This document shows, in pieces, positions 1-64,000 of a stretch of DNA of 64,000 nt. Position numbers and translations under genes: made by a program. This DNA comes from Leptolyngbyaceae cyanobacterium (GTDB taxonomy: Bacteria; Cyanobacteriota; Cyanobacteriia; Phormidesmidales; Phormidesmidaceae): positions 1,728,001-1,792,000 of the forward strand of contig CBDHHL010000032.1 of the NCBI GenBank assembly GCA_965263355.1. The letters run 5' to 3'. How positions within the stretch are numbered: position 1 is the first letter of the stretch; every line of letters begins with the position of its first letter. Below the pieces are notes generated by a model that saw only the letters and a list, made by a program, of their open reading frames with translations, searched no databases and had not been told where the DNA came from.

Positions 1-1193
1 TGATTCTTTCGCCACTTCTGCTGTACCGCGCTTTACAGGCATTTTTTGCTTGGAGAAAGCAAGTTAAAAAGAGAAGATGGTATGGAGAAGTAATAGGTGC
101 GGATGCTGAGCCTAAAAAGCCTCTGGCAGGAATATTTGATAGCTATTTTGCTTCAGATGAGTTTTCAATCAATTATGATAATAGCCCAGACACTCATATT
201 GATGTTGCACAAGACGAGCCTCGAGCTAAAGCCTTACAAGCGCAGAAAACTAAATTCTCCCAAGAAATTTCTCAGCGATTGCGAGAAATTTCTGAAGAGC
301 AAACCGATCTTTATGGTGAGATGAAAGACCTGGGTCGCAGTTTCAGGCGTTACTATTTAAGGTTTTTGCTTGAAAATGCTGACATTGATCTGGCCTTTAT
401 TCCTAGCTCAGTCAAACAAAGTTTGGCTGTGTTGATTCGACGCTCGAAGACCAGCGCAAAGCAAGCAGAAGACCAAATTCTCTACCTGAAGGAGGAAGTA
501 GAAGCCTGGTACGATCGTTCTATGGAGAGGGCTTCAGGGGTGTATAAGCGCAATGCCAAGGGAATTTCTATTCTGATTGGTGTTGTTCTAGCCATTGCCG
601 TTAATGCAAACTCAATCCACATTCTCGATCAGCTAGCCTTTGATCAAGAGTTGCGAGAAACGGTGGCGCTCAGGGCAGAAAATCTGGTTGAGCAGATTGA
701 TTCATCTGATGGCTTAAGTGAAGAAGAACAAGACAGCCTTTCCCAGGCCTCGCAGCTGTTGGATGATATGGACTTGCCCATAGGCTGGGATCCAGATTTG
801 ATTGGCGAGGAGTTTAAATGTGAGCCGATAAGTGAAGATAATAAAAATCAAAATAATACTTTAGAGTCGCCAGAACCTCAGCCGGAAGCGTCCTCTGAGC
901 AGGGGAGTCCATGGAATACGCTTTTCAAAGATTGTCTTTATGAAACCGCAGATGAGGTTACTCAATCGCCGGATAATTTTTTCCCGCCGACTGCGATCGC
1001 AGCGATCTTTTTAGCCGATCCCCTAGTCGGGTTGAAATTTTTACTAGGTTGGACATTAACAGGAATTGCCATCTCGATGGGAGCATCATTCTGGTTTGAT
1101 CTGCTAAGCAAGCTAGTCAAGGTACGCAATACCGGTAAGCAACTCTCTACTTCATCTGCAGAGTCAGACACCCAGAAGGTTACGGACACTTGA
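1..1193 (+). CDS. Hypothetical membrane protein, 5'-partial
   Basis: Frame of ORF 279..1193 is open back to the window start; EAWYDRSMERASGVYKRNAK, a TM helix and C-terminal GWTLTGIAISMGASFWFDLL. Confidence 0.75.
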   Translation, partial: ILSPLLLYRALQAFFAWRKQVKKRRWYGEVIGADAEPKKPLAGIFDSYFASDEFSINYDNSPDTHIDVAQDEPRAKALQAQKTKFSQEISQRLREISEEQTDLYGEMKDLGRSFRRYYLRFLLENADIDLAFIPSSVKQSLAVLIRRSKTSAKQAEDQILYLKEEVEAWYDRSMERASGVYKRNAKGISILIGVVLAIAVNANSIHILDQLAFDQELRETVALRAENLVEQIDSSDGLSEEEQDSLSQASQLLDDMDLPIGWDPDLIGEEFKCEPISEDNKNQNNTLESPEPQPEASSEQGSPWNTLFKDCLYETADEVTQSPDNFFPPTAIAAIFLADPLVGLKFLLGWTLTGIAISMGASFWFDLLSKLVKVRNTGKQLSTSSAESDTQKVTDT

Positions 1194-1404
1194 AGGTAGA
1201 GCTTAATTTCCATTTTCCATTACTGACCCAGGGGGTGACTGTTTCCGAGTGTTGAACCATGGCTTACCTCGAATCGACCACTGTAGTATCAGAAACAGGA
1301 TACTAAACATGTCAGCTGCGGTCACAAACACTTTGATACTGCGTAGCCAACTGAGAGGTTGCTCTACGTTGTCAACGCTACGCTTGTTGTTGAGGGCCAT
1401 ATGA

Positions 1405-2835
1405 CTAATCAGGATTAAATCCGTCTTTTGTCATCACACCAATGGAGAGGAGTTCGTAACCTGTTGGAGTATCCGGGTTAATCTTTACCCTAACTAGACG
1501 CACAGCGTCATTTGCATAGTTGTCAATGGCCTGTTGGACACTCTGCCTGGTTTGGGCCTGTTTTAGGCCTGTAATGACTGATTGAGTTGCGTCATAACTA
1601 GCAGACGTCGTCCAGTCAACCGTTTGCCCCCAAAGGGCTTGGGATTTATCATTAAATGGTGATGCAGCACTTTGATAGAAACTATCAGGTACCGCCAAAA
1701 TAGTCCCGGTAGCCATTGAGCCAAACAGGTTTAAGACATCTGGACTAAAAAGCTCGTGACCACCGAAAACGTGACGATAAAAGTGGTCAACTTGATCGTT
1801 GGGAATAATTTCGATGGACTCGGTGGCGGTTTCAAGGGGACTGTTTCCTGGGGACAAGACAAAGATTTCTGCCTCTGGCGTCTCAGTTGGTGCACTATCG
1901 GGTAAAGCAGCTAGATTTATCTCAGCCATCATTGTCCCTTGGTTTACCTTAAGCGCCTCTTCAAAATCTGATTTAAACGAGAGGCTATAATCACTATTGC
2001 CATCGTAGAAAAGAATAGCAGTGCGATGATTTAACTTTGCCATATAGAATGCTAGGGCATCTGCGATCGGTACATCTCTGGCAAGTAATGGTTTTATCGC
2101 GGGGCTAGCAACTGACTGAGTCGATATAAAGGGTAATGCACCGTTAGCGTAAATTTCGCCTGCTGCATTGGCAGTTGCTGTAGTGCCATGACCAATCACG
2201 CCGACAACGTCTGGTAGGTCACTTAATTCAGTGGCAATCTGCTGGGCTAGTTCAACGTCGCCCTGATCATCCGTCACCAAAACCTGCAATGGTTTGCCTT
2301 GAATGCCACCCGCCTGATTAATTTCCGTTTGGGCCTGAGCTACACCGCGCAATAAATTTGAAGCTACTGTTGGTTCTGCCTGCAGTGGTACAATCACCGC
2401 CAGACCATGGGCTTCTTGCTCACCAATACGAGAATTATTGAGGTAAATCAAGGTTTCTGGATCAGACATATCTGCCCTACGAGCGCTTTCAAAGGCCTCT
2501 ATGGCAGTACTGTAGTCTCCAGCTGCGATCGCATCGGCACCTTTAGTCTTTATGGGTAATGCAGACGTCGCCAGCAAAACTTGATTTCCTTGACTAAGCT
2601 GGCTAGCTGGTTCTTCCGGCTCCGCCTCCGCTTCAATCACCTCTAACTGAACGTCTTCAGATAACTGCTGCGAAGGACCATTGTCGAGGCCCAACTCACT
2701 ACGACTCAGCCAGGTTAAGCCCAAGAAAGCAGCGCCCAAAACCCCCGCTGCAATCAAGAACACCTTGATATTAAATAGATCCTGGTCTTTTACAGTATCC
2801 GCATGACGGAAGTTACTTCCGCTTTCAGGTTTCAT
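1405..2835 (-). CDS. Branched-chain amino acid (LivJ-type) ABC substrate-binding protein with N-terminal TM and TPR-like segment
   Basis: DPETLIYLNN; LLRGVAQAQTEINQAGGIQGKPLQVLVTDD; VVGVIGH. Confidence 0.85.
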   Translation of the reverse strand: MKPESGSNFRHADTVKDQDLFNIKVFLIAAGVLGAAFLGLTWLSRSELGLDNGPSQQLSEDVQLEVIEAEAEPEEPASQLSQGNQVLLATSALPIKTKGADAIAAGDYSTAIEAFESARRADMSDPETLIYLNNSRIGEQEAHGLAVIVPLQAEPTVASNLLRGVAQAQTEINQAGGIQGKPLQVLVTDDQGDVELAQQIATELSDLPDVVGVIGHGTTATANAAGEIYANGALPFISTQSVASPAIKPLLARDVPIADALAFYMAKLNHRTAILFYDGNSDYSLSFKSDFEEALKVNQGTMMAEINLAALPDSAPTETPEAEIFVLSPGNSPLETATESIEIIPNDQVDHFYRHVFGGHELFSPDVLNLFGSMATGTILAVPDSFYQSAASPFNDKSQALWGQTVDWTTSASYDATQSVITGLKQAQTRQSVQQAIDNYANDAVRLVRVKINPDTPTGYELLSIGVMTKDGFNPD

Positions 2836-3119
2836 AAAAATATAAAGTTAGTAGATTTTCAGTTGATGCTTATAGATAGCAGATGTATGAAGGCAAGAAC
2901 CAGGTTGATATATCTACGAAAAAATTCGATAGTTTATCATAGTATACAAGTTATTTACATCGCAAAATTGCTGAACCCCCCTGGCATGGATGAACCATCA
3001 GGAAGCTCTGACAGATATTAAATCTAAGCCAGATTTATGGGGTTATATATGGGGTTAAGTTTTGGTGGGAGGAACATTTAGCATTCCTCTGTGAGTTAAT
3101 AGGGTCGCTAAAATTCCGG

Positions 3120-3341
3120 CTAATAGGCCCCAAAATGCTGAACTAATGCCAAAGAGGCTGATGCCTGAAGCGGTGACCAGGAAAGTGAGGCATGAATCGT
3201 ATTTACTAACTGGGTCAGCTCATCCAGGGATATATTTTCGGCATAGTGCTCTTCGAGGTAAGTACATGCCAGGGCGGCAGCCTTTAATTCTGGTTTGGCA
3301 GATTTAACCCTAAAGGAATTTTCTGCATTGAGATTGGACAC
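3120..3341 (-). pseudogene. AraC-family regulator fragment
   Basis: YLEEHYAENISLDELTQLV matches the start of an AraC HTH; the remainder is absent. Confidence 0.5.
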
Positions 3342-3480
3342 GAAGATTAATTTTATTTAGTTAACTCTCAGTTGGATCTTAATTAAGTATGCGTGGAGAT
3401 TCAGTTGGCTTCTCTATCTTGAGAATTGTCAAGGGTGATAGCCCAATGGTTAGCGCCTTAGTTGAATCGAGGTTTTTGAA

Positions 3481-3657
3481 ATGAAACGCTTCTTGTTATC
3501 GAGCCTAACAGTTCTAATGTCCATGGGGGCAATTGCTAGTACCGCCAGTGCCGCACAGGTGGGTCTTGGTAATCCCATTGCTGATCTCAATCAGGATGGT
3601 CGAGTGACTCTCCATGAAGTAGTTCTCTATAATCGTGATCAGCGCAATAAAAACTAA
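3481..3657 (+). CDS. 58-aa secreted peptide with EF-hand/dockerin-like Ca-binding loop (not in the ORF track)
   Basis: MKRFLLSSLTVLMSMGAIASTASA|AQVGLGNPIADLNQDGRVTLHEVVLYNRDQRNKN*; GAGGT upstream; DxNxDGxVxxxE loop. Confidence 0.7.
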   Translation: MKRFLLSSLTVLMSMGAIASTASAAQVGLGNPIADLNQDGRVTLHEVVLYNRDQRNKN

Positions 3658-3741
3658 GGAACAAAATTTACAGGATATCTCAGTATCTTTGTTGGGGCGC
3701 ACATTGATGCGCCCAGCAGATTTAGATAGTGACCAAGTTCC

Positions 3742-4386
3742 TTAGGTCAAAGCCTTTTTTGCGGTTTCTTCCATTTGTTTCGCCGCCGCCGCTTTACGTT
3801 CACTGTAGCGGTCGGTAAGCTCATCTACCTTATCCCGTAGCAATAGGGTAAACCGATAGAGTTCTTCCATGACATCCACTACGCGGTCTCGGTAGGCGGA
3901 CTCTTTCATCGTGCCATCTTCATTAAATTCCTGGTAGGCCTTGGCCACCGATGACTGGTTAGGAATGGTAAACATTCGCATCCACCGACCCAAAATACGC
4001 ATAGTATTGATAGCGTTAAAGGACTGGGAACCGCCGGATACCTGCATAACAGCTAATGTGCGTCCTTGGGTGGGTCGAATGGCTCCCATACTTAACGGAA
4101 TCCAGTCGATTTGGGTTTTCATCAAACCCGAGATATTGCCATGAAGTTCTGGGCTAGACCAGACCTGTCCTTCTGACCACAGTGAGAGTTCACGTAGCTC
4201 CTGCACCTTTGGGTGGGTGTCAGGTTCTGCTCCATGGAGGGGTAATCCCCGAGGATTAAAAAAATTTACTTCGGCTCCAAAGTCTTCAATAATGCGGGCT
4301 GCTTCCTCCGCCAGCAAGCGACTGTAGGAACGCTCACGGAGAGAACCATAGAGAAAGAGAATCCGGGGTTTGTGATCGAAAGTCAT
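3742..4386 (-). CDS. arsH: ArsH, NADPH-dependent FMN reductase / organoarsenical oxidase
   Basis: [52 protein letters not shown]. Confidence 0.96.
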
Positions 4387-4432
4387 AGGAGGAAAAGAAA
4401 ATTTAGGAGTGAAGATTTTGCAGGATTCGAAA

Positions 4433-4478
4433 ATTAATCTTGTAGAGGGGTTCCATGGAACGTCCCTACAAGATTAAT
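4433..4478. repeat. REP-like imperfect palindrome
   Basis: attaatcttgtagaggggttccatggaacgtccctacaagattaat is largely self-complementary. Confidence 0.65.
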
Positions 4479-4480
4479 CT

Positions 4481-4822
4481 CTAGGTCTTGAGCAATAAAC
4501 TAACGCCTAAGACCATCAGCAACAGTAGCACAAGGCGTTTATAGACATCCGAACTGAGTTGCTTGCGGACATGGGCACCCAAGGTAATGCCAAGGGCTAC
4601 AAATAGGGTGCCGACGACGGCTACTACCAGCATGGGTAGCGAAATTAATCCAAACTTGCTCAAACCAATCAGCATAAAAATGCTGGAAAAGGTAAATGAC
4701 AGGTTAATAGCCGTGACAAACACGTCCCGATTAAGGTTCAGGGCCAAAAGGTAGGGCAAAATTGGCATGACCTGTGAGCCTGTAATACCGTTAATAATAT
4801 AGTTAACTAGCGGCGTGGGCAA
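4481..4822 (-). pseudogene. C-terminal half of a TauE/SafE-type exporter
   Basis: INGITGSQVMPILPYLLAL...FVTAINLSFTFSS, four TM helices; the N-terminal half is missing and the ORF overlaps the upstream stop. Confidence 0.65.
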
Positions 4823-5429
4823 TGGAGCTAGCCATAATGGAACATTGGTATTTGAGCTGGCGATCGCAACTGATCAACAGCTCAAATACTTTATCTTCAC
4901 CCAGGGTAGCCAGCTGAGGTTCAATACTGCAATAGCGTCGCAGATATTCGAGATAGATAGCTTTATGGTGCTCCTCAGTCAGGTCAGGCTCGACCTGAAC
5001 AACAAAGTCATAGTCTTCGATGGTCTTATTTTTGCCATTACAGTTACCCTCGGTCAGATCGACACGATAGTCTTTATAGACTAAAAAGCAGTGGCTCTGG
5101 GGAATAAAGTCAAGTCCATGGGGCTGGAGAATGGCGTTAACTCCGGTGACAATATCGTCATTTAGACGGTAAAAACCAAGATGTTTGGAAATGGGTAGGT
5201 TGTGGGCATTGGCCAGTCTTGCGATCGCACCATGTTTTGTGGTGCAGTTACCATACCCTTCCTCGAACAGAATCAGTGAATCCTCACTGCTAGAATTTGC
5301 TGCATAAGGCAAGGCTTTAACCCAATGACACGCCTGTTGAAATGTAGTTAGTTCTCGCTGCAGACATTGTTCGGCAATCGGATCACCGGGTTGAAGATCG
5401 ACGTTAGGCAAAACATTTATCGGATGCAT
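4803..5429 (-). CDS. Hypothetical protein, possible transglutaminase-like Cys-His-Asp fold
   Basis: WVKALPY...GNCTTKH...SHCFL...RVDLT spacing resembles a papain-like triad. Confidence 0.6.
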   Translation of the reverse strand: MHPINVLPNVDLQPGDPIAEQCLQRELTTFQQACHWVKALPYAANSSSEDSLILFEEGYGNCTTKHGAIARLANAHNLPISKHLGFYRLNDDIVTGVNAILQPHGLDFIPQSHCFLVYKDYRVDLTEGNCNGKNKTIEDYDFVVQVEPDLTEEHHKAIYLEYLRRYCSIEPQLATLGEDKVFELLISCDRQLKYQCSIMASSIAHAAS

Positions 5430-5484
5430 AGGATGGTTGGAGATTAAGACAACAGATTAAAACAACAAACTATGTACTTTGACG

Positions 5485-6270
5485 CTACGGTAACAAACTT
5501 TTCTGTTCAAATAACCACATTGGCAATGCCTCGTTTGCATAGGCAGGATCCCAGGCATTATGGCCTACATCAATAAGCTCAGTGTATTGTACGTCAGCCC
5601 CAACAGACCCTAATGCTGTCATCATACGGCGAGATTCTTCTACTGAGACAACGTCATCCATATCACCGTGGAAGATCCAAACAGGAATCTCTTTAATCCG
5701 TTCTGCTACCTCTGCATAAATATCTGGGCTAGAGTCCGGTACAAATGAAGGAAATCCATCCATCCCTTCCACATAGCCACAAATGGGTACCAAAGCTGCA
5801 AACCGTTCTGGATATGAATAGCCCAGATACCAGGTACCCTCCCCTCCTAGAGATATCCCGGTCAGATACACTCGCGATTTGTCAATGCTGAACTCTTCAA
5901 GGGTTTCGTCCAAAGCGGCCATAGCAATTTGCCCTGCCAGATCCTGCCAAATTAAGTCGGCATCATCGGGAACTTGCGGAAAAATAGCTAGCGTTGGCCA
6001 GCGGTCTGGATTAGACCGGATGGCGCTGCCCAGACCCACTTCAGTTTGCTTTAACCCTTCATCTCCATATTCACCAGCCCCGTGGAGAAACAGAACTGCA
6101 GGCCATTCGTTAACAGATTCGTAGTTACGGGGCACGTATACCTGATAGGCGTACTCAATGCCGTCAAGGGTGAGGGTCCGATCTAAAAAGCCGGTTTCGG
6201 TAACCTGAGCCAGGGCCGTCCCAGGTACGAGCAAAAGCGCTGTGGTCAAAAATGCCTGCATAGTTGTCAT
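5485..6270 (-). CDS. Secreted alpha/beta hydrolase (carboxylesterase/peptidase-like)
   Basis: Signal peptide; VLFLHGAGE, GISLGG nucleophile elbow, FHGDMDDVV, GHNAW. Confidence 0.85.
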   Translation of the reverse strand: MTTMQAFLTTALLLVPGTALAQVTETGFLDRTLTLDGIEYAYQVYVPRNYESVNEWPAVLFLHGAGEYGDEGLKQTEVGLGSAIRSNPDRWPTLAIFPQVPDDADLIWQDLAGQIAMAALDETLEEFSIDKSRVYLTGISLGGEGTWYLGYSYPERFAALVPICGYVEGMDGFPSFVPDSSPDIYAEVAERIKEIPVWIFHGDMDDVVSVEESRRMMTALGSVGADVQYTELIDVGHNAWDPAYANEALPMWLFEQKSLLP

Positions 6271-6377
6271 TGATCAGCCTCCAGGTCCTGCTAACGCGTG
6301 ACTGCTGTCTTAGCATAAACGTTCCGACCCAAATCTCACGGGCATTCTGGCGATAGTTAACGGAGTTATTCGACAAA

Positions 6378-7421
6378 CTACGTCCACAACCCACTGTAAA
6401 TCAGGCCTGCAATCACTGACCCAATGAACGCAAACCCAAGGTAGGCAAGGAATACAGGGCGTTTGGCCAAGGCAAATACCGCAATCATGGCCGGAATACT
6501 GGTGGCACCACCGGCTAATAAAAACGCCATGCCAGCCCCTGGAGCCATACCCTGGTTAACCAAACCCTCTACGAGTGGCAAAGCAGCATAACCATTCAAG
6601 TAGGCGGGAATACCCACCAAGGCGGCACCCACTACGGACAGCAGACCGCCATTACCAGCTACAGTCTGAATCCAGGCATTGGGCACGTAGACCAACATTA
6701 AACTTTCTAGTACAAATGCCAGGGCCAACCATTTACCTAAGAACCAGGCATTTTTACGGGCACCTTTCCAAAACTTTTGTCGGCGCTCAACCTCAGGCCA
6801 GAATTTCCACACAACAGGCTTTGGATTGCGCACACGACTGCCACCACAGCCGCCATTACCTACACCCTCTCGCAAAGGGTTTCTAAAAGCTGCGGCCGCT
6901 ATACCTGAGTTCATTAGGGCCAGGGTGCCGAATCCGCCGAGTAGGCCAATGGCAACGGTTGCCAGGGTTTTTGCGATCGCAAACTGCAAGCCCAAAGTAC
7001 CCAGGGTAAGAATAAACATGGATGGATCCATCAGTGGAGAAGATAGCCAAAACGCCATTACTGCTGAAACCGGCACTCCCATGGAAAGCAGAGCGGCAAT
7101 CAGTGGGATCACACCACAGGAGCAGAAGGGAGAAAAGGCTCCAAACAGTGACGCCACCATAATCATGACCGAGATACGTCCCTGGAACGCTTTGGCAATC
7201 AGATTATCGGCACCAGTTGCCTGAGCGTAGGCCGCAATCCCAATAGACAGTAGTAAAAAAGGAGAAACATGTATTAGGTTTCTGACTGTAAAGTCTAAAC
7301 TATTCGAGACCTGTGGTGGCACCAAGATAGTTAGCACCAAAAAGATCAGGACAATGGTGATAAAGACCTTGTCCAGTTGTCGAACACTGCGGTTAAAGCG
7401 ATTGAGGACAGTTGAAGTCAT
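6378..7421 (-). CDS. arsP: ArsP-family permease (methylarsenite efflux type)
   Basis: SPFCSCGVIP, AFWLSSPLMDP, GAGMAFLLAGGATSIPA; directly downstream of arsR. Confidence 0.8.
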   Translation of the reverse strand: MTSTVLNRFNRSVRQLDKVFITIVLIFLVLTILVPPQVSNSLDFTVRNLIHVSPFLLLSIGIAAYAQATGADNLIAKAFQGRISVMIMVASLFGAFSPFCSCGVIPLIAALLSMGVPVSAVMAFWLSSPLMDPSMFILTLGTLGLQFAIAKTLATVAIGLLGGFGTLALMNSGIAAAAFRNPLREGVGNGGCGGSRVRNPKPVVWKFWPEVERRQKFWKGARKNAWFLGKWLALAFVLESLMLVYVPNAWIQTVAGNGGLLSVVGAALVGIPAYLNGYAALPLVEGLVNQGMAPGAGMAFLLAGGATSIPAMIAVFALAKRPVFLAYLGFAFIGSVIAGLIYSGLWT

Positions 7422-7437
7422 GGTAGAGGTCCTTCGG

Positions 7438-7459
7438 TATTTCGAGAAATATCAAAATA
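7438..7459. promoter_or_regulatory. Putative ArsR operator upstream of arsP
   Basis: TATTTCGA-gaaata-TCAAAATA imperfect palindrome; same arms at 7902-7923. Confidence 0.7.
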
Positions 7460-7524
7460 ATGGTTGAAATTTTTGCCTTTAGTAGGGTCATTGAGTGCAA
7501 TACTCCTATGGGTTTTTGGCAAAA

Positions 7525-7902
7525 TTAATCTGGACGATCATGACAGGACAGCGGTTCAGTAATGTCAGTTAGCTCAAAGGTTTCAGGGTTAACCACACGA
7601 TTGCGAGTGCAGCATTCCTCAAAGAGGAAATCAATCAGATATTTGAGGGCGCTTGACTGAACGTTATACCAGATCCACTGGCGATCTTTCTCAGCCTGGA
7701 CAATGCCGACCTGACGCAGCTTGTCTAAATGGTGAGACAGTGTGGAAGCCGTAAGTCCCAGTTCCCGTTGAATTTCGCCTGCTGGTAACCCTTTGGGATA
7801 GGCCGATAAGAGAAGCCGCACGATGTTAAGTCGCGAAGGCTGACCTAAAGCCGCAAAGGCAGCGGCGATTTCTTCGACGGAACGAGATTGGGTATCTGAC
7901 AT
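7525..7902 (-). CDS. arsR: ArsR/SmtB repressor with C-terminal vicinal Cys pair
   Basis: FAALGQPSRLNIVRLL, ASTLSHHL, FLFEECC. Confidence 0.9.
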   Translation of the reverse strand: MSDTQSRSVEEIAAAFAALGQPSRLNIVRLLLSAYPKGLPAGEIQRELGLTASTLSHHLDKLRQVGIVQAEKDRQWIWYNVQSSALKYLIDFLFEECCTRNRVVNPETFELTDITEPLSCHDRPD

Positions 7903-7923
7903 ATTTCGATAATCGTCAAAATA
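7902..7923. promoter_or_regulatory. Putative ArsR autoregulatory operator abutting the arsR start codon
   Basis: TATTTCGA-taatcg-TCAAAATA. Confidence 0.7.
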
Positions 7924-7951
7924 CCTAAAATTGTCAAGGGGGGATGCCGTG

Positions 7952-8797
7952 TTAGCGATGTGTTTGTCGATGATTGATAAAAGGAAGTATTAGCATCCAC
8001 TGTAGCTGGGCCACCCGTCGATCTTTTTGGTATTCTGTTAGGCCAATTGTCATCTCTTTGTAGCCCATGGAGGGACGATGCCGATAGGTGCCAAATAGAT
8101 AGTCCCACCAGGGAAGGTTAAATCCGTAATTACTATTGGTTTCTTGGGGAATAGTAGAATGATGAATGCGATGCATGTCTGGAGTCACAACAAACCAACG
8201 CAGGCAACAATCTAGCGCGTGTGGCAAACGGACATTTCCATGATTAAACATTGAAGTAGCATTGAGAATCACTTCAAAGAACAGAACAGCAATCACTGGA
8301 GTCCCCAAAAGCAGAACAATCGAAATTTTACCAATCATGGATAGCAAAATTTCGAGGGGGTGAAATCGTAAACCCGTTGTTACATCAAAATCCAGGTCAG
8401 CATGATGCACCCTATGGAGTCGCCAGAGCGCTGGCAGAGCATGAAACAAAGTGTGTTGCAAATAGGTGGTGAAATCTAAGCAAATGATAGACAGGAGGAC
8501 CATCTGCCAGTGGGGCATAGGAACAGCATAAAACAACCCCCATTGCTGTTCTGCCGCAGTGGCTGCAACGCCTACCAATGCTAGGGGAAATACGGCTCGC
8601 AAAAGCACAGTACCCAGAATCAATAAGCCACCATTGTTAACCCAACGCATCCACCTGGGCATTGAAAGATGGCGGTGAGGAGCACGCATCTCCCAAAGAC
8701 TCATTATTAGAAGAATGCCGAAGAAAAAGCTGAATCGAATCATAGATTCATGCTTTAAGGGCTGAATTTCAGCGCTAATCATCCCATGTATTCCCAA
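7952..8797 (-). CDS. Sterol desaturase / fatty acid hydroxylase family protein
   Basis: His boxes HTLFH, HRVHH, FNHGN, HRIHH; NYGFNLPWWDYLFGT. Confidence 0.9.
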   Translation of the reverse strand: MGIHGMISAEIQPLKHESMIRFSFFFGILLIMSLWEMRAPHRHLSMPRWMRWVNNGGLLILGTVLLRAVFPLALVGVAATAAEQQWGLFYAVPMPHWQMVLLSIICLDFTTYLQHTLFHALPALWRLHRVHHADLDFDVTTGLRFHPLEILLSMIGKISIVLLLGTPVIAVLFFEVILNATSMFNHGNVRLPHALDCCLRWFVVTPDMHRIHHSTIPQETNSNYGFNLPWWDYLFGTYRHRPSMGYKEMTIGLTEYQKDRRVAQLQWMLILPFINHRQTHR

Positions 8798-9091
8798 AGT
8801 GCCTTTAGTTTAAGATAGATTTCTGTTAATTTAATAATTTGTCGCTAGACTCAACTTCATATTTTTTCATGTCTGGCTTTACAATTTAAATGCCTTAAAT
8901 TAAGAAACGGTAAATCATAGCAATGCTTTTGGGAAACGTGTGTGCTATTAAAGGCTACAAATAAAGCCGTTAGAGCGTTATTGATTAGGATCACGTAATT
9001 TTTACGCCATATTCAAAGTTGAAGTGCCTACGAGTATGCTTGAGGATAGTGCAGGCTACGGCACAAGAAGTTTTGCCCCAGGCTTCCCCCT

Positions 9092-11743
9092 ATGGATTTT
9101 GGCCCATGGTTTAATGTTTCAGGAGTATGGATTAGCTGGCATGATCTGCTTTCAGATTTGGCAATAAGCCATAGCATCCTTGGTCTGGCTATTGGCAGTC
9201 TGGTGGTAAGTTTGGTTGCGGTTACCTTATATAGCTATTGGCTAAACCAGGAAGTTAAACATCGTCAACGAGTTGAGGCTGATTTACGAGCTAGCGAAGC
9301 CCATTATCGAGCTTTAATTGATGCTTTGCCTGATTTGATTGTGCGGATGAATCGGGCTGGTATCTATCTAGAATTTCTGGCTTCCCCTAATTTTTTGATC
9401 CTGGGGGAGCCCAAAAATTGGGTGGGTACTCACATAACTGAGCAGTTACCGCCAGACATCGCCCAAAAACGTTTAGTGGCTATCCAAAAAGCATTATCGA
9501 CCCGATCTGTTGAAACCTATGAACAAACACTTTCCATTAATGGCCGTCTGAAAGTTGAGCAGGTAAGAGTTGTTCCCCACAGTGCAGATGAAGTACTTGT
9601 GTTGATCCAGAATATTAGCGATCGCAAACAAGCTGAAAAATGTTTACGTATTAGTGAGCAACGATTTCGGCGGGCGCTCTCAATGGCCCCCTATCCCATC
9701 ATGATCCATGCCGAGGATGGTGAGGTAATACATATTAACAGTACCTGGACAGAACTGACAGGATATACCCATAAAGATATTCCGACGACCCGAGCATGGG
9801 CCCAGTTGGCCTATGGAGACAATGCAGATTACATGCTTGAAAATGTGATTGCCAAAAAATACAACTTTGTCACCCGTACAGATGAAGGAGCCTTAGCCGT
9901 TAATACTGCCAAGGGGAGACAGCTTATCTGGAAATTTAGCTCCTCGCCATTGGAACAGCTCCCAGACGGTCGTCGAGTGATTATTTCCATGGCTGTCGAT
10001 ATCACTGAAAGCCGTCAGGTGGAAATGGCCTTAAAGGATAGTGAAGAACGCTATCGCAGTATCTACAACCAAGCAGCAGTGGGCTTAGCCAACGGGACCC
10101 TAGATGGCAAATTTATCGATGTAAACCCTCGGTTTTGCGAAATGCTTGGGTATTCTCGCGAAGAACTACTCGCTAAATCTTTTATAGAAATTACCCATCC
10201 AGATGACCGACTCCAGTCTAAGGCAGTTGCCCATAGCTTATTTGCGAATGAAACTCCCTATTTTTTTCATGAGAAACGCTATCTATGCAAGGATGGTAGT
10301 TTTTTGTGGTGCAATACGGGAGTATCGATTGTACGAGACGCTCAGGGTCGTCCGAAACATACCTTAGCGGTCATTCGTGATATTAGCGATCGCATCAAAG
10401 CAGAAGAACAGCTTAAACATGATGCTTTTCATGATGAATTGACTGGACTGCCAAATCGTAGCCTGCTGATGGCACGGCTAGAATTAGCCTTAAAACGCAC
10501 TAAACAGCATACGGAGACGCAACTGGCAGTACTATTTTTAGATCTCGATAACTTTAAAGTTGTTAATGATAGTCTTGGCCATCAAGTTGGCGATCAACTG
10601 CTATTGGCCATTTCTGAAAAGCTAAAGCTAGTTATCCATGAAACGGATTTAGCTGCTCGCTTAGGGGGAGATGAGTTTGTTATTTTACTAGAGAAGATTA
10701 GCGATCTTTCAGAAGCGGTAATAGTTGCAGAACGGATTTTAGAGACTTTAAAGTTTCCGGTTAATATTGCTAATCGTAAGCTATTTCCTGGTGTCAGCAT
10801 TGGTATTGCCCTATCTGGACAAAATCGTCATTACCAGGCATCAGATCTTTTACGAAATGCTGATGTGGCTATGTATAGAGCTAAACATAGTGGTCGTGGG
10901 CGATATGTCGTCTTTGATTCCAGTATGCATCTACGGGTAATGACGCGGCTACAAATTGAGAATAATCTCCGAAAAGCCTTAGAAAATGAGGAATTTCTGC
11001 TCTACTATCAACCGATTATTAATCTGAGAACCCAGAAAATCACAGCATTTGAAATAATGCTCCGATGGCAGCATCCTGAAGAGGGACTGCTGCGACCAGA
11101 ACGATTTATTGATATTGCTAAGGAGATCGGTTTAGTCTCATCTATTGATGAATGGGTTTTGTGGACAGCCTGTCGACAATTAGTGATCTGGCAAACCTAT
11201 TTTCCTGAGAGTTCTCTAGGATTTAACATCAATTTTTTAGGCGAAAAATTAAAGGACTCTCTTTTAATCAAGTTTGAGGAAATTTTAACTGTCCATAGCC
11301 CTGCAGATAACAGTTTAATCCTTGAAATTACAGAGAGTATGCTGGTGCAAGATTTTGAGACAACCAAACATTTGCTCCAGCGATTACAGGATATGGGTGT
11401 CGGTGTGGTAATTGATGACTTTGGTACCGGTGATTCTTGTTTGAGATATTTACATCAGTTACCGGTGCAGGGCCTCAAAATTGCTCAAAACTTTATCAAT
11501 CTGGCTGAATTAAATGCAGCTAATCAGGTGATTGCCGAGTCAATTATTTCACTCTGTAAGTCGCTGGGCCTGACGACTATTGCAGAGGGAGTAAACGTGT
11601 GTCAACAGTTACATTGGCTAAAAAAAGTTGGTTGCGATGCGGTACAGGGGGAGTATTTTGCTGGGCCAATGAGTGTGGCGGAGGCAACTGAGTTTCTAGA
11701 TCAGGAGAAATCCTTCCAGCTGTGCCGTTTTCCTAATGATTAA
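9092..11743 (+). CDS. Membrane-anchored PAS x3-GGDEF-EAL c-di-GMP enzyme
   Basis: Three PAS/PAC domains; LTGLPNR, ARLGGDEF; EAL domain with EIM variant and DDFGTG. Confidence 0.92.
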   Translation: MDFGPWFNVSGVWISWHDLLSDLAISHSILGLAIGSLVVSLVAVTLYSYWLNQEVKHRQRVEADLRASEAHYRALIDALPDLIVRMNRAGIYLEFLASPNFLILGEPKNWVGTHITEQLPPDIAQKRLVAIQKALSTRSVETYEQTLSINGRLKVEQVRVVPHSADEVLVLIQNISDRKQAEKCLRISEQRFRRALSMAPYPIMIHAEDGEVIHINSTWTELTGYTHKDIPTTRAWAQLAYGDNADYMLENVIAKKYNFVTRTDEGALAVNTAKGRQLIWKFSSSPLEQLPDGRRVIISMAVDITESRQVEMALKDSEERYRSIYNQAAVGLANGTLDGKFIDVNPRFCEMLGYSREELLAKSFIEITHPDDRLQSKAVAHSLFANETPYFFHEKRYLCKDGSFLWCNTGVSIVRDAQGRPKHTLAVIRDISDRIKAEEQLKHDAFHDELTGLPNRSLLMARLELALKRTKQHTETQLAVLFLDLDNFKVVNDSLGHQVGDQLLLAISEKLKLVIHETDLAARLGGDEFVILLEKISDLSEAVIVAERILETLKFPVNIANRKLFPGVSIGIALSGQNRHYQASDLLRNADVAMYRAKHSGRGRYVVFDSSMHLRVMTRLQIENNLRKALENEEFLLYYQPIINLRTQKITAFEIMLRWQHPEEGLLRPERFIDIAKEIGLVSSIDEWVLWTACRQLVIWQTYFPESSLGFNINFLGEKLKDSLLIKFEEILTVHSPADNSLILEITESMLVQDFETTKHLLQRLQDMGVGVVIDDFGTGDSCLRYLHQLPVQGLKIAQNFINLAELNAANQVIAESIISLCKSLGLTTIAEGVNVCQQLHWLKKVGCDAVQGEYFAGPMSVAEATEFLDQEKSFQLCRFPND

Positions 11744-11937
11744 TCTGGGCCATTAAGGCATCTAAACCTCGCCCGCGTCCAGAACGGTCGTTTTTCCGCC
11801 AAAAAATCTAAAGTTTTCAACGTTAGACATAGTTTATCAAAGTTTTGTGGAATAGATGGGTTTTATTAAAGAGTTCGGATAAGACACTATTAACAAGTAG
11901 AGTTAAGCGGTTCGCTAATTAAACGTTCATTAGGAGG

Positions 11938-12414
11938 TTGCAAATGCATAATCAACATGTAATAGCTAGCATTCTGATGATGGCCACCGTTAGCAGTATG
12001 GTGGCCAGTTGGGCCGCTCCGGCCCATGGTCAATGGGAGCAAACCCAGTTGGCAGTAGAGATTAGCGGTGTCAATACCCCTCAAGGTCAGGTTTGTTTGA
12101 ACCTCTTTGATAGTAGTCATGGCTTCCCTAGCAATCGCGATGAGGCGGTGCAAACCCAATGTATTGCCATGGTAGACGACACCCCCCTGGTGGCCACATT
12201 TGAAAACCTAAACCCTGGTAACTACGCAGTTTCAGTCTTTCACGATGCCAACGGCGATAATGAGTTTAATCGTAACTTTGTTGGCATGCCTGTCGAAGGA
12301 TTTGGCTTTTCCCGCAACCCAACTGCATTGACAGGACCGCCTGCATTTGGGGATGTGATGGTTTTGGTCGCAGGAGCAGAGACAAGGATTGCGGTGGAAC
12401 TTAGTTATTTTTAA
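11938..12414 (+). CDS. DUF2141 family secreted protein
   Basis: GNYAVSVFHDANGD...GMPVEGFGFSRNP...GPPAF. Confidence 0.88.
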   Translation: MQMHNQHVIASILMMATVSSMVASWAAPAHGQWEQTQLAVEISGVNTPQGQVCLNLFDSSHGFPSNRDEAVQTQCIAMVDDTPLVATFENLNPGNYAVSVFHDANGDNEFNRNFVGMPVEGFGFSRNPTALTGPPAFGDVMVLVAGAETRIAVELSYF

Positions 12415-12439
12415 TAATCGCTAGGATGGTGATTAGTAG

Positions 12440-12640
12440 GATTTCCTCGCAAAGCGAGACGATTTCCTCGCAAAGCGAGACGTTATTTCCTCGCAAAGCG
12501 AGATCGATTTCCTCGCAAAGCGAGACGATTTCCTCGCAAAGCGAGACGATTTCCTCGCAAAGCGAGACGATTTCCTCGCAAAGCGAGACGATTTCCTCGC
12601 AAAGCGAGACGATTTCCTCGCAAAGCGAGACGATTTCCTC
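12440..12640. repeat. Tandem array of the 21-bp unit GATTTCCTCGCAAAGCGAGAC (9 full units, one 24-bp variant among them, plus a partial)
   Basis: Read directly; each unit contains the hairpin CTCGC-AAA-GCGAG; no spacers. Confidence 0.95.
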
Positions 12641-12843
12641 AATAATGTGGAGTTCGAAATTTGGAATGCGCTCCCTTTCCGAATTCCGAATTTCGAATTT
12701 CGACGTCTAACTTAATCGAAATTTCCCGGCGTAAGTTGATGCCCGATGAGTGCGTGGTGAGTAGCAAACCTTCCACGTTAAGTTGATCCATATTACTAGA
12801 ATATTGAGTGGAGGATACGCTAGGGTTATGTCAAGTTTGACAG

Positions 12844-15800
12844 ATGGCTAGTAGCTTCTCAATATCTATGATGGGCGACGTTTACGATGCTTTTGTTTCC
12901 TATGGTCGTGCTGATAGTAAGGCCTTTGTTGTAAAGCTATGTGAACGGCTGACGGAGGCTGGCTATCGTGTTTGGTGTGACTTTAACGAAATTCCCCTAG
13001 CTGTTGATTTTCAAAACCAAATCGATGATGGTATTGAAAAATCCCATAACTTTCTGTTTGTGATCTCGCCTCATTCGGTCAATTCAATCTACTGTGCTAA
13101 AGAGATTGACATTGCGCTACATCATCAAAAACGGATTATTCCACTGTTGCATGTGGAACAAATTGATCGAGAGACGTGGCAGCAGCGTAACCCTAATGGT
13201 ACCGATGCTCAGTGGCATGACTATCAGGTAAAGGGACTGCATTCCAGTTTTCCTAATATGATCCCCCAGATTAGCAAGATTAATTGGGTGTACATGCGGG
13301 AAGAACAGGATGACTTTGATCAATCTTTAACTAGTCTGGCGCAGATTTTTCATCGTAATCGCGACTATGTGGAAAATCATACCCACTTTTTAATTGATGC
13401 ACTGACCTGGAGACGACAGCAAAAACAAACAGAGTTTTTACTCTTGGGAGAATCTAGACAGCTAGCGGAAACATGGCTTAAACAAAGGTTTAAGACTAAA
13501 CAACCGCCCTGTATTCCCACTGATTTGCACTGTGAGTTCATCACTGAAAGCATCAAAAACGCTAACAACATGATGACTCAGGTGTTTTTGGTCTATGCCC
13601 AGGCCGATACTGAGATTATGGATAATATTCGGCGATCGCTGCGACGACAGGGGTTTACGGTGTGGAGTAACCAGACGGATATTCTCACCGGAGAAGCGTT
13701 TAAGCAGGCAATAAATCGGGGTATCGAAGAGGCAGACTCCATCGTGTATTTACTATCGCCAGATTCCCTGCAATCTCAATATTGCCAATATGAATTGGAA
13801 TATGCTCTAGCGCTTAACAAACGAGTGGTACCTATTTTGGTAAACCCTCTGGGAGCAGTTAAGAGTTCGCCAGAGTTAGCCTCGCTACAATATATAGATT
13901 TGACGGATAACTTTAGTGGAGAAGATTATCAGCTGGATGAAAGCGATTTAATTAAGGTGCTTAATCAAGATGTGGTTTACTACAGCCAGCACAAGGTTCT
14001 ATTGGTCAAGGCCTTAAAATGGAAACGGCAACAACAAAATCCTAGTGTATTGTTGCGAGGCTATGATCTACGTCATGCCGAAGTCTGGTTAAAAACAGCT
14101 GTAGGACGCACAGACCATCCAGCAACAAATTTTCATCGTGAGTTTATTCAGGCCAGTTTGGATCAGCCACCGCTGTCGTCCATTGATGTGTTTATTTCCT
14201 ATTCCAGTGCCGATGCTGATATTGCTCGTAAGATCAATAGTGCATTGCAGAGTCAGGGAAAAACCACCTGGTTTGATCAGGAGAGTATTGCTGCTGGCAG
14301 TGCTAATTTTCAGCGAGAGATTTACAAAGGTATTGAGGTATCTGATAACCTTTTGTTTATTTTGTCTCCTCGTTCTGTCAATTCCCCCTATTGTAAATTA
14401 GAGGTAGACCATGGTGCTCGATTTAATAAACGATTGGTCACCATCTTGCATCAGCCTGTGAATACGGCTGACCTACACCCTCAGCTAGCCAGGGTACAGT
14501 GGCTAGACTTTAGCCAACAACGGGGTAATTTCACGACCCATTTTAATCATCTTATCCGTACCCTGGATACGGATCGTGACCATGTGCAGAGCCATACCAA
14601 GTGGCTGCAGCGGGCCCTTGAGTGGCACCAAAAAGAACAAAGTTGTGATTTGCTATTGCGAGGGGCAGAGAGTGCGATCGCAACCCAATGGCTGCAAGAT
14701 AGCCAAAAACATCAAAAGACCCCGGCAGTTACCGTAGAGCAACAGGCCTTTATTACTGCTAGCCAGGATGCCGTTGAAGCAGAAGCCCGTCGTGAAAAAC
14801 GGCGTATGATGGTTACCCAAGCATTGCTAGCGGGGATGAGTATTTTGTTTCTGGTAGCAGGTGGGGCCAGTGCTATAGCCTTTAGGGAAAAGAGTCGTTT
14901 AGAATTAGATGAGAGAGCCGCAGAGGTGAGTCGCTCTCTGATTACTAAACCTGTAGAGAGCCTTTTAGACACTCTGAAATTGGTAAAAAAAAGTCAGTCT
15001 CGACTGTTGGAACTGAGGCCCTCCGTGCGTTCCACCCTGCGCAACGCCATTGGTATAACAGTGGAAAAAAATCGCTTGGAACGCCATGATGAGGCAGTTT
15101 GGTCAGCGGTCTATAGCCCTGATGGTCGGATTATTGCTAGTACTGGCTTTGATGACATTATTCATCTGTGGGATCAAGACGGCAATGTGATTAGTAACCC
15201 TTTTGAAGGTCATGAGGATGATATTTGGTTAGTGGCCTTTAGTCCCGATGGTCAGGCAATTGTCAGCGCCAGTTCTGATGAAACACTACGTCTGTGGGAT
15301 TTGCAAGGAAATTTGTTGGTTGATCCGTTGAAAGGGCATCAGGGCCATGTCAAGACAGTAGCCTTTAGCCCCGATGGCACCCGGATTGTCAGTGGCGATC
15401 AGAGCGGTACCATCAGGCTATGGAATCGGCAGGGGCAGTATCTAGCCTTTAGAGCTGATGAGCAGACCGAGAATCAGGCCGATGAGCAGACCGAGAATCA
15501 GGTCAATGATCAGGTGGATGATCAAACCAATAGCGAGAGAACAGTTTGGTCAGTGGCCTTTAGCCCAGACGGGACCCAGATTATCAGTGGTCGAGAAGAT
15601 GGGCTAATCCATCTTTGGACTCCCCAGGGTAAACTGCTTAAAACCTTTCAGAAGGAGCATACAGGCGCTATATTTTCTGTCGTGTTCAGCCCTGATGGAG
15701 ACTTAATCGCCAGTGGTGGTACCGATAAGATTGTGCGCCTATGGGACCGGCAGGGAAACTTACTAAATCAGCTAGAGGGCCACACAGATGGGGTGATGTC

Positions 15801-16980
15801 TCTGGCTTTTAGTCCTGATGGGCAGTGGTTAATCAGTGGCGGCAATGACAATACAGTCCGGGTGTGGAGTCGAGAGGGTCAGCCTGTGGGGCCTCCCCTA
15901 ATTGGCCATAAATACTATGTGTATTCTGTTGCTGTGAGTCCCGATGGACAAACCATTCTGAGCGGTAGTGAGGATATGACACTGCGACTTTGGGATATGC
16001 AAGCTGTGTTACAGCGTAAAGCTACAGCCATTCATGACGGTGCTGTTAATGCCATGGCGGCTAGCGGTGATGGTCAAACCCTGGTGACAGCAGGAAATGA
16101 TGGCACCGTAAGATTGTTGGATAGTAGTGGTAACGAGATTGCCAGATTCCATGGGCATACGGATGCCGTATTATCGGTAGATATAGGTCAGGATGGGCAA
16201 ATCATTGCTAGCGGCAGCGCTGACAATACGGTTAAACTTTGGACTCGTCAAGGGAATGAGATTGCCACCCTAAAGGCCCATAAGGAATCCGTCAATGCTG
16301 TCGCAATTCATCCAACGCAAGCGCTGATGGCCACTGCCAGTGACGACCAGACTATTCGTCTGTGGGACCTGCAGGGTAACCCCGTGGGACAACCGATAAC
16401 GACCCATAACGACAGGGTTAATACAGTGGTGTTTAGCCCCGATGGTCAACGGTTGGTGAGTGGTAGTGATGACCGCACTATTCGGCTTTGGGACTTACAG
16501 GGCAACCCGATAGGCGATCCTTTAGAAGGGCACACGGATGATGTCAATGCCGTTGCCTTTAGTCCTGATGGTCAGATGTTTGTCAGTGCCAGTCGTGATC
16601 AGACGCTGCGCTTATGGAACCGTGATGGTCGTCCTATGGGGGATGCGTTTGAGGGACACCTGAGTAATGTGGTGGCAGTGACCTTTAGCCCCGATGGTCA
16701 GTACATTGTTAGTGCCAGTCGTGATCAGACATTGCGGCTATGGGATTTGCAGGGTATTCCTATCGGTAACCCATTGACGGGACATAATGCGACGGCCAGT
16801 ACGGTTTTGTTTAGTGGCGATGGTCAGTGGTTGTTGAGTGCTAACAGCGATGGCCTGCTGCGTCGTTGGGAGGGGGGCTCGATTCAAGATTGGGTAGAGT
16901 GGGGGTGCGATCGCATCCGTGACCATTCCATGCTTAAGCCCTCAGATACTGCTAGAGATGTTACAACTTGTCAATTTTAG
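12844..16980 (+). CDS. TIR x3 - TM - WD40 repeat protein
   Basis: Three TIR_2-like domains (DAFVSYGRAD, QVFLVYAQAD, DVFISYSSAD) each with Cxx(E); TM at ALLAGMSILFLVAGG; about 14 WD40 repeats (VAFSPDG...LRLWD). Confidence 0.92.
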   Translation: MASSFSISMMGDVYDAFVSYGRADSKAFVVKLCERLTEAGYRVWCDFNEIPLAVDFQNQIDDGIEKSHNFLFVISPHSVNSIYCAKEIDIALHHQKRIIPLLHVEQIDRETWQQRNPNGTDAQWHDYQVKGLHSSFPNMIPQISKINWVYMREEQDDFDQSLTSLAQIFHRNRDYVENHTHFLIDALTWRRQQKQTEFLLLGESRQLAETWLKQRFKTKQPPCIPTDLHCEFITESIKNANNMMTQVFLVYAQADTEIMDNIRRSLRRQGFTVWSNQTDILTGEAFKQAINRGIEEADSIVYLLSPDSLQSQYCQYELEYALALNKRVVPILVNPLGAVKSSPELASLQYIDLTDNFSGEDYQLDESDLIKVLNQDVVYYSQHKVLLVKALKWKRQQQNPSVLLRGYDLRHAEVWLKTAVGRTDHPATNFHREFIQASLDQPPLSSIDVFISYSSADADIARKINSALQSQGKTTWFDQESIAAGSANFQREIYKGIEVSDNLLFILSPRSVNSPYCKLEVDHGARFNKRLVTILHQPVNTADLHPQLARVQWLDFSQQRGNFTTHFNHLIRTLDTDRDHVQSHTKWLQRALEWHQKEQSCDLLLRGAESAIATQWLQDSQKHQKTPAVTVEQQAFITASQDAVEAEARREKRRMMVTQALLAGMSILFLVAGGASAIAFREKSRLELDERAAEVSRSLITKPVESLLDTLKLVKKSQSRLLELRPSVRSTLRNAIGITVEKNRLERHDEAVWSAVYSPDGRIIASTGFDDIIHLWDQDGNVISNPFEGHEDDIWLVAFSPDGQAIVSASSDETLRLWDLQGNLLVDPLKGHQGHVKTVAFSPDGTRIVSGDQSGTIRLWNRQGQYLAFRADEQTENQADEQTENQVNDQVDDQTNSERTVWSVAFSPDGTQIISGREDGLIHLWTPQGKLLKTFQKEHTGAIFSVVFSPDGDLIASGGTDKIVRLWDRQGNLLNQLEGHTDGVMSLAFSPDGQWLISGGNDNTVRVWSREGQPVGPPLIGHKYYVYSVAVSPDGQTILSGSEDMTLRLWDMQAVLQRKATAIHDGAVNAMAASGDGQTLVTAGNDGTVRLLDSSGNEIARFHGHTDAVLSVDIGQDGQIIASGSADNTVKLWTRQGNEIATLKAHKESVNAVAIHPTQALMATASDDQTIRLWDLQGNPVGQPITTHNDRVNTVVFSPDGQRLVSGSDDRTIRLWDLQGNPIGDPLEGHTDDVNAVAFSPDGQMFVSASRDQTLRLWNRDGRPMGDAFEGHLSNVVAVTFSPDGQYIVSASRDQTLRLWDLQGIPIGNPLTGHNATASTVLFSGDGQWLLSANSDGLLRRWEGGSIQDWVEWGCDRIRDHSMLKPSDTARDVTTCQF

Positions 16981-17257
16981 CAACAATAATCATCCCCTCA
17001 CCTCTCACTGTTTTACCCACGATTTTAAGTTTGCTGCAATATCAATAGAACAACCCCTTTTAATCTCAGCAAGATTGCAATTTTTCTTTAGACAGAATGT
17101 GTATTATTACGTATTAATACAGCCAGGAGCTAGGAAATTGAGTATCCCGTCTAATTAATAAACCTTGAGCGTTGTATGAATAGTGGCTACTTTTTTTGCG
17201 TAGTAACCAACTCAACGACAACCTATCCACACAAATACTGCCTTATGTAACAAGCGG

Positions 17258-17693
17258 TTACCATATGCATGGTCTGTAGATTTTTTCTATGGAGTCTGTT
17301 TTCAGGTAATTCACAGATGAGACTTCTCTTTTCCCAATTCTCGGATTTAATTGAGTTAACCTGCAACAACAGCTAGCTATTGTGAGGTTAAAGGTCGGTT
17401 TGACCTGTAATGGCAGGGTAAAGGTAACGATGCCGAATAGCCATACGGGCATAAAAACGGCACTACTAGGGTAAAGGTAACGATGCCGAATAGCCGCGAC
17501 TACCAAACCAGCGGTGAAAGCTCGTTAGATTATCTTGTCGAAAGCGATAGAAGAGATCGATCATGATCATGAATATGCTGGCACTGGCTAATGTTTTTTC
17601 AGGGTCATAGTTGAAGAGAAAGAAGCTGATCAGATGACCGGGGATAGCAGCGGCGATAATCAAAATCAGCCCACGAACATTGAGTGCAGACAT
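17258..17693 (-). pseudogene. Small membrane protein gene frameshifted by a 28-bp duplication
   Basis: agggtaaaggtaacgatgccgaatagcc at 17415-17442 and 17468-17495; deleting one copy joins ORFs 17466..17693 and 17258..17506 in frame. Confidence 0.55.
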
Positions 17694-18315
17694 GGTTAGA
17701 TGCTAGCGTTTGTATATTAAATATGGATAAAGGCCTGGTGCACCAGGCTTCTAACAACTTTAGGTTTCCCAAAGCAGTGGTAGATGCGTCAGGAGTAGTT
17801 TCATGGAGAGTAGACTCAATTCCTGACGCTTTGCACGACTCGATTGCTAGCTCCAGGATACTGATTTCTGTTCTTAAGTTGGAATTTGGAATTGCTGTCT
17901 TTTACGGTGTAGAACGGATGCGGAGCACGTAATACTTGGCCGATCGCCAGTGAAGATATGGAGCCATTCTTCGACCAGCCTCTAGTGCTAGGGCTATGGG
18001 CTTCGACGTTAGCTCAGCCGAGCGGAAGAAGGGGAGCAGGGGAGCAAAAATTGTGTAGTATCGAGCTATCTGAATCTATAGATTTAGTCCTTCTGTGAAC
18101 GCGACCATATCATCCAGAGCTTTAGCTCTTCATAGTCCATTTATTCCCTATGGCCACGCCGTTGCTGTATAGTCAACGGTTGGCTAATGGGTTTGAGGGG
18201 ATAGGGTCTGCTTGAAGAAGCTGGGTTTATTTCCCTAAAATAGGAGCAGGTGGATGGGGGCAGACTGCTTTTAAGACTTATAGATGATTCAGAAACAACT
18301 GGTGTAAAAACAATA

Positions 18316-19800
18316 ATGAGTTATCAACAGGCGGTGGATTGTATTGAGCGGGGTGAACTGAGTACGGCATTAGCGCTGTTGGATCGGGTAATTTTGGCCA
18401 ATTCGCAACAGACGGAGGCCTATCGACTGCGGGGACGGACGCGGCTGCAGATTGGTGATAGTGCGGGAGCGATCGCAGATTACACCAAAGTCATTCAGCG
18501 GGAACCAACGGCGCAGGCCTATCTAGGCCGAGCACTGGCCTATGTAAACACGTCTACACCATCATCCGCCATCATCGATGCACAGCAAGCGTTAAAACTA
18601 GATGCCCAGCTGGCAGCGGCACAACGATTACTAGGTAAGATGCATCGTCAGTTAGGTCAGCCTCAAGCCGCAATTATCGCCTATAAAGCCGCCACCAAGT
18701 TATATCTGGCGCAAAAAGATAAGGCCAATGCAACCGATTGTTTGGCACAGGCAAATCAGCTACAGACCGAGTTAAATCAGCCGATAACGCCTACCAATAA
18801 AGAATCTCAGACCCCAGGGAACAATCTAGAAACACCGCCCATGGTGTCACCCACAGAATTTTTACAGAGAGCCAGGGAAAAAGTAACCCAAGGTCAATTA
18901 AGACAGGCTTTGGAGGATCTTAATTGGTTGTTGGAAATTGACCCAGATCATGTGGAAGCGCTGTGCGATCGCGCCTATCTCCAAGCCCAGCTCCATCGTT
19001 ACGAAGCGGCAACACGCGATCTGGCCAGGGTGCAACAGCTGGCTCCAACGGATCCGGCAATACAAGTACGACGGGTCCAGATTCGGTTAGCGTTGGGAGA
19101 TGCCCATGGGACCATCAAGACAATCACTGAGTTAATGAAAACAGAAGTGACCGCAGAACGATTAACAATTCGAGGGGAAGCCTATCAACAACTTGGCGAT
19201 CTGGACAATGCATTTAAGGATTATTCCAATGCGATCGCTATGCAACCATCGGCTGAACTGTATAACGCACGGGCATCGGTACAGTCTGGGAAAGAGGCTT
19301 TAGAGGATTATCGACAGGCGGCATCCCTGTGGTTAGATCAGGGAAATTGGCGGGCGCAGCGGGTAGCATTGGATCGGGCAGAGGCGATGGACCAGGAATT
19401 GGCTCGGGAAAAGACTGCAGCTGAGGCTGAGCGGTTGATTCGGGTACCGATTAAGGCGATGCGGTCGGGCATGCCAGTGATTGAGGTACGGTTTAATGAT
19501 CAACGGTCATTTGATATGTTGATGCAGCAGGATTTACCCCGCACTATCATTACGGGGTCGATGGCGTCGATGCTGGCAATTAAGGGAACGCCGGGGGGCT
19601 TTTTGCAGATTCCAGGGGAGGCGACAATGCCCATCAGTAATGGTTGGGTACGGTCGATTCGGGTACAGTCGGCGGTGGTGATGAATGTGCAGGTTGCGAT
19701 CTCTGCCACCTTTTCAGCCGGTCTCCTGGGCCAAGACTTCCTGGCTAATTACGATGTTCGCATTCTCGCCAACGAGGTTGAACTTTACCGCCGTCAGTAA
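18316..19800 (+). CDS. TPR protein with C-terminal retropepsin-like domain lacking the DTG motif
   Basis: Multiple TPRs; RVPIK...PVIEVRFN...FDMLMQQD...GLLGQDFL. Likely start MSYQQ at 18316. Confidence 0.8.
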   Translation: MSYQQAVDCIERGELSTALALLDRVILANSQQTEAYRLRGRTRLQIGDSAGAIADYTKVIQREPTAQAYLGRALAYVNTSTPSSAIIDAQQALKLDAQLAAAQRLLGKMHRQLGQPQAAIIAYKAATKLYLAQKDKANATDCLAQANQLQTELNQPITPTNKESQTPGNNLETPPMVSPTEFLQRAREKVTQGQLRQALEDLNWLLEIDPDHVEALCDRAYLQAQLHRYEAATRDLARVQQLAPTDPAIQVRRVQIRLALGDAHGTIKTITELMKTEVTAERLTIRGEAYQQLGDLDNAFKDYSNAIAMQPSAELYNARASVQSGKEALEDYRQAASLWLDQGNWRAQRVALDRAEAMDQELAREKTAAEAERLIRVPIKAMRSGMPVIEVRFNDQRSFDMLMQQDLPRTIITGSMASMLAIKGTPGGFLQIPGEATMPISNGWVRSIRVQSAVVMNVQVAISATFSAGLLGQDFLANYDVRILANEVELYRRQ

Positions 19801-20295
19801 TGGGCTTCGTAAATTTCGTAAATGTTGTTGTTGTCTTTGGTTAGGGGAAAGCCCTGAGCAACTCATTTTGCTATTAGCTCAGTTGCTTGAAGTGCGATCG
19901 CTATTTTGGGAGGAGTCGCTACTTTAGGGATTTTTACAGGAGGAATAGTGGGTTGACTGCTTACCCTACTTAGTGTTCGCTTACCAACAACATAAAATTC
20001 ATTAGAATACGCCAGTTTTTTTGCCCGCATCCCCCAACGACGACAAAGGGGCCATTGACAGTGTTCGGTAGGCGACATAGGTGATGGTGGATGAACATAA
20101 AAACGGTAGAGGTATAATAGATATCCATAGAGAATTTGCCCACCCTACGGGTGCTCAGCACCATTATCGACACCATCAAACGTAGGTTGGGTTGCCTCAC
20201 CACCAATCCCATCGCCAATTATCCAATTTTTTATCAACCCAACATCTCCAACATCCATAGCCCATCATCCAATTATTCATCAACCCAATATACAT

Positions 20296-20715
20296 CGGGG
20301 ATCGGCTGCCTTAGCAGCCTGGAGCCAAGCATCCCCCAAACCGCTAGTAGTCTTTATCGATGAAATTGACGCCCTGATGGAGGATGCCCTTATCTCCACC
20401 CTGCGTCAGCTGCGCGATGGCTATCCCCGCCGTCCTGAAAACTTCCCGCACTCCCTGGCGCTAGTCGGCCTCAGAGATGTGCGTGATTATAAAGTGGCCT
20501 CTGGCGGTAGCACCCGCTTACAAACCGCTAGTCCCTTCAATATCAAGGTCAAATCATTAACCTTACGAAACTTCAACCAGTCAGAAATTCTTCAGCTCTA
20601 TCAACAACACACAGCAGAAACTGGGCAACAGTTTTCAGCAGATGCCATACAGGTCGCCTATGAACTAACCCAAGGTCAACCCTGGTTAGTCAACGCCTTA
20701 GCCAAAGAAGTTGTT
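20296..20715 (+). pseudogene. Internal fragment of an AAA-like P-loop ATPase
   Basis: In-frame Walker B PLVVFIDEIDAL upstream of the track ORF; LVGLRDVRDYK, SPFNIK, TQGQPWLVNALA; Walker A and C-terminus absent. Confidence 0.75.
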
Positions 20716-20927
20716 ATTGCATACAATGTCCCTACCGTTTCTGGATTTCTATCCACTAAAAATCAACCCGATCCGCATACACCAACCGCGTCACTGCTCG
20801 CTGTTCGAACAGCAAATATTCTTCCATGATGCTCCAGAAAAATGCCCTTAGGGTTTTCCGCCGTGTGGCGGCTGGTAGCTGATAATTAAACGGTGAATCA
20901 CAGGGTTTAAGCTTGGCCAGATGACTT

Positions 20928-21019
20928 TCGCAGCCGCAACCGTGCTCAATAAAATAACCATGGCGACTAGAAATCGCAGCCGCAACCGTGCTCAATAAAA
21001 TAACCATGGCGACTAGAAA
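20928..21019. repeat. Perfect 46-bp tandem duplication
   Basis: tcgcagccgcaaccgtgctcaataaaataaccatggcgactagaaa x2. Confidence 0.9.
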
Positions 21020-21024
21020 TACTG

Positions 21025-21582
21025 TCAATTAAACATAGATACATACCCCCCATGTAAAATTGCGTCAAACTGTCGGGCCACGCCTAGATCCTGTTCACTA
21101 AAACGAAAAGAACGAATTTCAAACACATCCTCCCGCTGTAGTGGATGTAAAAATGTCCAATAAAATGTGGCAGGTACATCGTAGCCCAGCTCATTAAATA
21201 GGTCGCTGACGGTATCGATTAATGCCATACGCTCTGGCGTTTGGCTAGCACTCACTTGCTGACGAATATCATCAAAATTGGGGTAGTGCTCAGGCAGGAA
21301 CGCATTGCCGTAGTGCTCTACTGCTTCATAGGCAAGCTGACCATTTCCTTCACAGTAGGCGGATTTTAGGTGGGCTGCTGCGGGGCGATCGCAAAATAGC
21401 ACGTTACCCTGTTGGTGCTTGGCCCAAAATACCTGAGCCATGGCCGTATATACCTTGGGTTCGCTCATCCAGTTGCCGGCAGCGATACGTTGCCAGCTGA
21501 TAGGCATAGCGTCAAGGGGAACAGCAGGTTCACCTTGGATGGTGGTTAAAGTCTGGCTGGAGACAGTTGGGGTGAAAACCAT
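21025..21582 (-). CDS. Hypothetical protein
   Basis: Open frame; likely start MVFTPT with AGGAG upstream on the minus strand; no family recognised. Confidence 0.6.
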   Translation of the reverse strand: MVFTPTVSSQTLTTIQGEPAVPLDAMPISWQRIAAGNWMSEPKVYTAMAQVFWAKHQQGNVLFCDRPAAAHLKSAYCEGNGQLAYEAVEHYGNAFLPEHYPNFDDIRQQVSASQTPERMALIDTVSDLFNELGYDVPATFYWTFLHPLQREDVFEIRSFRFSEQDLGVARQFDAILHGGYVSMFN

Positions 21583-21799
21583 AGGATTTGTTCTCCTGGG
21601 AGGTAGATGTTGTTGTATATAAATGAGGTGAAGGAAGTGCCTCATTAGTGGATGAGAATATAGCAAATACTATGATGTGGCCCTTTGGCTTAAGGTTGAG
21701 TCATTAATCGCAAGATTGATTTACCTGTCGTTGCCGTATTAGCCAATACAATTCAGTTTAGCGCCTTGATTGCTTGAGGTAGGATAATATGAACTGGAC

Positions 21800-22996
21800 G
21801 TGGGGCTACAGCTCATAATTAGTAAACAATCTAAGATGAACCTACTCAACAATCATGCTGATGTTATCAAACGTATTCATGGCAGAGGGTTTGCAGATTA
21901 TACAATTACCCGCCGCCTACCAAAAATCCTGACAACTATTGAAGGCCGGTTAGAGAAAAAGGGGCAGTTAGAAATAGCTCAAACAATGCTGCAAGCAGTT
22001 ATTGCTGGCAGCCCCATTGACACTACAATTTTTACTCGTCCTACAGATTATTGGCAGACCTACATTGACCAGTTAACTGGCTTAACCTGGGATGACTTGT
22101 CATTTTTCGATCTAGAAATTCTCTTCTATCATGGGTTAAATTCCATCGCTGGATATTTTGACAATGGCATTGATGTTTTTCGTCAGGTTCGTCAAAACGC
22201 CTTAACCAAAGCAATCCCGGATCTAGCCACTGGTTTAACCACAATCTCAGAATTATCCGGCATAGCCTTGCTGAAAGCAACCCTTCGGGGCGCTCTATTT
22301 GCCAATGAGGCAGATTACAGTCAGCTGATTACCCCACAGGGTGATACTAATCTCTGGCATAAACGGGTCTTGCTAGATGAAAGCGAGCAGTGGATAGCAA
22401 ATTTACAAAACAATCTCAAAGAAGGAGATATTCATATTATTGCTGATAATGCAGGTCATGAGCTGTGTTGGGATCTGGTCTTAGTCGATGCCATACTCAA
22501 ACTATTCAACACCATCAAGGTTGTTATTCATGTTAAACCATGGCCCATGGTTGTTTCCGATGCGCTTTCTATTGATGTTGAGGAAACAATTAACAAGTTT
22601 TTGAGCAATACTCTCTCTGATAACATGCGCCTACTGGGGCAGAGACTCAAAGCTGCTATGGAGTGTGACCGATTAAGCGTCCAAGCCGAAGCAGACTGGG
22701 GCGAACCCAGACACTTCAACGCCTTGGAGCCAAATCTGGGTAATACCTTGGGGAACTCGATCGGTGTGATCGCAAAAGGCGATCTAAACTATCGTCGACT
22801 GGTAGAAGATCGACAATGGTCTATAGATACCCCGGTTAAGGTGGCAACGGATGGTGTTCCCTTTAATGCCATTGCATTAAGAGTACTCAAATCCGATGCC
22901 CTGGTTGGACTTGACGCATCAGTCGCTGAAACAGCGGCAACACAATTTAGCGATTGGCGCACTCGGGGTTATTTTGCTGTAATGCAATTACTGTAA
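21800..22996 (+). CDS. ARMT1/DUF89 damage-control phosphatase family
   Basis: TITRRLPKIL, ANEADYS, IADNAGHELCWDL, HVKPWPMVVSDA, AKGDLNYRRL, ALRVLKSD. Confidence 0.88.
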   Translation: MGLQLIISKQSKMNLLNNHADVIKRIHGRGFADYTITRRLPKILTTIEGRLEKKGQLEIAQTMLQAVIAGSPIDTTIFTRPTDYWQTYIDQLTGLTWDDLSFFDLEILFYHGLNSIAGYFDNGIDVFRQVRQNALTKAIPDLATGLTTISELSGIALLKATLRGALFANEADYSQLITPQGDTNLWHKRVLLDESEQWIANLQNNLKEGDIHIIADNAGHELCWDLVLVDAILKLFNTIKVVIHVKPWPMVVSDALSIDVEETINKFLSNTLSDNMRLLGQRLKAAMECDRLSVQAEADWGEPRHFNALEPNLGNTLGNSIGVIAKGDLNYRRLVEDRQWSIDTPVKVATDGVPFNAIALRVLKSDALVGLDASVAETAATQFSDWRTRGYFAVMQLL

Positions 22997-23115
22997 ACGG
23001 CAACCTAGTCACCCCTTAGAAGTACTACCCTGTCCTACGGTCTCACCAAACTGTACAGGACTGAGCCCCATATCAGCTAGCTGCTCAATAGAAGTACTTT
23101 CAGGGAATGACTGGA

Positions 23116-24123
23116 TTATTTTGACTGGTACCCGAGCCGAATTAATTGTTCACCTGCAATCTCATTACATATTGCTATCTCAGCTGCAGATAGGTGTTCT
23201 TTCCAATCACCTACTGAGCCAGACCTGACATATTGTCCTTCGCCCTTCTCGGCTATGCGGCTAATATCCGCCGATTTTACAATCTCCTCGATGTGCGGTT
23301 CACTCGCCTCTAGATTGGCAAACTGAAAAATCTGTCGTAGACTTCGCTGTGGATCTGCCTTTAGCGCTTCATATCGTACCGTATGTACCCGATGCCTTAA
23401 CCCATGACGCTCTCGAATCAGCTCACCCCAATCAACACATTGCTTCCACCGCCGAATTGCGCCAGCTGTACCGATCCGCGCCCAACGTTCCTGCTGGGCC
23501 AGTGAATTATATGACACACATACATCTCGCCCATCCCGAACCACTTCAATAATGCGAGCCTCGGGAAAACGCCACAAAATCTGTTCTGCATAGCGAATAT
23601 GCATCGGCGTCTTTTCCAAAATTGTTTGGCCTACCTTGCCATACTGCGCAAAGAACCGATCAAACATGGCCGCTATTAGCTCTTCTGCCTGCACCAAGCC
23701 ACGATTGGTTTCTGGCACTTCTGCCCGGATCGCTCTAATCAGTAACTTTAGTTCGTCATACCCCACTAACCCATGTAAGCCATGACCATCGGGGCGATTC
23801 AAAATTTGATGCTCCCGCAAAATTCCCTGCCAAATATCGCCAGGACGGAAGCCAAACAACAATGGCTTTAGGCCATAGCGCCGTAAAATTCCTTTCCAAG
23901 ACCGTAACCGTTTCCGCCAGGTCCACCTTGGCAACTCCACAAATGGTTCATATACCAGTCGATACACGTGGGTTTCCCTCGGTACTGCTACCACATCTGG
24001 ATGTCTGGTAATCAGGGAGGTTACCCATGAGGTACCTGAGCGTGGACAGCCTACGACAAATAGCTTTGGACAGGACGCTAACTGTCCCATGTAAATATTG
24101 TTACCGACCTCTTGTGTATGCAT
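23116..24123 (-). CDS. Sulfotransferase family protein
   Basis: PAPS-binding GCPRSGTSW, EKTP, VRDGRDVCVS, VRYEAL. Confidence 0.9.
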   Translation of the reverse strand: MHTQEVGNNIYMGQLASCPKLFVVGCPRSGTSWVTSLITRHPDVVAVPRETHVYRLVYEPFVELPRWTWRKRLRSWKGILRRYGLKPLLFGFRPGDIWQGILREHQILNRPDGHGLHGLVGYDELKLLIRAIRAEVPETNRGLVQAEELIAAMFDRFFAQYGKVGQTILEKTPMHIRYAEQILWRFPEARIIEVVRDGRDVCVSYNSLAQQERWARIGTAGAIRRWKQCVDWGELIRERHGLRHRVHTVRYEALKADPQRSLRQIFQFANLEASEPHIEEIVKSADISRIAEKGEGQYVRSGSVGDWKEHLSAAEIAICNEIAGEQLIRLGYQSK

Positions 24124-24248
24124 AACTCAATAAAAATAAGGTTAGCAAGTGGCTTAAACGGCCTCGGCCTATGAAGAGCATGACTTTAAATATGGTTCTC
24201 GTTGTTCCCCTAGGAGAAAGAAACTGGAGAATGGGAAAAAACAATAAA

Positions 24249-25384
24249 CTAACTCGCTAATGTCCGTATACCGGTTTTATACGCGTCAGTATTCATGGCT
24301 AGGGCCGCCACAACCGGATAGAGTAGCTTGGCAAATTTACTCGCACTTTGAGCCAGGGTACGGGTGCGGTAATGGGCATAGGCGTTGTCGTCAATCGCCT
24401 GCAGCGATGATGACTGGGCAAATGCTGATAAGGATGATGTCACCACATAGTGATGGTTTGCTACAGTCTTATCCTGGGATTTTAAGCCATCCCCATTGCA
24501 AATCGGCAACAGTCCATGGGAACAGTAGGCAGCATACACCGTAGTCTTGGCTAAATTATTTGGGAACCTGCGATAGTCAAATATTCCAGCCATGGACTCG
24601 GCTAACAGAGCACTGACGTCAGTCGCTGACAAAAAGCCGGTTTTCACAACATTTACATCTAATCCTTTGTGATCCCATTCCACCGGACGACCAACCTCAT
24701 AGAGGGTATCGATATTCAACGTGTGACAAATATGATTGAGTGTCTCTGTATTGTTACGGTAAACACGGGTGCGATCGCTACTGCCAAACACTACCAATGA
24801 CCGCTTATGTTCAGACAGTGGCGTTATCTGGTCTAATTCTCCAATTGTCGAAAAGTTAGGCACACAGTGCACGGTCGACTTAGTCCATCTCGCCAGCGTC
24901 TGCTGAAACGCTGCATTGTTGGTTACCACCACATCGGCTACCTGGGCTAACCCAAGGGACACCCGACGCTGCACAAAATTGGGACATCGCACTCGTCTAT
25001 AGCGCAATGTCGGCAGCTCATGAAACATCACCACAATTCGCACCCCCTTGCGTTTCAGCACTCTCAGCGCATCCACTAACCATATCGGTGCATCTAGTTT
25101 TCCCAGCAGATAGGGATAATTACTGTATTGAAGAAAAATAGTTGATATATTTTCTGGTAGTCGTTCCAATACCCCTTGGACCGTATGGTTATCGAGTCGA
25201 TGTACTGGAAACTGATCCACCTGGGGGCGTAGCTTGGGGTTGGGTCTAAAGACTAGAACTCAGAGAAAATGTAGTTGCGATCGCACAGCTCATGGGCCAG
25301 TTGCAGAGCATAGTCACCGACGCCGTCTACGTCAGGAAATAGGCGCGGGACAATTTGCAAAATTCGAGTTGGTTGAGCAGTCAT
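24249..25384 (-). pseudogene. GT4-like glycosyltransferase with a 1-bp frameshift near 25256
   Basis: N-terminus MTAQPTRILQIVPRLFPDVDGVGDYAL; adding one base at GAG TTC TAG gives EFLVFRPNPKLRPQVDQFP, joining ORF 24249..25220. Confidence 0.7.
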
Positions 25385-25423
25385 AATAAGTGTGTAAGCG
25401 TGGAATTTTGAAGCGGCGGGGTT

Positions 25424-25730
25424 CACTCCAACGTCGATAGATAATCTTTTACCTGTTTCACCAACAGCGGCGTACCGTTGATTAAACAGATTGCCAAAGA
25501 AACCAGGAATCTTGGTCACCGCCACACCATTCTTGGCAACTAACTGCCAGCCCAATTCTTGGCCAAAATACCAATCGAGAATCTGAATCTCGGCCCGAAA
25601 CAGCTTTACTGGCCCTGCATAGGACTGCGGGTATTAGTCCTATGAACGTTCCAATATTGCCAAGGACGTTTGTCGTGTAATTGGCGAGATATTGGCTCTG
25701 CCACCAGGCAGTGGGTAGAGCCTGAAAGGA
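25424..25730 (-). pseudogene. Decayed thioesterase-like C-terminal fragment
   Basis: *D*YPQSYAGPVKLFRAE...ELGWQLVAKNGVAVTKIPG resembles the NRPS thioesterase tail; internal stops and frameshifts. Confidence 0.5.
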
Positions 25731-26416
25731 CGTACGAGCCTAAGAAAATGTTCACTTTACAATTTTTTATGCGAGAGAAGAAGAAACTAATCCTCGTGTT
25801 TTAGTCCCATTTGTTAAACTCCTACCAACCTACGGTGCCCTTTAACTCCATGGCCACTGTACTTCATAATGCTCTATCCTACAGCATCCTAAAACTTAGG
25901 AAAAGCATCTTTATAATAATTGCCATTAGTTACACCAACACACTGCAGATAAATTTCTTTTTATATGCTAAGGGCGTTAGCTTGACTGGAACATCCATAT
26001 TTCCCCATACTGTAAGTGACCCCAAAAATCATCAATAACGTGTCAAATCGGGATGCTCAGATAGCAATTTCTTGTACCAATTTTCAATTATCTTTATTGA
26101 TTTTTTAATATTATCTTTTAGCCATTTTCTAATCGGTCTCAATGACTCTTCTTTTGGGTAGTTATGGGGTAACTAAAACCACAATAAATCAGAAAAAATT
26201 TGGCATATGTTTCAAAAAACCTTCGTAGCCAATTTCAGGTTGTCCTACAAATTCTCCATCAGGTTCTTGATTATAAAACAATAGCATTACCCCAAATTCT
26301 TCATTGCCAAACTTTCTTTGCAAAGCTTTCCAGTGCTCGGATAAATATCTAGCACTACCGTCCTAGCCTAGATATGGCTTTCAAGCTTGCTAGCCTATTT
26401 AACGTCGATTTTTGCT

Positions 26417-26456
26417 AAAAAAAGCGAGCAACGAAAACTAGCTTCGTTGCTCGCTT
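26417..26456 (-). terminator. Rho-independent terminator after the phytase-like/GDPD gene
   Basis: Stem aagcgagcaacgaa / ttcgttgctcgctt followed by a T-tract on the minus strand; second hairpin at about 26461-26500. Confidence 0.75.
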
Positions 26457-26504
26457 CTTAATAAGAAAAGCAGACCCGTTATTGAGTCCGCTTTTTATTA
26501 ACGA

Positions 26505-29500
26505 TTAGACCACAGTAAAGGCAGTCTCAGTCAGTGCGGAAACAGCAACGCCGTTAAGCAATGCCAGGTCCTCATCACCAAAGCTGATCACAGCAGTGTC
26601 ACCACTCTGACCCAGGGACAACTGGTCAAAGGTTAACCCGTCGGCCAGACCAATGAAGTCAATGCCAACTTCAAAGTCAACAATCGTGTCAGTTCCTTCG
26701 CCACTGGCCAGGATGAAAGTATCACTCCCAGAGCCACCGGAGAAATTATCACCCGTTAGGGTATCGTTACCCAAGTCACCCCGGATGATATCGTCACCAT
26801 CGTCACCCCAGATCAGGTCGTCACCGGCATCACCAAAGAGTTCGTCGTTGCCGCCCTTACCACCGATGCGATCATTGCCAGCGCCACCAAAGATCAGGTC
26901 GTCACCACCCGCATTACCCTGAGGATTACGGCTGTCGAGGTCTCCGCGTAGTACATCATCACCGCTACCGCCAGCGATGATATCAGCCCCTAGACCACCG
27001 GCAATGGTGTCGTTGCTGACAGTACCAATAACCTCATTGTCGCCATCATCCCCAACGATGGGGTCAGCGTCAGGAATCGCCGCAGCACCCAGACGGGAAT
27101 CTAGATTTAGCGGATTATCTAGCTCAAGGACGATAACTTCATTGTTATCAATCTCTGTGCCAGTAAAGTCACGACCAATGGAGAAGGGATAGTTATTGTC
27201 ATTGGCCACCAGGATAGTAGTCTCATCCAGGACAAGCACATCCTCGATAGTGACAAATGGGAAGGTAAAGGTAGTTTCGCCATCGCCATTGAGATCGTCA
27301 GGATCTGCAATGTTCAATAGGTCAGCTACTTCAGTCTTCTCAACAAAGCCATCCGCATCTATGTTAGATAGATCTACCTTGAAGATCTTCTTGAATTCGG
27401 CACCAGCGGCCTGACCACCATCACGCTCAATCACCAAGAACTCATCGTCATTGATGGGGGTGAAGTCACCAATGGCATGATTGGTTTCTTCTAACTGGTA
27501 TAGACCCAGGATGCCTTCAAATGCACTGCTAGCAACATCAAATTCGTAGATGCGCAAGGAGCCAGCAGGATCACCAAAGACGGAGCCCTCTAGCATTGGG
27601 TAAAGCGTCAGACGGTCGGGGCTAAAGGCCATGCCTTCATAACCACGAGAACCGCGTAGGTTGGCAAACTCTTCTGCCGTTTCAAACTGTTCGACAATAA
27701 TCCGACCAGTTTCAGGGAAGTCAGTAAAGAAACCATCTACACCCAGCTCGATTAGCTGTTCAAACTCTTCGCCAGCCGTTTGAATAGTGCCATCGGGATT
27801 AAGGGTAAGGAATCTGGGCTCATCCCGTAGGGTATAGGGATGAATTTGCAGACCAGCATCGTGGGCAAAGTCAACCAGAGGTACTACTTCACCTGTGAGC
27901 TGAGAGGTAATGCCAACAGGAATTTCAACAATACCCTCACCCGCTAAGGTAGGTGCAGTAACCGGACCCTGTTCAAACTCAACTTCTAGATCACCGGTTA
28001 CACCAGTAATGGAGAAGGATAGATCATCCGTTAGAATCTGGTACTCAAGGTTAACGGGAACACCGTCTTCTAATGTGAGCTGAGGGAAGAAGTCGAACAA
28101 GCTATCGTCTTCTTCAGTTAAGGTTGTGCCAAAGAAGTCAATATCTAGCTCAAGGCTGTTGGCAGGATCAACAATCTCAGTACCTTCTCCAGTGAATAGT
28201 TCACTGTTGTAAGCTACCAAGCCACCAAAGACACCTTCTGTGGTGTCAAAGGTAATCCGCTGCAGAATGGTTTCATTGGTGCCGTTACCATCACGATCTT
28301 CAGATGTCGCAAAGGACTCGCGCAGCAGGATGTTGTTCTTCCAGGGGCCAAGACCATCGGCATAGCTGCTGATCTCAGTGATGGCCTCACCATTGGCTAA
28401 GGAATCATAGCCAGGATTTTCAAAATCCAGGAAGGGTAGTAGGTCACCGTAGATGGCTTCCTTCTCAGCATCAGACAAGTCAGCGTTAACTACCAAGTCA
28501 TAGGGTACGGAGAAACCGCCACCACCGTCGTTGATAAAGCTGCCTTCGGTGTCACCAAAGAGCTGCACCAACTGGAGGTTATCCAACCCAGCTGCGGGCA
28601 AGATATTATTGCGTAGATCCAGTAGGTTGGAGATTTCAAAGGACTGGATAAAGATGCGATCGCGATCCGTAAATCCAGTGTCTACCAGTGTTTGAACCAG
28701 AGGCTCTTCCAAAGACAGACCCTGCTCATCAAAGAAGGTGGGGTGCTTAGTCTCAGGATAGATACCAATCTCACGACCCACAAGACCGCTGACTTCCTCA
28801 ACCAGTTGAATCACTTCCTCAAATGTGGGAATCTCAAACTGACCGTCGAACTCATCGCTACGGAAATCGCGAGACTGCACCGCACGCAACTGCTTGATCT
28901 CTGCCAGAGTAAAGTCCTCAGCAAAGTAAGCCGTAACCTCAGCGCCATCCAACATCTTAGTGGACATGCGCTCAGGGCCAAACACCTCAGCCACGTTGGT
29001 GGTGTCGTCAAGCATGGGCTCGTGGCGAGCGATAAGAACACCGTCAGAGGTGATCACCAGGTCAGGCTCAACAAAGTCAGCCCCCTGGTAAATCGCTAGA
29101 CGATAGGCCTCAAGCGTGTGCTCAGGGAAGTCACCACTGGCACCCCGGTGACCAATCACCAAAGGCGTCTGGCCATTGAGAGTATTAAAGTCAAAGTCAG
29201 GGTTGTTGGGAGAGCGGACCTCATCAGACGTCAGCTTATCCACAACCGGATCGCCAGTGCGGGGGAAGTCGGTAAAGAAACCGTCTACGCCTAGCTCAAC
29301 CAGCTGTTGGAATTCCTCCTCAGGTGTTTGAGGTGTACCATCCTCATTTAAAGTCAGGAAGCGCTCTTCATCGCGTAGGGTATAGGGGTGAATCTGCAAC
29401 CCAGAATTGTGAGCAAAATCAATTAGGGGGAAGACTTCACCGGTCAGCTGACTGGTAATTTCTGCTACACCGTCGCCATCGCCATCGACGGGAGTGTCTA

Positions 29501-31454
29501 ATGATTCACGCAGTAAGATATTGTTCTTCCAAGGGCCAAGACCACTGGCATACTCACTGATGACATCAATTAGATCTTGATTAGCCAGATCGGAGTAATT
29601 AGGGGCAGCACTGAAGTCTAAGGCATCAACCAGGGCATCACCATAGATGGGACGCAGTAGATCTTCATTAAACTCACCACCAACAAACTCAGGCACATTA
29701 GCCGGGTCAGTGCTGCGAGAGATAGTCAGTTCGTAGACACCATCTACAGGGGGTAAATCACCAGTGATAATACCGCCATCTTCACCGCTAGAACTAAACT
29801 CAGCCACACCAACAACGTATGTGCCAGATTCCTCCACGGTAAAGGTAACAAAAGACGCGTTACCGACACCTGTGTTACCGGGCTCTGCCTCATCATCGTT
29901 GTTAGCGAGGAGCGTGCCATCCGCTGAGAAGAGGAACAACTCTGTATCAAAGGTACTGTCATCAATATCTAAATGCAGCGTATCGCCTGCGACTGCTTCA
30001 AAGCTGTAGTAGTCAAGGGTCTCATCCCCAGTGGCAGTGATACTCGCATGGAATGTTGATGCAGAGATGTTGACACCTGTAACATCTTGAATTCCAGTAT
30101 CAAGGTTATTGGCAAAGCTAGTTAGGGGGATTTCCTGGGCTGTTTCCAGGGTATCGTTCCCTTCAACTTCAACGATCTCGGGTACGTCAAAGGCAGAGGC
30201 TGCATTAACGACAAAGTCGTAGGGAACAGAGAAACCACCGCCCCCTTCGTTAATAAAGCTACCTTCAGTGTCACCAAATAGCTGCACCAAAGGAATATCG
30301 CCTAGACCGGCTTCAGCCAACTGACCGCTCAAGTCAATCAGATTAGAAACCTCGAAGGACTGAATAAAGATACGATCAGGATCAGTAAATCCGGTATCAC
30401 CGAGTGTCTTAACTAACGCCTCTTCTAGGGATAGACCTTGGTTATCAAAGAAAGTGGGGTGCTTGGTCTCAGGATAGATACCCACCTGAACACCGGTTTG
30501 AGCTTCCACTTCCTGAACCAGTTCGATCACCTGCTCCAGGCTAGGGATTTTGAACAGACCGTCAAAGGCAGGATCACGGAAATCGCGAGACTGTACCGCC
30601 CGTAGCTGCTGGATTTCTTCCCAGGTAAAGTCTTCTGCAAAGTAAGCAGTGACTTCTGCACCGTCCAGCATTTTAGTGGACATGCGCTCGGGACCAAACA
30701 CCTCGGCTACGTTGGTGGTGTCATCGAGCATGGGCTCATGGCGAGCGATGAGCACACCATCGGAGGTGATCACTACGTCGGGTTCGATAAAGTCAGCACC
30801 GGCTGCGATCGCAGCCCGATACGCTTCCAACGTATGCTCAGGAAAATCACCACTTGCACCCCGGTGACCAATCACCAAAGGAGCCTGACCATTGAGCGTA
30901 TTCAAGTCAACTGGATTGGGCGTGGGAATAGGAGCCTCTAGTAGTTCACCCTCACTGTTAAAGTGCAGAATATAGGGACCAAACTCTTCACCCACCCAAA
31001 TGTCACCGTTATTATCAATAACAAATGACTCAATATCAAAATCACTACCGGCTAACAGACGCTCATCGCTGTCGCCATTTTGAATATCAAATGGAATCAA
31101 ACCATTGGGATCGCTCAGTTGAACAAACCCTTGAATATCGACACTACCGTCACCACCTTGACCATTAAAGCTTGGCTTGGCCTGGTAGATTCTCAATAGA
31201 TAATCGGTACTGTTGCTTTCGCCACCAAATCCATTATCGGATAGAAACCAGAATGTCTGGTCGTCCGTGTTGGGGGCAAACTGCACACCACTGAATCCCT
31301 GTACCGGCTGCCCATCGAAGGGGCCGCTGCGACCGTTCGCAGAGATTGGTTGAATACGATTGACTGCATCAATACGACCATTATCTGTACCAGACGAAGG
31401 ACCATCGGCGAAGGTATCGGCTGGTAGAGAAGCAAACCCTTTTAAGGTAACCAT
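26505..31454 (-). CDS. Large secreted phytase-like propeller / tandem glycerophosphodiester phosphodiesterase with PPC insert and RTX Ca-binding tail
   Basis: QPVQGFSG, LSDNGFG, FDIES, GEEFGP; two VIGHRGASG...EPD...ARHE...YPETKHP...GFFTDFP GDPD domains; GYEGMAFSPD, NDNNYPFS; GGxGxD repeats. Confidence 0.92.
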   Translation of the reverse strand: MVTLKGFASLPADTFADGPSSGTDNGRIDAVNRIQPISANGRSGPFDGQPVQGFSGVQFAPNTDDQTFWFLSDNGFGGESNSTDYLLRIYQAKPSFNGQGGDGSVDIQGFVQLSDPNGLIPFDIQNGDSDERLLAGSDFDIESFVIDNNGDIWVGEEFGPYILHFNSEGELLEAPIPTPNPVDLNTLNGQAPLVIGHRGASGDFPEHTLEAYRAAIAAGADFIEPDVVITSDGVLIARHEPMLDDTTNVAEVFGPERMSTKMLDGAEVTAYFAEDFTWEEIQQLRAVQSRDFRDPAFDGLFKIPSLEQVIELVQEVEAQTGVQVGIYPETKHPTFFDNQGLSLEEALVKTLGDTGFTDPDRIFIQSFEVSNLIDLSGQLAEAGLGDIPLVQLFGDTEGSFINEGGGGFSVPYDFVVNAASAFDVPEIVEVEGNDTLETAQEIPLTSFANNLDTGIQDVTGVNISASTFHASITATGDETLDYYSFEAVAGDTLHLDIDDSTFDTELFLFSADGTLLANNDDEAEPGNTGVGNASFVTFTVEESGTYVVGVAEFSSSGEDGGIITGDLPPVDGVYELTISRSTDPANVPEFVGGEFNEDLLRPIYGDALVDALDFSAAPNYSDLANQDLIDVISEYASGLGPWKNNILLRESLDTPVDGDGDGVAEITSQLTGEVFPLIDFAHNSGLQIHPYTLRDEERFLTLNEDGTPQTPEEEFQQLVELGVDGFFTDFPRTGDPVVDKLTSDEVRSPNNPDFDFNTLNGQTPLVIGHRGASGDFPEHTLEAYRLAIYQGADFVEPDLVITSDGVLIARHEPMLDDTTNVAEVFGPERMSTKMLDGAEVTAYFAEDFTLAEIKQLRAVQSRDFRSDEFDGQFEIPTFEEVIQLVEEVSGLVGREIGIYPETKHPTFFDEQGLSLEEPLVQTLVDTGFTDRDRIFIQSFEISNLLDLRNNILPAAGLDNLQLVQLFGDTEGSFINDGGGGFSVPYDLVVNADLSDAEKEAIYGDLLPFLDFENPGYDSLANGEAITEISSYADGLGPWKNNILLRESFATSEDRDGNGTNETILQRITFDTTEGVFGGLVAYNSELFTGEGTEIVDPANSLELDIDFFGTTLTEEDDSLFDFFPQLTLEDGVPVNLEYQILTDDLSFSITGVTGDLEVEFEQGPVTAPTLAGEGIVEIPVGITSQLTGEVVPLVDFAHDAGLQIHPYTLRDEPRFLTLNPDGTIQTAGEEFEQLIELGVDGFFTDFPETGRIIVEQFETAEEFANLRGSRGYEGMAFSPDRLTLYPMLEGSVFGDPAGSLRIYEFDVASSAFEGILGLYQLEETNHAIGDFTPINDDEFLVIERDGGQAAGAEFKKIFKVDLSNIDADGFVEKTEVADLLNIADPDDLNGDGETTFTFPFVTIEDVLVLDETTILVANDNNYPFSIGRDFTGTEIDNNEVIVLELDNPLNLDSRLGAAAIPDADPIVGDDGDNEVIGTVSNDTIAGGLGADIIAGGSGDDVLRGDLDSRNPQGNAGGDDLIFGGAGNDRIGGKGGNDELFGDAGDDLIWGDDGDDIIRGDLGNDTLTGDNFSGGSGSDTFILASGEGTDTIVDFEVGIDFIGLADGLTFDQLSLGQSGDTAVISFGDEDLALLNGVAVSALTETAFTVV

Positions 31455-31982
31455 CTTTACCTCTGAAGAACACTAACACTAAGTAACTGTTGACATGAAG
31501 AAACCAGCCACTCCCCAAAAGAAGTGAGCGCCATCATCTCCATCTCTCTTTTCGGATCTTTTAAAATCCCCCTCAAAAATATTTCAGAAGTAGGTTAACA
31601 AAACATTTTCATACTGTTAACCATAGATTGCTAAATCCATTGAATTTTGACAACAGTTGGGAAAGGGATTGGTTAGAGGTTGTTTAGCTACGATACCTGA
31701 GGGCAATAACTTTCATGAAGGCTTATTTAGTTTAACCAGATTGTTACCAAAGCCCCCAAAGAGATTTTTAAGTCATCAAATGAAATCAAACAATACCACC
31801 GTAGGTTGGGCCTTGCCACCAGGCCGTAGGCCATAGGTTAGGTAGAGGCACGAAACCCAACTGGGAGAATAGGGAATGGGAAATAGACCTTTTTAGTTAA
31901 ATAAATCTATACTTTTCATCTTTCTGATTGTTTTTGTGAATTGAACATTTTTCTAGTAAGCACCAGGTTTAAAGAACCTAAT

Positions 31983-32011
31983 CTTAACCTGCGTTAAACT
32001 CTTCTTCATCC
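31983..32011 (+). promoter_or_regulatory. Pho-box-like repeats upstream of the GspE/PilB ATPase
   Basis: CTTAACCT, GTTAAACT, CTTCATCC at 10-11 bp spacing; cyanobacterial SphR consensus is PyTTAAPyPy(T/A). Confidence 0.45.
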
Positions 32012-32057
32012 AGATAAGAAATAATGCTGGCTAGCACTCTGGGGGATTGAGTGTTCC

Positions 32058-32190
32058 TAGTGGTCTGTTAAGCCTAAGATTTTCGGTAAGGCGGATAAAG
32101 AGTAAAGAGTTTGAGGTGATGATGAGTCATTCTTTACTCGTCACTCTTTATCAGTAACCAACCCAAATTTTTAGCCTTGACGATGCACTA
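32058..32190. mobile_element. 133-bp MITE-like element, copy 1
   Basis: Ends tagtggtctgttaagc / ccttgacgatgcacta are imperfect inverted repeats; colinear second copy at 42549-42681. Confidence 0.8.
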
Positions 32191-32237
32191 ATGGTTAAGG
32201 TGATCTTTCTGTCAACGATCCGTCTGGTAATTTTTTA

Positions 32238-33920
32238 ATGTATCTCGATTCTGATTTTTTGACGGCGTGGCAACAGCTTAGAAACGGGCAAGTTGATTGT
32301 CAGCAAGCATTACAACTATTGCGAGATGAGCAGGGAGCGCTTAATCTGCCCTTGCTTGACGATGAAGTGTGTCAGCGTTTCTTTCAGCTATTTCCTGAGC
32401 AACAAGAGCTGCCGCCTGTAGTGCCGCTGTTGCTTTGGCGTAATTGCTACTATCTGGGCAGCCCGGTGGCCCTGACGCCCGATTTAATTCAGCGGATTTG
32501 CGATCGCACCCTCACCCAAGTCAAAGTCCTATCCATCACCGAAAAAAGCTATCGCTGTTGGCATCACACCCGTAACTTCGATGTTAATCATATGGGGGAT
32601 ACTCCCCTGGTAAATCCCTTAACCGGTAACTGCGACTCAGAGGACATCAGCGAAACGACAGAGTTGTTTTTAGCCAAGGCTGAGGGCCAGATCGATCGCA
32701 TTAAGACAATTATTGCCAGTGCGTTAAGAAATCGTGCCAGTGATGTTCACCTGGAACCGACCACCGAGGGACTGCAGGTGCGCTATCGCATTGACGGAGT
32801 ATTGCGCCATGTGACCAAACTACCCCTAGAAATTAGCCGTCGTGTCATTGTTGCCCTGAAAGTAATGGCCAGCATGGACATAGCCGACAGTCGTCGGCCC
32901 CACGATGGTCGCATTGGTGAGCAATATATGTCTGGGGATGGTCAAGCCCTGGGCATGGATATGCGAGTAAGTACCCTGCCCTGTGTCTGTGGAGAAAAGG
33001 CCGTTGTGCGTTTGCTGCCACGCAAAAACCCCTTTTCTACCATCGATAAACTTGGCTTTTCCCCAAAAGTATTGCCCACCTATAAAACCTGGCTGGAACA
33101 ACCCCAGGGGCTAATTATCTTCACCGGTCCTACCGGTTCTGGCAAAACCAGTACTCTGTATACCAGTCTGCAGTCCATCGCCACGGAACATGTCAACGTG
33201 GTTACAGTGGAAGACCCGGTAGAATATGTGCTACCGCGAATCACCCAAACCCAGGTCAATGAAGCCGCTGGCATGACCTTTGCCGCAGGACTGCGAGCTA
33301 TCCTACGACAGGATCCCGACATTATTATGTTGGGCGAGGTGCGGGATCATGAAACTGCCGAAACAGCCGTAAGAGCGGCCTTAACCGGTCACCTGGTATT
33401 TACCACTCTACATACTAATGATGCGGTGGGAGCCATTCCCCGATTGCAGGATATTGGCCCTGATCCCAGTCTTATCAGCGATGCGCTACTGGGTGTGGTA
33501 GCCCAACGATTGGTGCGTCGCCTTTGTCCCCACTGTGCCGAGAGTTACACCGCCACTGAGTCTGACTTTAAGCGATTGGGATTACTGCCATCCCAGATCA
33601 AAACACCCACAGTTTTATATCGGGCACGCGGCTGCAGTCACTGTTTAGACTCTGGATACATTGGTCGGGAAGCCATTGTTGAATTACTCGAAGTGGATGA
33701 ACCCATTCGAGAGATTATTCACAGCGGCAATATGATCGATTTACACCGCTATCTAAGAGAAACTGACTTTATGTCATTCCGTCAGGCTGCCATTGAAAAG
33801 GTCTTTGCCGGAGTAACCAGCATTGATGAAGTCTTTCGGGTACTACCCCGCAGTGCTCTGCGGGTGACTGAACCTCACTCCAAACAACGATTTAGGGAAC
33901 TAACGGCCCAAAACACATAG
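32238..33920 (+). CDS. GspE/PulE/PilB family secretion ATPase
   Basis: ASDVHLEP, Walker A GPTGSGKT, VEDPVEY, LRQDPDIIMLGEVRD, TGHLVFTTLH, CPHC...CSHC. Confidence 0.93.
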   Translation: MYLDSDFLTAWQQLRNGQVDCQQALQLLRDEQGALNLPLLDDEVCQRFFQLFPEQQELPPVVPLLLWRNCYYLGSPVALTPDLIQRICDRTLTQVKVLSITEKSYRCWHHTRNFDVNHMGDTPLVNPLTGNCDSEDISETTELFLAKAEGQIDRIKTIIASALRNRASDVHLEPTTEGLQVRYRIDGVLRHVTKLPLEISRRVIVALKVMASMDIADSRRPHDGRIGEQYMSGDGQALGMDMRVSTLPCVCGEKAVVRLLPRKNPFSTIDKLGFSPKVLPTYKTWLEQPQGLIIFTGPTGSGKTSTLYTSLQSIATEHVNVVTVEDPVEYVLPRITQTQVNEAAGMTFAAGLRAILRQDPDIIMLGEVRDHETAETAVRAALTGHLVFTTLHTNDAVGAIPRLQDIGPDPSLISDALLGVVAQRLVRRLCPHCAESYTATESDFKRLGLLPSQIKTPTVLYRARGCSHCLDSGYIGREAIVELLEVDEPIREIIHSGNMIDLHRYLRETDFMSFRQAAIEKVFAGVTSIDEVFRVLPRSALRVTEPHSKQRFRELTAQNT

Positions 33921-33937
33921 CCTTATAAAACCACCAC

Positions 33938-34444
33938 CTAAAACGAAATAGACTGACCACGGCTATCGCCGCATAGTTCAGCATAATCATCGGGAGACGA
34001 CACCTGGTCTAACCGCCAACAGATATTCGTGGAGGTTTGTGCAATCTCAGTGTTCGTGGCTACCACTGTTGGCTGAGATTGTCGTCGGTAGCCCAAAAAG
34101 CGAATGGATTCACTAAAGTATCTGGTTAGCTCAGTTAAATCTCGATGCTGTTGCCAATCAGCACGCGAAACCTCTGTGGATGACACATAGGTCACTTGCC
34201 CGTTCCGTTCTCCAGATACAATAACCTTCAGCATTGTAGCTGACAGATTCTCAGTAAAATAGTTCTCGGTAGTCGTCTGCACTAACTCTGCCGCATGTTG
34301 TTCCAGAGTTTCAAAAGAGCGATGTTGGTTGGCATCCACCATCAGAGTGATAATTTCTGTGGTTGCCCAGGCTGGTTTGCCAAAGGTGCCCAATAAAATA
34401 ACTAATCCTGCTAGCCAGTGTATTGGCTTGGTCAATGCATACAT
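33938..34444 (-). CDS. Hypothetical secreted protein, paralog of 38757..39239
   Basis: Signal peptide ending PAWA; RNGQ...EVSRADWQQ; start set at MYALTK, downstream of the terminator. Confidence 0.7.
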   Translation of the reverse strand: MYALTKPIHWLAGLVILLGTFGKPAWATTEIITLMVDANQHRSFETLEQHAAELVQTTTENYFTENLSATMLKVIVSGERNGQVTYVSSTEVSRADWQQHRDLTELTRYFSESIRFLGYRRQSQPTVVATNTEIAQTSTNICWRLDQVSSPDDYAELCGDSRGQSISF

Positions 34445-34490
34445 GGTTTGTCTTACCCCAATAAAATGCTTAAACGTCAAACTCAATATC

Positions 34491-34518
34491 AAAAAAGGGC
34501 GCACAGTTTTGTGCGCCC
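34491..34518 (-). terminator. Rho-independent terminator after the metallophosphoesterase gene
   Basis: gggcgcaca-gttt-tgtgcgccc followed by T6 on the minus strand. Confidence 0.75.
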
Positions 34519-34540
34519 CACTGAGAGAGAGCACCCAGGC

Positions 34541-35518
34541 TTAATCGCTAATGTATTCAGGAAAAAATTCAAACACCTGGGGATTGCGAGGGTTAACAAC
34601 TACCCGTAACCAATTGACATTGGGAGAGCCAAAGGTTTCTACCCGAGTGAAGTTGTCAATATCGACATTGTCATCAGGAACATTGAGGGGCTTGTCAATG
34701 CGGAAATAGTGGCTATCACCGTGGACCAATACAACGGGTTTGCCAAAGGCTAGGGTTTCTGCCTGGAGCAGATCAATAAAGTCATTAAACCCAGTACGCT
34801 CCTCAGGTTCTCTATCAAAGCGGGGGTTGGCATGGATAACGACCATTAGCGCACGGCTATTTTGACTGTCTGCTTCATCAAACGCTTCTTCTAACCAAGC
34901 TAAGTTGGCTTCATTCCGATCCTCATATTCAGCATCGTTCTCAGCATTGCGACCCAGGTTATTGTTACTACCTACAACATGGATACCAGCGTAGGTCACC
35001 TCGCCATAGTTCCAAATGACATTCTCACGATATTCACTAAACCCTGACTCATCGCTCTGACGCCTTACGGTCAAAGTTCGCTGACCCAGGGTTTGGTTTC
35101 CATCAGATACTGGGAAGAAAAGCTCACGGATTTTGGCCAAACGCTCAATGGGATCAAACTGCCCAGCCCCTTCACGGTGACAATCCGTCCACTCGTTATC
35201 ACCAGGAATATAAATCAACGGATGCACAAATCGCTGAAATAAATTCAACCGTGCTTCAAAGGCTTCGTCTGTACAGGGCGTAGACCCCCCTTTAAAGTCA
35301 CCATCATGAACGATAAATTCTAAGCGGGAGCTATTAATCTCAGACAACAGCGTTTCGAACTTTTCTTCCTGGATCGGATCGTAGGGAAGGTCACCAGTAA
35401 GCGCAAACTCGTAGCGACTTAGATTGCTAGAACGCTGAGCCAAGCCAGGTACGGCTAAAGCGGCTGAAAATAGACCGGCTAAACAAACAGAAGACAGGAG
35501 TAGATGCTTGATACGCAT
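34541..35518 (-). CDS. Secreted calcineurin-like metallophosphoesterase
   Basis: Signal peptide; GDLPY, HDGDFK, PGDNEW, IHANP, HGDSH. Confidence 0.82.
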   Translation of the reverse strand: MRIKHLLLSSVCLAGLFSAALAVPGLAQRSSNLSRYEFALTGDLPYDPIQEEKFETLLSEINSSRLEFIVHDGDFKGGSTPCTDEAFEARLNLFQRFVHPLIYIPGDNEWTDCHREGAGQFDPIERLAKIRELFFPVSDGNQTLGQRTLTVRRQSDESGFSEYRENVIWNYGEVTYAGIHVVGSNNNLGRNAENDAEYEDRNEANLAWLEEAFDEADSQNSRALMVVIHANPRFDREPEERTGFNDFIDLLQAETLAFGKPVVLVHGDSHYFRIDKPLNVPDDNVDIDNFTRVETFGSPNVNWLRVVVNPRNPQVFEFFPEYISD

Positions 35519-35551
35519 GATATAACCTCGTGATGAAAATTTGGATATTGT

Positions 35552-36121
35552 TCAGGCTTGACGACGACGCAAAGCACTTCCAGCCACAGTCAGAAGTATT
35601 CCAACAATCAAACCAGGCTCAGGTGTAGACGCAAAATTCAGTTCACCATCCGCTAATAAAGCGACATCTCCACGCAGATCATCACTGATGAAATCAACTC
35701 CACCAGGGATATTGGTATTAAATTCAAAGACGAAATCAGGACCGTCAATTTCTACCTTGTAGTTCAATGCAGCAGGACTGCCGGAGTTAAAAATAGCTTG
35801 AGGAAAACCGATACCAAATCCGGTATCATCCTGAGCGCTATAGGTCACAGGCGTGATTGTATCTGAACCAACAAAATCAAACGTTAGATCGAGTAGGCCT
35901 TTATCAAGGGAAAGGGTTTCCTCACCACTGCCGGTAAGAAAACTATCGTCATAAACAAAGCTCCCTAAAAAGGTTTCACCGACAGGAAATAGATCGCCAT
36001 CAATGATCTCTACAGAAAAATCTTGCTGTAGGGTTACAGCATTGGCAGGAGCAGCACTAAACGTAATAAGGCCACTGGTTAGGGTCATGCCAACCAGGGC
36101 AATTTTCCGACAAAGGTGCAT
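35552..36121 (-). CDS. PEP-CTERM sorting-domain protein
   Basis: Signal peptide ending PANA; C-terminal TPEPG + TM + RRRQ. Confidence 0.85.
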   Translation of the reverse strand: MHLCRKIALVGMTLTSGLITFSAAPANAVTLQQDFSVEIIDGDLFPVGETFLGSFVYDDSFLTGSGEETLSLDKGLLDLTFDFVGSDTITPVTYSAQDDTGFGIGFPQAIFNSGSPAALNYKVEIDGPDFVFEFNTNIPGGVDFISDDLRGDVALLADGELNFASTPEPGLIVGILLTVAGSALRRRQA

Positions 36122-36266
36122 GGTAGAACCTCACAGGTGACAAAATATGCCGCTGCTAACCAAGGATCAGCAACAACTGAAATAAAAACTAAAGAAATGC
36201 ACTATCTACACAGTGTTATCCTTTGAAGGGATAAAATCCATTGTTTTACCAACAGGTGTTTTAACA

Positions 36267-36743
36267 ATGAAACTAACGGCTCAAGATCTTCTGGCGCGAT
36301 ATGCCGCTGGTGAACGAGATTTTTCAGGAACTGAACTCGACGATCTAAAGTTTAAGCAGGAAAATCTATCTGGCATAAACCTTGAAGTGGCTACTTTAGA
36401 TGGCGTTCTTTTTCGTGAGACTATCTTGAAAAATGCCTGTTTTAGAAAGGCTAATTTAGTTGATGCTAATATTCGTAAAGCCAATCTAGAGAATGCTGAC
36501 CTATCTGAGGCCGATCTAGAAGGAGCCGATTTAGAAGGCAGTAATTTAAGTGGCGCTTGTCTAGAAGGGGCAAATCTTAAGAGTGCCAGTCTTCGTAACG
36601 TTAACTTAAAAGGCGCTAATTTGAAAAATGCTGACCTACGTGGTGTTGCGCTCCTAGGAGCAAACCTAGAAAATGTTCAAATTGAGGGTACTAGCCTTAA
36701 AGGTGCTCTGCTAAAAGGTACTCAACTAGAAAACCATCAGTAG
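36267..36743 (+). CDS. Pentapeptide repeat protein
   Basis: LLARYAAGERDFSG followed by A(D/N)Lxx repeats. Confidence 0.9.
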   Translation: MKLTAQDLLARYAAGERDFSGTELDDLKFKQENLSGINLEVATLDGVLFRETILKNACFRKANLVDANIRKANLENADLSEADLEGADLEGSNLSGACLEGANLKSASLRNVNLKGANLKNADLRGVALLGANLENVQIEGTSLKGALLKGTQLENHQ

Positions 36744-36751
36744 TCTGCGAT

Positions 36752-36804
36752 GAAGGGTGAAGAGTAAAGAGTGAAACATTTACCTTTTACCCTTTACCCT
36801 TCAC
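36752..36804. repeat. Heptamer (STRR-like) inverted repeat between convergent genes, probable bidirectional terminator
   Basis: gaagggtgaagagtaaagagtgaa ... tttaccttttaccctttacccttc. Confidence 0.55.
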
Positions 36805-36825
36805 GTAAACTAACTAACTATCACC

Positions 36826-38244
36826 TTATACAGTCGTGATGGGCTGACCATCTTGTCTGTACAGCATGATAGTGATACCAGGGGACTGGATGTTGAAGAA
36901 CATCTTAGTACCATCGGCAGAGAAGCAACCACCTGCAAACTCACTGCCCTCAAAGCCAGGAGCAATGTTCTTAGCAATTTGGAAGAGTCCGCCGTCTAGA
37001 GTTACACCTACAACATACTGTTCACCACCACCATCTTCAAACAGGTAGAGGGTACCATCAGGAGCAACAGTGATGTTGTCAGGATTGTCAAGAGCAACTT
37101 CATCAGTGGACTCAACAAACAGAGTTACTGTTTCAGTCACATCGTCATAGCACCAAACCTGACCAGCGCCAGCATCTCCACCGCTGGTACATACCCAGTA
37201 AATCTTGCCATTACCGTACCAGGCACCTTCACCACGGGCAAAGATAGCACCGCCTAGTTCCTGAGCATCAAGGCGAAGAACATCTTCATCAGGGTTAATG
37301 TTGACACCGTTGGCGTTCAAGCTCACCCACTCCACAGCTAGAGGCTGGTTCAGTAAGGACAACACACCAGTACGAGTATCCTGAGGGCCATCTACAAGGG
37401 TAAGTACCTGCAGCTCACCACCAGCAGCTAGGTTACCAGGGGTGTTAGGAATATAGCGATAAATGCAGCTATCGCCACGGTCCTCAGTCTCATATACATA
37501 ACCAGTAGCAGGGTCAACAGCCACTGCTTCGTGGTTGAAACGACCCATTTCAATTAGGGCTACAGGATCCACTAAACCACCACGGGCAGGCACTTCAAAG
37601 TTAAAGCCGTGCTTAACCGTGGAGTTTTCGTTGTTGTCAGGAGTGCTGACGTTCTCTTCACAGGAAATCCAGCTACCCCAAGGTGTGGGACCACCTGCAC
37701 AGTTACGGTAAGTACCGGCAAGAGAAACATAATCCCGTAAAACTTGACCACTGTTGGTGATGATCATGGTGGACGTACCACCAGCACCTAGACCTTCAGG
37801 CACAGTTTGGTCAAACCGATCATAGGCTTTAGCAAGGCCAGTACCACCAGTAAAGCCAGAGCCGTCGTCTTCACCAGGGCTCAACTCATGGTTTTGTACC
37901 AGAATGTTGGTACCACGGGGACCCGCAAACCAAGCCATACCATCGTGGTCGCTAGGGCAAGGGTTGCCATCGCTCATTTTCATTCCACTAACGTGGAATG
38001 CACAATATTCAAATCCCTCGGGAACCTCTAGCAGGGCACCTGCAGTCTGAATGTTATAGACAGGGCTGAATCGGGGGTCAACATTGGCAGGCAACTTGGC
38101 AGTCAATGGGCCAAAGGGGTCAGCCGCAGGATTTTGACCAAAGGCTTTTTTGGCTAGAAGTGCCTGTAGGGGGGAAACAGCTAATGCACCAGCTGCACCA
38201 GCACCCATAAAGCTGAAAAAACTACGACGAGATAGGGAAACCAC
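36826..38244 (-). CDS. phoX: PhoX-family alkaline phosphatase with Tat signal
   Basis: SRRSFF Tat motif; DHDGM, NHE, NCAGGPTPWGSWISCEE, GRFNHEA, RGEG, DNPDN, SEFAG. Confidence 0.92.
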   Translation of the reverse strand: MVSLSRRSFFSFMGAGAAGALAVSPLQALLAKKAFGQNPAADPFGPLTAKLPANVDPRFSPVYNIQTAGALLEVPEGFEYCAFHVSGMKMSDGNPCPSDHDGMAWFAGPRGTNILVQNHELSPGEDDGSGFTGGTGLAKAYDRFDQTVPEGLGAGGTSTMIITNSGQVLRDYVSLAGTYRNCAGGPTPWGSWISCEENVSTPDNNENSTVKHGFNFEVPARGGLVDPVALIEMGRFNHEAVAVDPATGYVYETEDRGDSCIYRYIPNTPGNLAAGGELQVLTLVDGPQDTRTGVLSLLNQPLAVEWVSLNANGVNINPDEDVLRLDAQELGGAIFARGEGAWYGNGKIYWVCTSGGDAGAGQVWCYDDVTETVTLFVESTDEVALDNPDNITVAPDGTLYLFEDGGGEQYVVGVTLDGGLFQIAKNIAPGFEGSEFAGGCFSADGTKMFFNIQSPGITIMLYRQDGQPITTV

Positions 38245-38572
38245 TATGTTCTCTCCTCTCTAGAAAACAGTAAATACAAACGGAATTCGATCTGGCAAGG
38301 GGACGATTAAGGCTATTTTTCGACGATCAGACGATCAAAGTTTTCAAACACTGATGCAGCTGCTTTATATCGTTTAGATAGATGACAGTGCTAAAAATGC
38401 TTTCAAGGCTTAAGCCTGTGGACATAGGCCCATACAGATTTTTCCCATAGAAAACGATTGACAAGACAACACAAGCGACAGGTTTATGCGCCGCCTCAAG
38501 CAATCAAAATCTCTAGAAAAAATTGTTTTGAATCCTATGCCGCAAAGATTTTATCAAGCGTTCTCTCGTAAG

Positions 38573-38602
38573 TAGTTAAGGCAGGATTAACGAGAGTTTA
38601 GT
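38573..38602 (-). promoter_or_regulatory. Pho box (three 11-bp-spaced repeats) upstream of phoX
   Basis: Minus strand ACTAAACT-ctc-GTTAATCC-tgc-CTTAACTA. Confidence 0.7.
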
Positions 38603-38756
38603 ATTTATCGTCTTGAGGTTGTGTAAGTTTGACAAAACCAATGAAATCCTTCTCTTTTAATGATTATGGCAATGGTGTCGTTACAAATTCTGTTTAATTG
38701 ACAGAAAAGTATGTGTGCTTGTCTACAAAGAAGTGTGACTTGACATTGTATTCTTA

Positions 38757-39239
38757 TTAGTCAAGCTCATCGATTAGTGCTTCACGCCGATTTAATTCAG
38801 CTAGAAACTGTTGACGGGTCTGTTGCCGACTAGCTGCTATTTGGGTTGGCTGGGCATAGCCTAACAAAATACGCACGCTGGTACTATAACGAGCCCAGGT
38901 TTGAATATCAGATTGCTGTTGCCACTGCTCACGGGACACTTCGGCCATGAGGAGGGGTAAAAGTTGACCGTTGCGATTGATCAGAACAGTTAGCTCAATA
39001 GGAGCAGCCTCTGGATTGGTGTCAAAGGATGTTGCGATCGCATCATTGGCCATCACCACGGCCTGCTCTATCAGCCGATTATAGTTATGGACCTGATCGG
39101 CTTGTAGCGTGATGCTGATTGATTCGGTTGCGACCTGATCGGTTAGGGTGGGTTGTGCGATCGCAGACACATTTGCAATCCCAAGACTCAACAGGGCGAG
39201 TAAACTACTGGAACAAAACTGAAAGAAAGGCTTAACCAT
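38757..39239 (-). CDS. Hypothetical secreted protein, paralog of 33938..34444
   Basis: Signal peptide ending SAIA; RNGQ...EVSREQWQQ...WARY. Confidence 0.75.
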   Translation of the reverse strand: MVKPFFQFCSSSLLALLSLGIANVSAIAQPTLTDQVATESISITLQADQVHNYNRLIEQAVVMANDAIATSFDTNPEAAPIELTVLINRNGQLLPLLMAEVSREQWQQQSDIQTWARYSTSVRILLGYAQPTQIAASRQQTRQQFLAELNRREALIDELD

Positions 39240-39311
39240 AATTGCCCACCAAACGGGGTTGGAAAAAGTTCTGGAATAGACATTAAAACATAGACAAATG
39301 CCTTAAACATC

Positions 39312-39341
39312 TAGATAAGAGAAGTTTAACGAAGGGTTAGG
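39312..39341 (-). promoter_or_regulatory. Pho box (three 11-bp-spaced repeats) upstream of 38757..39239
   Basis: Minus strand CCTAACCC-ttc-GTTAAACT-tct-CTTATCTA. Confidence 0.65.
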
Positions 39342-39402
39342 GTCATAAAATAAATTGTTATGCCACGTCTAAATCCAGCAATATTTTAGATACTGAGAAA
39401 AA

Positions 39403-40254
39403 TCACGCCATAGTAAACGGAGATAAATATTTAAGTAGTAACTTTAAAACAGATTTTGCTTTGATGGGTTTACTCACAAAGTCTGACGCACCCACCATTT
39501 TGGCCCTTATCCATGCCGAAATTCTATTAGTATTCGCCACAATAACAATGGGAGTATTTTTGAGCATAGAGATGCGCCGAATCTGAGTACACAGCTCATA
39601 GCCATTAGCTACGGGCAGTCCTAACTCTAAAAAGATTAGCTGGGGTTTGAGTTTTATGAGCTGTGATAAAACTTGTAGAGAATCAGAGATATTGACATAA
39701 CTATACCCAGCCCCCTCAACAATCTCTGCCATCACTTGGCTACTAAGGGAGTTATCATCCACACATACCACCATAGTCTCACCAAGCAGACTTTGAGAGT
39801 AGGGAGTAGTCTCTGCTTCTGGCAAAGTTGTCTGCAAATTCAACAGACTTGATGACCTCCGACTGGTACCTGCAAGATTCGTCGCGCTCTTATCTAACAG
39901 AGTTTCTATCCTCTCCAATATATGTCTAACAGAAGCAGGTTTCTTAAGATAGGCATCAAAGCCCGTTTGTATCAGTAAATGCCCGTTTACGCTGGGGTCT
40001 GCCATGGCAATCACTGGAATCAACCCTGTAGGGCTAGATTCCCTAAGTATTTTGATAGCTTGCCAGCCATTCAACCCCACTGCATCTATATCCATGACAA
40101 TCAAATCAGGGGCTTCAGTAGCAGCCAGGGTTATCCCTTCGTCGCCCCGCTGGGTCGTCACTACGTCATAGTTATACAGCTTCAGCGCACGTGTCAGGAT
40201 TTGACGACTGTCTCTATCGTTATCTATCAATAGAACTTTAGCTATATTAGCCAT
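39403..40254 (-). CDS. Response regulator with two receiver domains
   Basis: REC1 LLIDND...PDLIVMD...LKKP; REC2 VCVDDN...PQLIFLE...VSKP. Confidence 0.88.
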   Translation of the reverse strand: MANIAKVLLIDNDRDSRQILTRALKLYNYDVVTTQRGDEGITLAATEAPDLIVMDIDAVGLNGWQAIKILRESSPTGLIPVIAMADPSVNGHLLIQTGFDAYLKKPASVRHILERIETLLDKSATNLAGTSRRSSSLLNLQTTLPEAETTPYSQSLLGETMVVCVDDNSLSSQVMAEIVEGAGYSYVNISDSLQVLSQLIKLKPQLIFLELGLPVANGYELCTQIRRISMLKNTPIVIVANTNRISAWIRAKMVGASDFVSKPIKAKSVLKLLLKYLSPFTMA

Positions 40255-40676
40255 ACTAACTATAAGAATTATTTATCTTACAACTATCTATAGACAGAGA
40301 TCGATAGTCCAGCTTGATTTACTCCCGTTTTCTAGCCTAGAGATGCACTTCCGTCTAATTTAACCAGCTCTATACAAACTATCAGGCAAAATACGGACTT
40401 CGTTAAAAATATGAACTTTTATAAAGCAGTAGTTATACTTACGTATATCAATAGTCTTAATTTTGCGCTTGACGCAATGCTAGGGCTTTTGCCTTGGTTA
40501 GTTGACGTTATCTTTTAGTTTCGGGGTAAATGCCCATCAAAGCCGGTAGCAAGGAAGCTAATTAATACTGCTATTTGTTCGGGAGAAAAATTGTTGGATA
40601 CTGTCTACTATTTTGGTCCAGGGATACCTTGTAGGGGACCTTGTTGTTCTGACGCTGACCAAAAAGAGATTACTCC

Positions 40677-41225
40677 ATGAACTTCCAAAAGGTATTCATA
40701 CTGATAACAGTCTCTTTAGGAGCTGTGTTGATAGTGCCATTTATACCAAAAGCCAGGGCTAGAGGTGATTATTTTCAGCTAACGACAATGTTCCTTGAAC
40801 ATGAAAACAAGTGTTTTGAAGGCAATCGTCTGGCCCCTGAATCAGTGTTAAAGGGCGCAGCTTTTATGGATGATTGCCAAAATGTATCAGGGCAGCTGTG
40901 GAAGAAAATACCGGCTGACAATGGTTATTTTAAGCTGACCACCTTGTTTCTGGAGGGGCAGTATAAATGTCTTGAAGGGAATCAGGTAACCGATGGGTCA
41001 GTCTTAGGAGGTGCAGCCTTTATGGACAATTGTCGCAATGTGTCGAGCCAGCTATGGAAGGTGATGCCGGTCGGTAATGGTTACTATAAACTGACGACAA
41101 TGTTTCTGGAAGGTCAGAATAAGTGTCTTGACGGAAATCGTCTGGCTCCTGAGTCGATGTTGGGAGGGGCTGCCTTTATGAATGATTGTCAGGATGTATC
41201 AGGACAGCTGTGGACAATTAAGTAG
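40677..41225 (+). CDS. Secreted ricin-B-like (beta-trefoil) lectin
   Basis: Signal peptide and three ~51-aa repeats GYFxLTT..KCLEGN..GAAFMDxC.NVSGQLW. Confidence 0.82.
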   Translation: MNFQKVFILITVSLGAVLIVPFIPKARARGDYFQLTTMFLEHENKCFEGNRLAPESVLKGAAFMDDCQNVSGQLWKKIPADNGYFKLTTLFLEGQYKCLEGNQVTDGSVLGGAAFMDNCRNVSSQLWKVMPVGNGYYKLTTMFLEGQNKCLDGNRLAPESMLGGAAFMNDCQDVSGQLWTIK

Positions 41226-41227
41226 TA

Positions 41228-41452
41228 AGGGATGTGCGAGGAAATAATGTACCCTTTGAGAGGCTTGGCGATACCTGGTTCCCCTTATAAAGGGGAACCG
41301 TCAGGGAGGGGGTTTCGACACTGGCGCTATCGGTCGAAACCCCTCCGCCTACGGCACCTCCCCTAAGCCCGAAGGGCAGGCTTCGCCAACGTAAGGGGAG
41401 GAAATCCTACAACACAATTTCAAACGGGTATTTTATTTATTGGCAAGTCCCT
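41228..41452. mobile_element. MITE-like element with ~35-bp imperfect TIRs and internal palindromes
   Basis: Left agggatgtgcgaggaaataatgtaccctttgaga vs reverse complement of right end agggacttgccaataaataaaatacccgtttgaaa; internal hairpins ggttccccttataaaggggaacc and ggggtttcgac...gtcgaaacccc. Confidence 0.65.
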
Positions 41453-41577
41453 AAGTAGGATAAGCCTCGTGTGGTTCAAAGGAGATTCTTTTTTATAACG
41501 CCTGACGTTTCCTGTAATTGCTGCACTAACGACCAAAATATATCAAAATTAGGAATCTGTTTAAGTTCAACCCTGGC

Positions 41578-42374
41578 TCAATGGCTACGGAGATAGCTTA
41601 AAACACTATTTGTATGGCATTTAACATGGACTTTGGTAGCACCATTGGCAACAGTACTTTGATCCAGGGTTACAGCTTGAAGTTCTGACCAGGGCAAGGT
41701 TTTATTGTTATAAGTGATACCATCAGTACTGAGGCTTAAGGGACCAAACTCGATGGTGTCTCCCTGTTGATAGGCTTGGGTTATTTGTTGCAATTTGTTA
41801 GGAAAGATTTGAGCTTTAACATGGTCGCCCACTTCGTCAAAGCCAGAGACAATCCGTTCGCCCGTTGTCAGTTCAAACTGATATGTGTGTAAGATTTTGC
41901 CACCTTTCAGGCTGGAGCGCATTGTTCCCGTTTGAGACTGTTCAGTCAGCATACCGCCTACTAACAGTGTTGCCAGGGGTATGGCAATATTTTGATCGTA
42001 ATAAATGTCTCGTTTGGTTTGATAGATGTTTTGAATATCGCAGTACAGGATGGCACGATACTGGTGGCGTTTGACAGTTACTAAGCCATAATCATAGAGA
42101 ATTTGACGATCGTGTCGTCGGCCCATGGCTTCATAGGCACCGACTAAACCAATTAGGATGCATAGGCTGAACAGGACATAGTAGGGGGCAGCTGACTAAG
42201 GTCTACGGACTGTGGTGAGCTGAGTACAACCAATAGGATAAAGCTTAAAAAGACGATACCAATGCCTCCGACTGCTAGGGTGAGGCTGATAAATGGGTTT
42301 TTCAGTAAGGGGTAGCGATAGGTGCCGAGGGTATTGCCAAGGGGGTATTGCTGTTCTAGTTGGTCTAGTGTCAT
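41578..42374 (-). pseudogene. Membrane protein (DUF6585-like) split by a frameshift at the G5 run 42184-42188
   Basis: One extra base joins ...LSQLP to PYYVLFSLCILIGLVGAYEAMGRR; C-terminal IEFGPLSLSTDGITYNNKTLPW, apparently truncated. Confidence 0.6.
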
Positions 42375-42548
42375 GGTGCTGATAGAGGTCAGACGAGATA
42401 TTGGTAGACCCTCAAGCGCAGTTTATCTGGACGGTTTTGGTGAAGTGGTGATGGTTTCTGCCGGATGGATTGTAGAAATCGACAATTATATGGGCTCAGT
42501 ATAGTTGAATATATGGGGCAACGATGGTCTAACAGGTCAATGTAATAC

Positions 42549-42681
42549 TAGTGGTCTGGCAAGCCTAAGATTTTCGGTAAGATGGTTAAAGAGCCAAGAG
42601 TCTAAAGGGATGAAGAGTCACTCTTTACCCGTCACCCTTTATCAGTAACCAACCCGAATTTTTAGCTTTGACGATGCATTA
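42549..42681. mobile_element. 133-bp MITE-like element, copy 2
   Basis: Colinear with 32058-32190; its end overlaps the TAA of the TPR gene tail. Confidence 0.8.
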
Positions 42682-45600
42682 GTCGCTGGGTTCATTATTC
42701 TCTTGAATAGACTGAATTTTCTGAAGAGCATAGTCCTTTAAAGGGGCAACGTTAATCTCTTCGCCAATGGTAGCAGCAGCTTGTAGACTACTGATTGCTT
42801 GTTCGGTTTGGTTAAGGGCTAAGTAGGCATCAGAAATAAACATATATAGGTTTCGTCCCTGGCTATAGCGATCTCCGATTTGACTATAGACTGTTTGAGC
42901 AGTTTGATAGGCTTCCAGGGCTACGTTGGGGTCTTCCTCCAGGCTGCCAATGGCCTGAAGCGTATTGGCTTCGCCGAGGCGAGCACCCACCTGGCGATAA
43001 ATGGCGTTCTCGATGGCGTTCTCGTAGTTTTCTAAGGCCTCATCTCTGCGGTCGAGAAATTGCCAAGCTTGGACGCTTCGAGGCCAATGGCGATTCTCGA
43101 GTTCTCGTATCTAAGGCGTTTGAGAAATTTCGCTTTGAGCGTATTGGCTTCGCCGAGGCGATCACCCACCTGGCGATAAATCTCGATGGCGTTCTCGTAG
43201 TTTTCTAAGGCCTCACTACTTCGTTTGAGAAATTGCAGCACGTCGCCAATGGCTTTGAGCGTATTGGCTTCGCCGAGGCGAGCACCCACCTGGCGATAAA
43301 TCTCGATGGCGTTCTCGTAGTTTTCTAAGGCCTCATCTCTGCGGTCGAGAAATTGCAGCACGTCGCCAATGGCTTTGAGCGTATTGGCTTCGCCGAGGCG
43401 AGCACCCACCTGGCGATAAATCTCGATGGCGTTCTCGTAGTTTTCTAAGGCCTCACTACTTCGTTTGAGAAATTGCAGCACGTCGCCAATGGCTTTGAGC
43501 GTATTGGCTTCGCCGAGGCGAGCACCCACCTGGCGATAAATCTCGATGGCGTTCTCGTAGTTTTCTAAGGCCTCACTACTTCGTTTGAGAAATTGCAGCA
43601 CGTCGCCAATGGCTTGGAGCGTATTGGCTTCGCCGAGGCGATCACCCACCTGGCGATAAATCTCGATGGCGTTCTCGTAGTTTTCTAAGGCCTCACTACT
43701 TCGTTTGAGAAATTGCAGCACGTCGCCAATGGCTTGGAGCGTATTGGCTTCGCCGAGGCGATCACCCACCTGGCGATAAATCTCGATGGCGTTCTCGTAG
43801 TTTTCTAAGGCCTCATCTCTGCGGTCGAGAAATTGCAGCACGTCGCCAATGGCTTTGAGCGTATTGGCTTCGCCGAGGCGAGCACCCACCTGGCGATAAA
43901 TCTCGATGGCGTTCTCGTAGTTTTCTAAGGCCTCACTACTTCGTTTGAGAAATTGCAGCACGTCGCCAATGGCTTTGAGCGTATTGGCTTCGCCGAGGCG
44001 AGCACCCACCTGGCGATAAATCTCGATGGCGTTCTCGTAGTTTTCTAAGGCCTCACTACTTCGTTTGAGAAATTGCAGCACGTCGCCAATGGCTTGGAGC
44101 GTATTGGCTTCGCCGAGGCGATCACCCACCTGGCGATAAATCTCGATGGCGTTCTCGTAGTTTTCTAAGGCCTCACTACTTCGTTTGAGAAATTGCAGCA
44201 CGTCGCCAATGGCTTTGAGCGTATTGGCTTCGCCGAGGCGAGCACCCACCTGGCGATAAATCTCGATGGCGTTCTCGTAGTTTTCTAAGGCCTCATCTCT
44301 GCGGTTGAGAAATTGCAGCACGTCGCCAATGGCTTTGAGCGTATTGGCTTCGCCGAGGCGAGCACCCACCTGGCGATAAATCTCGATGGCGTTCTCGTAG
44401 TTTTCTAAGGCCTCATCTCTGCGGTCGAGAAATTGCAGCACGTCGCCAATGGCTTGGAGCGTATTGGCTTCGCCGAGGCGAGCACCCACCTGGCGATAAA
44501 TCTCGATGGCGTTCTCGTAGTTTTCTAAGGCCTCATCTCTGCGGTCGAGAAATTGCAGCACGTCGCCAATGGCTTTGAGCGTATTGGCTTCGCCGAGGCG
44601 AGCACCCACCTGGCGATAAATCTCGATGGCGTTCTCGTAGTTTTCTAAGGCCTCATCTCTGCGGTCGAGAAATTGCAGCACGTCGCCAATGGCTTTGAGC
44701 GTATTGGCTTCGCCGAGGCGATCACCCACCTGGCGATAAATCTCGATGGCGTTCTCGTAGTTTTCTAAGGCCTCATCTCTGCGGTCGAGAAATTGCAGCA
44801 CGTCGCCGTATTTCTTCAAAACATCAGCGTATATTCTCTTATCCTCATTTTCGGGAATCCAGCCCCATAAAGCTACCTCGTATAGCTCATGGCGGACCTG
44901 ACTATAGCCCCGTAGCTGTAACACCATATCCAAACTGCTGTAGCGGTCTTCCTCATCCGTATCCTGCCATAGCAAATTCAGGGCTTCGGTGCGTTGCTCT
45001 AACTGGCAGAGATGATAGAAAAGTTCTTTATAGGCAAATGTTTCTGCCAGCTGAGTGCTCGGTCCCAAATATGGCTGCAGCTGGGGCAAATAAAACTTGA
45101 CAGCCTTCTGATGACCATCATTATTTCCATTCCGGTTCAAATATCGCTGAATTAGCGGCTGAAACTGATACTGCCAAAGGCGCTCACCATTAATGGAGTC
45201 TTTTTGGGCCACCAGCAACGATCGTTTGGCCAGCTGCCGCAGTTGCTGATCACTTATCGTGTCGTTTACCATCGCTTGGGCCGCCTTCAGGGTAAACGGC
45301 TGTCGATAGACACTGCTATATTGCAGCACATGCCGTAGCGTTTCCGGTAGCCGCTCTAATGTTGCCTCTAGCAGTTTGGCAATGCTGGTTTCCGGTTGAC
45401 CGCGATGTAACCCAATCAGGTCAAACAGATTCATCCCGCTAATAGTAGTGAGATTATTCACATGGGGGTCGTCTTCGTCGTCGTCAAGCAGCCAGCCCGC
45501 TGACAGTTTCAACAATAGGGGATGCCCCTCTGCTGCATCCACCAGCGTTTGTAACTCTATTTCATTGCCTACTATGTCAAGCTTTTGCAATAAGCTCACT

Positions 45601-46193
45601 CCAGCCGGGGTGCTTAGACCATCTACTTGTTGCCATTTACAATAAGGCCGCACATTGGCAGGCAGCTTGGGCTCCTCTCGACTAGTGACTAAAACCTTAC
45701 TAGCACTTTTGCTGCCCAACCACCCTAATAAAAATGTCTCATAGCCGTTATCAATCCAGGTACCATCAGATTGCAGTAATGTTTCCAGGTTGTCTAAAAT
45801 CAGCAAATAGCAACCGACTGACAGTTGATTAATTACCCGATCCGCAAGTTCCTTATTACCTGTCTGGTCATCTACTGCCAGATTAAAGTGAGCTAAAAAC
45901 CATCGCCCCCAGATTGCAAACGAATAGGGCTGGTTAAACGAAATGGCCAGGGTAAATTTTATTCTATGTTCTACTCTTTGACACTGCTCCTTAATGATTT
46001 CTGCCAAAGCCGATTTGCCAAAGCCCCCAGCACCTTTAAGGCCGATCAGCTGTATGGCATCCTTTGTTAGCCAGGTGTGTAAATTTTCCAGCTCAGTCTC
46101 TCGCCCCTGCCAGTGACGGGTATCGGGACGAAAGTTGGGGCTAATAAAATCATCCGGGTTTAACGTTGGCTGGACCGCTCCAGACGACTCTAG
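42679..46193 (-). CDS. NB-ARC (STAND) - TPR NLR-like protein; no own canonical start; frame broken at scrambled repeat 42990-43135
   Basis: WQGRETEL, Walker A GAGGFGKS (upstream of the track start), Walker B LLILDNLE, VLVTSRE, GHPLLLKL; 40-aa TPR array; C-cap in ORF 42679..42990. Confidence 0.85.
43132..44807. repeat. 14 near-identical 120-bp tandem coding repeats (40-aa TPR)
   Basis: Sequence lines recur every 120 bp from 43141 to 44761; variation is confined to three sites per unit. Confidence 0.97.
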
Positions 46194-46649
46194 CTAATCG
46201 GTTTTCTGAACATAAGTAATATTTTGAGTACCGCCAATGTAGTTGGTGCTGTTATTTCCGTCGATCTGGTTAATATAGCCCGTAGCGTTGTCGTGGATAT
46301 TTTGCACAGTCGAGCTATTGTCGTTAACCTTGCCAAGGTTAATTTCCTGACCCAGCAGCGTTAGTTCATTAGCAAACTGCGGATCTTCCCGCATGGCAAT
46401 CTTCAAATAATCGGAAACGGCCTCCAGGTCTTCTGTATTACCTTGACTGGCTTCTAACCGTTTTGCTGCATTTACCGCCGGAGCGTTGCCCGTCAGTCGC
46501 GTCATAATTTTCTGGCGCAGCTCCTCCATTTTACCCAGGGCCGCTTCGGTAAATTTCTTGGCTGTTTCCCCTGCCGCCGTTTCCAAAAATTTCTTAAATG
46601 CCAACTCTGTGAGGGCTGATGCTGTGAATGTAGCGACCGGTCCGACCAT
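46194..46649 (-). CDS. Helical Bell/HeLL-like effector candidate with N/Q/G/T-rich amyloid-like tail, in frame with the NB-ARC gene
   Basis: LAFKKFLETAAGETAKKFTEAAL...AMREDPQFANEL then STVQNIHDNATGYINQIDGNNSTNYIGGTQNITY; TAG at 46194-46196. Confidence 0.65.
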   Translation of the reverse strand: MVGPVATFTASALTELAFKKFLETAAGETAKKFTEAALGKMEELRQKIMTRLTGNAPAVNAAKRLEASQGNTEDLEAVSDYLKIAMREDPQFANELTLLGQEINLGKVNDNSSTVQNIHDNATGYINQIDGNNSTNYIGGTQNITYVQKTD

Positions 46650-46754
46650 CGTGATAACCTTCAGATACTTCAATCAGTTTCGTTATAACTTAACAATCCT
46701 GATATCGGTAATTCCTGAAAGTTTTTGATAGGGTTTACAGTTTATTGCCATAGT

Positions 46755-47327
46755 TTATTGCCATGTTTCGATATCTGGCCGTAGGGGGTCCTTTAGTTGA
46801 AAGCCACCGGACATCCATGACCAAAAGTCAGGAGCGTGTAGAGCCATTCGTCTGATCGCGTAATCTGGCAAGACAAAGACCATTAGATACGGCAGTTGAA
46901 GGGTAAATACATCACGAACCCAGTTAAGATTTACTAAAAATGGCGGATATTCTCCCTTTTTACCAATCGAATTTTCTAATCCTTGCAAGATAAATACTAG
47001 CTTTTTGCCGTTGGCCTGCTTGATAACGGTTGGTAGTACAGCTTTAATTTCGGGTATCAAATAGCGGAGCTGAGGATTGTTGAACTTTAAGGTTTCAAAA
47101 TGGATGTTGTGGCAGCGTGGATGGTGTTGAAGATGATCGGCAATACCATTTATGTCCCAGGAGACTATATTCCAGGATAAACTGACTGCGATAAAGCCTA
47201 GGGTGAATCCCTCTGAGAAATCAGCAAAAACAGCTAGTTCATTGAGTGTTTTTACATTTAATTTTAAAAACTCAGTAGATAAAGAAGTGTTTAATCTCTC
47301 TTGCATGTGGTGATGATTTTGCCTCAC
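46755..47327 (-). CDS. Stand-alone (probably truncated) inactive-STAND-like domain of the type found N-terminal to cyanobacterial TPR proteins
   Basis: LVFILQGLENSI...LVNLNWVRD...MALHAPDFWSWMSG; ends at a 13-bp tandem duplication 46739-46764. Confidence 0.55.
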   Translation of the reverse strand: MRQNHHHMQERLNTSLSTEFLKLNVKTLNELAVFADFSEGFTLGFIAVSLSWNIVSWDINGIADHLQHHPRCHNIHFETLKFNNPQLRYLIPEIKAVLPTVIKQANGKKLVFILQGLENSIGKKGEYPPFLVNLNWVRDVFTLQLPYLMVFVLPDYAIRRMALHAPDFWSWMSGGFQLKDPLRPDIETWQ

Positions 47328-47488
47328 AGAGCAAATTTTATCAAACTTCCGTTTCTTGAATTCGTTGAACGTTGGGTAACTATAGATATCAGCTACCTCA
47401 GTCTATTCCTTCTTTGTCCATCCCCCCCCACAGAGATCACTATGTCCCATACAATGAAATTAAACCCAGTGCGAACACCAGACAGGCC

Positions 47489-48169
47489 ATGGCATTAACC
47501 GCGCAAGAACTGGCAGATCTAATGCCAGATGCCACTCAACTAGAAAGTAATGAACCAGAAATGGAAAGTTCGTTGCACTATGCCCAGCTAGCATTGCTAG
47601 TAGCCTGTTTAGACTGGTTATGGCGGGACCGAACCGACTTTTTTATTGGCGCTAATCTAACCATTTACTTTAGTCGAGAACAGCTCAAAAATCGTGACTA
47701 CCGTGGCCCAGACTTCTTTTTAATCAAAAATACTGAGCGGCATCCCCGCAAATCTTGGGTGGTTTGGGAAGAGCGGGGTCAATATCCCGATTTAATTATT
47801 GAATTGCTGTCCGAGTCAACGGCAAAGACCGATAAAAACTTAAAGAAGGCCCTCTATCAAGACCGATTTCGCACGCCAGAATATTTCTGGTTTTCACCGG
47901 AGACCCTAGAGTTTGAAGGGTTTCGATTAGTGGACCAACGCTATGAACCAATCGCGCCCACAGAAAATGGATACCTTTGGAGTCAGGCCCTTGAGCTTTA
48001 CCTGGGTGTTCAAGCAGGGCAGTTGCGCTATTTCCAAGAAAATAGGGAGCTGGTGTTAACCCCTGAGGAAGCAGCAGAACAGGCTCAAACGCAGGCTCAG
48101 GAAGCTGCAGCACGAGCTGCTAGATTAGCAGAGCAGCTAAGGGCATTGGGCATAGAACCGGATAGTTAG
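47489..48169 (+). CDS. Uma2 (DUF820) family endonuclease
   Basis: EPEMESSLH, RGPDFF, RKSWVVWEE, PDLIIELLSEST, TPEYFWF. Confidence 0.92.
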   Translation: MALTAQELADLMPDATQLESNEPEMESSLHYAQLALLVACLDWLWRDRTDFFIGANLTIYFSREQLKNRDYRGPDFFLIKNTERHPRKSWVVWEERGQYPDLIIELLSESTAKTDKNLKKALYQDRFRTPEYFWFSPETLEFEGFRLVDQRYEPIAPTENGYLWSQALELYLGVQAGQLRYFQENRELVLTPEEAAEQAQTQAQEAAARAARLAEQLRALGIEPDS

Positions 48170-48190
48170 AGGGCTAACTCTGGCAAGACC

Positions 48191-49255
48191 CTACAATCCA
48201 GAATCTCTTACCTTATAATCAATCTCCTCCACTGGCAGATTCTCACAATCCAAATCCCCATACCGCAGCTGCAACCTGCGTTCCTTTGCATACTCCACTA
48301 GCCTGCCACCATACTTCTCCGCTTCCGTCCCCAACCCCTGGATGCGGATTTTGCCGTTAAACACCGTTGCCCGCGCCAAATAGATTACCAAATCATCCCG
48401 CGAAGGCCGATTCACTGTCACACTGGCGGTCAAGTGCGCTACCCCCCGCTCATCCAACTCCTGGGGCAACGCCATCGCCGTATTCCGAATTCCCCGAATC
48501 GCCACAATCGCCGAAGCAATTGCCATCGTAATATCCACCCCATCATCCGTCAAAATCTGATTGTTTGACAGATACTGAAAATTTCTCTCCCGCAGATCAT
48601 CACGAATACGACGATGAATGAGATTGTGTTGGTTGTAATGGGTTAATGCCCCCACAATGGCACCACAAGCAGCCCGAGGTTCTCGCCAGGGAGACTCTCG
48701 GGTTTTGCCATAAATCTGTTTATCGCCATCCCGCAAACGGCCCACATGGGTCTTTAGATCAATCGCCACCAGCGATATCGACTGTGGATTGCCCGCATAC
48801 ACCCGTCGCTTGAGGGCTTCGTCCAGCTCATGGGCCACCGTCACATGGGCCAATGTCGCCCCATTATCTGTCCCCCCACCCGCCGGGAAAAACGCCTCTA
48901 GCTTGAGTTCGCCAATTTCAGACAGTGTGGCAAATCGGGAGGCGACTACATCTCGATAGCGTTTGGTCGCCTCGCCCTGGTGGATGCGATCGCCACAGTT
49001 AGTATAGGCCAACGTCGTTACCACACTCGGCAAACTCATATCCGCACCACAGGCCTTGATATCCGTCGGGCTGACTGCCGCAAACTGCAGTTCATCCCGC
49101 AAAATTTGCAACCCTTTAATTAGGGCGTAGCGATCGCTAACGATTTCATTCAGATAGTTGTGGTACGCATTGCGCTCCATGCCAAAGCTAGCGCCTAGCT
49201 GCCAAAAGCGGTCTACTCGGCCTTGGGTCGCTACTGCATCAAAAGGGATGGTCAT
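48191..49255 (-). CDS. Conserved hypothetical protein, LCIB-like (theta-class carbonic anhydrase) candidate
   Basis: TNCGDRI (CxD), FFPAGG, THVG, GKTRE, AACGAIV in LCIB motif order. Confidence 0.6.
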   Translation of the reverse strand: MTIPFDAVATQGRVDRFWQLGASFGMERNAYHNYLNEIVSDRYALIKGLQILRDELQFAAVSPTDIKACGADMSLPSVVTTLAYTNCGDRIHQGEATKRYRDVVASRFATLSEIGELKLEAFFPAGGGTDNGATLAHVTVAHELDEALKRRVYAGNPQSISLVAIDLKTHVGRLRDGDKQIYGKTRESPWREPRAACGAIVGALTHYNQHNLIHRRIRDDLRERNFQYLSNNQILTDDGVDITMAIASAIVAIRGIRNTAMALPQELDERGVAHLTASVTVNRPSRDDLVIYLARATVFNGKIRIQGLGTEAEKYGGRLVEYAKERRLQLRYGDLDCENLPVEEIDYKVRDSGL

Positions 49256-51057
49256 GGTTGTTTGTTAAGCGCAAACACATCAAAGGGGATGACGTCTGAC
49301 TCGGGCTTACGGGTATCAAAATAATAACTGGTGACGTTGCCTGTGCCCGTATCTAGAATGCTAAAGGCGGTAATATCATTGCTAGAAAGATAGGGTAATG
49401 GCTGGCCGGTCTCATCCTTGAATGGCTTTAGGCTGGGCACGATGGGGGTTAACCCATTAGGATCGCCAATAGCCTCATAGGTCTCTTTGTAACGATTATC
49501 GTTAGGCACCGGTCTAGGATTGTCGGCCATGTGAGCATTATAGGTATTACCCACATTCGAAGACTCCAAAAATTGCATCCCGCCATCACTCTCAAAGCGA
49601 TTCCATAGGTGGGAGTGACCATAAAACACCAGGTTTGTACCCGCCTCTTCTAACAGGGGCAACAAATACTTGACAATGTGATCGTCACCCTTAGGATATT
49701 CGTAGCGAATATCCGTGAGATTGCCATCATCATCATGGTCGTATACCGGTATGGGTGTGGTAAACGCAGGTACCACATTACCCCCCAGGCTATGGGGCGG
49801 ATGGTGCAGCATAACAATCTTATATTTAGCCTGTTGAAATGCCTCGCTAGCCAGTTCTTCTTTTAGCCATTCATACTGGGGACTACCCGGTTCAATACTT
49901 TCAAAAATCATGTGACCATGGCCCCAATTTTTCGGGTTATCCAGGTCAGCTTTTCGCTCTTGGTAGCGACCACGGGTGTCGTCATCCACCGTAAACATGC
50001 GCCATATCTGGGTCACATAAAGAGACACCAGGCGCACATCCCCAAAAGTGGTGGCATAGTAACGCTGGGTTTCACCATCACCACGGGGAGTCTTAGGCAA
50101 CGAAAAGATCTCGTTATAGGTATCGATATTAAACGAGTTGTTTTTTAGCCACCGTTGTTCTACCCCAGGCGTATCAGTAGGGTTAAACACGTTTTTATAC
50201 TGGTCATAGAGAGTTTTAGCAGCGTCCCAGGGCACAGGGTCGTTAAACTGGTCATTTAGACCATTGGTGTTGCTGTAGCGTCCCATCACCTCATGGTTGC
50301 CCACTGCCGTAAATAGGGGGGCATTTTGAATCAGCTGACCGCCCCGGTATACGGTGCTAGTACCCTCTTTTTCTAGGGTGTAGTTTCCACGCCCCTGTAA
50401 ACAAGGAAAAAATGCGCCTCCCCGCGCATCGTCAAACCATTCTGAGGCTCGATCTGGGATGTTGACCAGGTCTCCAGCTAAAAACACACCATCGATTTGA
50501 CCCATGGTTTCTTCTACTTTTTGTAGATTAGCAGCGGTCATGGGCATCAGCTGATGATCTGACGTCAGTAAGATCTTTAGGGGCTGACCGGCTGGCGGTA
50601 ATGCGCTTAAGGAAAACCGATCGCTTTGAATGGTATTGCCATCATCATCAGTGCTAACCACCCCATAGGGAACTTGTAAACCGGGGCGGAGGTTACGAAT
50701 TTCAGCTTCGTGTCGCCAAATGGGGCGCTCGGTTACTTGCTCGTAGGACTCAACAGTACTGGACTTGGCATCCTCACGGGTGCGGCTTAGCTGAGTTGTC
50801 GTTGCGGGGACGACCTCATCCGTGGGGCCGTAGATTACTTGGTGATCGCTGCCTTCAAATTCGGTAAACCAGACCACACGTACCGACGACTCGGTGGGCG
50901 ATTGCAGAAATGGATCCGTGAGTAGGGTAGCTTTGGGAGGCATAGACGTTGGCTGCAGGGGTGCTATCGGTACATTGCTTAACTGTACAAATAACACCAC
51001 ACCCAGGGAAAACAATAGTCCCAAGGCTACTAATGTTCCGGTTTTGGCTCGGGCCAT
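49252..51057 (-). CDS. Purple-acid-phosphatase-like metallophosphoesterase
   Basis: N-terminal TM and FN3-like region; TSDHQ, AGDLV, GNHE, HHPP, GHSH. Confidence 0.88.
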   Translation of the reverse strand: MARAKTGTLVALGLLFSLGVVLFVQLSNVPIAPLQPTSMPPKATLLTDPFLQSPTESSVRVVWFTEFEGSDHQVIYGPTDEVVPATTTQLSRTREDAKSSTVESYEQVTERPIWRHEAEIRNLRPGLQVPYGVVSTDDDGNTIQSDRFSLSALPPAGQPLKILLTSDHQLMPMTAANLQKVEETMGQIDGVFLAGDLVNIPDRASEWFDDARGGAFFPCLQGRGNYTLEKEGTSTVYRGGQLIQNAPLFTAVGNHEVMGRYSNTNGLNDQFNDPVPWDAAKTLYDQYKNVFNPTDTPGVEQRWLKNNSFNIDTYNEIFSLPKTPRGDGETQRYYATTFGDVRLVSLYVTQIWRMFTVDDDTRGRYQERKADLDNPKNWGHGHMIFESIEPGSPQYEWLKEELASEAFQQAKYKIVMLHHPPHSLGGNVVPAFTTPIPVYDHDDDGNLTDIRYEYPKGDDHIVKYLLPLLEEAGTNLVFYGHSHLWNRFESDGGMQFLESSNVGNTYNAHMADNPRPVPNDNRYKETYEAIGDPNGLTPIVPSLKPFKDETGQPLPYLSSNDITAFSILDTGTGNVTSYYFDTRKPESDVIPFDVFALNKQP

Positions 51058-51335
51058 GGAAAATTCCTGGATAGTGACCGATATCTAAGTGACTGATATC
51101 AATGCGATTTACTGTTCGCTAATTTACCCTGTGAACGGTCATAAGAGTTCTCTATCCATACCCAATTGAAAAATTGTCTAAAGCGGTCTCTACCTTTTAA
51201 TTCTAAGAGGAATGATAGATGGGGGATAAGGGGACGACCTAAGCAGGGTGACATTCTTTATTTAGCTGATTTTTTATCCAAAATTTAACACTGGCTAAGT
51301 ATTAATATTTGACGGTTTATTTTTACAGGGTATAG

Positions 51336-52169
51336 ATGGCCAAGCTGCGCCTGCCAAAATTAAATAGCTGGGTGACAACCTTGGTCTTAGCGTCCATCGG
51401 TTTACATGGCCTGGTGCTGGCATTGCCGATGCCAGATTTGGTGGTCGAAACCCCTGAAACCCCTGAAATTACTGATCCAGAAGTGATTCAGGTAGTAACC
51501 TTGCCCAAGTTGGCAAAGGCTGCTGAACCGTCTGAATCTTCCGAACCGCTACTGCCAGAACCTGAGGACCCCCTACCTGAGGAACCGCCATTTAGGGAAG
51601 CGCCAGTGGAAGAAATCGTGCTAGCGGATCCAGAGATATTGGACGAGATTGAACCTGAACTGGACGACTTTATTGAAGACGAATGGGAGCAGGAGCCAGA
51701 CATTGAACCTAATCCAGTGGGTGTAGATGAGGAGTTGAGGGATGAAGAGCCCATTGAGCTGACGCTAGATCAGCGCATGGCAAGTCTTGATAGCTACAGC
51801 AATTTTGACGGTATGCGGGTTGGGGATGGGGTAGCCGCAACTCGACTTGGTGAAATATCACTGCAGGGGGGGGGCTGGCCCAGCCCTTTTCGAGAGTTAG
51901 AACAGGGCTTGGTTGCCGTTATGGTCCCGCTGCAGGATTGTTTAGAGGAACCGCCAGGAACCTCGGTAAGTTTTATCGTTGAAGTAGGGCCTGATGGCAT
52001 GTTAACCGGTGACCCAGAACCCTTAAACAGTGCCGGATATGAGGTGTTGGATGAAAAAGCACTAGAGATTGCTCGTAATGCAGATTATGCTGCATATCAT
52101 CCAGCCGGTGAGACAAAGGCTTACTCCTTCGCCATCCAGATTGAGTATGAAGCTTGTATTCCAACGTAG
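51336..52169 (+). CDS. TonB-like protein (TM, Pro/Glu-rich linker, TonB_C-like domain)
   Basis: ASIGLHGLVL anchor; P/E-rich linker; VEVGPDG...SAGYEVLDEKAL. Confidence 0.65.
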   Translation: MAKLRLPKLNSWVTTLVLASIGLHGLVLALPMPDLVVETPETPEITDPEVIQVVTLPKLAKAAEPSESSEPLLPEPEDPLPEEPPFREAPVEEIVLADPEILDEIEPELDDFIEDEWEQEPDIEPNPVGVDEELRDEEPIELTLDQRMASLDSYSNFDGMRVGDGVAATRLGEISLQGGGWPSPFRELEQGLVAVMVPLQDCLEEPPGTSVSFIVEVGPDGMLTGDPEPLNSAGYEVLDEKALEIARNADYAAYHPAGETKAYSFAIQIEYEACIPT

Positions 52170-52213
52170 AGTGCTGTTAGCGAAGCGTAACGCACCCAAT
52201 TAAGGGGATATGC

Positions 52214-53788
52214 CTAACCAATACCCAGACGTCCAGCCAAGCTCGGACTCAAAGGAATTAATGTGGCCAACATTAAAAACAGAATCAGCAATGCCAGAGC
52301 AGCACGGGCGTCATCCGGCTCGGTAATATCGTCTGTACAAGGCCGTTCTTCACCACGCTGTAGAAATAAGATGAGGGCTCCCCAGTAAAGGGCGAGGGGG
52401 TTACCCAGGGCGATGAGAATTAGGATAATCAGGGTAACAGCGGTAGCTCGTCCGGCAATTTTGCGACCGTAGATGGATTGGACAATGCGACCACCATCAA
52501 TACGTCCAGCAGGCATAATATTCAGGGCTGTGATCACCATGCCCAACCACCCCATCAGCACCAGCGGATCCACATCCACCAGGGTCGAGTTTTGCAGGGC
52601 ATCCCCTAAAACAGCACGGGCCAGGGTACCAACCAGGACAGACTCTTGGAAAAACTCAACAGGTAATTGGTAATAGCTACCGGGATGGGAGAGTATCAGC
52701 CCTAATATCAGCATTGCTAAGGAGAGCAAACCGCCTGCTGCTGGACCGGCAAAGGAGATGTCGAAGAGTACCGTGCGATTGGGGAGAATGGACTCAAATC
52801 GAGTGAGTGCACCAAAGGCACCGATTTGCCAGGCGGGTAAGGTAAAGGGAGGGCTGAGTTTGACGTTGTAGCGCCTGGCCTGCCAGCGATGGCCCAGTTC
52901 ATGGACAACCAGGACCGAGAGAACGGCTAGGGCAATGGGGAGCACCTCTGGCCAGCGTTGAGGCTCGTCAAATAGGTTAAAGTCTTTAAGTAGGGCACCG
53001 GTTTCTAGACTGGTGATAAATGTTGCGATCGCAAGCGCCACAGCTAAAATTTTCTGCCGTAAATCTGACGGTTTTGGATCCGTGTCACCCGGTAACACAA
53101 TCACCGCAGGTCGATCCTCAGGGCCGGTAATCAAAAATAACCGGTAGCGATCGCCAAAGCGTTTTTCTAGCTGGGCTACTAAAGTCTTGGCAGTGGCCTC
53201 GGCCTCACCCCGCAAATTGCCCTTAAAGAAAACCCCGGACGGGTAAGGCACCGTTTCGGTTCTAAAAAAGGTATCCATGCCGAAAATAGCCTCAATCTCG
53301 GGCAGATCTGCGTCGGGAATGGCCGGGACCGGGGTCAGGGCATCGGCACTGGCTGGTGTGGCTGTATCTGCACCAGATGCGTCAGCATTCACCTCGGTTG
53401 AGGATGCTAAATCCGACGCCATATTTTCAGTAGAAGTATCAGTGGTGGCTACCTCTACTGGCGTTTCATCTGAGGGCGAGTCTGGCATAGCGTCTTGACT
53501 TTGGGTGTCTTGGCTTTGGGGTTTATTCTGGGGAGCCGCTTTAGCTAAGATTCTTAACTGTCGCCCTAAAAAGATATATAAGCCAGTGGAAACCACAATG
53601 GCGGTCAATACCCAGGCAATATTCAGATAGATACCAAAGGTAAATAACCCAAAAAACACCAGCCAGGGCACCATTAACACCACTGACTGTAGCCAAGCAA
53701 AAATTCCTAGCTTGCCATCGGGACGGGCTCGGATAAACCCCCAAATCAAAATGCCAACTGCGGCTAATAAGATTAAAACCGTCACCAT
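52214..53788 (-). CDS. Site-2 protease, M50 family (EGY-like)
   Basis: HELGH, ISFAGP, LNIMPAGRIDGG. Confidence 0.92.
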   Translation of the reverse strand: MVTVLILLAAVGILIWGFIRARPDGKLGIFAWLQSVVLMVPWLVFFGLFTFGIYLNIAWVLTAIVVSTGLYIFLGRQLRILAKAAPQNKPQSQDTQSQDAMPDSPSDETPVEVATTDTSTENMASDLASSTEVNADASGADTATPASADALTPVPAIPDADLPEIEAIFGMDTFFRTETVPYPSGVFFKGNLRGEAEATAKTLVAQLEKRFGDRYRLFLITGPEDRPAVIVLPGDTDPKPSDLRQKILAVALAIATFITSLETGALLKDFNLFDEPQRWPEVLPIALAVLSVLVVHELGHRWQARRYNVKLSPPFTLPAWQIGAFGALTRFESILPNRTVLFDISFAGPAAGGLLSLAMLILGLILSHPGSYYQLPVEFFQESVLVGTLARAVLGDALQNSTLVDVDPLVLMGWLGMVITALNIMPAGRIDGGRIVQSIYGRKIAGRATAVTLIILILIALGNPLALYWGALILFLQRGEERPCTDDITEPDDARAALALLILFLMLATLIPLSPSLAGRLGIG

Positions 53789-53952
53789 TGCCCAGAAATC
53801 CCGAGAACACCATCGAAACCCTTGATATACCTAAAAATCTAGGTTAGGTGTATCAAAAGGTTCAAGATATCACGGCACCAAAGAAAAAACCAATAACTTA
53901 CTCCTTTAGGGCTTACCTACCTGCAATCTAAGGCAATCAGGAGCATTGAGTT

Positions 53953-55004
53953 ATGAAAAATAGCTTGCAGTGGCATAGACCGTCGGGGCCTTGGATACTA
54001 AGTACCTGTTTTCTAGCGGGCGCTGCCTTTAGCTGGAATCCACCAGTAAAGGCCGACAGTTTTGTGGTTCCTGACAATACCTTAGGAGCAGAAAATTCAG
54101 TCGTAAATGAGCTAGATGGCCTAACGCAGATCGTTGAGGGCGGTGCCATCCGAGAGAGTAATCTTTTCCATAACTTTTTAGAGTTTAACGTCGCCGACAG
54201 TCATGCGGTGTACTTTGCCAACCCGGTAACGGTTGAGTCAATTCTGACACGGGTAACCGGGGATAACCCATCGACTATTTTGGGCCGATTGGGAGTACTG
54301 GGGGACGCCGATCTGTTTTTACTAAATCCCAATGGCATTGTATTTGGCGAAGGGGACTTTCCATTACCACTAACAATCTTTCCGTACAGAATGGTGCCTC
54401 ATTAGGTGCTAGCACGTTTGGCCAGGGTAACTCAGGGCCAGTAGAGATTGTGGCAACAGGCGACATTGTGGTCGATGGCGCAGATTCTTTTCTTACTAGT
54501 GCAGTTAACTCGAGTGCAGCCGGTAATAGTGGCGGTATTTCTATCATCACTGACAATCTCTCTGTACTCAACGATGCAACAGTTACTGCCAGCACATTTG
54601 GTGAGGGTAACTCAGGGCCAGTAGAGATTGTGGCAACAGGCGATATTGTGGTCGATGGCGCAGATTCTTTTCTTACTAGTGCAGTTAACTCGAGTGCAGC
54701 CGATAATAGTGGCGGTATTTCTATCATCACTGACAATCTCTCCGCCTTAAATGGGGCTGCTGTAACCACTCGTACAGACAACGATGGGACGGCTGGCGTT
54801 TTAAGCTTACAATCTAATCCCAATGCTGACCTGACTATTGTGTTATCAGAAGGGGTCTCCATTAACGCCCTGACCAATAGTCCGGAAGATGGAGGCGATC
54901 TAATTATCAGCAGTGGTGGTGCGCTGACAATTCAAGGCCCAGGTAAACTGACCACTGAAAGTGAGGTGGCTCTATCTCGCCCAGGGTTCAAAACCCAGGG
55001 CTAA
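53953..55004 (+). pseudogene. Filamentous haemagglutinin (TpsA-like) gene, internally deleted/frameshifted and truncated
   Basis: NLFHNF...ILTRVTG...LFLLNPNGIVFG secretion domain; frame changes near 54355; GNSG beta-helix repeats; ends in palindrome gcccagggttcaaaacccagggc. Confidence 0.8.
54408..54742 (+). repeat. 180-bp-period coding duplication inside the haemagglutinin remnant
   Basis: 54421-54560 is nearly identical to 54601-54740. Confidence 0.85.
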
Positions 55005-55140
55005 TAGGATCAAAACCTACTAAAGGGGTTAATAAGCTTGTAGACAGTCCCAAAGGGAATTTTGTAAAGAATAAAGTAATGGCAAACACCCTTTCAGGTT
55101 AAACTCGACACCGCGAAGCCTGCTGCCGATTTACGTTACT

Positions 55141-56412
55141 ATGAGCGCTCAAGAGCCGTTTGATCGTACTGCTATGTCAGCAGAGTCGATGCCTCAGACT
55201 CCAAAAGCATCGGAAACCTTTACCGTTGACTACAATCCCGATCCTGATTTTGCACCCCTGGCAGACCATCATCATGCCGAAGCGATCGCGACGGTACCCC
55301 TCAACTCACCGATAAAAGTGTCTGTGCCATTATTGATTGCGATCGCATCCACCCTAATCACCATTATCGGATTAATCTTAAACAGCGTTTGGCTGATTTC
55401 CTTTGGCTCTCTAGTTGCCCTGGTCATTTCCATCCGTTTGGCAATGCCCACCCTGCGAGCAATTGTCCACGACCTATCACCCGAGCAACGATCATTAATT
55501 CTTTCCATTCCCGGACTAACCTTAGGCATTTACGGCTTGATGCAGGTCAGTGGCCTCAATGCCAGTCTGCTAAAGTGGGGCGCAACCCTACGCTGGGATG
55601 CCATCGGTGCCCTGGGCGATTTCCTAGGCGCCCTGGGCCAAATCTTTATCGCCATTTTGGCCCTCTATGTCGCCTGGCGGCAGTTTATAATTTCCCGCGA
55701 TTTAACCACCCAGCAAAATTTAATCACCCAGCAGCAAACCATTGATGCCTATTTCCAAGGCATTTCAGAACTCGTACTGGACGACGAAGGCCTACTCGAA
55801 GACTGGCCCCAGGAACGCATCATTGCAGAAGCCCGCACCGCCGCTATTTTGGGCGGTATCGATGGGGATGGCAAAGCCAAAGTTTTACGATTTCTATCGC
55901 GCTCTAAACTCCTCACTCCCCTGGCCCGCGATCAGCGCTTAGGACGTCCCATATTGGACGGATCCGGCGGTTATGCAGAGGACCGTCTCAACGGCACCAG
56001 GGTAATTGACATTGGTGTCATGCTGGCAGCAGCAGACATCTCTGGTAACGACTTACGCTGGGTCGACCTAAGTGACATCAATTTGATCCGCTCTAACCTG
56101 GCCCAATGCAATCTAGTCCGTGCCGATTTTACCCGCACCGTTTTATGCGATGCCGATTTATCTGGCACCGACCTGATGGGCACTCGTTTCTTTTACGGCT
56201 CCCCTAACATCGCCACACCCCGTACCCGCAACGACGTCCCCAACTATGAAACCGGTGAATTTACCGGTGCTGTCGTAGAAGGTGTAGACCTATCCAATGT
56301 GCAACGACTATCTGAAGACCAGCGCTGTTATCTATGCGCCTGGGGTGGCAGCAAAACCCGAGCAACCATTCCCGGCGGCTGTCACGATATCCCAAATCGG
56401 TTAGGGCGATAA
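55141..56412 (+). CDS. Membrane protein with C-terminal pentapeptide repeats
   Basis: Four TM segments; TQQQTIDAYFQGIS, LEDWPQER; ADISGNDL...ADLSGTDL. Confidence 0.85.
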   Translation: MSAQEPFDRTAMSAESMPQTPKASETFTVDYNPDPDFAPLADHHHAEAIATVPLNSPIKVSVPLLIAIASTLITIIGLILNSVWLISFGSLVALVISIRLAMPTLRAIVHDLSPEQRSLILSIPGLTLGIYGLMQVSGLNASLLKWGATLRWDAIGALGDFLGALGQIFIAILALYVAWRQFIISRDLTTQQNLITQQQTIDAYFQGISELVLDDEGLLEDWPQERIIAEARTAAILGGIDGDGKAKVLRFLSRSKLLTPLARDQRLGRPILDGSGGYAEDRLNGTRVIDIGVMLAAADISGNDLRWVDLSDINLIRSNLAQCNLVRADFTRTVLCDADLSGTDLMGTRFFYGSPNIATPRTRNDVPNYETGEFTGAVVEGVDLSNVQRLSEDQRCYLCAWGGSKTRATIPGGCHDIPNRLGR

Positions 56413-56442
56413 TTTCATAGTCAGCATTTCAGCACATGTCAA

Positions 56443-56482
56443 ATTCCCGTAGGAGCATTGCGTGTAATGCCCCTACGGGAAT
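56443..56482. repeat. REP-like palindrome / probable terminator
   Basis: attcccgtaggagcattg-cgtg-taatgcccctacgggaat. Confidence 0.7.
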
Positions 56483-56616
56483 CAATTTATACACAAATTT
56501 TTTGTAAGGTTGCCTCAATTCCGGTGCAATTTATCTATCAACTAAACCAGGTTTGGGTAAATTTAGACTAGTGCATGTCGCTGTGTTCCTGTCTATTGCT
56601 CTTCTAATCACTGCCC

Positions 56617-58287
56617 ATGGTCTCAAAAAAGCGTAAGAAACGGTCTAAAAAACGATCGGTTGACACACCAGAACAACCCACACTCACAAATAAAGAACAA
56701 CGGGCAAAGGAGCGAGCCGCCGCTAAGGTACGCTCTAGCTTAATTCAGTTTACGATTCTTGCTTTTTTGGCCTCAGGTTTGGTAGGGCTGATGTTGGGTT
56801 TGATGATAGAACCCACATTTGGGATTGCTGCCACGGCTGGACTGCTATGCCTCAGCTTATCCTTTAAGTATCAGCGCTATGCGCTTTACGCCTTTATCAT
56901 CTACATCCCCTTTTCCGGCACCGTCACTTACATGCTGGGGGGCAATTCCTTATTGCAGTTAGCCAAAGACGCCTTCTATATACCAGCCTTAATCGGCGTT
57001 ATTCAGATGTGTCGCAAAAAACGTCTGAATATTTTATTGCCAGAAGCGGTCAAAATGCCGCTGGTGCTGGTGCTGGCAATTGTTATTCTCAATCTTTTGC
57101 TGATTAATCTACCTCAGCAATTTGAGGCGGGTGGAGATGAAAGCCCCTTAATGATGGGCATTCTGGGGCTTAAAATTCTGCTGGGGTATTTACCAGTGAT
57201 CACCTGTATTTACTACTTGATGCGCACCTCGGACGATCTTTACTTTTTGCTGCGGATGCAGGCGACGCTAGTACTGGTCGCTTGTGTTTTAGGCTTTACC
57301 CAATATTTGATGCTCAAAACCGGTATCTGTTCTGGCACCGAGGGGATTGGTGCCGAAGGGGTGGACCTGTTCAAAGCATCACTGCAGTCTCGCTGCTTTG
57401 TGGGTGGCTCGCTTCTATATAGTCCATCCCAGGGCCAAATTCGATTGCCAGGGACGTTTGTAGCACCTTGGCAATGGGGCTGGTTTTTAATCTCCAGTGC
57501 ATTTTTTAGCTTTGGTACCGCCTTTAACGATCGCTCACCCTTTTGGCGACTCATTGGTATCATTTCTTTAATCACTGTATTTGTCATGGCAGTGGTTTCT
57601 GGCCAGCGAATTGCGTTATTTTTAGTTCCCCTTGCTGTGGGTGTGCTGAGTGTGATGACCGGGCAAGTGGCTAACCTAAAACGATTTTTACCCATTGGTG
57701 TGATTTTAGGGTTGATCCTGGTAGGGCTAACCGTTCGTAACCCAGAACTTATGCAGGAGCGGATCGATAGCTTTCAGGCACGGTGGAATGCCTCGCCTCC
57801 CCATGTCTTTGTTATTCAGCAGTTTTCAGAGGTGATTGAGGCTCAAGACGGTATTTTAGGAAATGGTGTGGCTCGAGCTACCAACGGAGCCCGTATATTT
57901 GGTAAAGTTCGCCTGGTAGAAACGTATCACCCTAAACTGCTCTACGAACTGGGACCGTTGGGTTTGTTCTTTATGTTGCTGCTGTATACATCCTTGAGCG
58001 TAGCCACCTTTAAGGCCTATCGAAAAACCAGGGATAAAAACCTACGGGGCTATGCGGCATCCATGTGGGTATTTGTCTTATTTATTAGTTTCTTTCCCTA
58101 TTACTATCCCCTGGATGTTGACCCAGTCTCTGTTTACTACTGGTTAGCAGCGGGTATTGCGCTGAAGATTCCCACCTTGGACAAACAGGAGCGGGAATTA
58201 GCTAACCCGAAGAAAAAGCGGCGGTTGCGATCGCGTAAGCAACCGTTATTGGAAAATACAGCCCAAGAAGAACCTCAACCGGTCTGA
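56617..58287 (+). CDS. hpsL: Hormogonium polysaccharide biosynthesis membrane protein HpsL
   Basis: QLAKDAFY, IRLPGTFVAPWQW, SGQR, ETYHPK, YYYPLDVDP; first gene of a GT cluster. Confidence 0.8.
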   Translation: MVSKKRKKRSKKRSVDTPEQPTLTNKEQRAKERAAAKVRSSLIQFTILAFLASGLVGLMLGLMIEPTFGIAATAGLLCLSLSFKYQRYALYAFIIYIPFSGTVTYMLGGNSLLQLAKDAFYIPALIGVIQMCRKKRLNILLPEAVKMPLVLVLAIVILNLLLINLPQQFEAGGDESPLMMGILGLKILLGYLPVITCIYYLMRTSDDLYFLLRMQATLVLVACVLGFTQYLMLKTGICSGTEGIGAEGVDLFKASLQSRCFVGGSLLYSPSQGQIRLPGTFVAPWQWGWFLISSAFFSFGTAFNDRSPFWRLIGIISLITVFVMAVVSGQRIALFLVPLAVGVLSVMTGQVANLKRFLPIGVILGLILVGLTVRNPELMQERIDSFQARWNASPPHVFVIQQFSEVIEAQDGILGNGVARATNGARIFGKVRLVETYHPKLLYELGPLGLFFMLLLYTSLSVATFKAYRKTRDKNLRGYAASMWVFVLFISFFPYYYPLDVDPVSVYYWLAAGIALKIPTLDKQERELANPKKKRRLRSRKQPLLENTAQEEPQPV

Positions 58288-58330
58288 GATATTTTCCCAC
58301 CGATAACCCAACCCTTTATTTCCTATAGCT

Positions 58331-59353
58331 ATGGCTTCAGAACTGTTTATTTCCGTTGTCATTCCCACCTACAGTCGAGAAGCTGTTCTCTGCAGCACCA
58401 TTGACAATGTCCTACAACAAACCTATCCAGCGTTTGAGGTAATTATTGTCGATCAAACCCAAACCCATGAACCCGCAACGGTAGAGTTTCTCAATAGCTT
58501 AAAAACAAACCCTAAAGTGACGCTGTACACCGTCGACTGGGCCAGTTTGCCCGCTGCTCGTAACTATGCGGTAGAGAGGTCCCACGGCGATATCATTCTA
58601 TTTTTAGATGACGATGTAGAACTCCCTGAGGGGTTCTTAGCAGCCCATGCCCAAAATTATCAAACCCATTCGGACATTGGAGCAGTGGCTGGACGCGTCT
58701 TTGACCGGATGAAGCTAGCCGAGTCCAATTCAGCTAAACGGATTGAAACCCTGCCACCAGAAGCCATGGACCCAGGTATTGCCTGGTACCACATTGATCT
58801 GGTGCATACAATCAAACCCCAGCAGGTCCTTACCGCCCGAGGCTGTAATATGTCATTTCGCCGTGATGTCTTTGATTCCCATGGATTACGGTTTGATGAA
58901 CGCTTCCAGGGCAGCGCCGTACGAGAAGAATCGGACTTTTGCCTACGGTTTCGACGCACGGGGCTAAAAATTTGGTACGACCCAGAGGCCAATCTTATTC
59001 ACCTGGGTGAAGAAACTGGCGGCTGTCACGATATCGATACGCGATCGTTGAAATACCAGCTGACGTTTTATCACAATCATTTTTTAATGGCGTTAAAAAA
59101 TCTCACCCCCTGGCAGCTGCTCAGACTGTCGGGACGGTTGTTTGACTGCCATGTCCTGGGTAATCCCCCCTGTAACAAAAGTGGTTCCCCGATAAAAGTT
59201 ATTAGTCGTTTTGGGTTTTATACCCTCGGCTTTTTACAAGCCTGTTGGACACTGATTACCACCTTTAACAGCAAGGGTCGTCTGTTCAGTTTACCTGCCC
59301 AAACCATGCCTGAGGTGAAACATTTAGATGTAACGTCGTTAACAGAGGCGTAA
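58331..59353 (+). CDS. hpsN: GT2 glycosyltransferase HpsN
   Basis: ISVVIPTY, LFLDDD, ARGCNMSFRR, AVREESDF, HLGEETGGCH. Confidence 0.78.
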   Translation: MASELFISVVIPTYSREAVLCSTIDNVLQQTYPAFEVIIVDQTQTHEPATVEFLNSLKTNPKVTLYTVDWASLPAARNYAVERSHGDIILFLDDDVELPEGFLAAHAQNYQTHSDIGAVAGRVFDRMKLAESNSAKRIETLPPEAMDPGIAWYHIDLVHTIKPQQVLTARGCNMSFRRDVFDSHGLRFDERFQGSAVREESDFCLRFRRTGLKIWYDPEANLIHLGEETGGCHDIDTRSLKYQLTFYHNHFLMALKNLTPWQLLRLSGRLFDCHVLGNPPCNKSGSPIKVISRFGFYTLGFLQACWTLITTFNSKGRLFSLPAQTMPEVKHLDVTSLTEA

Positions 59354-59360
59354 TCTAACC

Positions 59361-60530
59361 ATGAAAGTCTTAGTTGCTAGTCATAGCTACATTGTTGACC
59401 TCAATTGTGAAAAGCTGCGGGAATTGGCCCATATGGGTCATGACGTTACCGTGGTGGTGCCCAAACGCTGGAACCCAGGTGGGGTACAAACTCGCATCAT
59501 TGAACCCGAACCCCGTCAAGAAGGGTCGTTTCAGGTGGTACCCATTGCCAACTTTAGCCAAAACAACCAGGGACTACTCAGTTTTGGTTGGGGAATCGTT
59601 GATTTATTGCGGACGTTTCAGCCCGATATTATCCAAGTGGAACAGGGATCTAAATCCCTGGGATATGCGGAATTAATTACCTTGAATCGATTACTGGGGG
59701 GTAAGGCCAAAAACCTGTTCTTTACCTGGTGGAACTTACCCTATGAGGTGAAATTTCCCCTTTCTTTACTAGAGGGGTATAACCTGCGCCATACCGATGG
59801 ACTGGTAGTGGGGAATCAAGACGGGGCCGACATTCTTAAAGACCATGGATACCATGGCCCGGTACGAGTCATGCCCCAGCTAGGGGTGGATGAGAGCCTG
59901 TTTTGTCCCAAAGAACAGCCCCAGCTACGTCAGCAGCTTTCAATTCCTGATCAAGACTTTGTCGTCGGATTTGTCGGACGCTTTGTCCCTGAAAAAGGGC
60001 TGATCACCTTATTTAAGGCGCTAGAAACAGTGGCTAATTTACCTTGGACTCTGGTGTTGCTAGGTCGTGGTCCCTTAAAAGAAGAACTACAGACCCAAGC
60101 CCAAACGTTGGGTATTGCTGAGCGCATTCGTTGGGTTGAGAGCGTACCCCATGATACGGTGCCTGATTACATTAACCTTATGGATACCCTAGTCCTACCG
60201 TCTGAAACGACCTATGCATTTAAGACCCTGACATCCGTAGGCTGGAAAGAGCAGTTTGGCCATGTGTTAATTGAAGCCATGGCCTGTCAGGTACCGGTCA
60301 TCGGCTCAGACTCTGGCGAAATTCCCCACGTCATTGATGACTGTGGCTTGGTTTTTCCAGAAGGCAATCATGACGCCCTGGCGGATCGGATACGTCAACT
60401 TGTTCAACAACCGGAACAGCAACAATATTTAGCTAAAAAAGGCTACGACAGAGCGATGCAACGCTATACCAATAAAGCCCTGGCAAAGGAGCTGTTAGCC
60501 TTTTACCAAGAACTATTGACCGTTCAATAA
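59361..60530 (+). CDS. hpsO: GT4 glycosyltransferase HpsO
   Basis: VASHSYIVDLNCEKL, FFTWWN, GWKEQFGHVLIEAMAC. Confidence 0.8.
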   Translation: MKVLVASHSYIVDLNCEKLRELAHMGHDVTVVVPKRWNPGGVQTRIIEPEPRQEGSFQVVPIANFSQNNQGLLSFGWGIVDLLRTFQPDIIQVEQGSKSLGYAELITLNRLLGGKAKNLFFTWWNLPYEVKFPLSLLEGYNLRHTDGLVVGNQDGADILKDHGYHGPVRVMPQLGVDESLFCPKEQPQLRQQLSIPDQDFVVGFVGRFVPEKGLITLFKALETVANLPWTLVLLGRGPLKEELQTQAQTLGIAERIRWVESVPHDTVPDYINLMDTLVLPSETTYAFKTLTSVGWKEQFGHVLIEAMACQVPVIGSDSGEIPHVIDDCGLVFPEGNHDALADRIRQLVQQPEQQQYLAKKGYDRAMQRYTNKALAKELLAFYQELLTVQ

Positions 60531-60680
60531 GGGATGAGGATTTAATAACTTTCATGATTTTGCTTGAGGCAAATCAGGCCCCCCTTTCCCCGCCTGGGAG
60601 GGGCAGCGGAGTGGGTAACCGTTAGCGCAAGTGATCGAAACCCACCCCGTCAATTGCTCATTATTAAATTTTCGATCCTA
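60530..60680. mobile_element. Possible MITE remnant
   Basis: agggatgaggatttaataa vs reverse complement taggatcgaaaatttaataa; GC-rich REP-like interior. Confidence 0.4.
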
Positions 60681-60854
60681 GTAGTAAAAAAAGTAGAGAA
60701 ATCTCCTCTATCTTAAACGTAATTGTTGTTGTCAAAGTTCTCAAGCGGTGACTTCAAAAAAGTTTCATAAATTAAATCGTCTCAACAATTTTTTTGATGT
60801 AATTATTCAAATCAGGTCGAAGTTGTCTAAACTGAGGCTAATTACCAAAATGTA

Positions 60855-61838
60855 TTGATTGAACCAGTGGTCACAAGAGCAGAACATATCGGTTATTTCC
60901 CAGTTGGACGATTAGTCGGACGATTTTCGCTCCTGGTCAGTGTGACCTTGGCTATATCCGCCTGTGGCAGTGACGGTGGCGGTAGCAGTAGTAATGGCGG
61001 TAGCAGCAGTAGTCCAGCTATAACGCCTGTACTTTTTAGTGAGGCTGAGCAGCTTGTCTTAGAGGTTCAACCCATTCAAGTCTGTGACGATGATGGTATT
61101 GTTTGCGCCCAGGTAGAGTTTTTTGAAACTGTTACCGATAAGATCTGGGGGCAGGCCGGTATTGACGTAGCGTTTTTACCAACCAATCAGCTTAACGATA
61201 GTACCTACCTGATTGCCGATGATGATGAATTTTTTGATTTATCGTTTACGGGTGATCCAGGTGATTTTGGCCGTCACCCAGAGTCTACAGACACTAGCGG
61301 TCCAATCAATCTTTGGTTAGTAGACCAAATTGAAGCCTCTGAAGGCTTGGTGCAGTTTGGTAATGCTTGGGTCGGTTTCAATGGCGTCTTAGTCAGTGAT
61401 GATATTTTCGACTTCAACGATGGCGTTGGGCGCATGGACGTCATTGCCCATGAACTTGGTCATAACCTGGGATTGCGCCATTCTACTTTTGGGGCAGGGA
61501 CGCCGGAAAATTTGATGAGTAGCGGTGCCGTACGTACCGTTCCTGAATCGATTGACGATATTTTTCCAGATGGTGACGGATTATCGCAACTGACACCAGA
61601 GCAAATTGATGTTGCTCGCAGTAGTTCTTTTGTCACCTCTTTAGAGCCAGATGAGGCTTTGCCCATTACTGAAGCAGATGCAGTACCGATTGAATTATTA
61701 GCAGCAGCGAGCGCTGCTCCAAGTTCACAGTTTTTAGCGGCTACACAGCCTGTAACGGTTCCCGAAAGCACACTACCTTGGGCTTGGCTATGGCTATTAC
61801 CTCTAGGCAAAGCAGTTTATAGTCGTATCAATCGTTAA
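60855..61838 (+). CDS. Metzincin-type Zn metalloprotease, lipoprotein with PEP-CTERM-like tail
   Basis: Lipobox ISAC + G/S linker; HELGHNLGLRH; Met-turn NLMS; VPEST + hydrophobic + basic end. Confidence 0.8.
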   Translation: MIEPVVTRAEHIGYFPVGRLVGRFSLLVSVTLAISACGSDGGGSSSNGGSSSSPAITPVLFSEAEQLVLEVQPIQVCDDDGIVCAQVEFFETVTDKIWGQAGIDVAFLPTNQLNDSTYLIADDDEFFDLSFTGDPGDFGRHPESTDTSGPINLWLVDQIEASEGLVQFGNAWVGFNGVLVSDDIFDFNDGVGRMDVIAHELGHNLGLRHSTFGAGTPENLMSSGAVRTVPESIDDIFPDGDGLSQLTPEQIDVARSSSFVTSLEPDEALPITEADAVPIELLAAASAAPSSQFLAATQPVTVPESTLPWAWLWLLPLGKAVYSRINR

Positions 61839-61857
61839 TCAATCGTTAATTTTTGGT

Positions 61858-63102
61858 GTGCCTATGGCTCAGGCCAATCCACTCAATGTGCTTCAAATTG
61901 TGCCATCGATTTCGTTGGTATATGGTGGCCCTAGCCAGATGGTGCGCGGTCTTAGCAGCGCGTTGGCTAACCAAGGGGTCAATGTGACGGTACTGACAAC
62001 AGATGCCAATGGGGATGAAGGACAGGCTCCTTTAGATGTGCCTTTAAATCAACCCGTGGAAACCGATGGTTATCGTACGGTTTATTTTCGGTGCTCACCG
62101 TTTCGGCGCTACAAGTTTTCGCTACCGCTATTGCAATGGTTAAAGCGGCATGGAACCGAGTACGATATCGCCCATATTCATGCATTGTTTTCGCCGGTTA
62201 GTAGTGCGGCAGCGACGGTGGCCCGTTGGCAAAATTTGCCGTATATTTTGCGTCCCCTCGGGACCCTTGACCCAGCAGACCTGGCGAAGAAAAAGCAATT
62301 TAAGCAGCTCTATGCGGCCCTGCTGGAACGACCTAATATTAAAGGAGCGACAGCACTTCATTTTACGAGTGAACAGGAGGCAAAAGTATCAGAGCGGTTT
62401 GGGGTCAATACTCGGGATGTGGTGTTGCCGTTAGGTGTGGTGCTGCCGAAGTTTAGTTGCAGTGATGCTGATGCTCAGCAAAGGATTCGGCAACGCTATG
62501 GCATTTCTGAGGGCGTGCCAATTGTTTTATTTATGTCTCGCATCGACCCGAAAAAGGGGCTGGATTTACTGCTGCCTGCCCTGGAAGAATTGTGCCGCAC
62601 CGACAAGCGGTTTCATTTTATTCTTAGCGGGGGTAATCCACAGGATCAGGCCTATGTGGAAACCATTGGTCAGCGGATAGACAATTCTATTTTGAAGGAT
62701 TGCTCGACGATAACGGGCTTTGTCTCGGGTGATCTAAAAGCACAAATCCTACAGGCAGCGGATGTTTTTGTCCTACCGTCCTATTATGAAAATTTTGGCA
62801 TTGCGGTGGCAGAGGCCATGATGGCAGGTAAACCTGTGGTGATTTCAGACCAGGTACATATTTGGCAGGACATTAAGTCGAGCCAGAGTGGCTGGGTGAC
62901 TGGTTGCGATCAGGCGGGCTTAACCCAAACTCTGGTCAACGCTCTGGCTAATAGTGTAGACCGTCGCCAGCGCGGTGAAAATGGTCGGGCATTTGCCCAG
63001 GAGAATTATGGGTGGGATGCGATCGCATCCCGCATGTTAAAAACCTACCATCAACTTTTGCTAGAAAGCCATCACGGCCAGGTTCCTCAAAAAAATGCCT
63101 GA
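61858..63102 (+). CDS. hpsP: GT4 glycosyltransferase HpsP
   Basis: VPSISLVYGGPSQMV, CSPFRRYKFS, RPLGTLDPADL, SYYENFGIAVAEAM. Confidence 0.8.
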   Translation: MPMAQANPLNVLQIVPSISLVYGGPSQMVRGLSSALANQGVNVTVLTTDANGDEGQAPLDVPLNQPVETDGYRTVYFRCSPFRRYKFSLPLLQWLKRHGTEYDIAHIHALFSPVSSAAATVARWQNLPYILRPLGTLDPADLAKKKQFKQLYAALLERPNIKGATALHFTSEQEAKVSERFGVNTRDVVLPLGVVLPKFSCSDADAQQRIRQRYGISEGVPIVLFMSRIDPKKGLDLLLPALEELCRTDKRFHFILSGGNPQDQAYVETIGQRIDNSILKDCSTITGFVSGDLKAQILQAADVFVLPSYYENFGIAVAEAMMAGKPVVISDQVHIWQDIKSSQSGWVTGCDQAGLTQTLVNALANSVDRRQRGENGRAFAQENYGWDAIASRMLKTYHQLLLESHHGQVPQKNA

Positions 63103-63563
63103 CACCTTAATTCTGCCGTTCTGCTATCAAAATATCGAGGTTTGTAAGTTACTGCGAGCATATAGTACCTTGGAGGAATTATTCAGAAGATCTCCTTAAG
63201 AATATTTTTTCTAAAATATATTTTTCTGTATACTTAGCAATACAAGCCGTATTTTAAAGTAAGCCCCATTGGGTAAAGATGATGCTTATTTTCACTTGAT
63301 AGTTCAGATAGTGTTCGATTAATCACTTTCAAAAAAAGTGTCAAATGCTACTACACTCCTCAATCCTCTCTAGGTTCAACGTTTGAGTTAGGAGTTCTAT
63401 ACTTCTATACAGATTATCTTTTTAATCCATCTTCCTGCAACAGCTCTTGAGACATAAGTAAAATCTTGAACATGCCTGTAGATGATAATTCTTAAGTTAG
63501 TAAGTTGTTTCAAGCAACGGACATCGTAAAAGAGTAGGATCTACAAGAATATTCGCTTTAGAA

Positions 63564-64000
63564 ATGAGCAATACAACAATTACACCGTCTGGGGCTGTAA
63601 AGCTAGGTCTGATTGGAACAGGAAAGTTTGCACAAGAATATTACTTACCTGCTTTTTCTAACCATAAGAAAGCACAAATTACGTCTATAGCCAATAGAAG
63701 TAAAGATAAAGCTTTTGATATTGCGGAGAAATACAACATTAGTCAGGTTTACACAGGAAATGATGGTTGGGAGAAATTAATTGAAGTCAGTGACGTTGAT
63801 GCCATAATTATATGTACTCCTAATTTCTTACATGCAGAAATTGCAATTGCAGCATTAGAATCTGGTAAGCACGTTTTAGTCGAGAAACCAATGGCGGTTT
63901 CGTTAGAGGAAGCAAACGCCATGATTTCTGCAGCTGCAACCAATGAAGTTATTCTGATGGTGTCATTTCCTCAGCGGTTTATGGCACCCATGCAAGAATG
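63564..64000 (+). CDS. Gfo/Idh/MocA family oxidoreductase, 3'-partial (not in the ORF track)
   Basis: KLGLIGTGKFA, VDAIIICTPNFLH, GKHVLVEKPMA. Confidence 0.9.
   Translation, partial: MSNTTITPSGAVKLGLIGTGKFAQEYYLPAFSNHKKAQITSIANRSKDKAFDIAEKYNISQVYTGNDGWEKLIEVSDVDAIIICTPNFLHAEIAIAALESGKHVLVEKPMAVSLEEANAMISAAATNEVILMVSFPQRFMAPMQE

Follow-up and report, generated by a model that had tools for sequence, protein, structure and literature searches.

A conserved, covarying RNA element follows the in-frame stop codon between Bell-like effectors and NLR receptors in Cyanobacteria: candidate programmed readthrough

Results

A putative effector and an NLR lie in one frame on either side of a TAG codon

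The window analysed here, a stretch of 64,000 nucleotides from a Leptolyngbyaceae cyanobacterium, carries on its minus strand an open reading frame (ORF) for a 151-residue putative effector (protein-coding part 46649-46197) that is closed by a TAG codon (46196-46194). Beyond this codon the same frame stays open for 1053 codons (...YVQKTD-stop-LESSGAVQP...WQGRETEL...GAGGFGKS), encoding an NB-ARC domain and a TPR array (Table 1). A sequence-only reading of this DNA had placed the TAG in one frame with the NLR and had noted the lack of any ATG, GTG or TTG between it and Walker A, and both points are borne out: Walker A occupies codons +54 to +61, the earliest such start codon, a TTG (46007), comes after it at codon +63, and the earliest ATG is codon +254. 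The window has 43 ORFs that reach 150 aa or more, and the effector ORF alone has a run of over 340 open codons behind it. At the 16 further TAG stops in this set the run is 0-43 codons long, and TAG is therefore a normal stop in the window. The letters of the stop are identical in assembled contigs from three public runs (two samples of one study), so that the confirmation of the TAG that had been called for from raw reads was obtained at the level of assembled contigs. One of these runs may itself be the source of the window. The scrambled distal end of the repeat array is probably a misassembly of the repeats.

Table 1. Features of the effector-NLR locus in the window.
Feature	Position	Strand	Remarks
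ORF of the 151-aa effector (Bell-like helical domain, amyloid-like tail), stop TAG	46194..46649	-	13 full-length relatives, all 147-155 aa, with the same end point
Predicted helical bundle, residues 5-105, first helix hydrophobic	46335..46637	-	structure prediction
BASS-like tail, residues 113-146	46212..46313	-	7 N, 5 T, 5 I, 4 G, 3 Q, 3 Y of 34; no P, K, L
Conserved in-frame stop, C next	46194..46196	-	TAG here, TGA in most relatives
Conserved RNA element	46154-46196	-	
8-nt spacer from stop to stem 1 (element nt 4-11)	46186..46193	-	alignment A2, ungapped
Stem 1 and loop (nt 12-16 with 25-29)	46168..46185	-	window copy 4/5 pairs, two extra pairs within the loop
Proposed pseudoknot stem 2: loop nt 20-23 (46174-46177) with nt 39-42 (46155-46158)	46155..46177	-	window copy 3/4 pairs, C20-G42 variant
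NB-ARC domain, codons +31 to +226 after the stop; Walker A 46011-46034	45516..46103	-	Pfam PF00931, E 1.6e-9
TPR sensor array, 14 copies of a 120-nt unit	43132..44807	-	97% matches; few alternating residue blocks
Scrambled repeat-array end and separated C-terminal cap (ORF 42679-42990)	42679..43131	-	bridged by no listed contig

The 151-aa protein had been described as helical, in agreement with an AlphaFold model from 56 sequences that predicts six helical segments over residues 5-105 and gives low confidence to residues 110-151 (moderate model; pLDDT 62, pTM 0.49). The comparison with known folds that had been proposed thus returned a helical bundle but no significant solved structure, profile or fold: searches with this moderate model gave a best Z of 5.7 and no Foldseek match at E 0.001, a PDB sequence search found nothing below E 0.01, and no profile in Pfam, NCBIfam or PADLOC covers the effector. 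An Atlas search returned unnamed cyanobacterial clusters, one of which has HetE-N on 12% of its members (a lead only), and a weak test for longer relatives found none among 995 candidates. The family consensus starts MEPxxLTA, resembling the ‘MEPIS’ motif at the N-terminus of Bell/Hell domains (10.1101/2024.11.07.622273); the window protein itself starts MVGP. This consensus, together with size, taxonomic range and gene context, fits the Bell domain, described as a short helical effector in filamentous cyanobacteria (Dyrka et al., 10.1101/2020.01.06.895854), and we refer to the protein as Bell-like on these grounds. The Bell domain is characterised by five helices, of which the N-terminal one is hydrophobic, and by an acidic residue at position 2-3. 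The N/G/I/T/Q-rich tail had been placed at about 46212-46325; the motif is indeed present, but its limits are narrower (Table 1). Its composition fits that of BASS motifs (about 25 C-terminal residues rich in Q, N, G, V and I and poor in K, P and L), and it resembles the receptor-side motif copy of a canonical effector-NLR pair (L123, z 5.5); the tail may form amyloid. As reported before, the stretch from the stop to NB-ARC carries no further copy of the motif.

The stop is old and the frame behind it is under purifying selection

A simpler alternative had been considered from the outset, namely that a CAG-to-TAG nonsense mutation had recently struck an all-in-one gene and left the NLR as a pseudogene, and a comparison of orthologues had been suggested as the check. 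We fetched 16 loci for it (L001-L016). The six full-length orthologues (L001-L006, from Phormidesmis-like genomes, 48-58% identity) all have TAG-CTR, in frame with an NB-ARC-TPR protein whose frame stays open for 519-719 codons; none has a sense codon at this position. The same layout with different NTPases is seen in Xenococcus PCC 7305 (L010, TGA) and in L013 (TAG), and ordinary pairs, in which the downstream gene has its own ATG, occur at L008, L012, L014 and L015; L009 has a TAA within a Bell-TIR-like frame, and L007, L011 and L016 are truncated. In 27 hand-picked pairs of close relatives the median dN/dS was 0.28 for the effector (below 1 in 20/20 measurable pairs), 0.25 for codons +14 to +55 (25/25) and 0.25 for codons +14 to +300 (24/24), and selection on the downstream NLR frame is purifying rather than relaxed. 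All-in-one Bell-NLR proteins do exist (P0244, P0255), and 19 of 58 downstream frames seen in full end before 400 codons, some of them clearly broken NLRs, as a decaying gene would have it. Against this stand the conservation of the stop, both among orthologues whose proteins share no more than some 50% identity and among 104 loci where it is of either of two types (see below), and a dN/dS of about 0.25 behind it. A recent nonsense mutation is thereby excluded, and as an account of the window locus it is practically untenable; for the family it is also refuted by the junction matches, all of which carry TGA or TAG.

An element of about 41 nt recurs at effector/sensor junctions

Nine in-frame loci have about 41 nt in common, starting at the stop, and this shared element had been overlooked in the sequence-only reading. 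A DNA pattern built from the nine loci, with TRR as first codon (which admits TAA and TGG) and two mismatches allowed, hit 39 sites, spread over 27 of 401 genomes of the phylum, and one site when reversed. TGA is the first codon at all 39, and at 38 of them it coincides with the stop that ends a Bell-like frame 124-211 codons long; a chance match (L026) was dropped, and 42 of 46 downstream frames matched NB-ARC, NACHT or nSTAND1. With the stop left free, a second pattern gave 54 matches in 39 of 301 genomes (control 7). Fourteen of these were already known, and the 40 that were fetched comprised 29 effector/sensor junctions and 11 loci that were dropped, their downstream frames being open for 10-77 codons; the 43 matches at effector/sensor junctions all carry TGA (36) or TAG (7). 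A covariance model added copies from plasmids of Acaryochloris marina, Nostoc, Allocoleopsis and Fremyella and from 9 of 61 genomes of another family, and four copies were added by eye from a protein-selected set, two of which (L111, L115) have TGA-C and an open frame but lack the stem described below and carry an ATG at +22.

The collection amounts to 104 distinct elements from cyanobacterial genomes and plasmids, with 87 TGA, 17 TAG and no TAA. A TAA version of the pattern likewise had no match in a small sample of 41 genomes. C follows the stop (+4) in 101/104 elements, and in 102/104 the frame is open for at least 100 codons past it. Where Walker A was found, it lies in frame 0 in 97 of 98 elements, as opposed to 2 of 13 ordinary Bell-NLR pairs, a count that omits eight pairs lacking the motif and one (L107) in which it lies 445 codons away. 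Plasmid matches were cyanobacterial in 8/8 cases, and the pattern had no match in viral contigs. Rfam covariance models gave no hit at gathering score in five loci and only weak eukaryotic matches (E above 1) near the window locus. The literature searched, including papers on bacterial NLRs and amyloids, mentions neither the element nor readthrough or a stop codon at such junctions, an earlier mention being possible in subscription journals, figures and bioRxiv supplements, which lay outside the scope of the search.

The element has a covarying stem and a probable pseudoknot

Numbered from the first base of the stop, the element consists of the stop, an 8-nt spacer and a 5-bp stem that starts at nt +12 and whose loop can pair downstream, as in an H-type pseudoknot. 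In alignment A2, nt 12-16 pair with nt 25-29 in 97.8% of cells. We counted pairs in 93 unique copies of fixed register (seven copies with indels or no stem were omitted), with expectations from shuffles that ignore kinship. The pair 15-26 forms in 92/93 copies (CG 50, UG 15, GC 14, UA 13) and in 47/47 held-out copies (27.6 expected), and the pair 13-28 in 85/93 (CG 50, UA 34). With these swaps the protein sequence changes as well (R/Q/P; P/S; T/V/A), and all 93 copies read NCG at codon +3, whichever amino acid results. Since the pairs covary while the amino acids change and NCG persists throughout, the constraint lies on the nucleotides, and stem 1 is well supported as a feature of the RNA. 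For the second stem, the pair 20-42, neither column of which was fixed by the search patterns, is present in 85/93 copies (GC 58, GU 15, CG 9, AU 3; 67.5 expected) and 23-39 in 74/93 (64.8 expected); 21-41 is a nearly invariant G-C (92/93), 22-40 does no better than independence, and 19-43 shows no pairing in these copies. We consider the pseudoknot probable on this pattern of covariation.

Folding agrees in part: with nt 12 as the starting point, 75 of 97 copies have stem 1 in their minimum-energy structure, and z-scores of single-strand folding for short element pieces are not significant. The window copy is structurally atypical, with mismatches U13-C28 and U23-C39; its short hairpin has -6.4 kcal/mol (z -1.0), and longer pieces favour a different hairpin.

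A stem-loop just 3' of an in-frame UGA is also the layout of the bacterial SECIS (PMC7026636), which raised the possibility that the stop is decoded as selenocysteine or, at UAG, as pyrrolysine, or that ribosomes bypass it altogether. The same element nevertheless follows both TGA and, in 17 copies, TAG, and has no Rfam counterpart; tRNA-Sec and SelB scored below the family cut-off in 5/5 element-bearing genomes, and PylS was not found in 5/5 genomes with TAG elements (most of them drafts). Bypassing would call for matched take-off and landing codons, but 19 of 104 loci repeat the pre-stop codon downstream, as against 25.9 in shuffles. Recoding or bypassing of these kinds is accordingly extremely unlikely.

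Translation probably continues through the element

In-frame stops are missing from codons +1 to +15 in all 94 elements analysed, where 13.2 were expected from column frequencies, and the other two frames have about as many stops as expected (120 vs 128.8; 72 vs 65.7). At codon +2, the six copies that start with T all have TAC or TAT, even though a purine is the last base in 69 of the remaining 79. Three database proteins, known as protein records only, join the element peptide to an effector through a sense residue at the stop position. This residue is Glu in P0167 and Trp in the two others, P0191 and P0023 (WP_435027459.1), of which the latter comes from a rearranged gene.

One could envisage that the NLR is made separately, by re-initiation or from a non-canonical start at a TTG, GTG or Ile codon at about +17 to +26, with the RNA controlling the coupling. 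Among 82 NB-ARC loci, an Ile codon lies at +16 to +18 in 53, and ATG, GTG or TTG occurs before the conserved xGR motif in 34; RefSeq has codon +17 as the start of three Acaryochloris NLRs and codon +1 as that of a fourth, and in L138 the first codon after the stop is GTG. Candidate starts are not conserved, however: ATG is absent before the motif in 78/82 loci, ATG, GTG and TTG together in 48/82, and five loci have none of ATG, GTG, TTG, ATH or CTG there. RefSeq starts are scattered over codons +1, +17, +30, +39, +43, +51 and +103, as expected if the NLR has no true start. The same Ile-Pro is found inside canonical NLRs that start far upstream, and no Shine-Dalgarno-like pairing precedes Ile17 (median +2.5 kcal/mol, against -1.5 before effector ATGs). 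Re-initiation, moreover, needs no fixed frame, whereas the frame is held in 97/98 loci across unrelated partners and stops are avoided over +1 to +15; and the resulting NLR would have neither effector nor motif. A separate start is thus unlikely.

A-to-I editing of the transcript offers another way to a fusion, the structure marking the stop for conversion of UAG or UGA into a Trp codon so that the fusion is made from edited transcripts. TAG and TGA are each one A-to-G step from TGG, whereas the missing TAA is two steps away, and Trp occupies the stop position in two of the three fused proteins; both observations are equally expected under readthrough (PMC11126739). The stop lies outside the conserved stems and at the distance of the ribosomal channel, and the annotated neighbourhoods contain no editing enzyme gene, which makes editing very improbable.

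The element is a portable junction

Besides Bell-like effectors, the element follows alpha/beta-hydrolase (nine genes) and PNP_UDP (one gene) effectors, which mostly end in similar beta-rich tails, and it precedes several NB-ARC clades as well as NACHT, nSTAND1 and PsbP-like domains. Of 30 Bell loci picked by a protein profile, itself biased to element-bearing proteins, 13 are of the in-frame type (12 with TGA-C and the frameshifted L104), and 10 of the 17 others end in TAA (Fisher p 0.001). A copy of the effector-tail motif lies just downstream in 0/83 element loci and in 14/22 canonical loci, the latter having been scanned more widely, with three frames read and a longer stretch covered. The same protein families also include canonical pairs (L015, L109, L116, L123), and in a quick NB-ARC tree of 76 element and 11 canonical rows the two types interleave, with nine changes, at least four of them forced by well-supported branches. 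Taken together, the element is a portable junction.

Such a site of swapping between effectors and sensors, with its many partners and frequent location on plasmids near transposases, might be expected of a DNA-level cassette junction, or else of a transcription or RNA-decay signal, with translation being incidental. Yet G-U pairs are used freely (15 at 15-26, 35 at 12-29), pointing to RNA, no U-tract terminator was found at the element, and the fixed frame and the avoidance of stops need translation. We therefore regard a junction or signal of this kind as exceedingly improbable.

Discussion

The sequence-only reading had proposed that the two products are coupled by readthrough, and the probable covarying hairpin/pseudoknot found 8 nt past the stop and common to 104 loci lends support to it. 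We consider it highly probable that the element programs partial readthrough of the stop codon, giving an abundant free effector and a scarce effector-tail-NLR fusion that would nucleate the effector upon sensing. At TAG or TGA, most ribosomes would terminate and set the effector free, amyloid-like tail included. A smaller share would be slowed or kept from terminating by the leaky stop-C context together with a hairpin or H-type pseudoknot that, from nt +12, would sit at the mRNA entry channel; these ribosomes would insert a near-cognate residue, which would be Trp for UGA and Gln, Tyr or Lys for UAG, and would proceed into NB-ARC-TPR, so that the rare fusion would bear the same tail as the free effector. 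Sensing of a ligand by the TPR array would cause NB-ARC to oligomerise, the clustered tails may then seed amyloid assembly of the free effector, and this assembly would lead to cell death or growth arrest. The readthrough rate, the templating by amyloid and a role in defence are predictions drawn from sequence comparison. Published contexts bear on the first of these: UGA-C and UGA-CUA are leaky and UAA is tightest (PMC7026636), and a reporter study in Escherichia coli saw the greatest leakiness with G rather than C after the stop, with insertion of Trp at TGA and of Gln, Tyr or Lys at TAG (PMC11126739).

Akin to Bell/BASS-NLR pairs, the loci described here combine a gene for an NB-ARC/NACHT-repeat (TPR) protein with one for a short helical effector, which lies immediately upstream and collinear with it and whose product ends in an N/G/Q/I-rich motif, and alpha/beta hydrolases are among the other effectors that bear such motifs (10.1101/2020.01.06.895854). 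They differ in that the receptor often lacks a start of its own (in the window, none precedes Walker A) and has no matching N-terminal motif copy (0/83 loci), while sharing the frame of the effector stop and being preceded by a conserved RNA structure. Dyrka et al. name two architectures, two-gene and all-in-one, and the main text of their report mentions neither readthrough nor a stop codon (10.1101/2020.01.06.895854). An all-in-one effector-NLR, which is a single open frame, was rejected as a description, a conserved stop intervening here. In the antiphage system Bab/Agp, a Bell-related, membrane-targeting effector with a MEPIS-like N-terminus is activated by amyloid templating from its receptor, as we envisage for the element loci; it is in contrast an enterobacterial system of two proteins with separate motif copies and a receptor other than an NLR, and the available text of its description does not mention readthrough (10.1101/2024.11.07.622273). 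What appears to be new is the RNA element and the architecture of one frame with two products, the protein parts being of known kinds; we call the architecture new because the loci depart from BASS pairs, all-in-one NLRs and bacterial SECIS in the defining features of each, and because the element matches no Rfam family.

In retroviral gag-pol, the free protein and the rare fusion share an assembly domain, and co-assembly follows from it. The layout, with the pseudoknot as its probable part, is also that of gammaretroviruses: in MoMLV the stop is followed by a spacer of 8 nt and then, from +12, by a pseudoknot of the H type that is itself translated (PMC13517186). The cyanobacterial element nonetheless meets a bacterial ribosome and bacterial release factors, is much smaller, its stems of 5 bp and 3-4 bp taking up some 31 nt as against 50 nt, mostly has UGA-CUR where MoMLV has UAG-G, and lies in cellular immune genes; we claim no likeness in sequence. 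A bacterial parallel is the coat/A1 pair of phage Qbeta, in which 3-5% readthrough of UGA yields a longer protein sharing the N-terminal assembly domain, although this is a phage gene, its context is UGAACU, and no conserved pseudoknot is mentioned in the text at hand (PMC13517186).

That a conserved RNA structure on the 3' side can bring about programmed readthrough is established knowledge for animal viruses and for genes of eukaryotes, and for bacteria the reviews consulted describe context-driven leakiness and the factor-dependent SECIS. In this light, the element is likely an undescribed and portable recoding RNA of bacteria, a minimal pseudoknot that would act at UGA and UAG with no dedicated factors and serve as a plug-in junction across Cyanobacteria, setting the ratio of effector to fusion. 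More than 100 natural, covarying 45-nt signals would make the rule of a roadblock at +12 directly testable on bacterial ribosomes, and the element would be a compact part for expressing fusions at a fixed ratio. Many cyanobacterial NLRs would then be annotated with false late starts, inside or just before NB-ARC. A receptor with no motif of its own could signal via amyloid, the motif being common to receptor and effector, and since it would be one and the same in both, the two could not drift apart and the ratio would be built in. If so, these loci would constitute a third architecture of immune signalling based on amyloid and would be for bacteria what Gag/Gag-Pol is for retroviruses; they might also act as a switch, tunable by stress or infection, for the amount of armed receptor.

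Stop context and partners of the element

The nucleotide 5' of the stop was T or C in 100 of the 104 elements and G in none, a count to be read with the fact that one pattern used to collect them disfavoured G at this position; the pyrimidine bias may reflect a P-site tRNA effect. At two loci (L070 and L103) the partner that the element joins to a Bell-like gene is a PsbP-like domain with a membrane anchor, in place of an NTPase. An Acaryochloris plasmid (L135:2586-7044) carries a tandem pair of loci, each with an element, whose effectors, an alpha/beta hydrolase and a Bell-like protein, have almost identical tails; a HigA antitoxin gene adjoins the pair.

Other interrupted frames and junctions

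At L111:- and L115:+1882, TGA-CTG is followed by a long in-frame NB-ARC, stem 1 is absent and an ATG lies at +22; these junctions may represent a second signal type, or an ordinary start. The element is absent from L009:5337, where a TAA interrupts a Bell-tail-TIR-like frame. Because a close database protein (P0153) runs uninterrupted, this TAA looks like a true nonsense change or an error. At L011:88-345, a close relative of the window effector (92%) breaks off after 85 codons, where unrelated, transposase-like DNA has been inserted. In the window, two further ORFs continue in frame past their stops, for 200 codons after TAA (34543) and 336 after TGA (35554); these open stretches are probably neighbouring genes sharing the frame.

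Flanks of the locus and the NLR repeat array

The ORF immediately 5' of the effector had no Pfam match, and aligned with the N-terminal domain of a cyanobacterial TPR protein, P0023 (WP_435027459.1; 30%, E 4e-10), in which this domain sits fused ahead of a Bell-NLR. The ORF has the appearance of a STAND-like/TPR gene remnant left by truncation. Compared with the window, the run contigs carry a one-base insertion and deletion, at 47421 and 47456, where the Uma2-type nuclease gene begins.

Features of the window around the effector-NLR locus
Feature	Position	Strand
ORF, open past TAA	34543	-
ORF, open past TGA	35554	-
Ricin-type beta-trefoil lectin-like protein (182 aa), close to the NLR locus	40677-41225	+
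NLR C-terminal cap (ORF)	42679-42990	-
Scrambled 120-nt repeat fragments	42960-43140	-
TPR units	43132-44807	-
Tandem repeat (13 bp x 2.4 copies), between 190-aa ORF and effector start	46739-46768	
190-aa ORF	46755-47327	-
Uma2-type nuclease gene	47372-48169	

Ahead of the C-terminal cap, the NLR frame is interrupted by the scrambled repeat fragments, probably a misassembly. Within the TPR units, variation is confined to a few positions, which alternate among two or three residue blocks, a pattern resembling that of shuffled hypervariable sensors.
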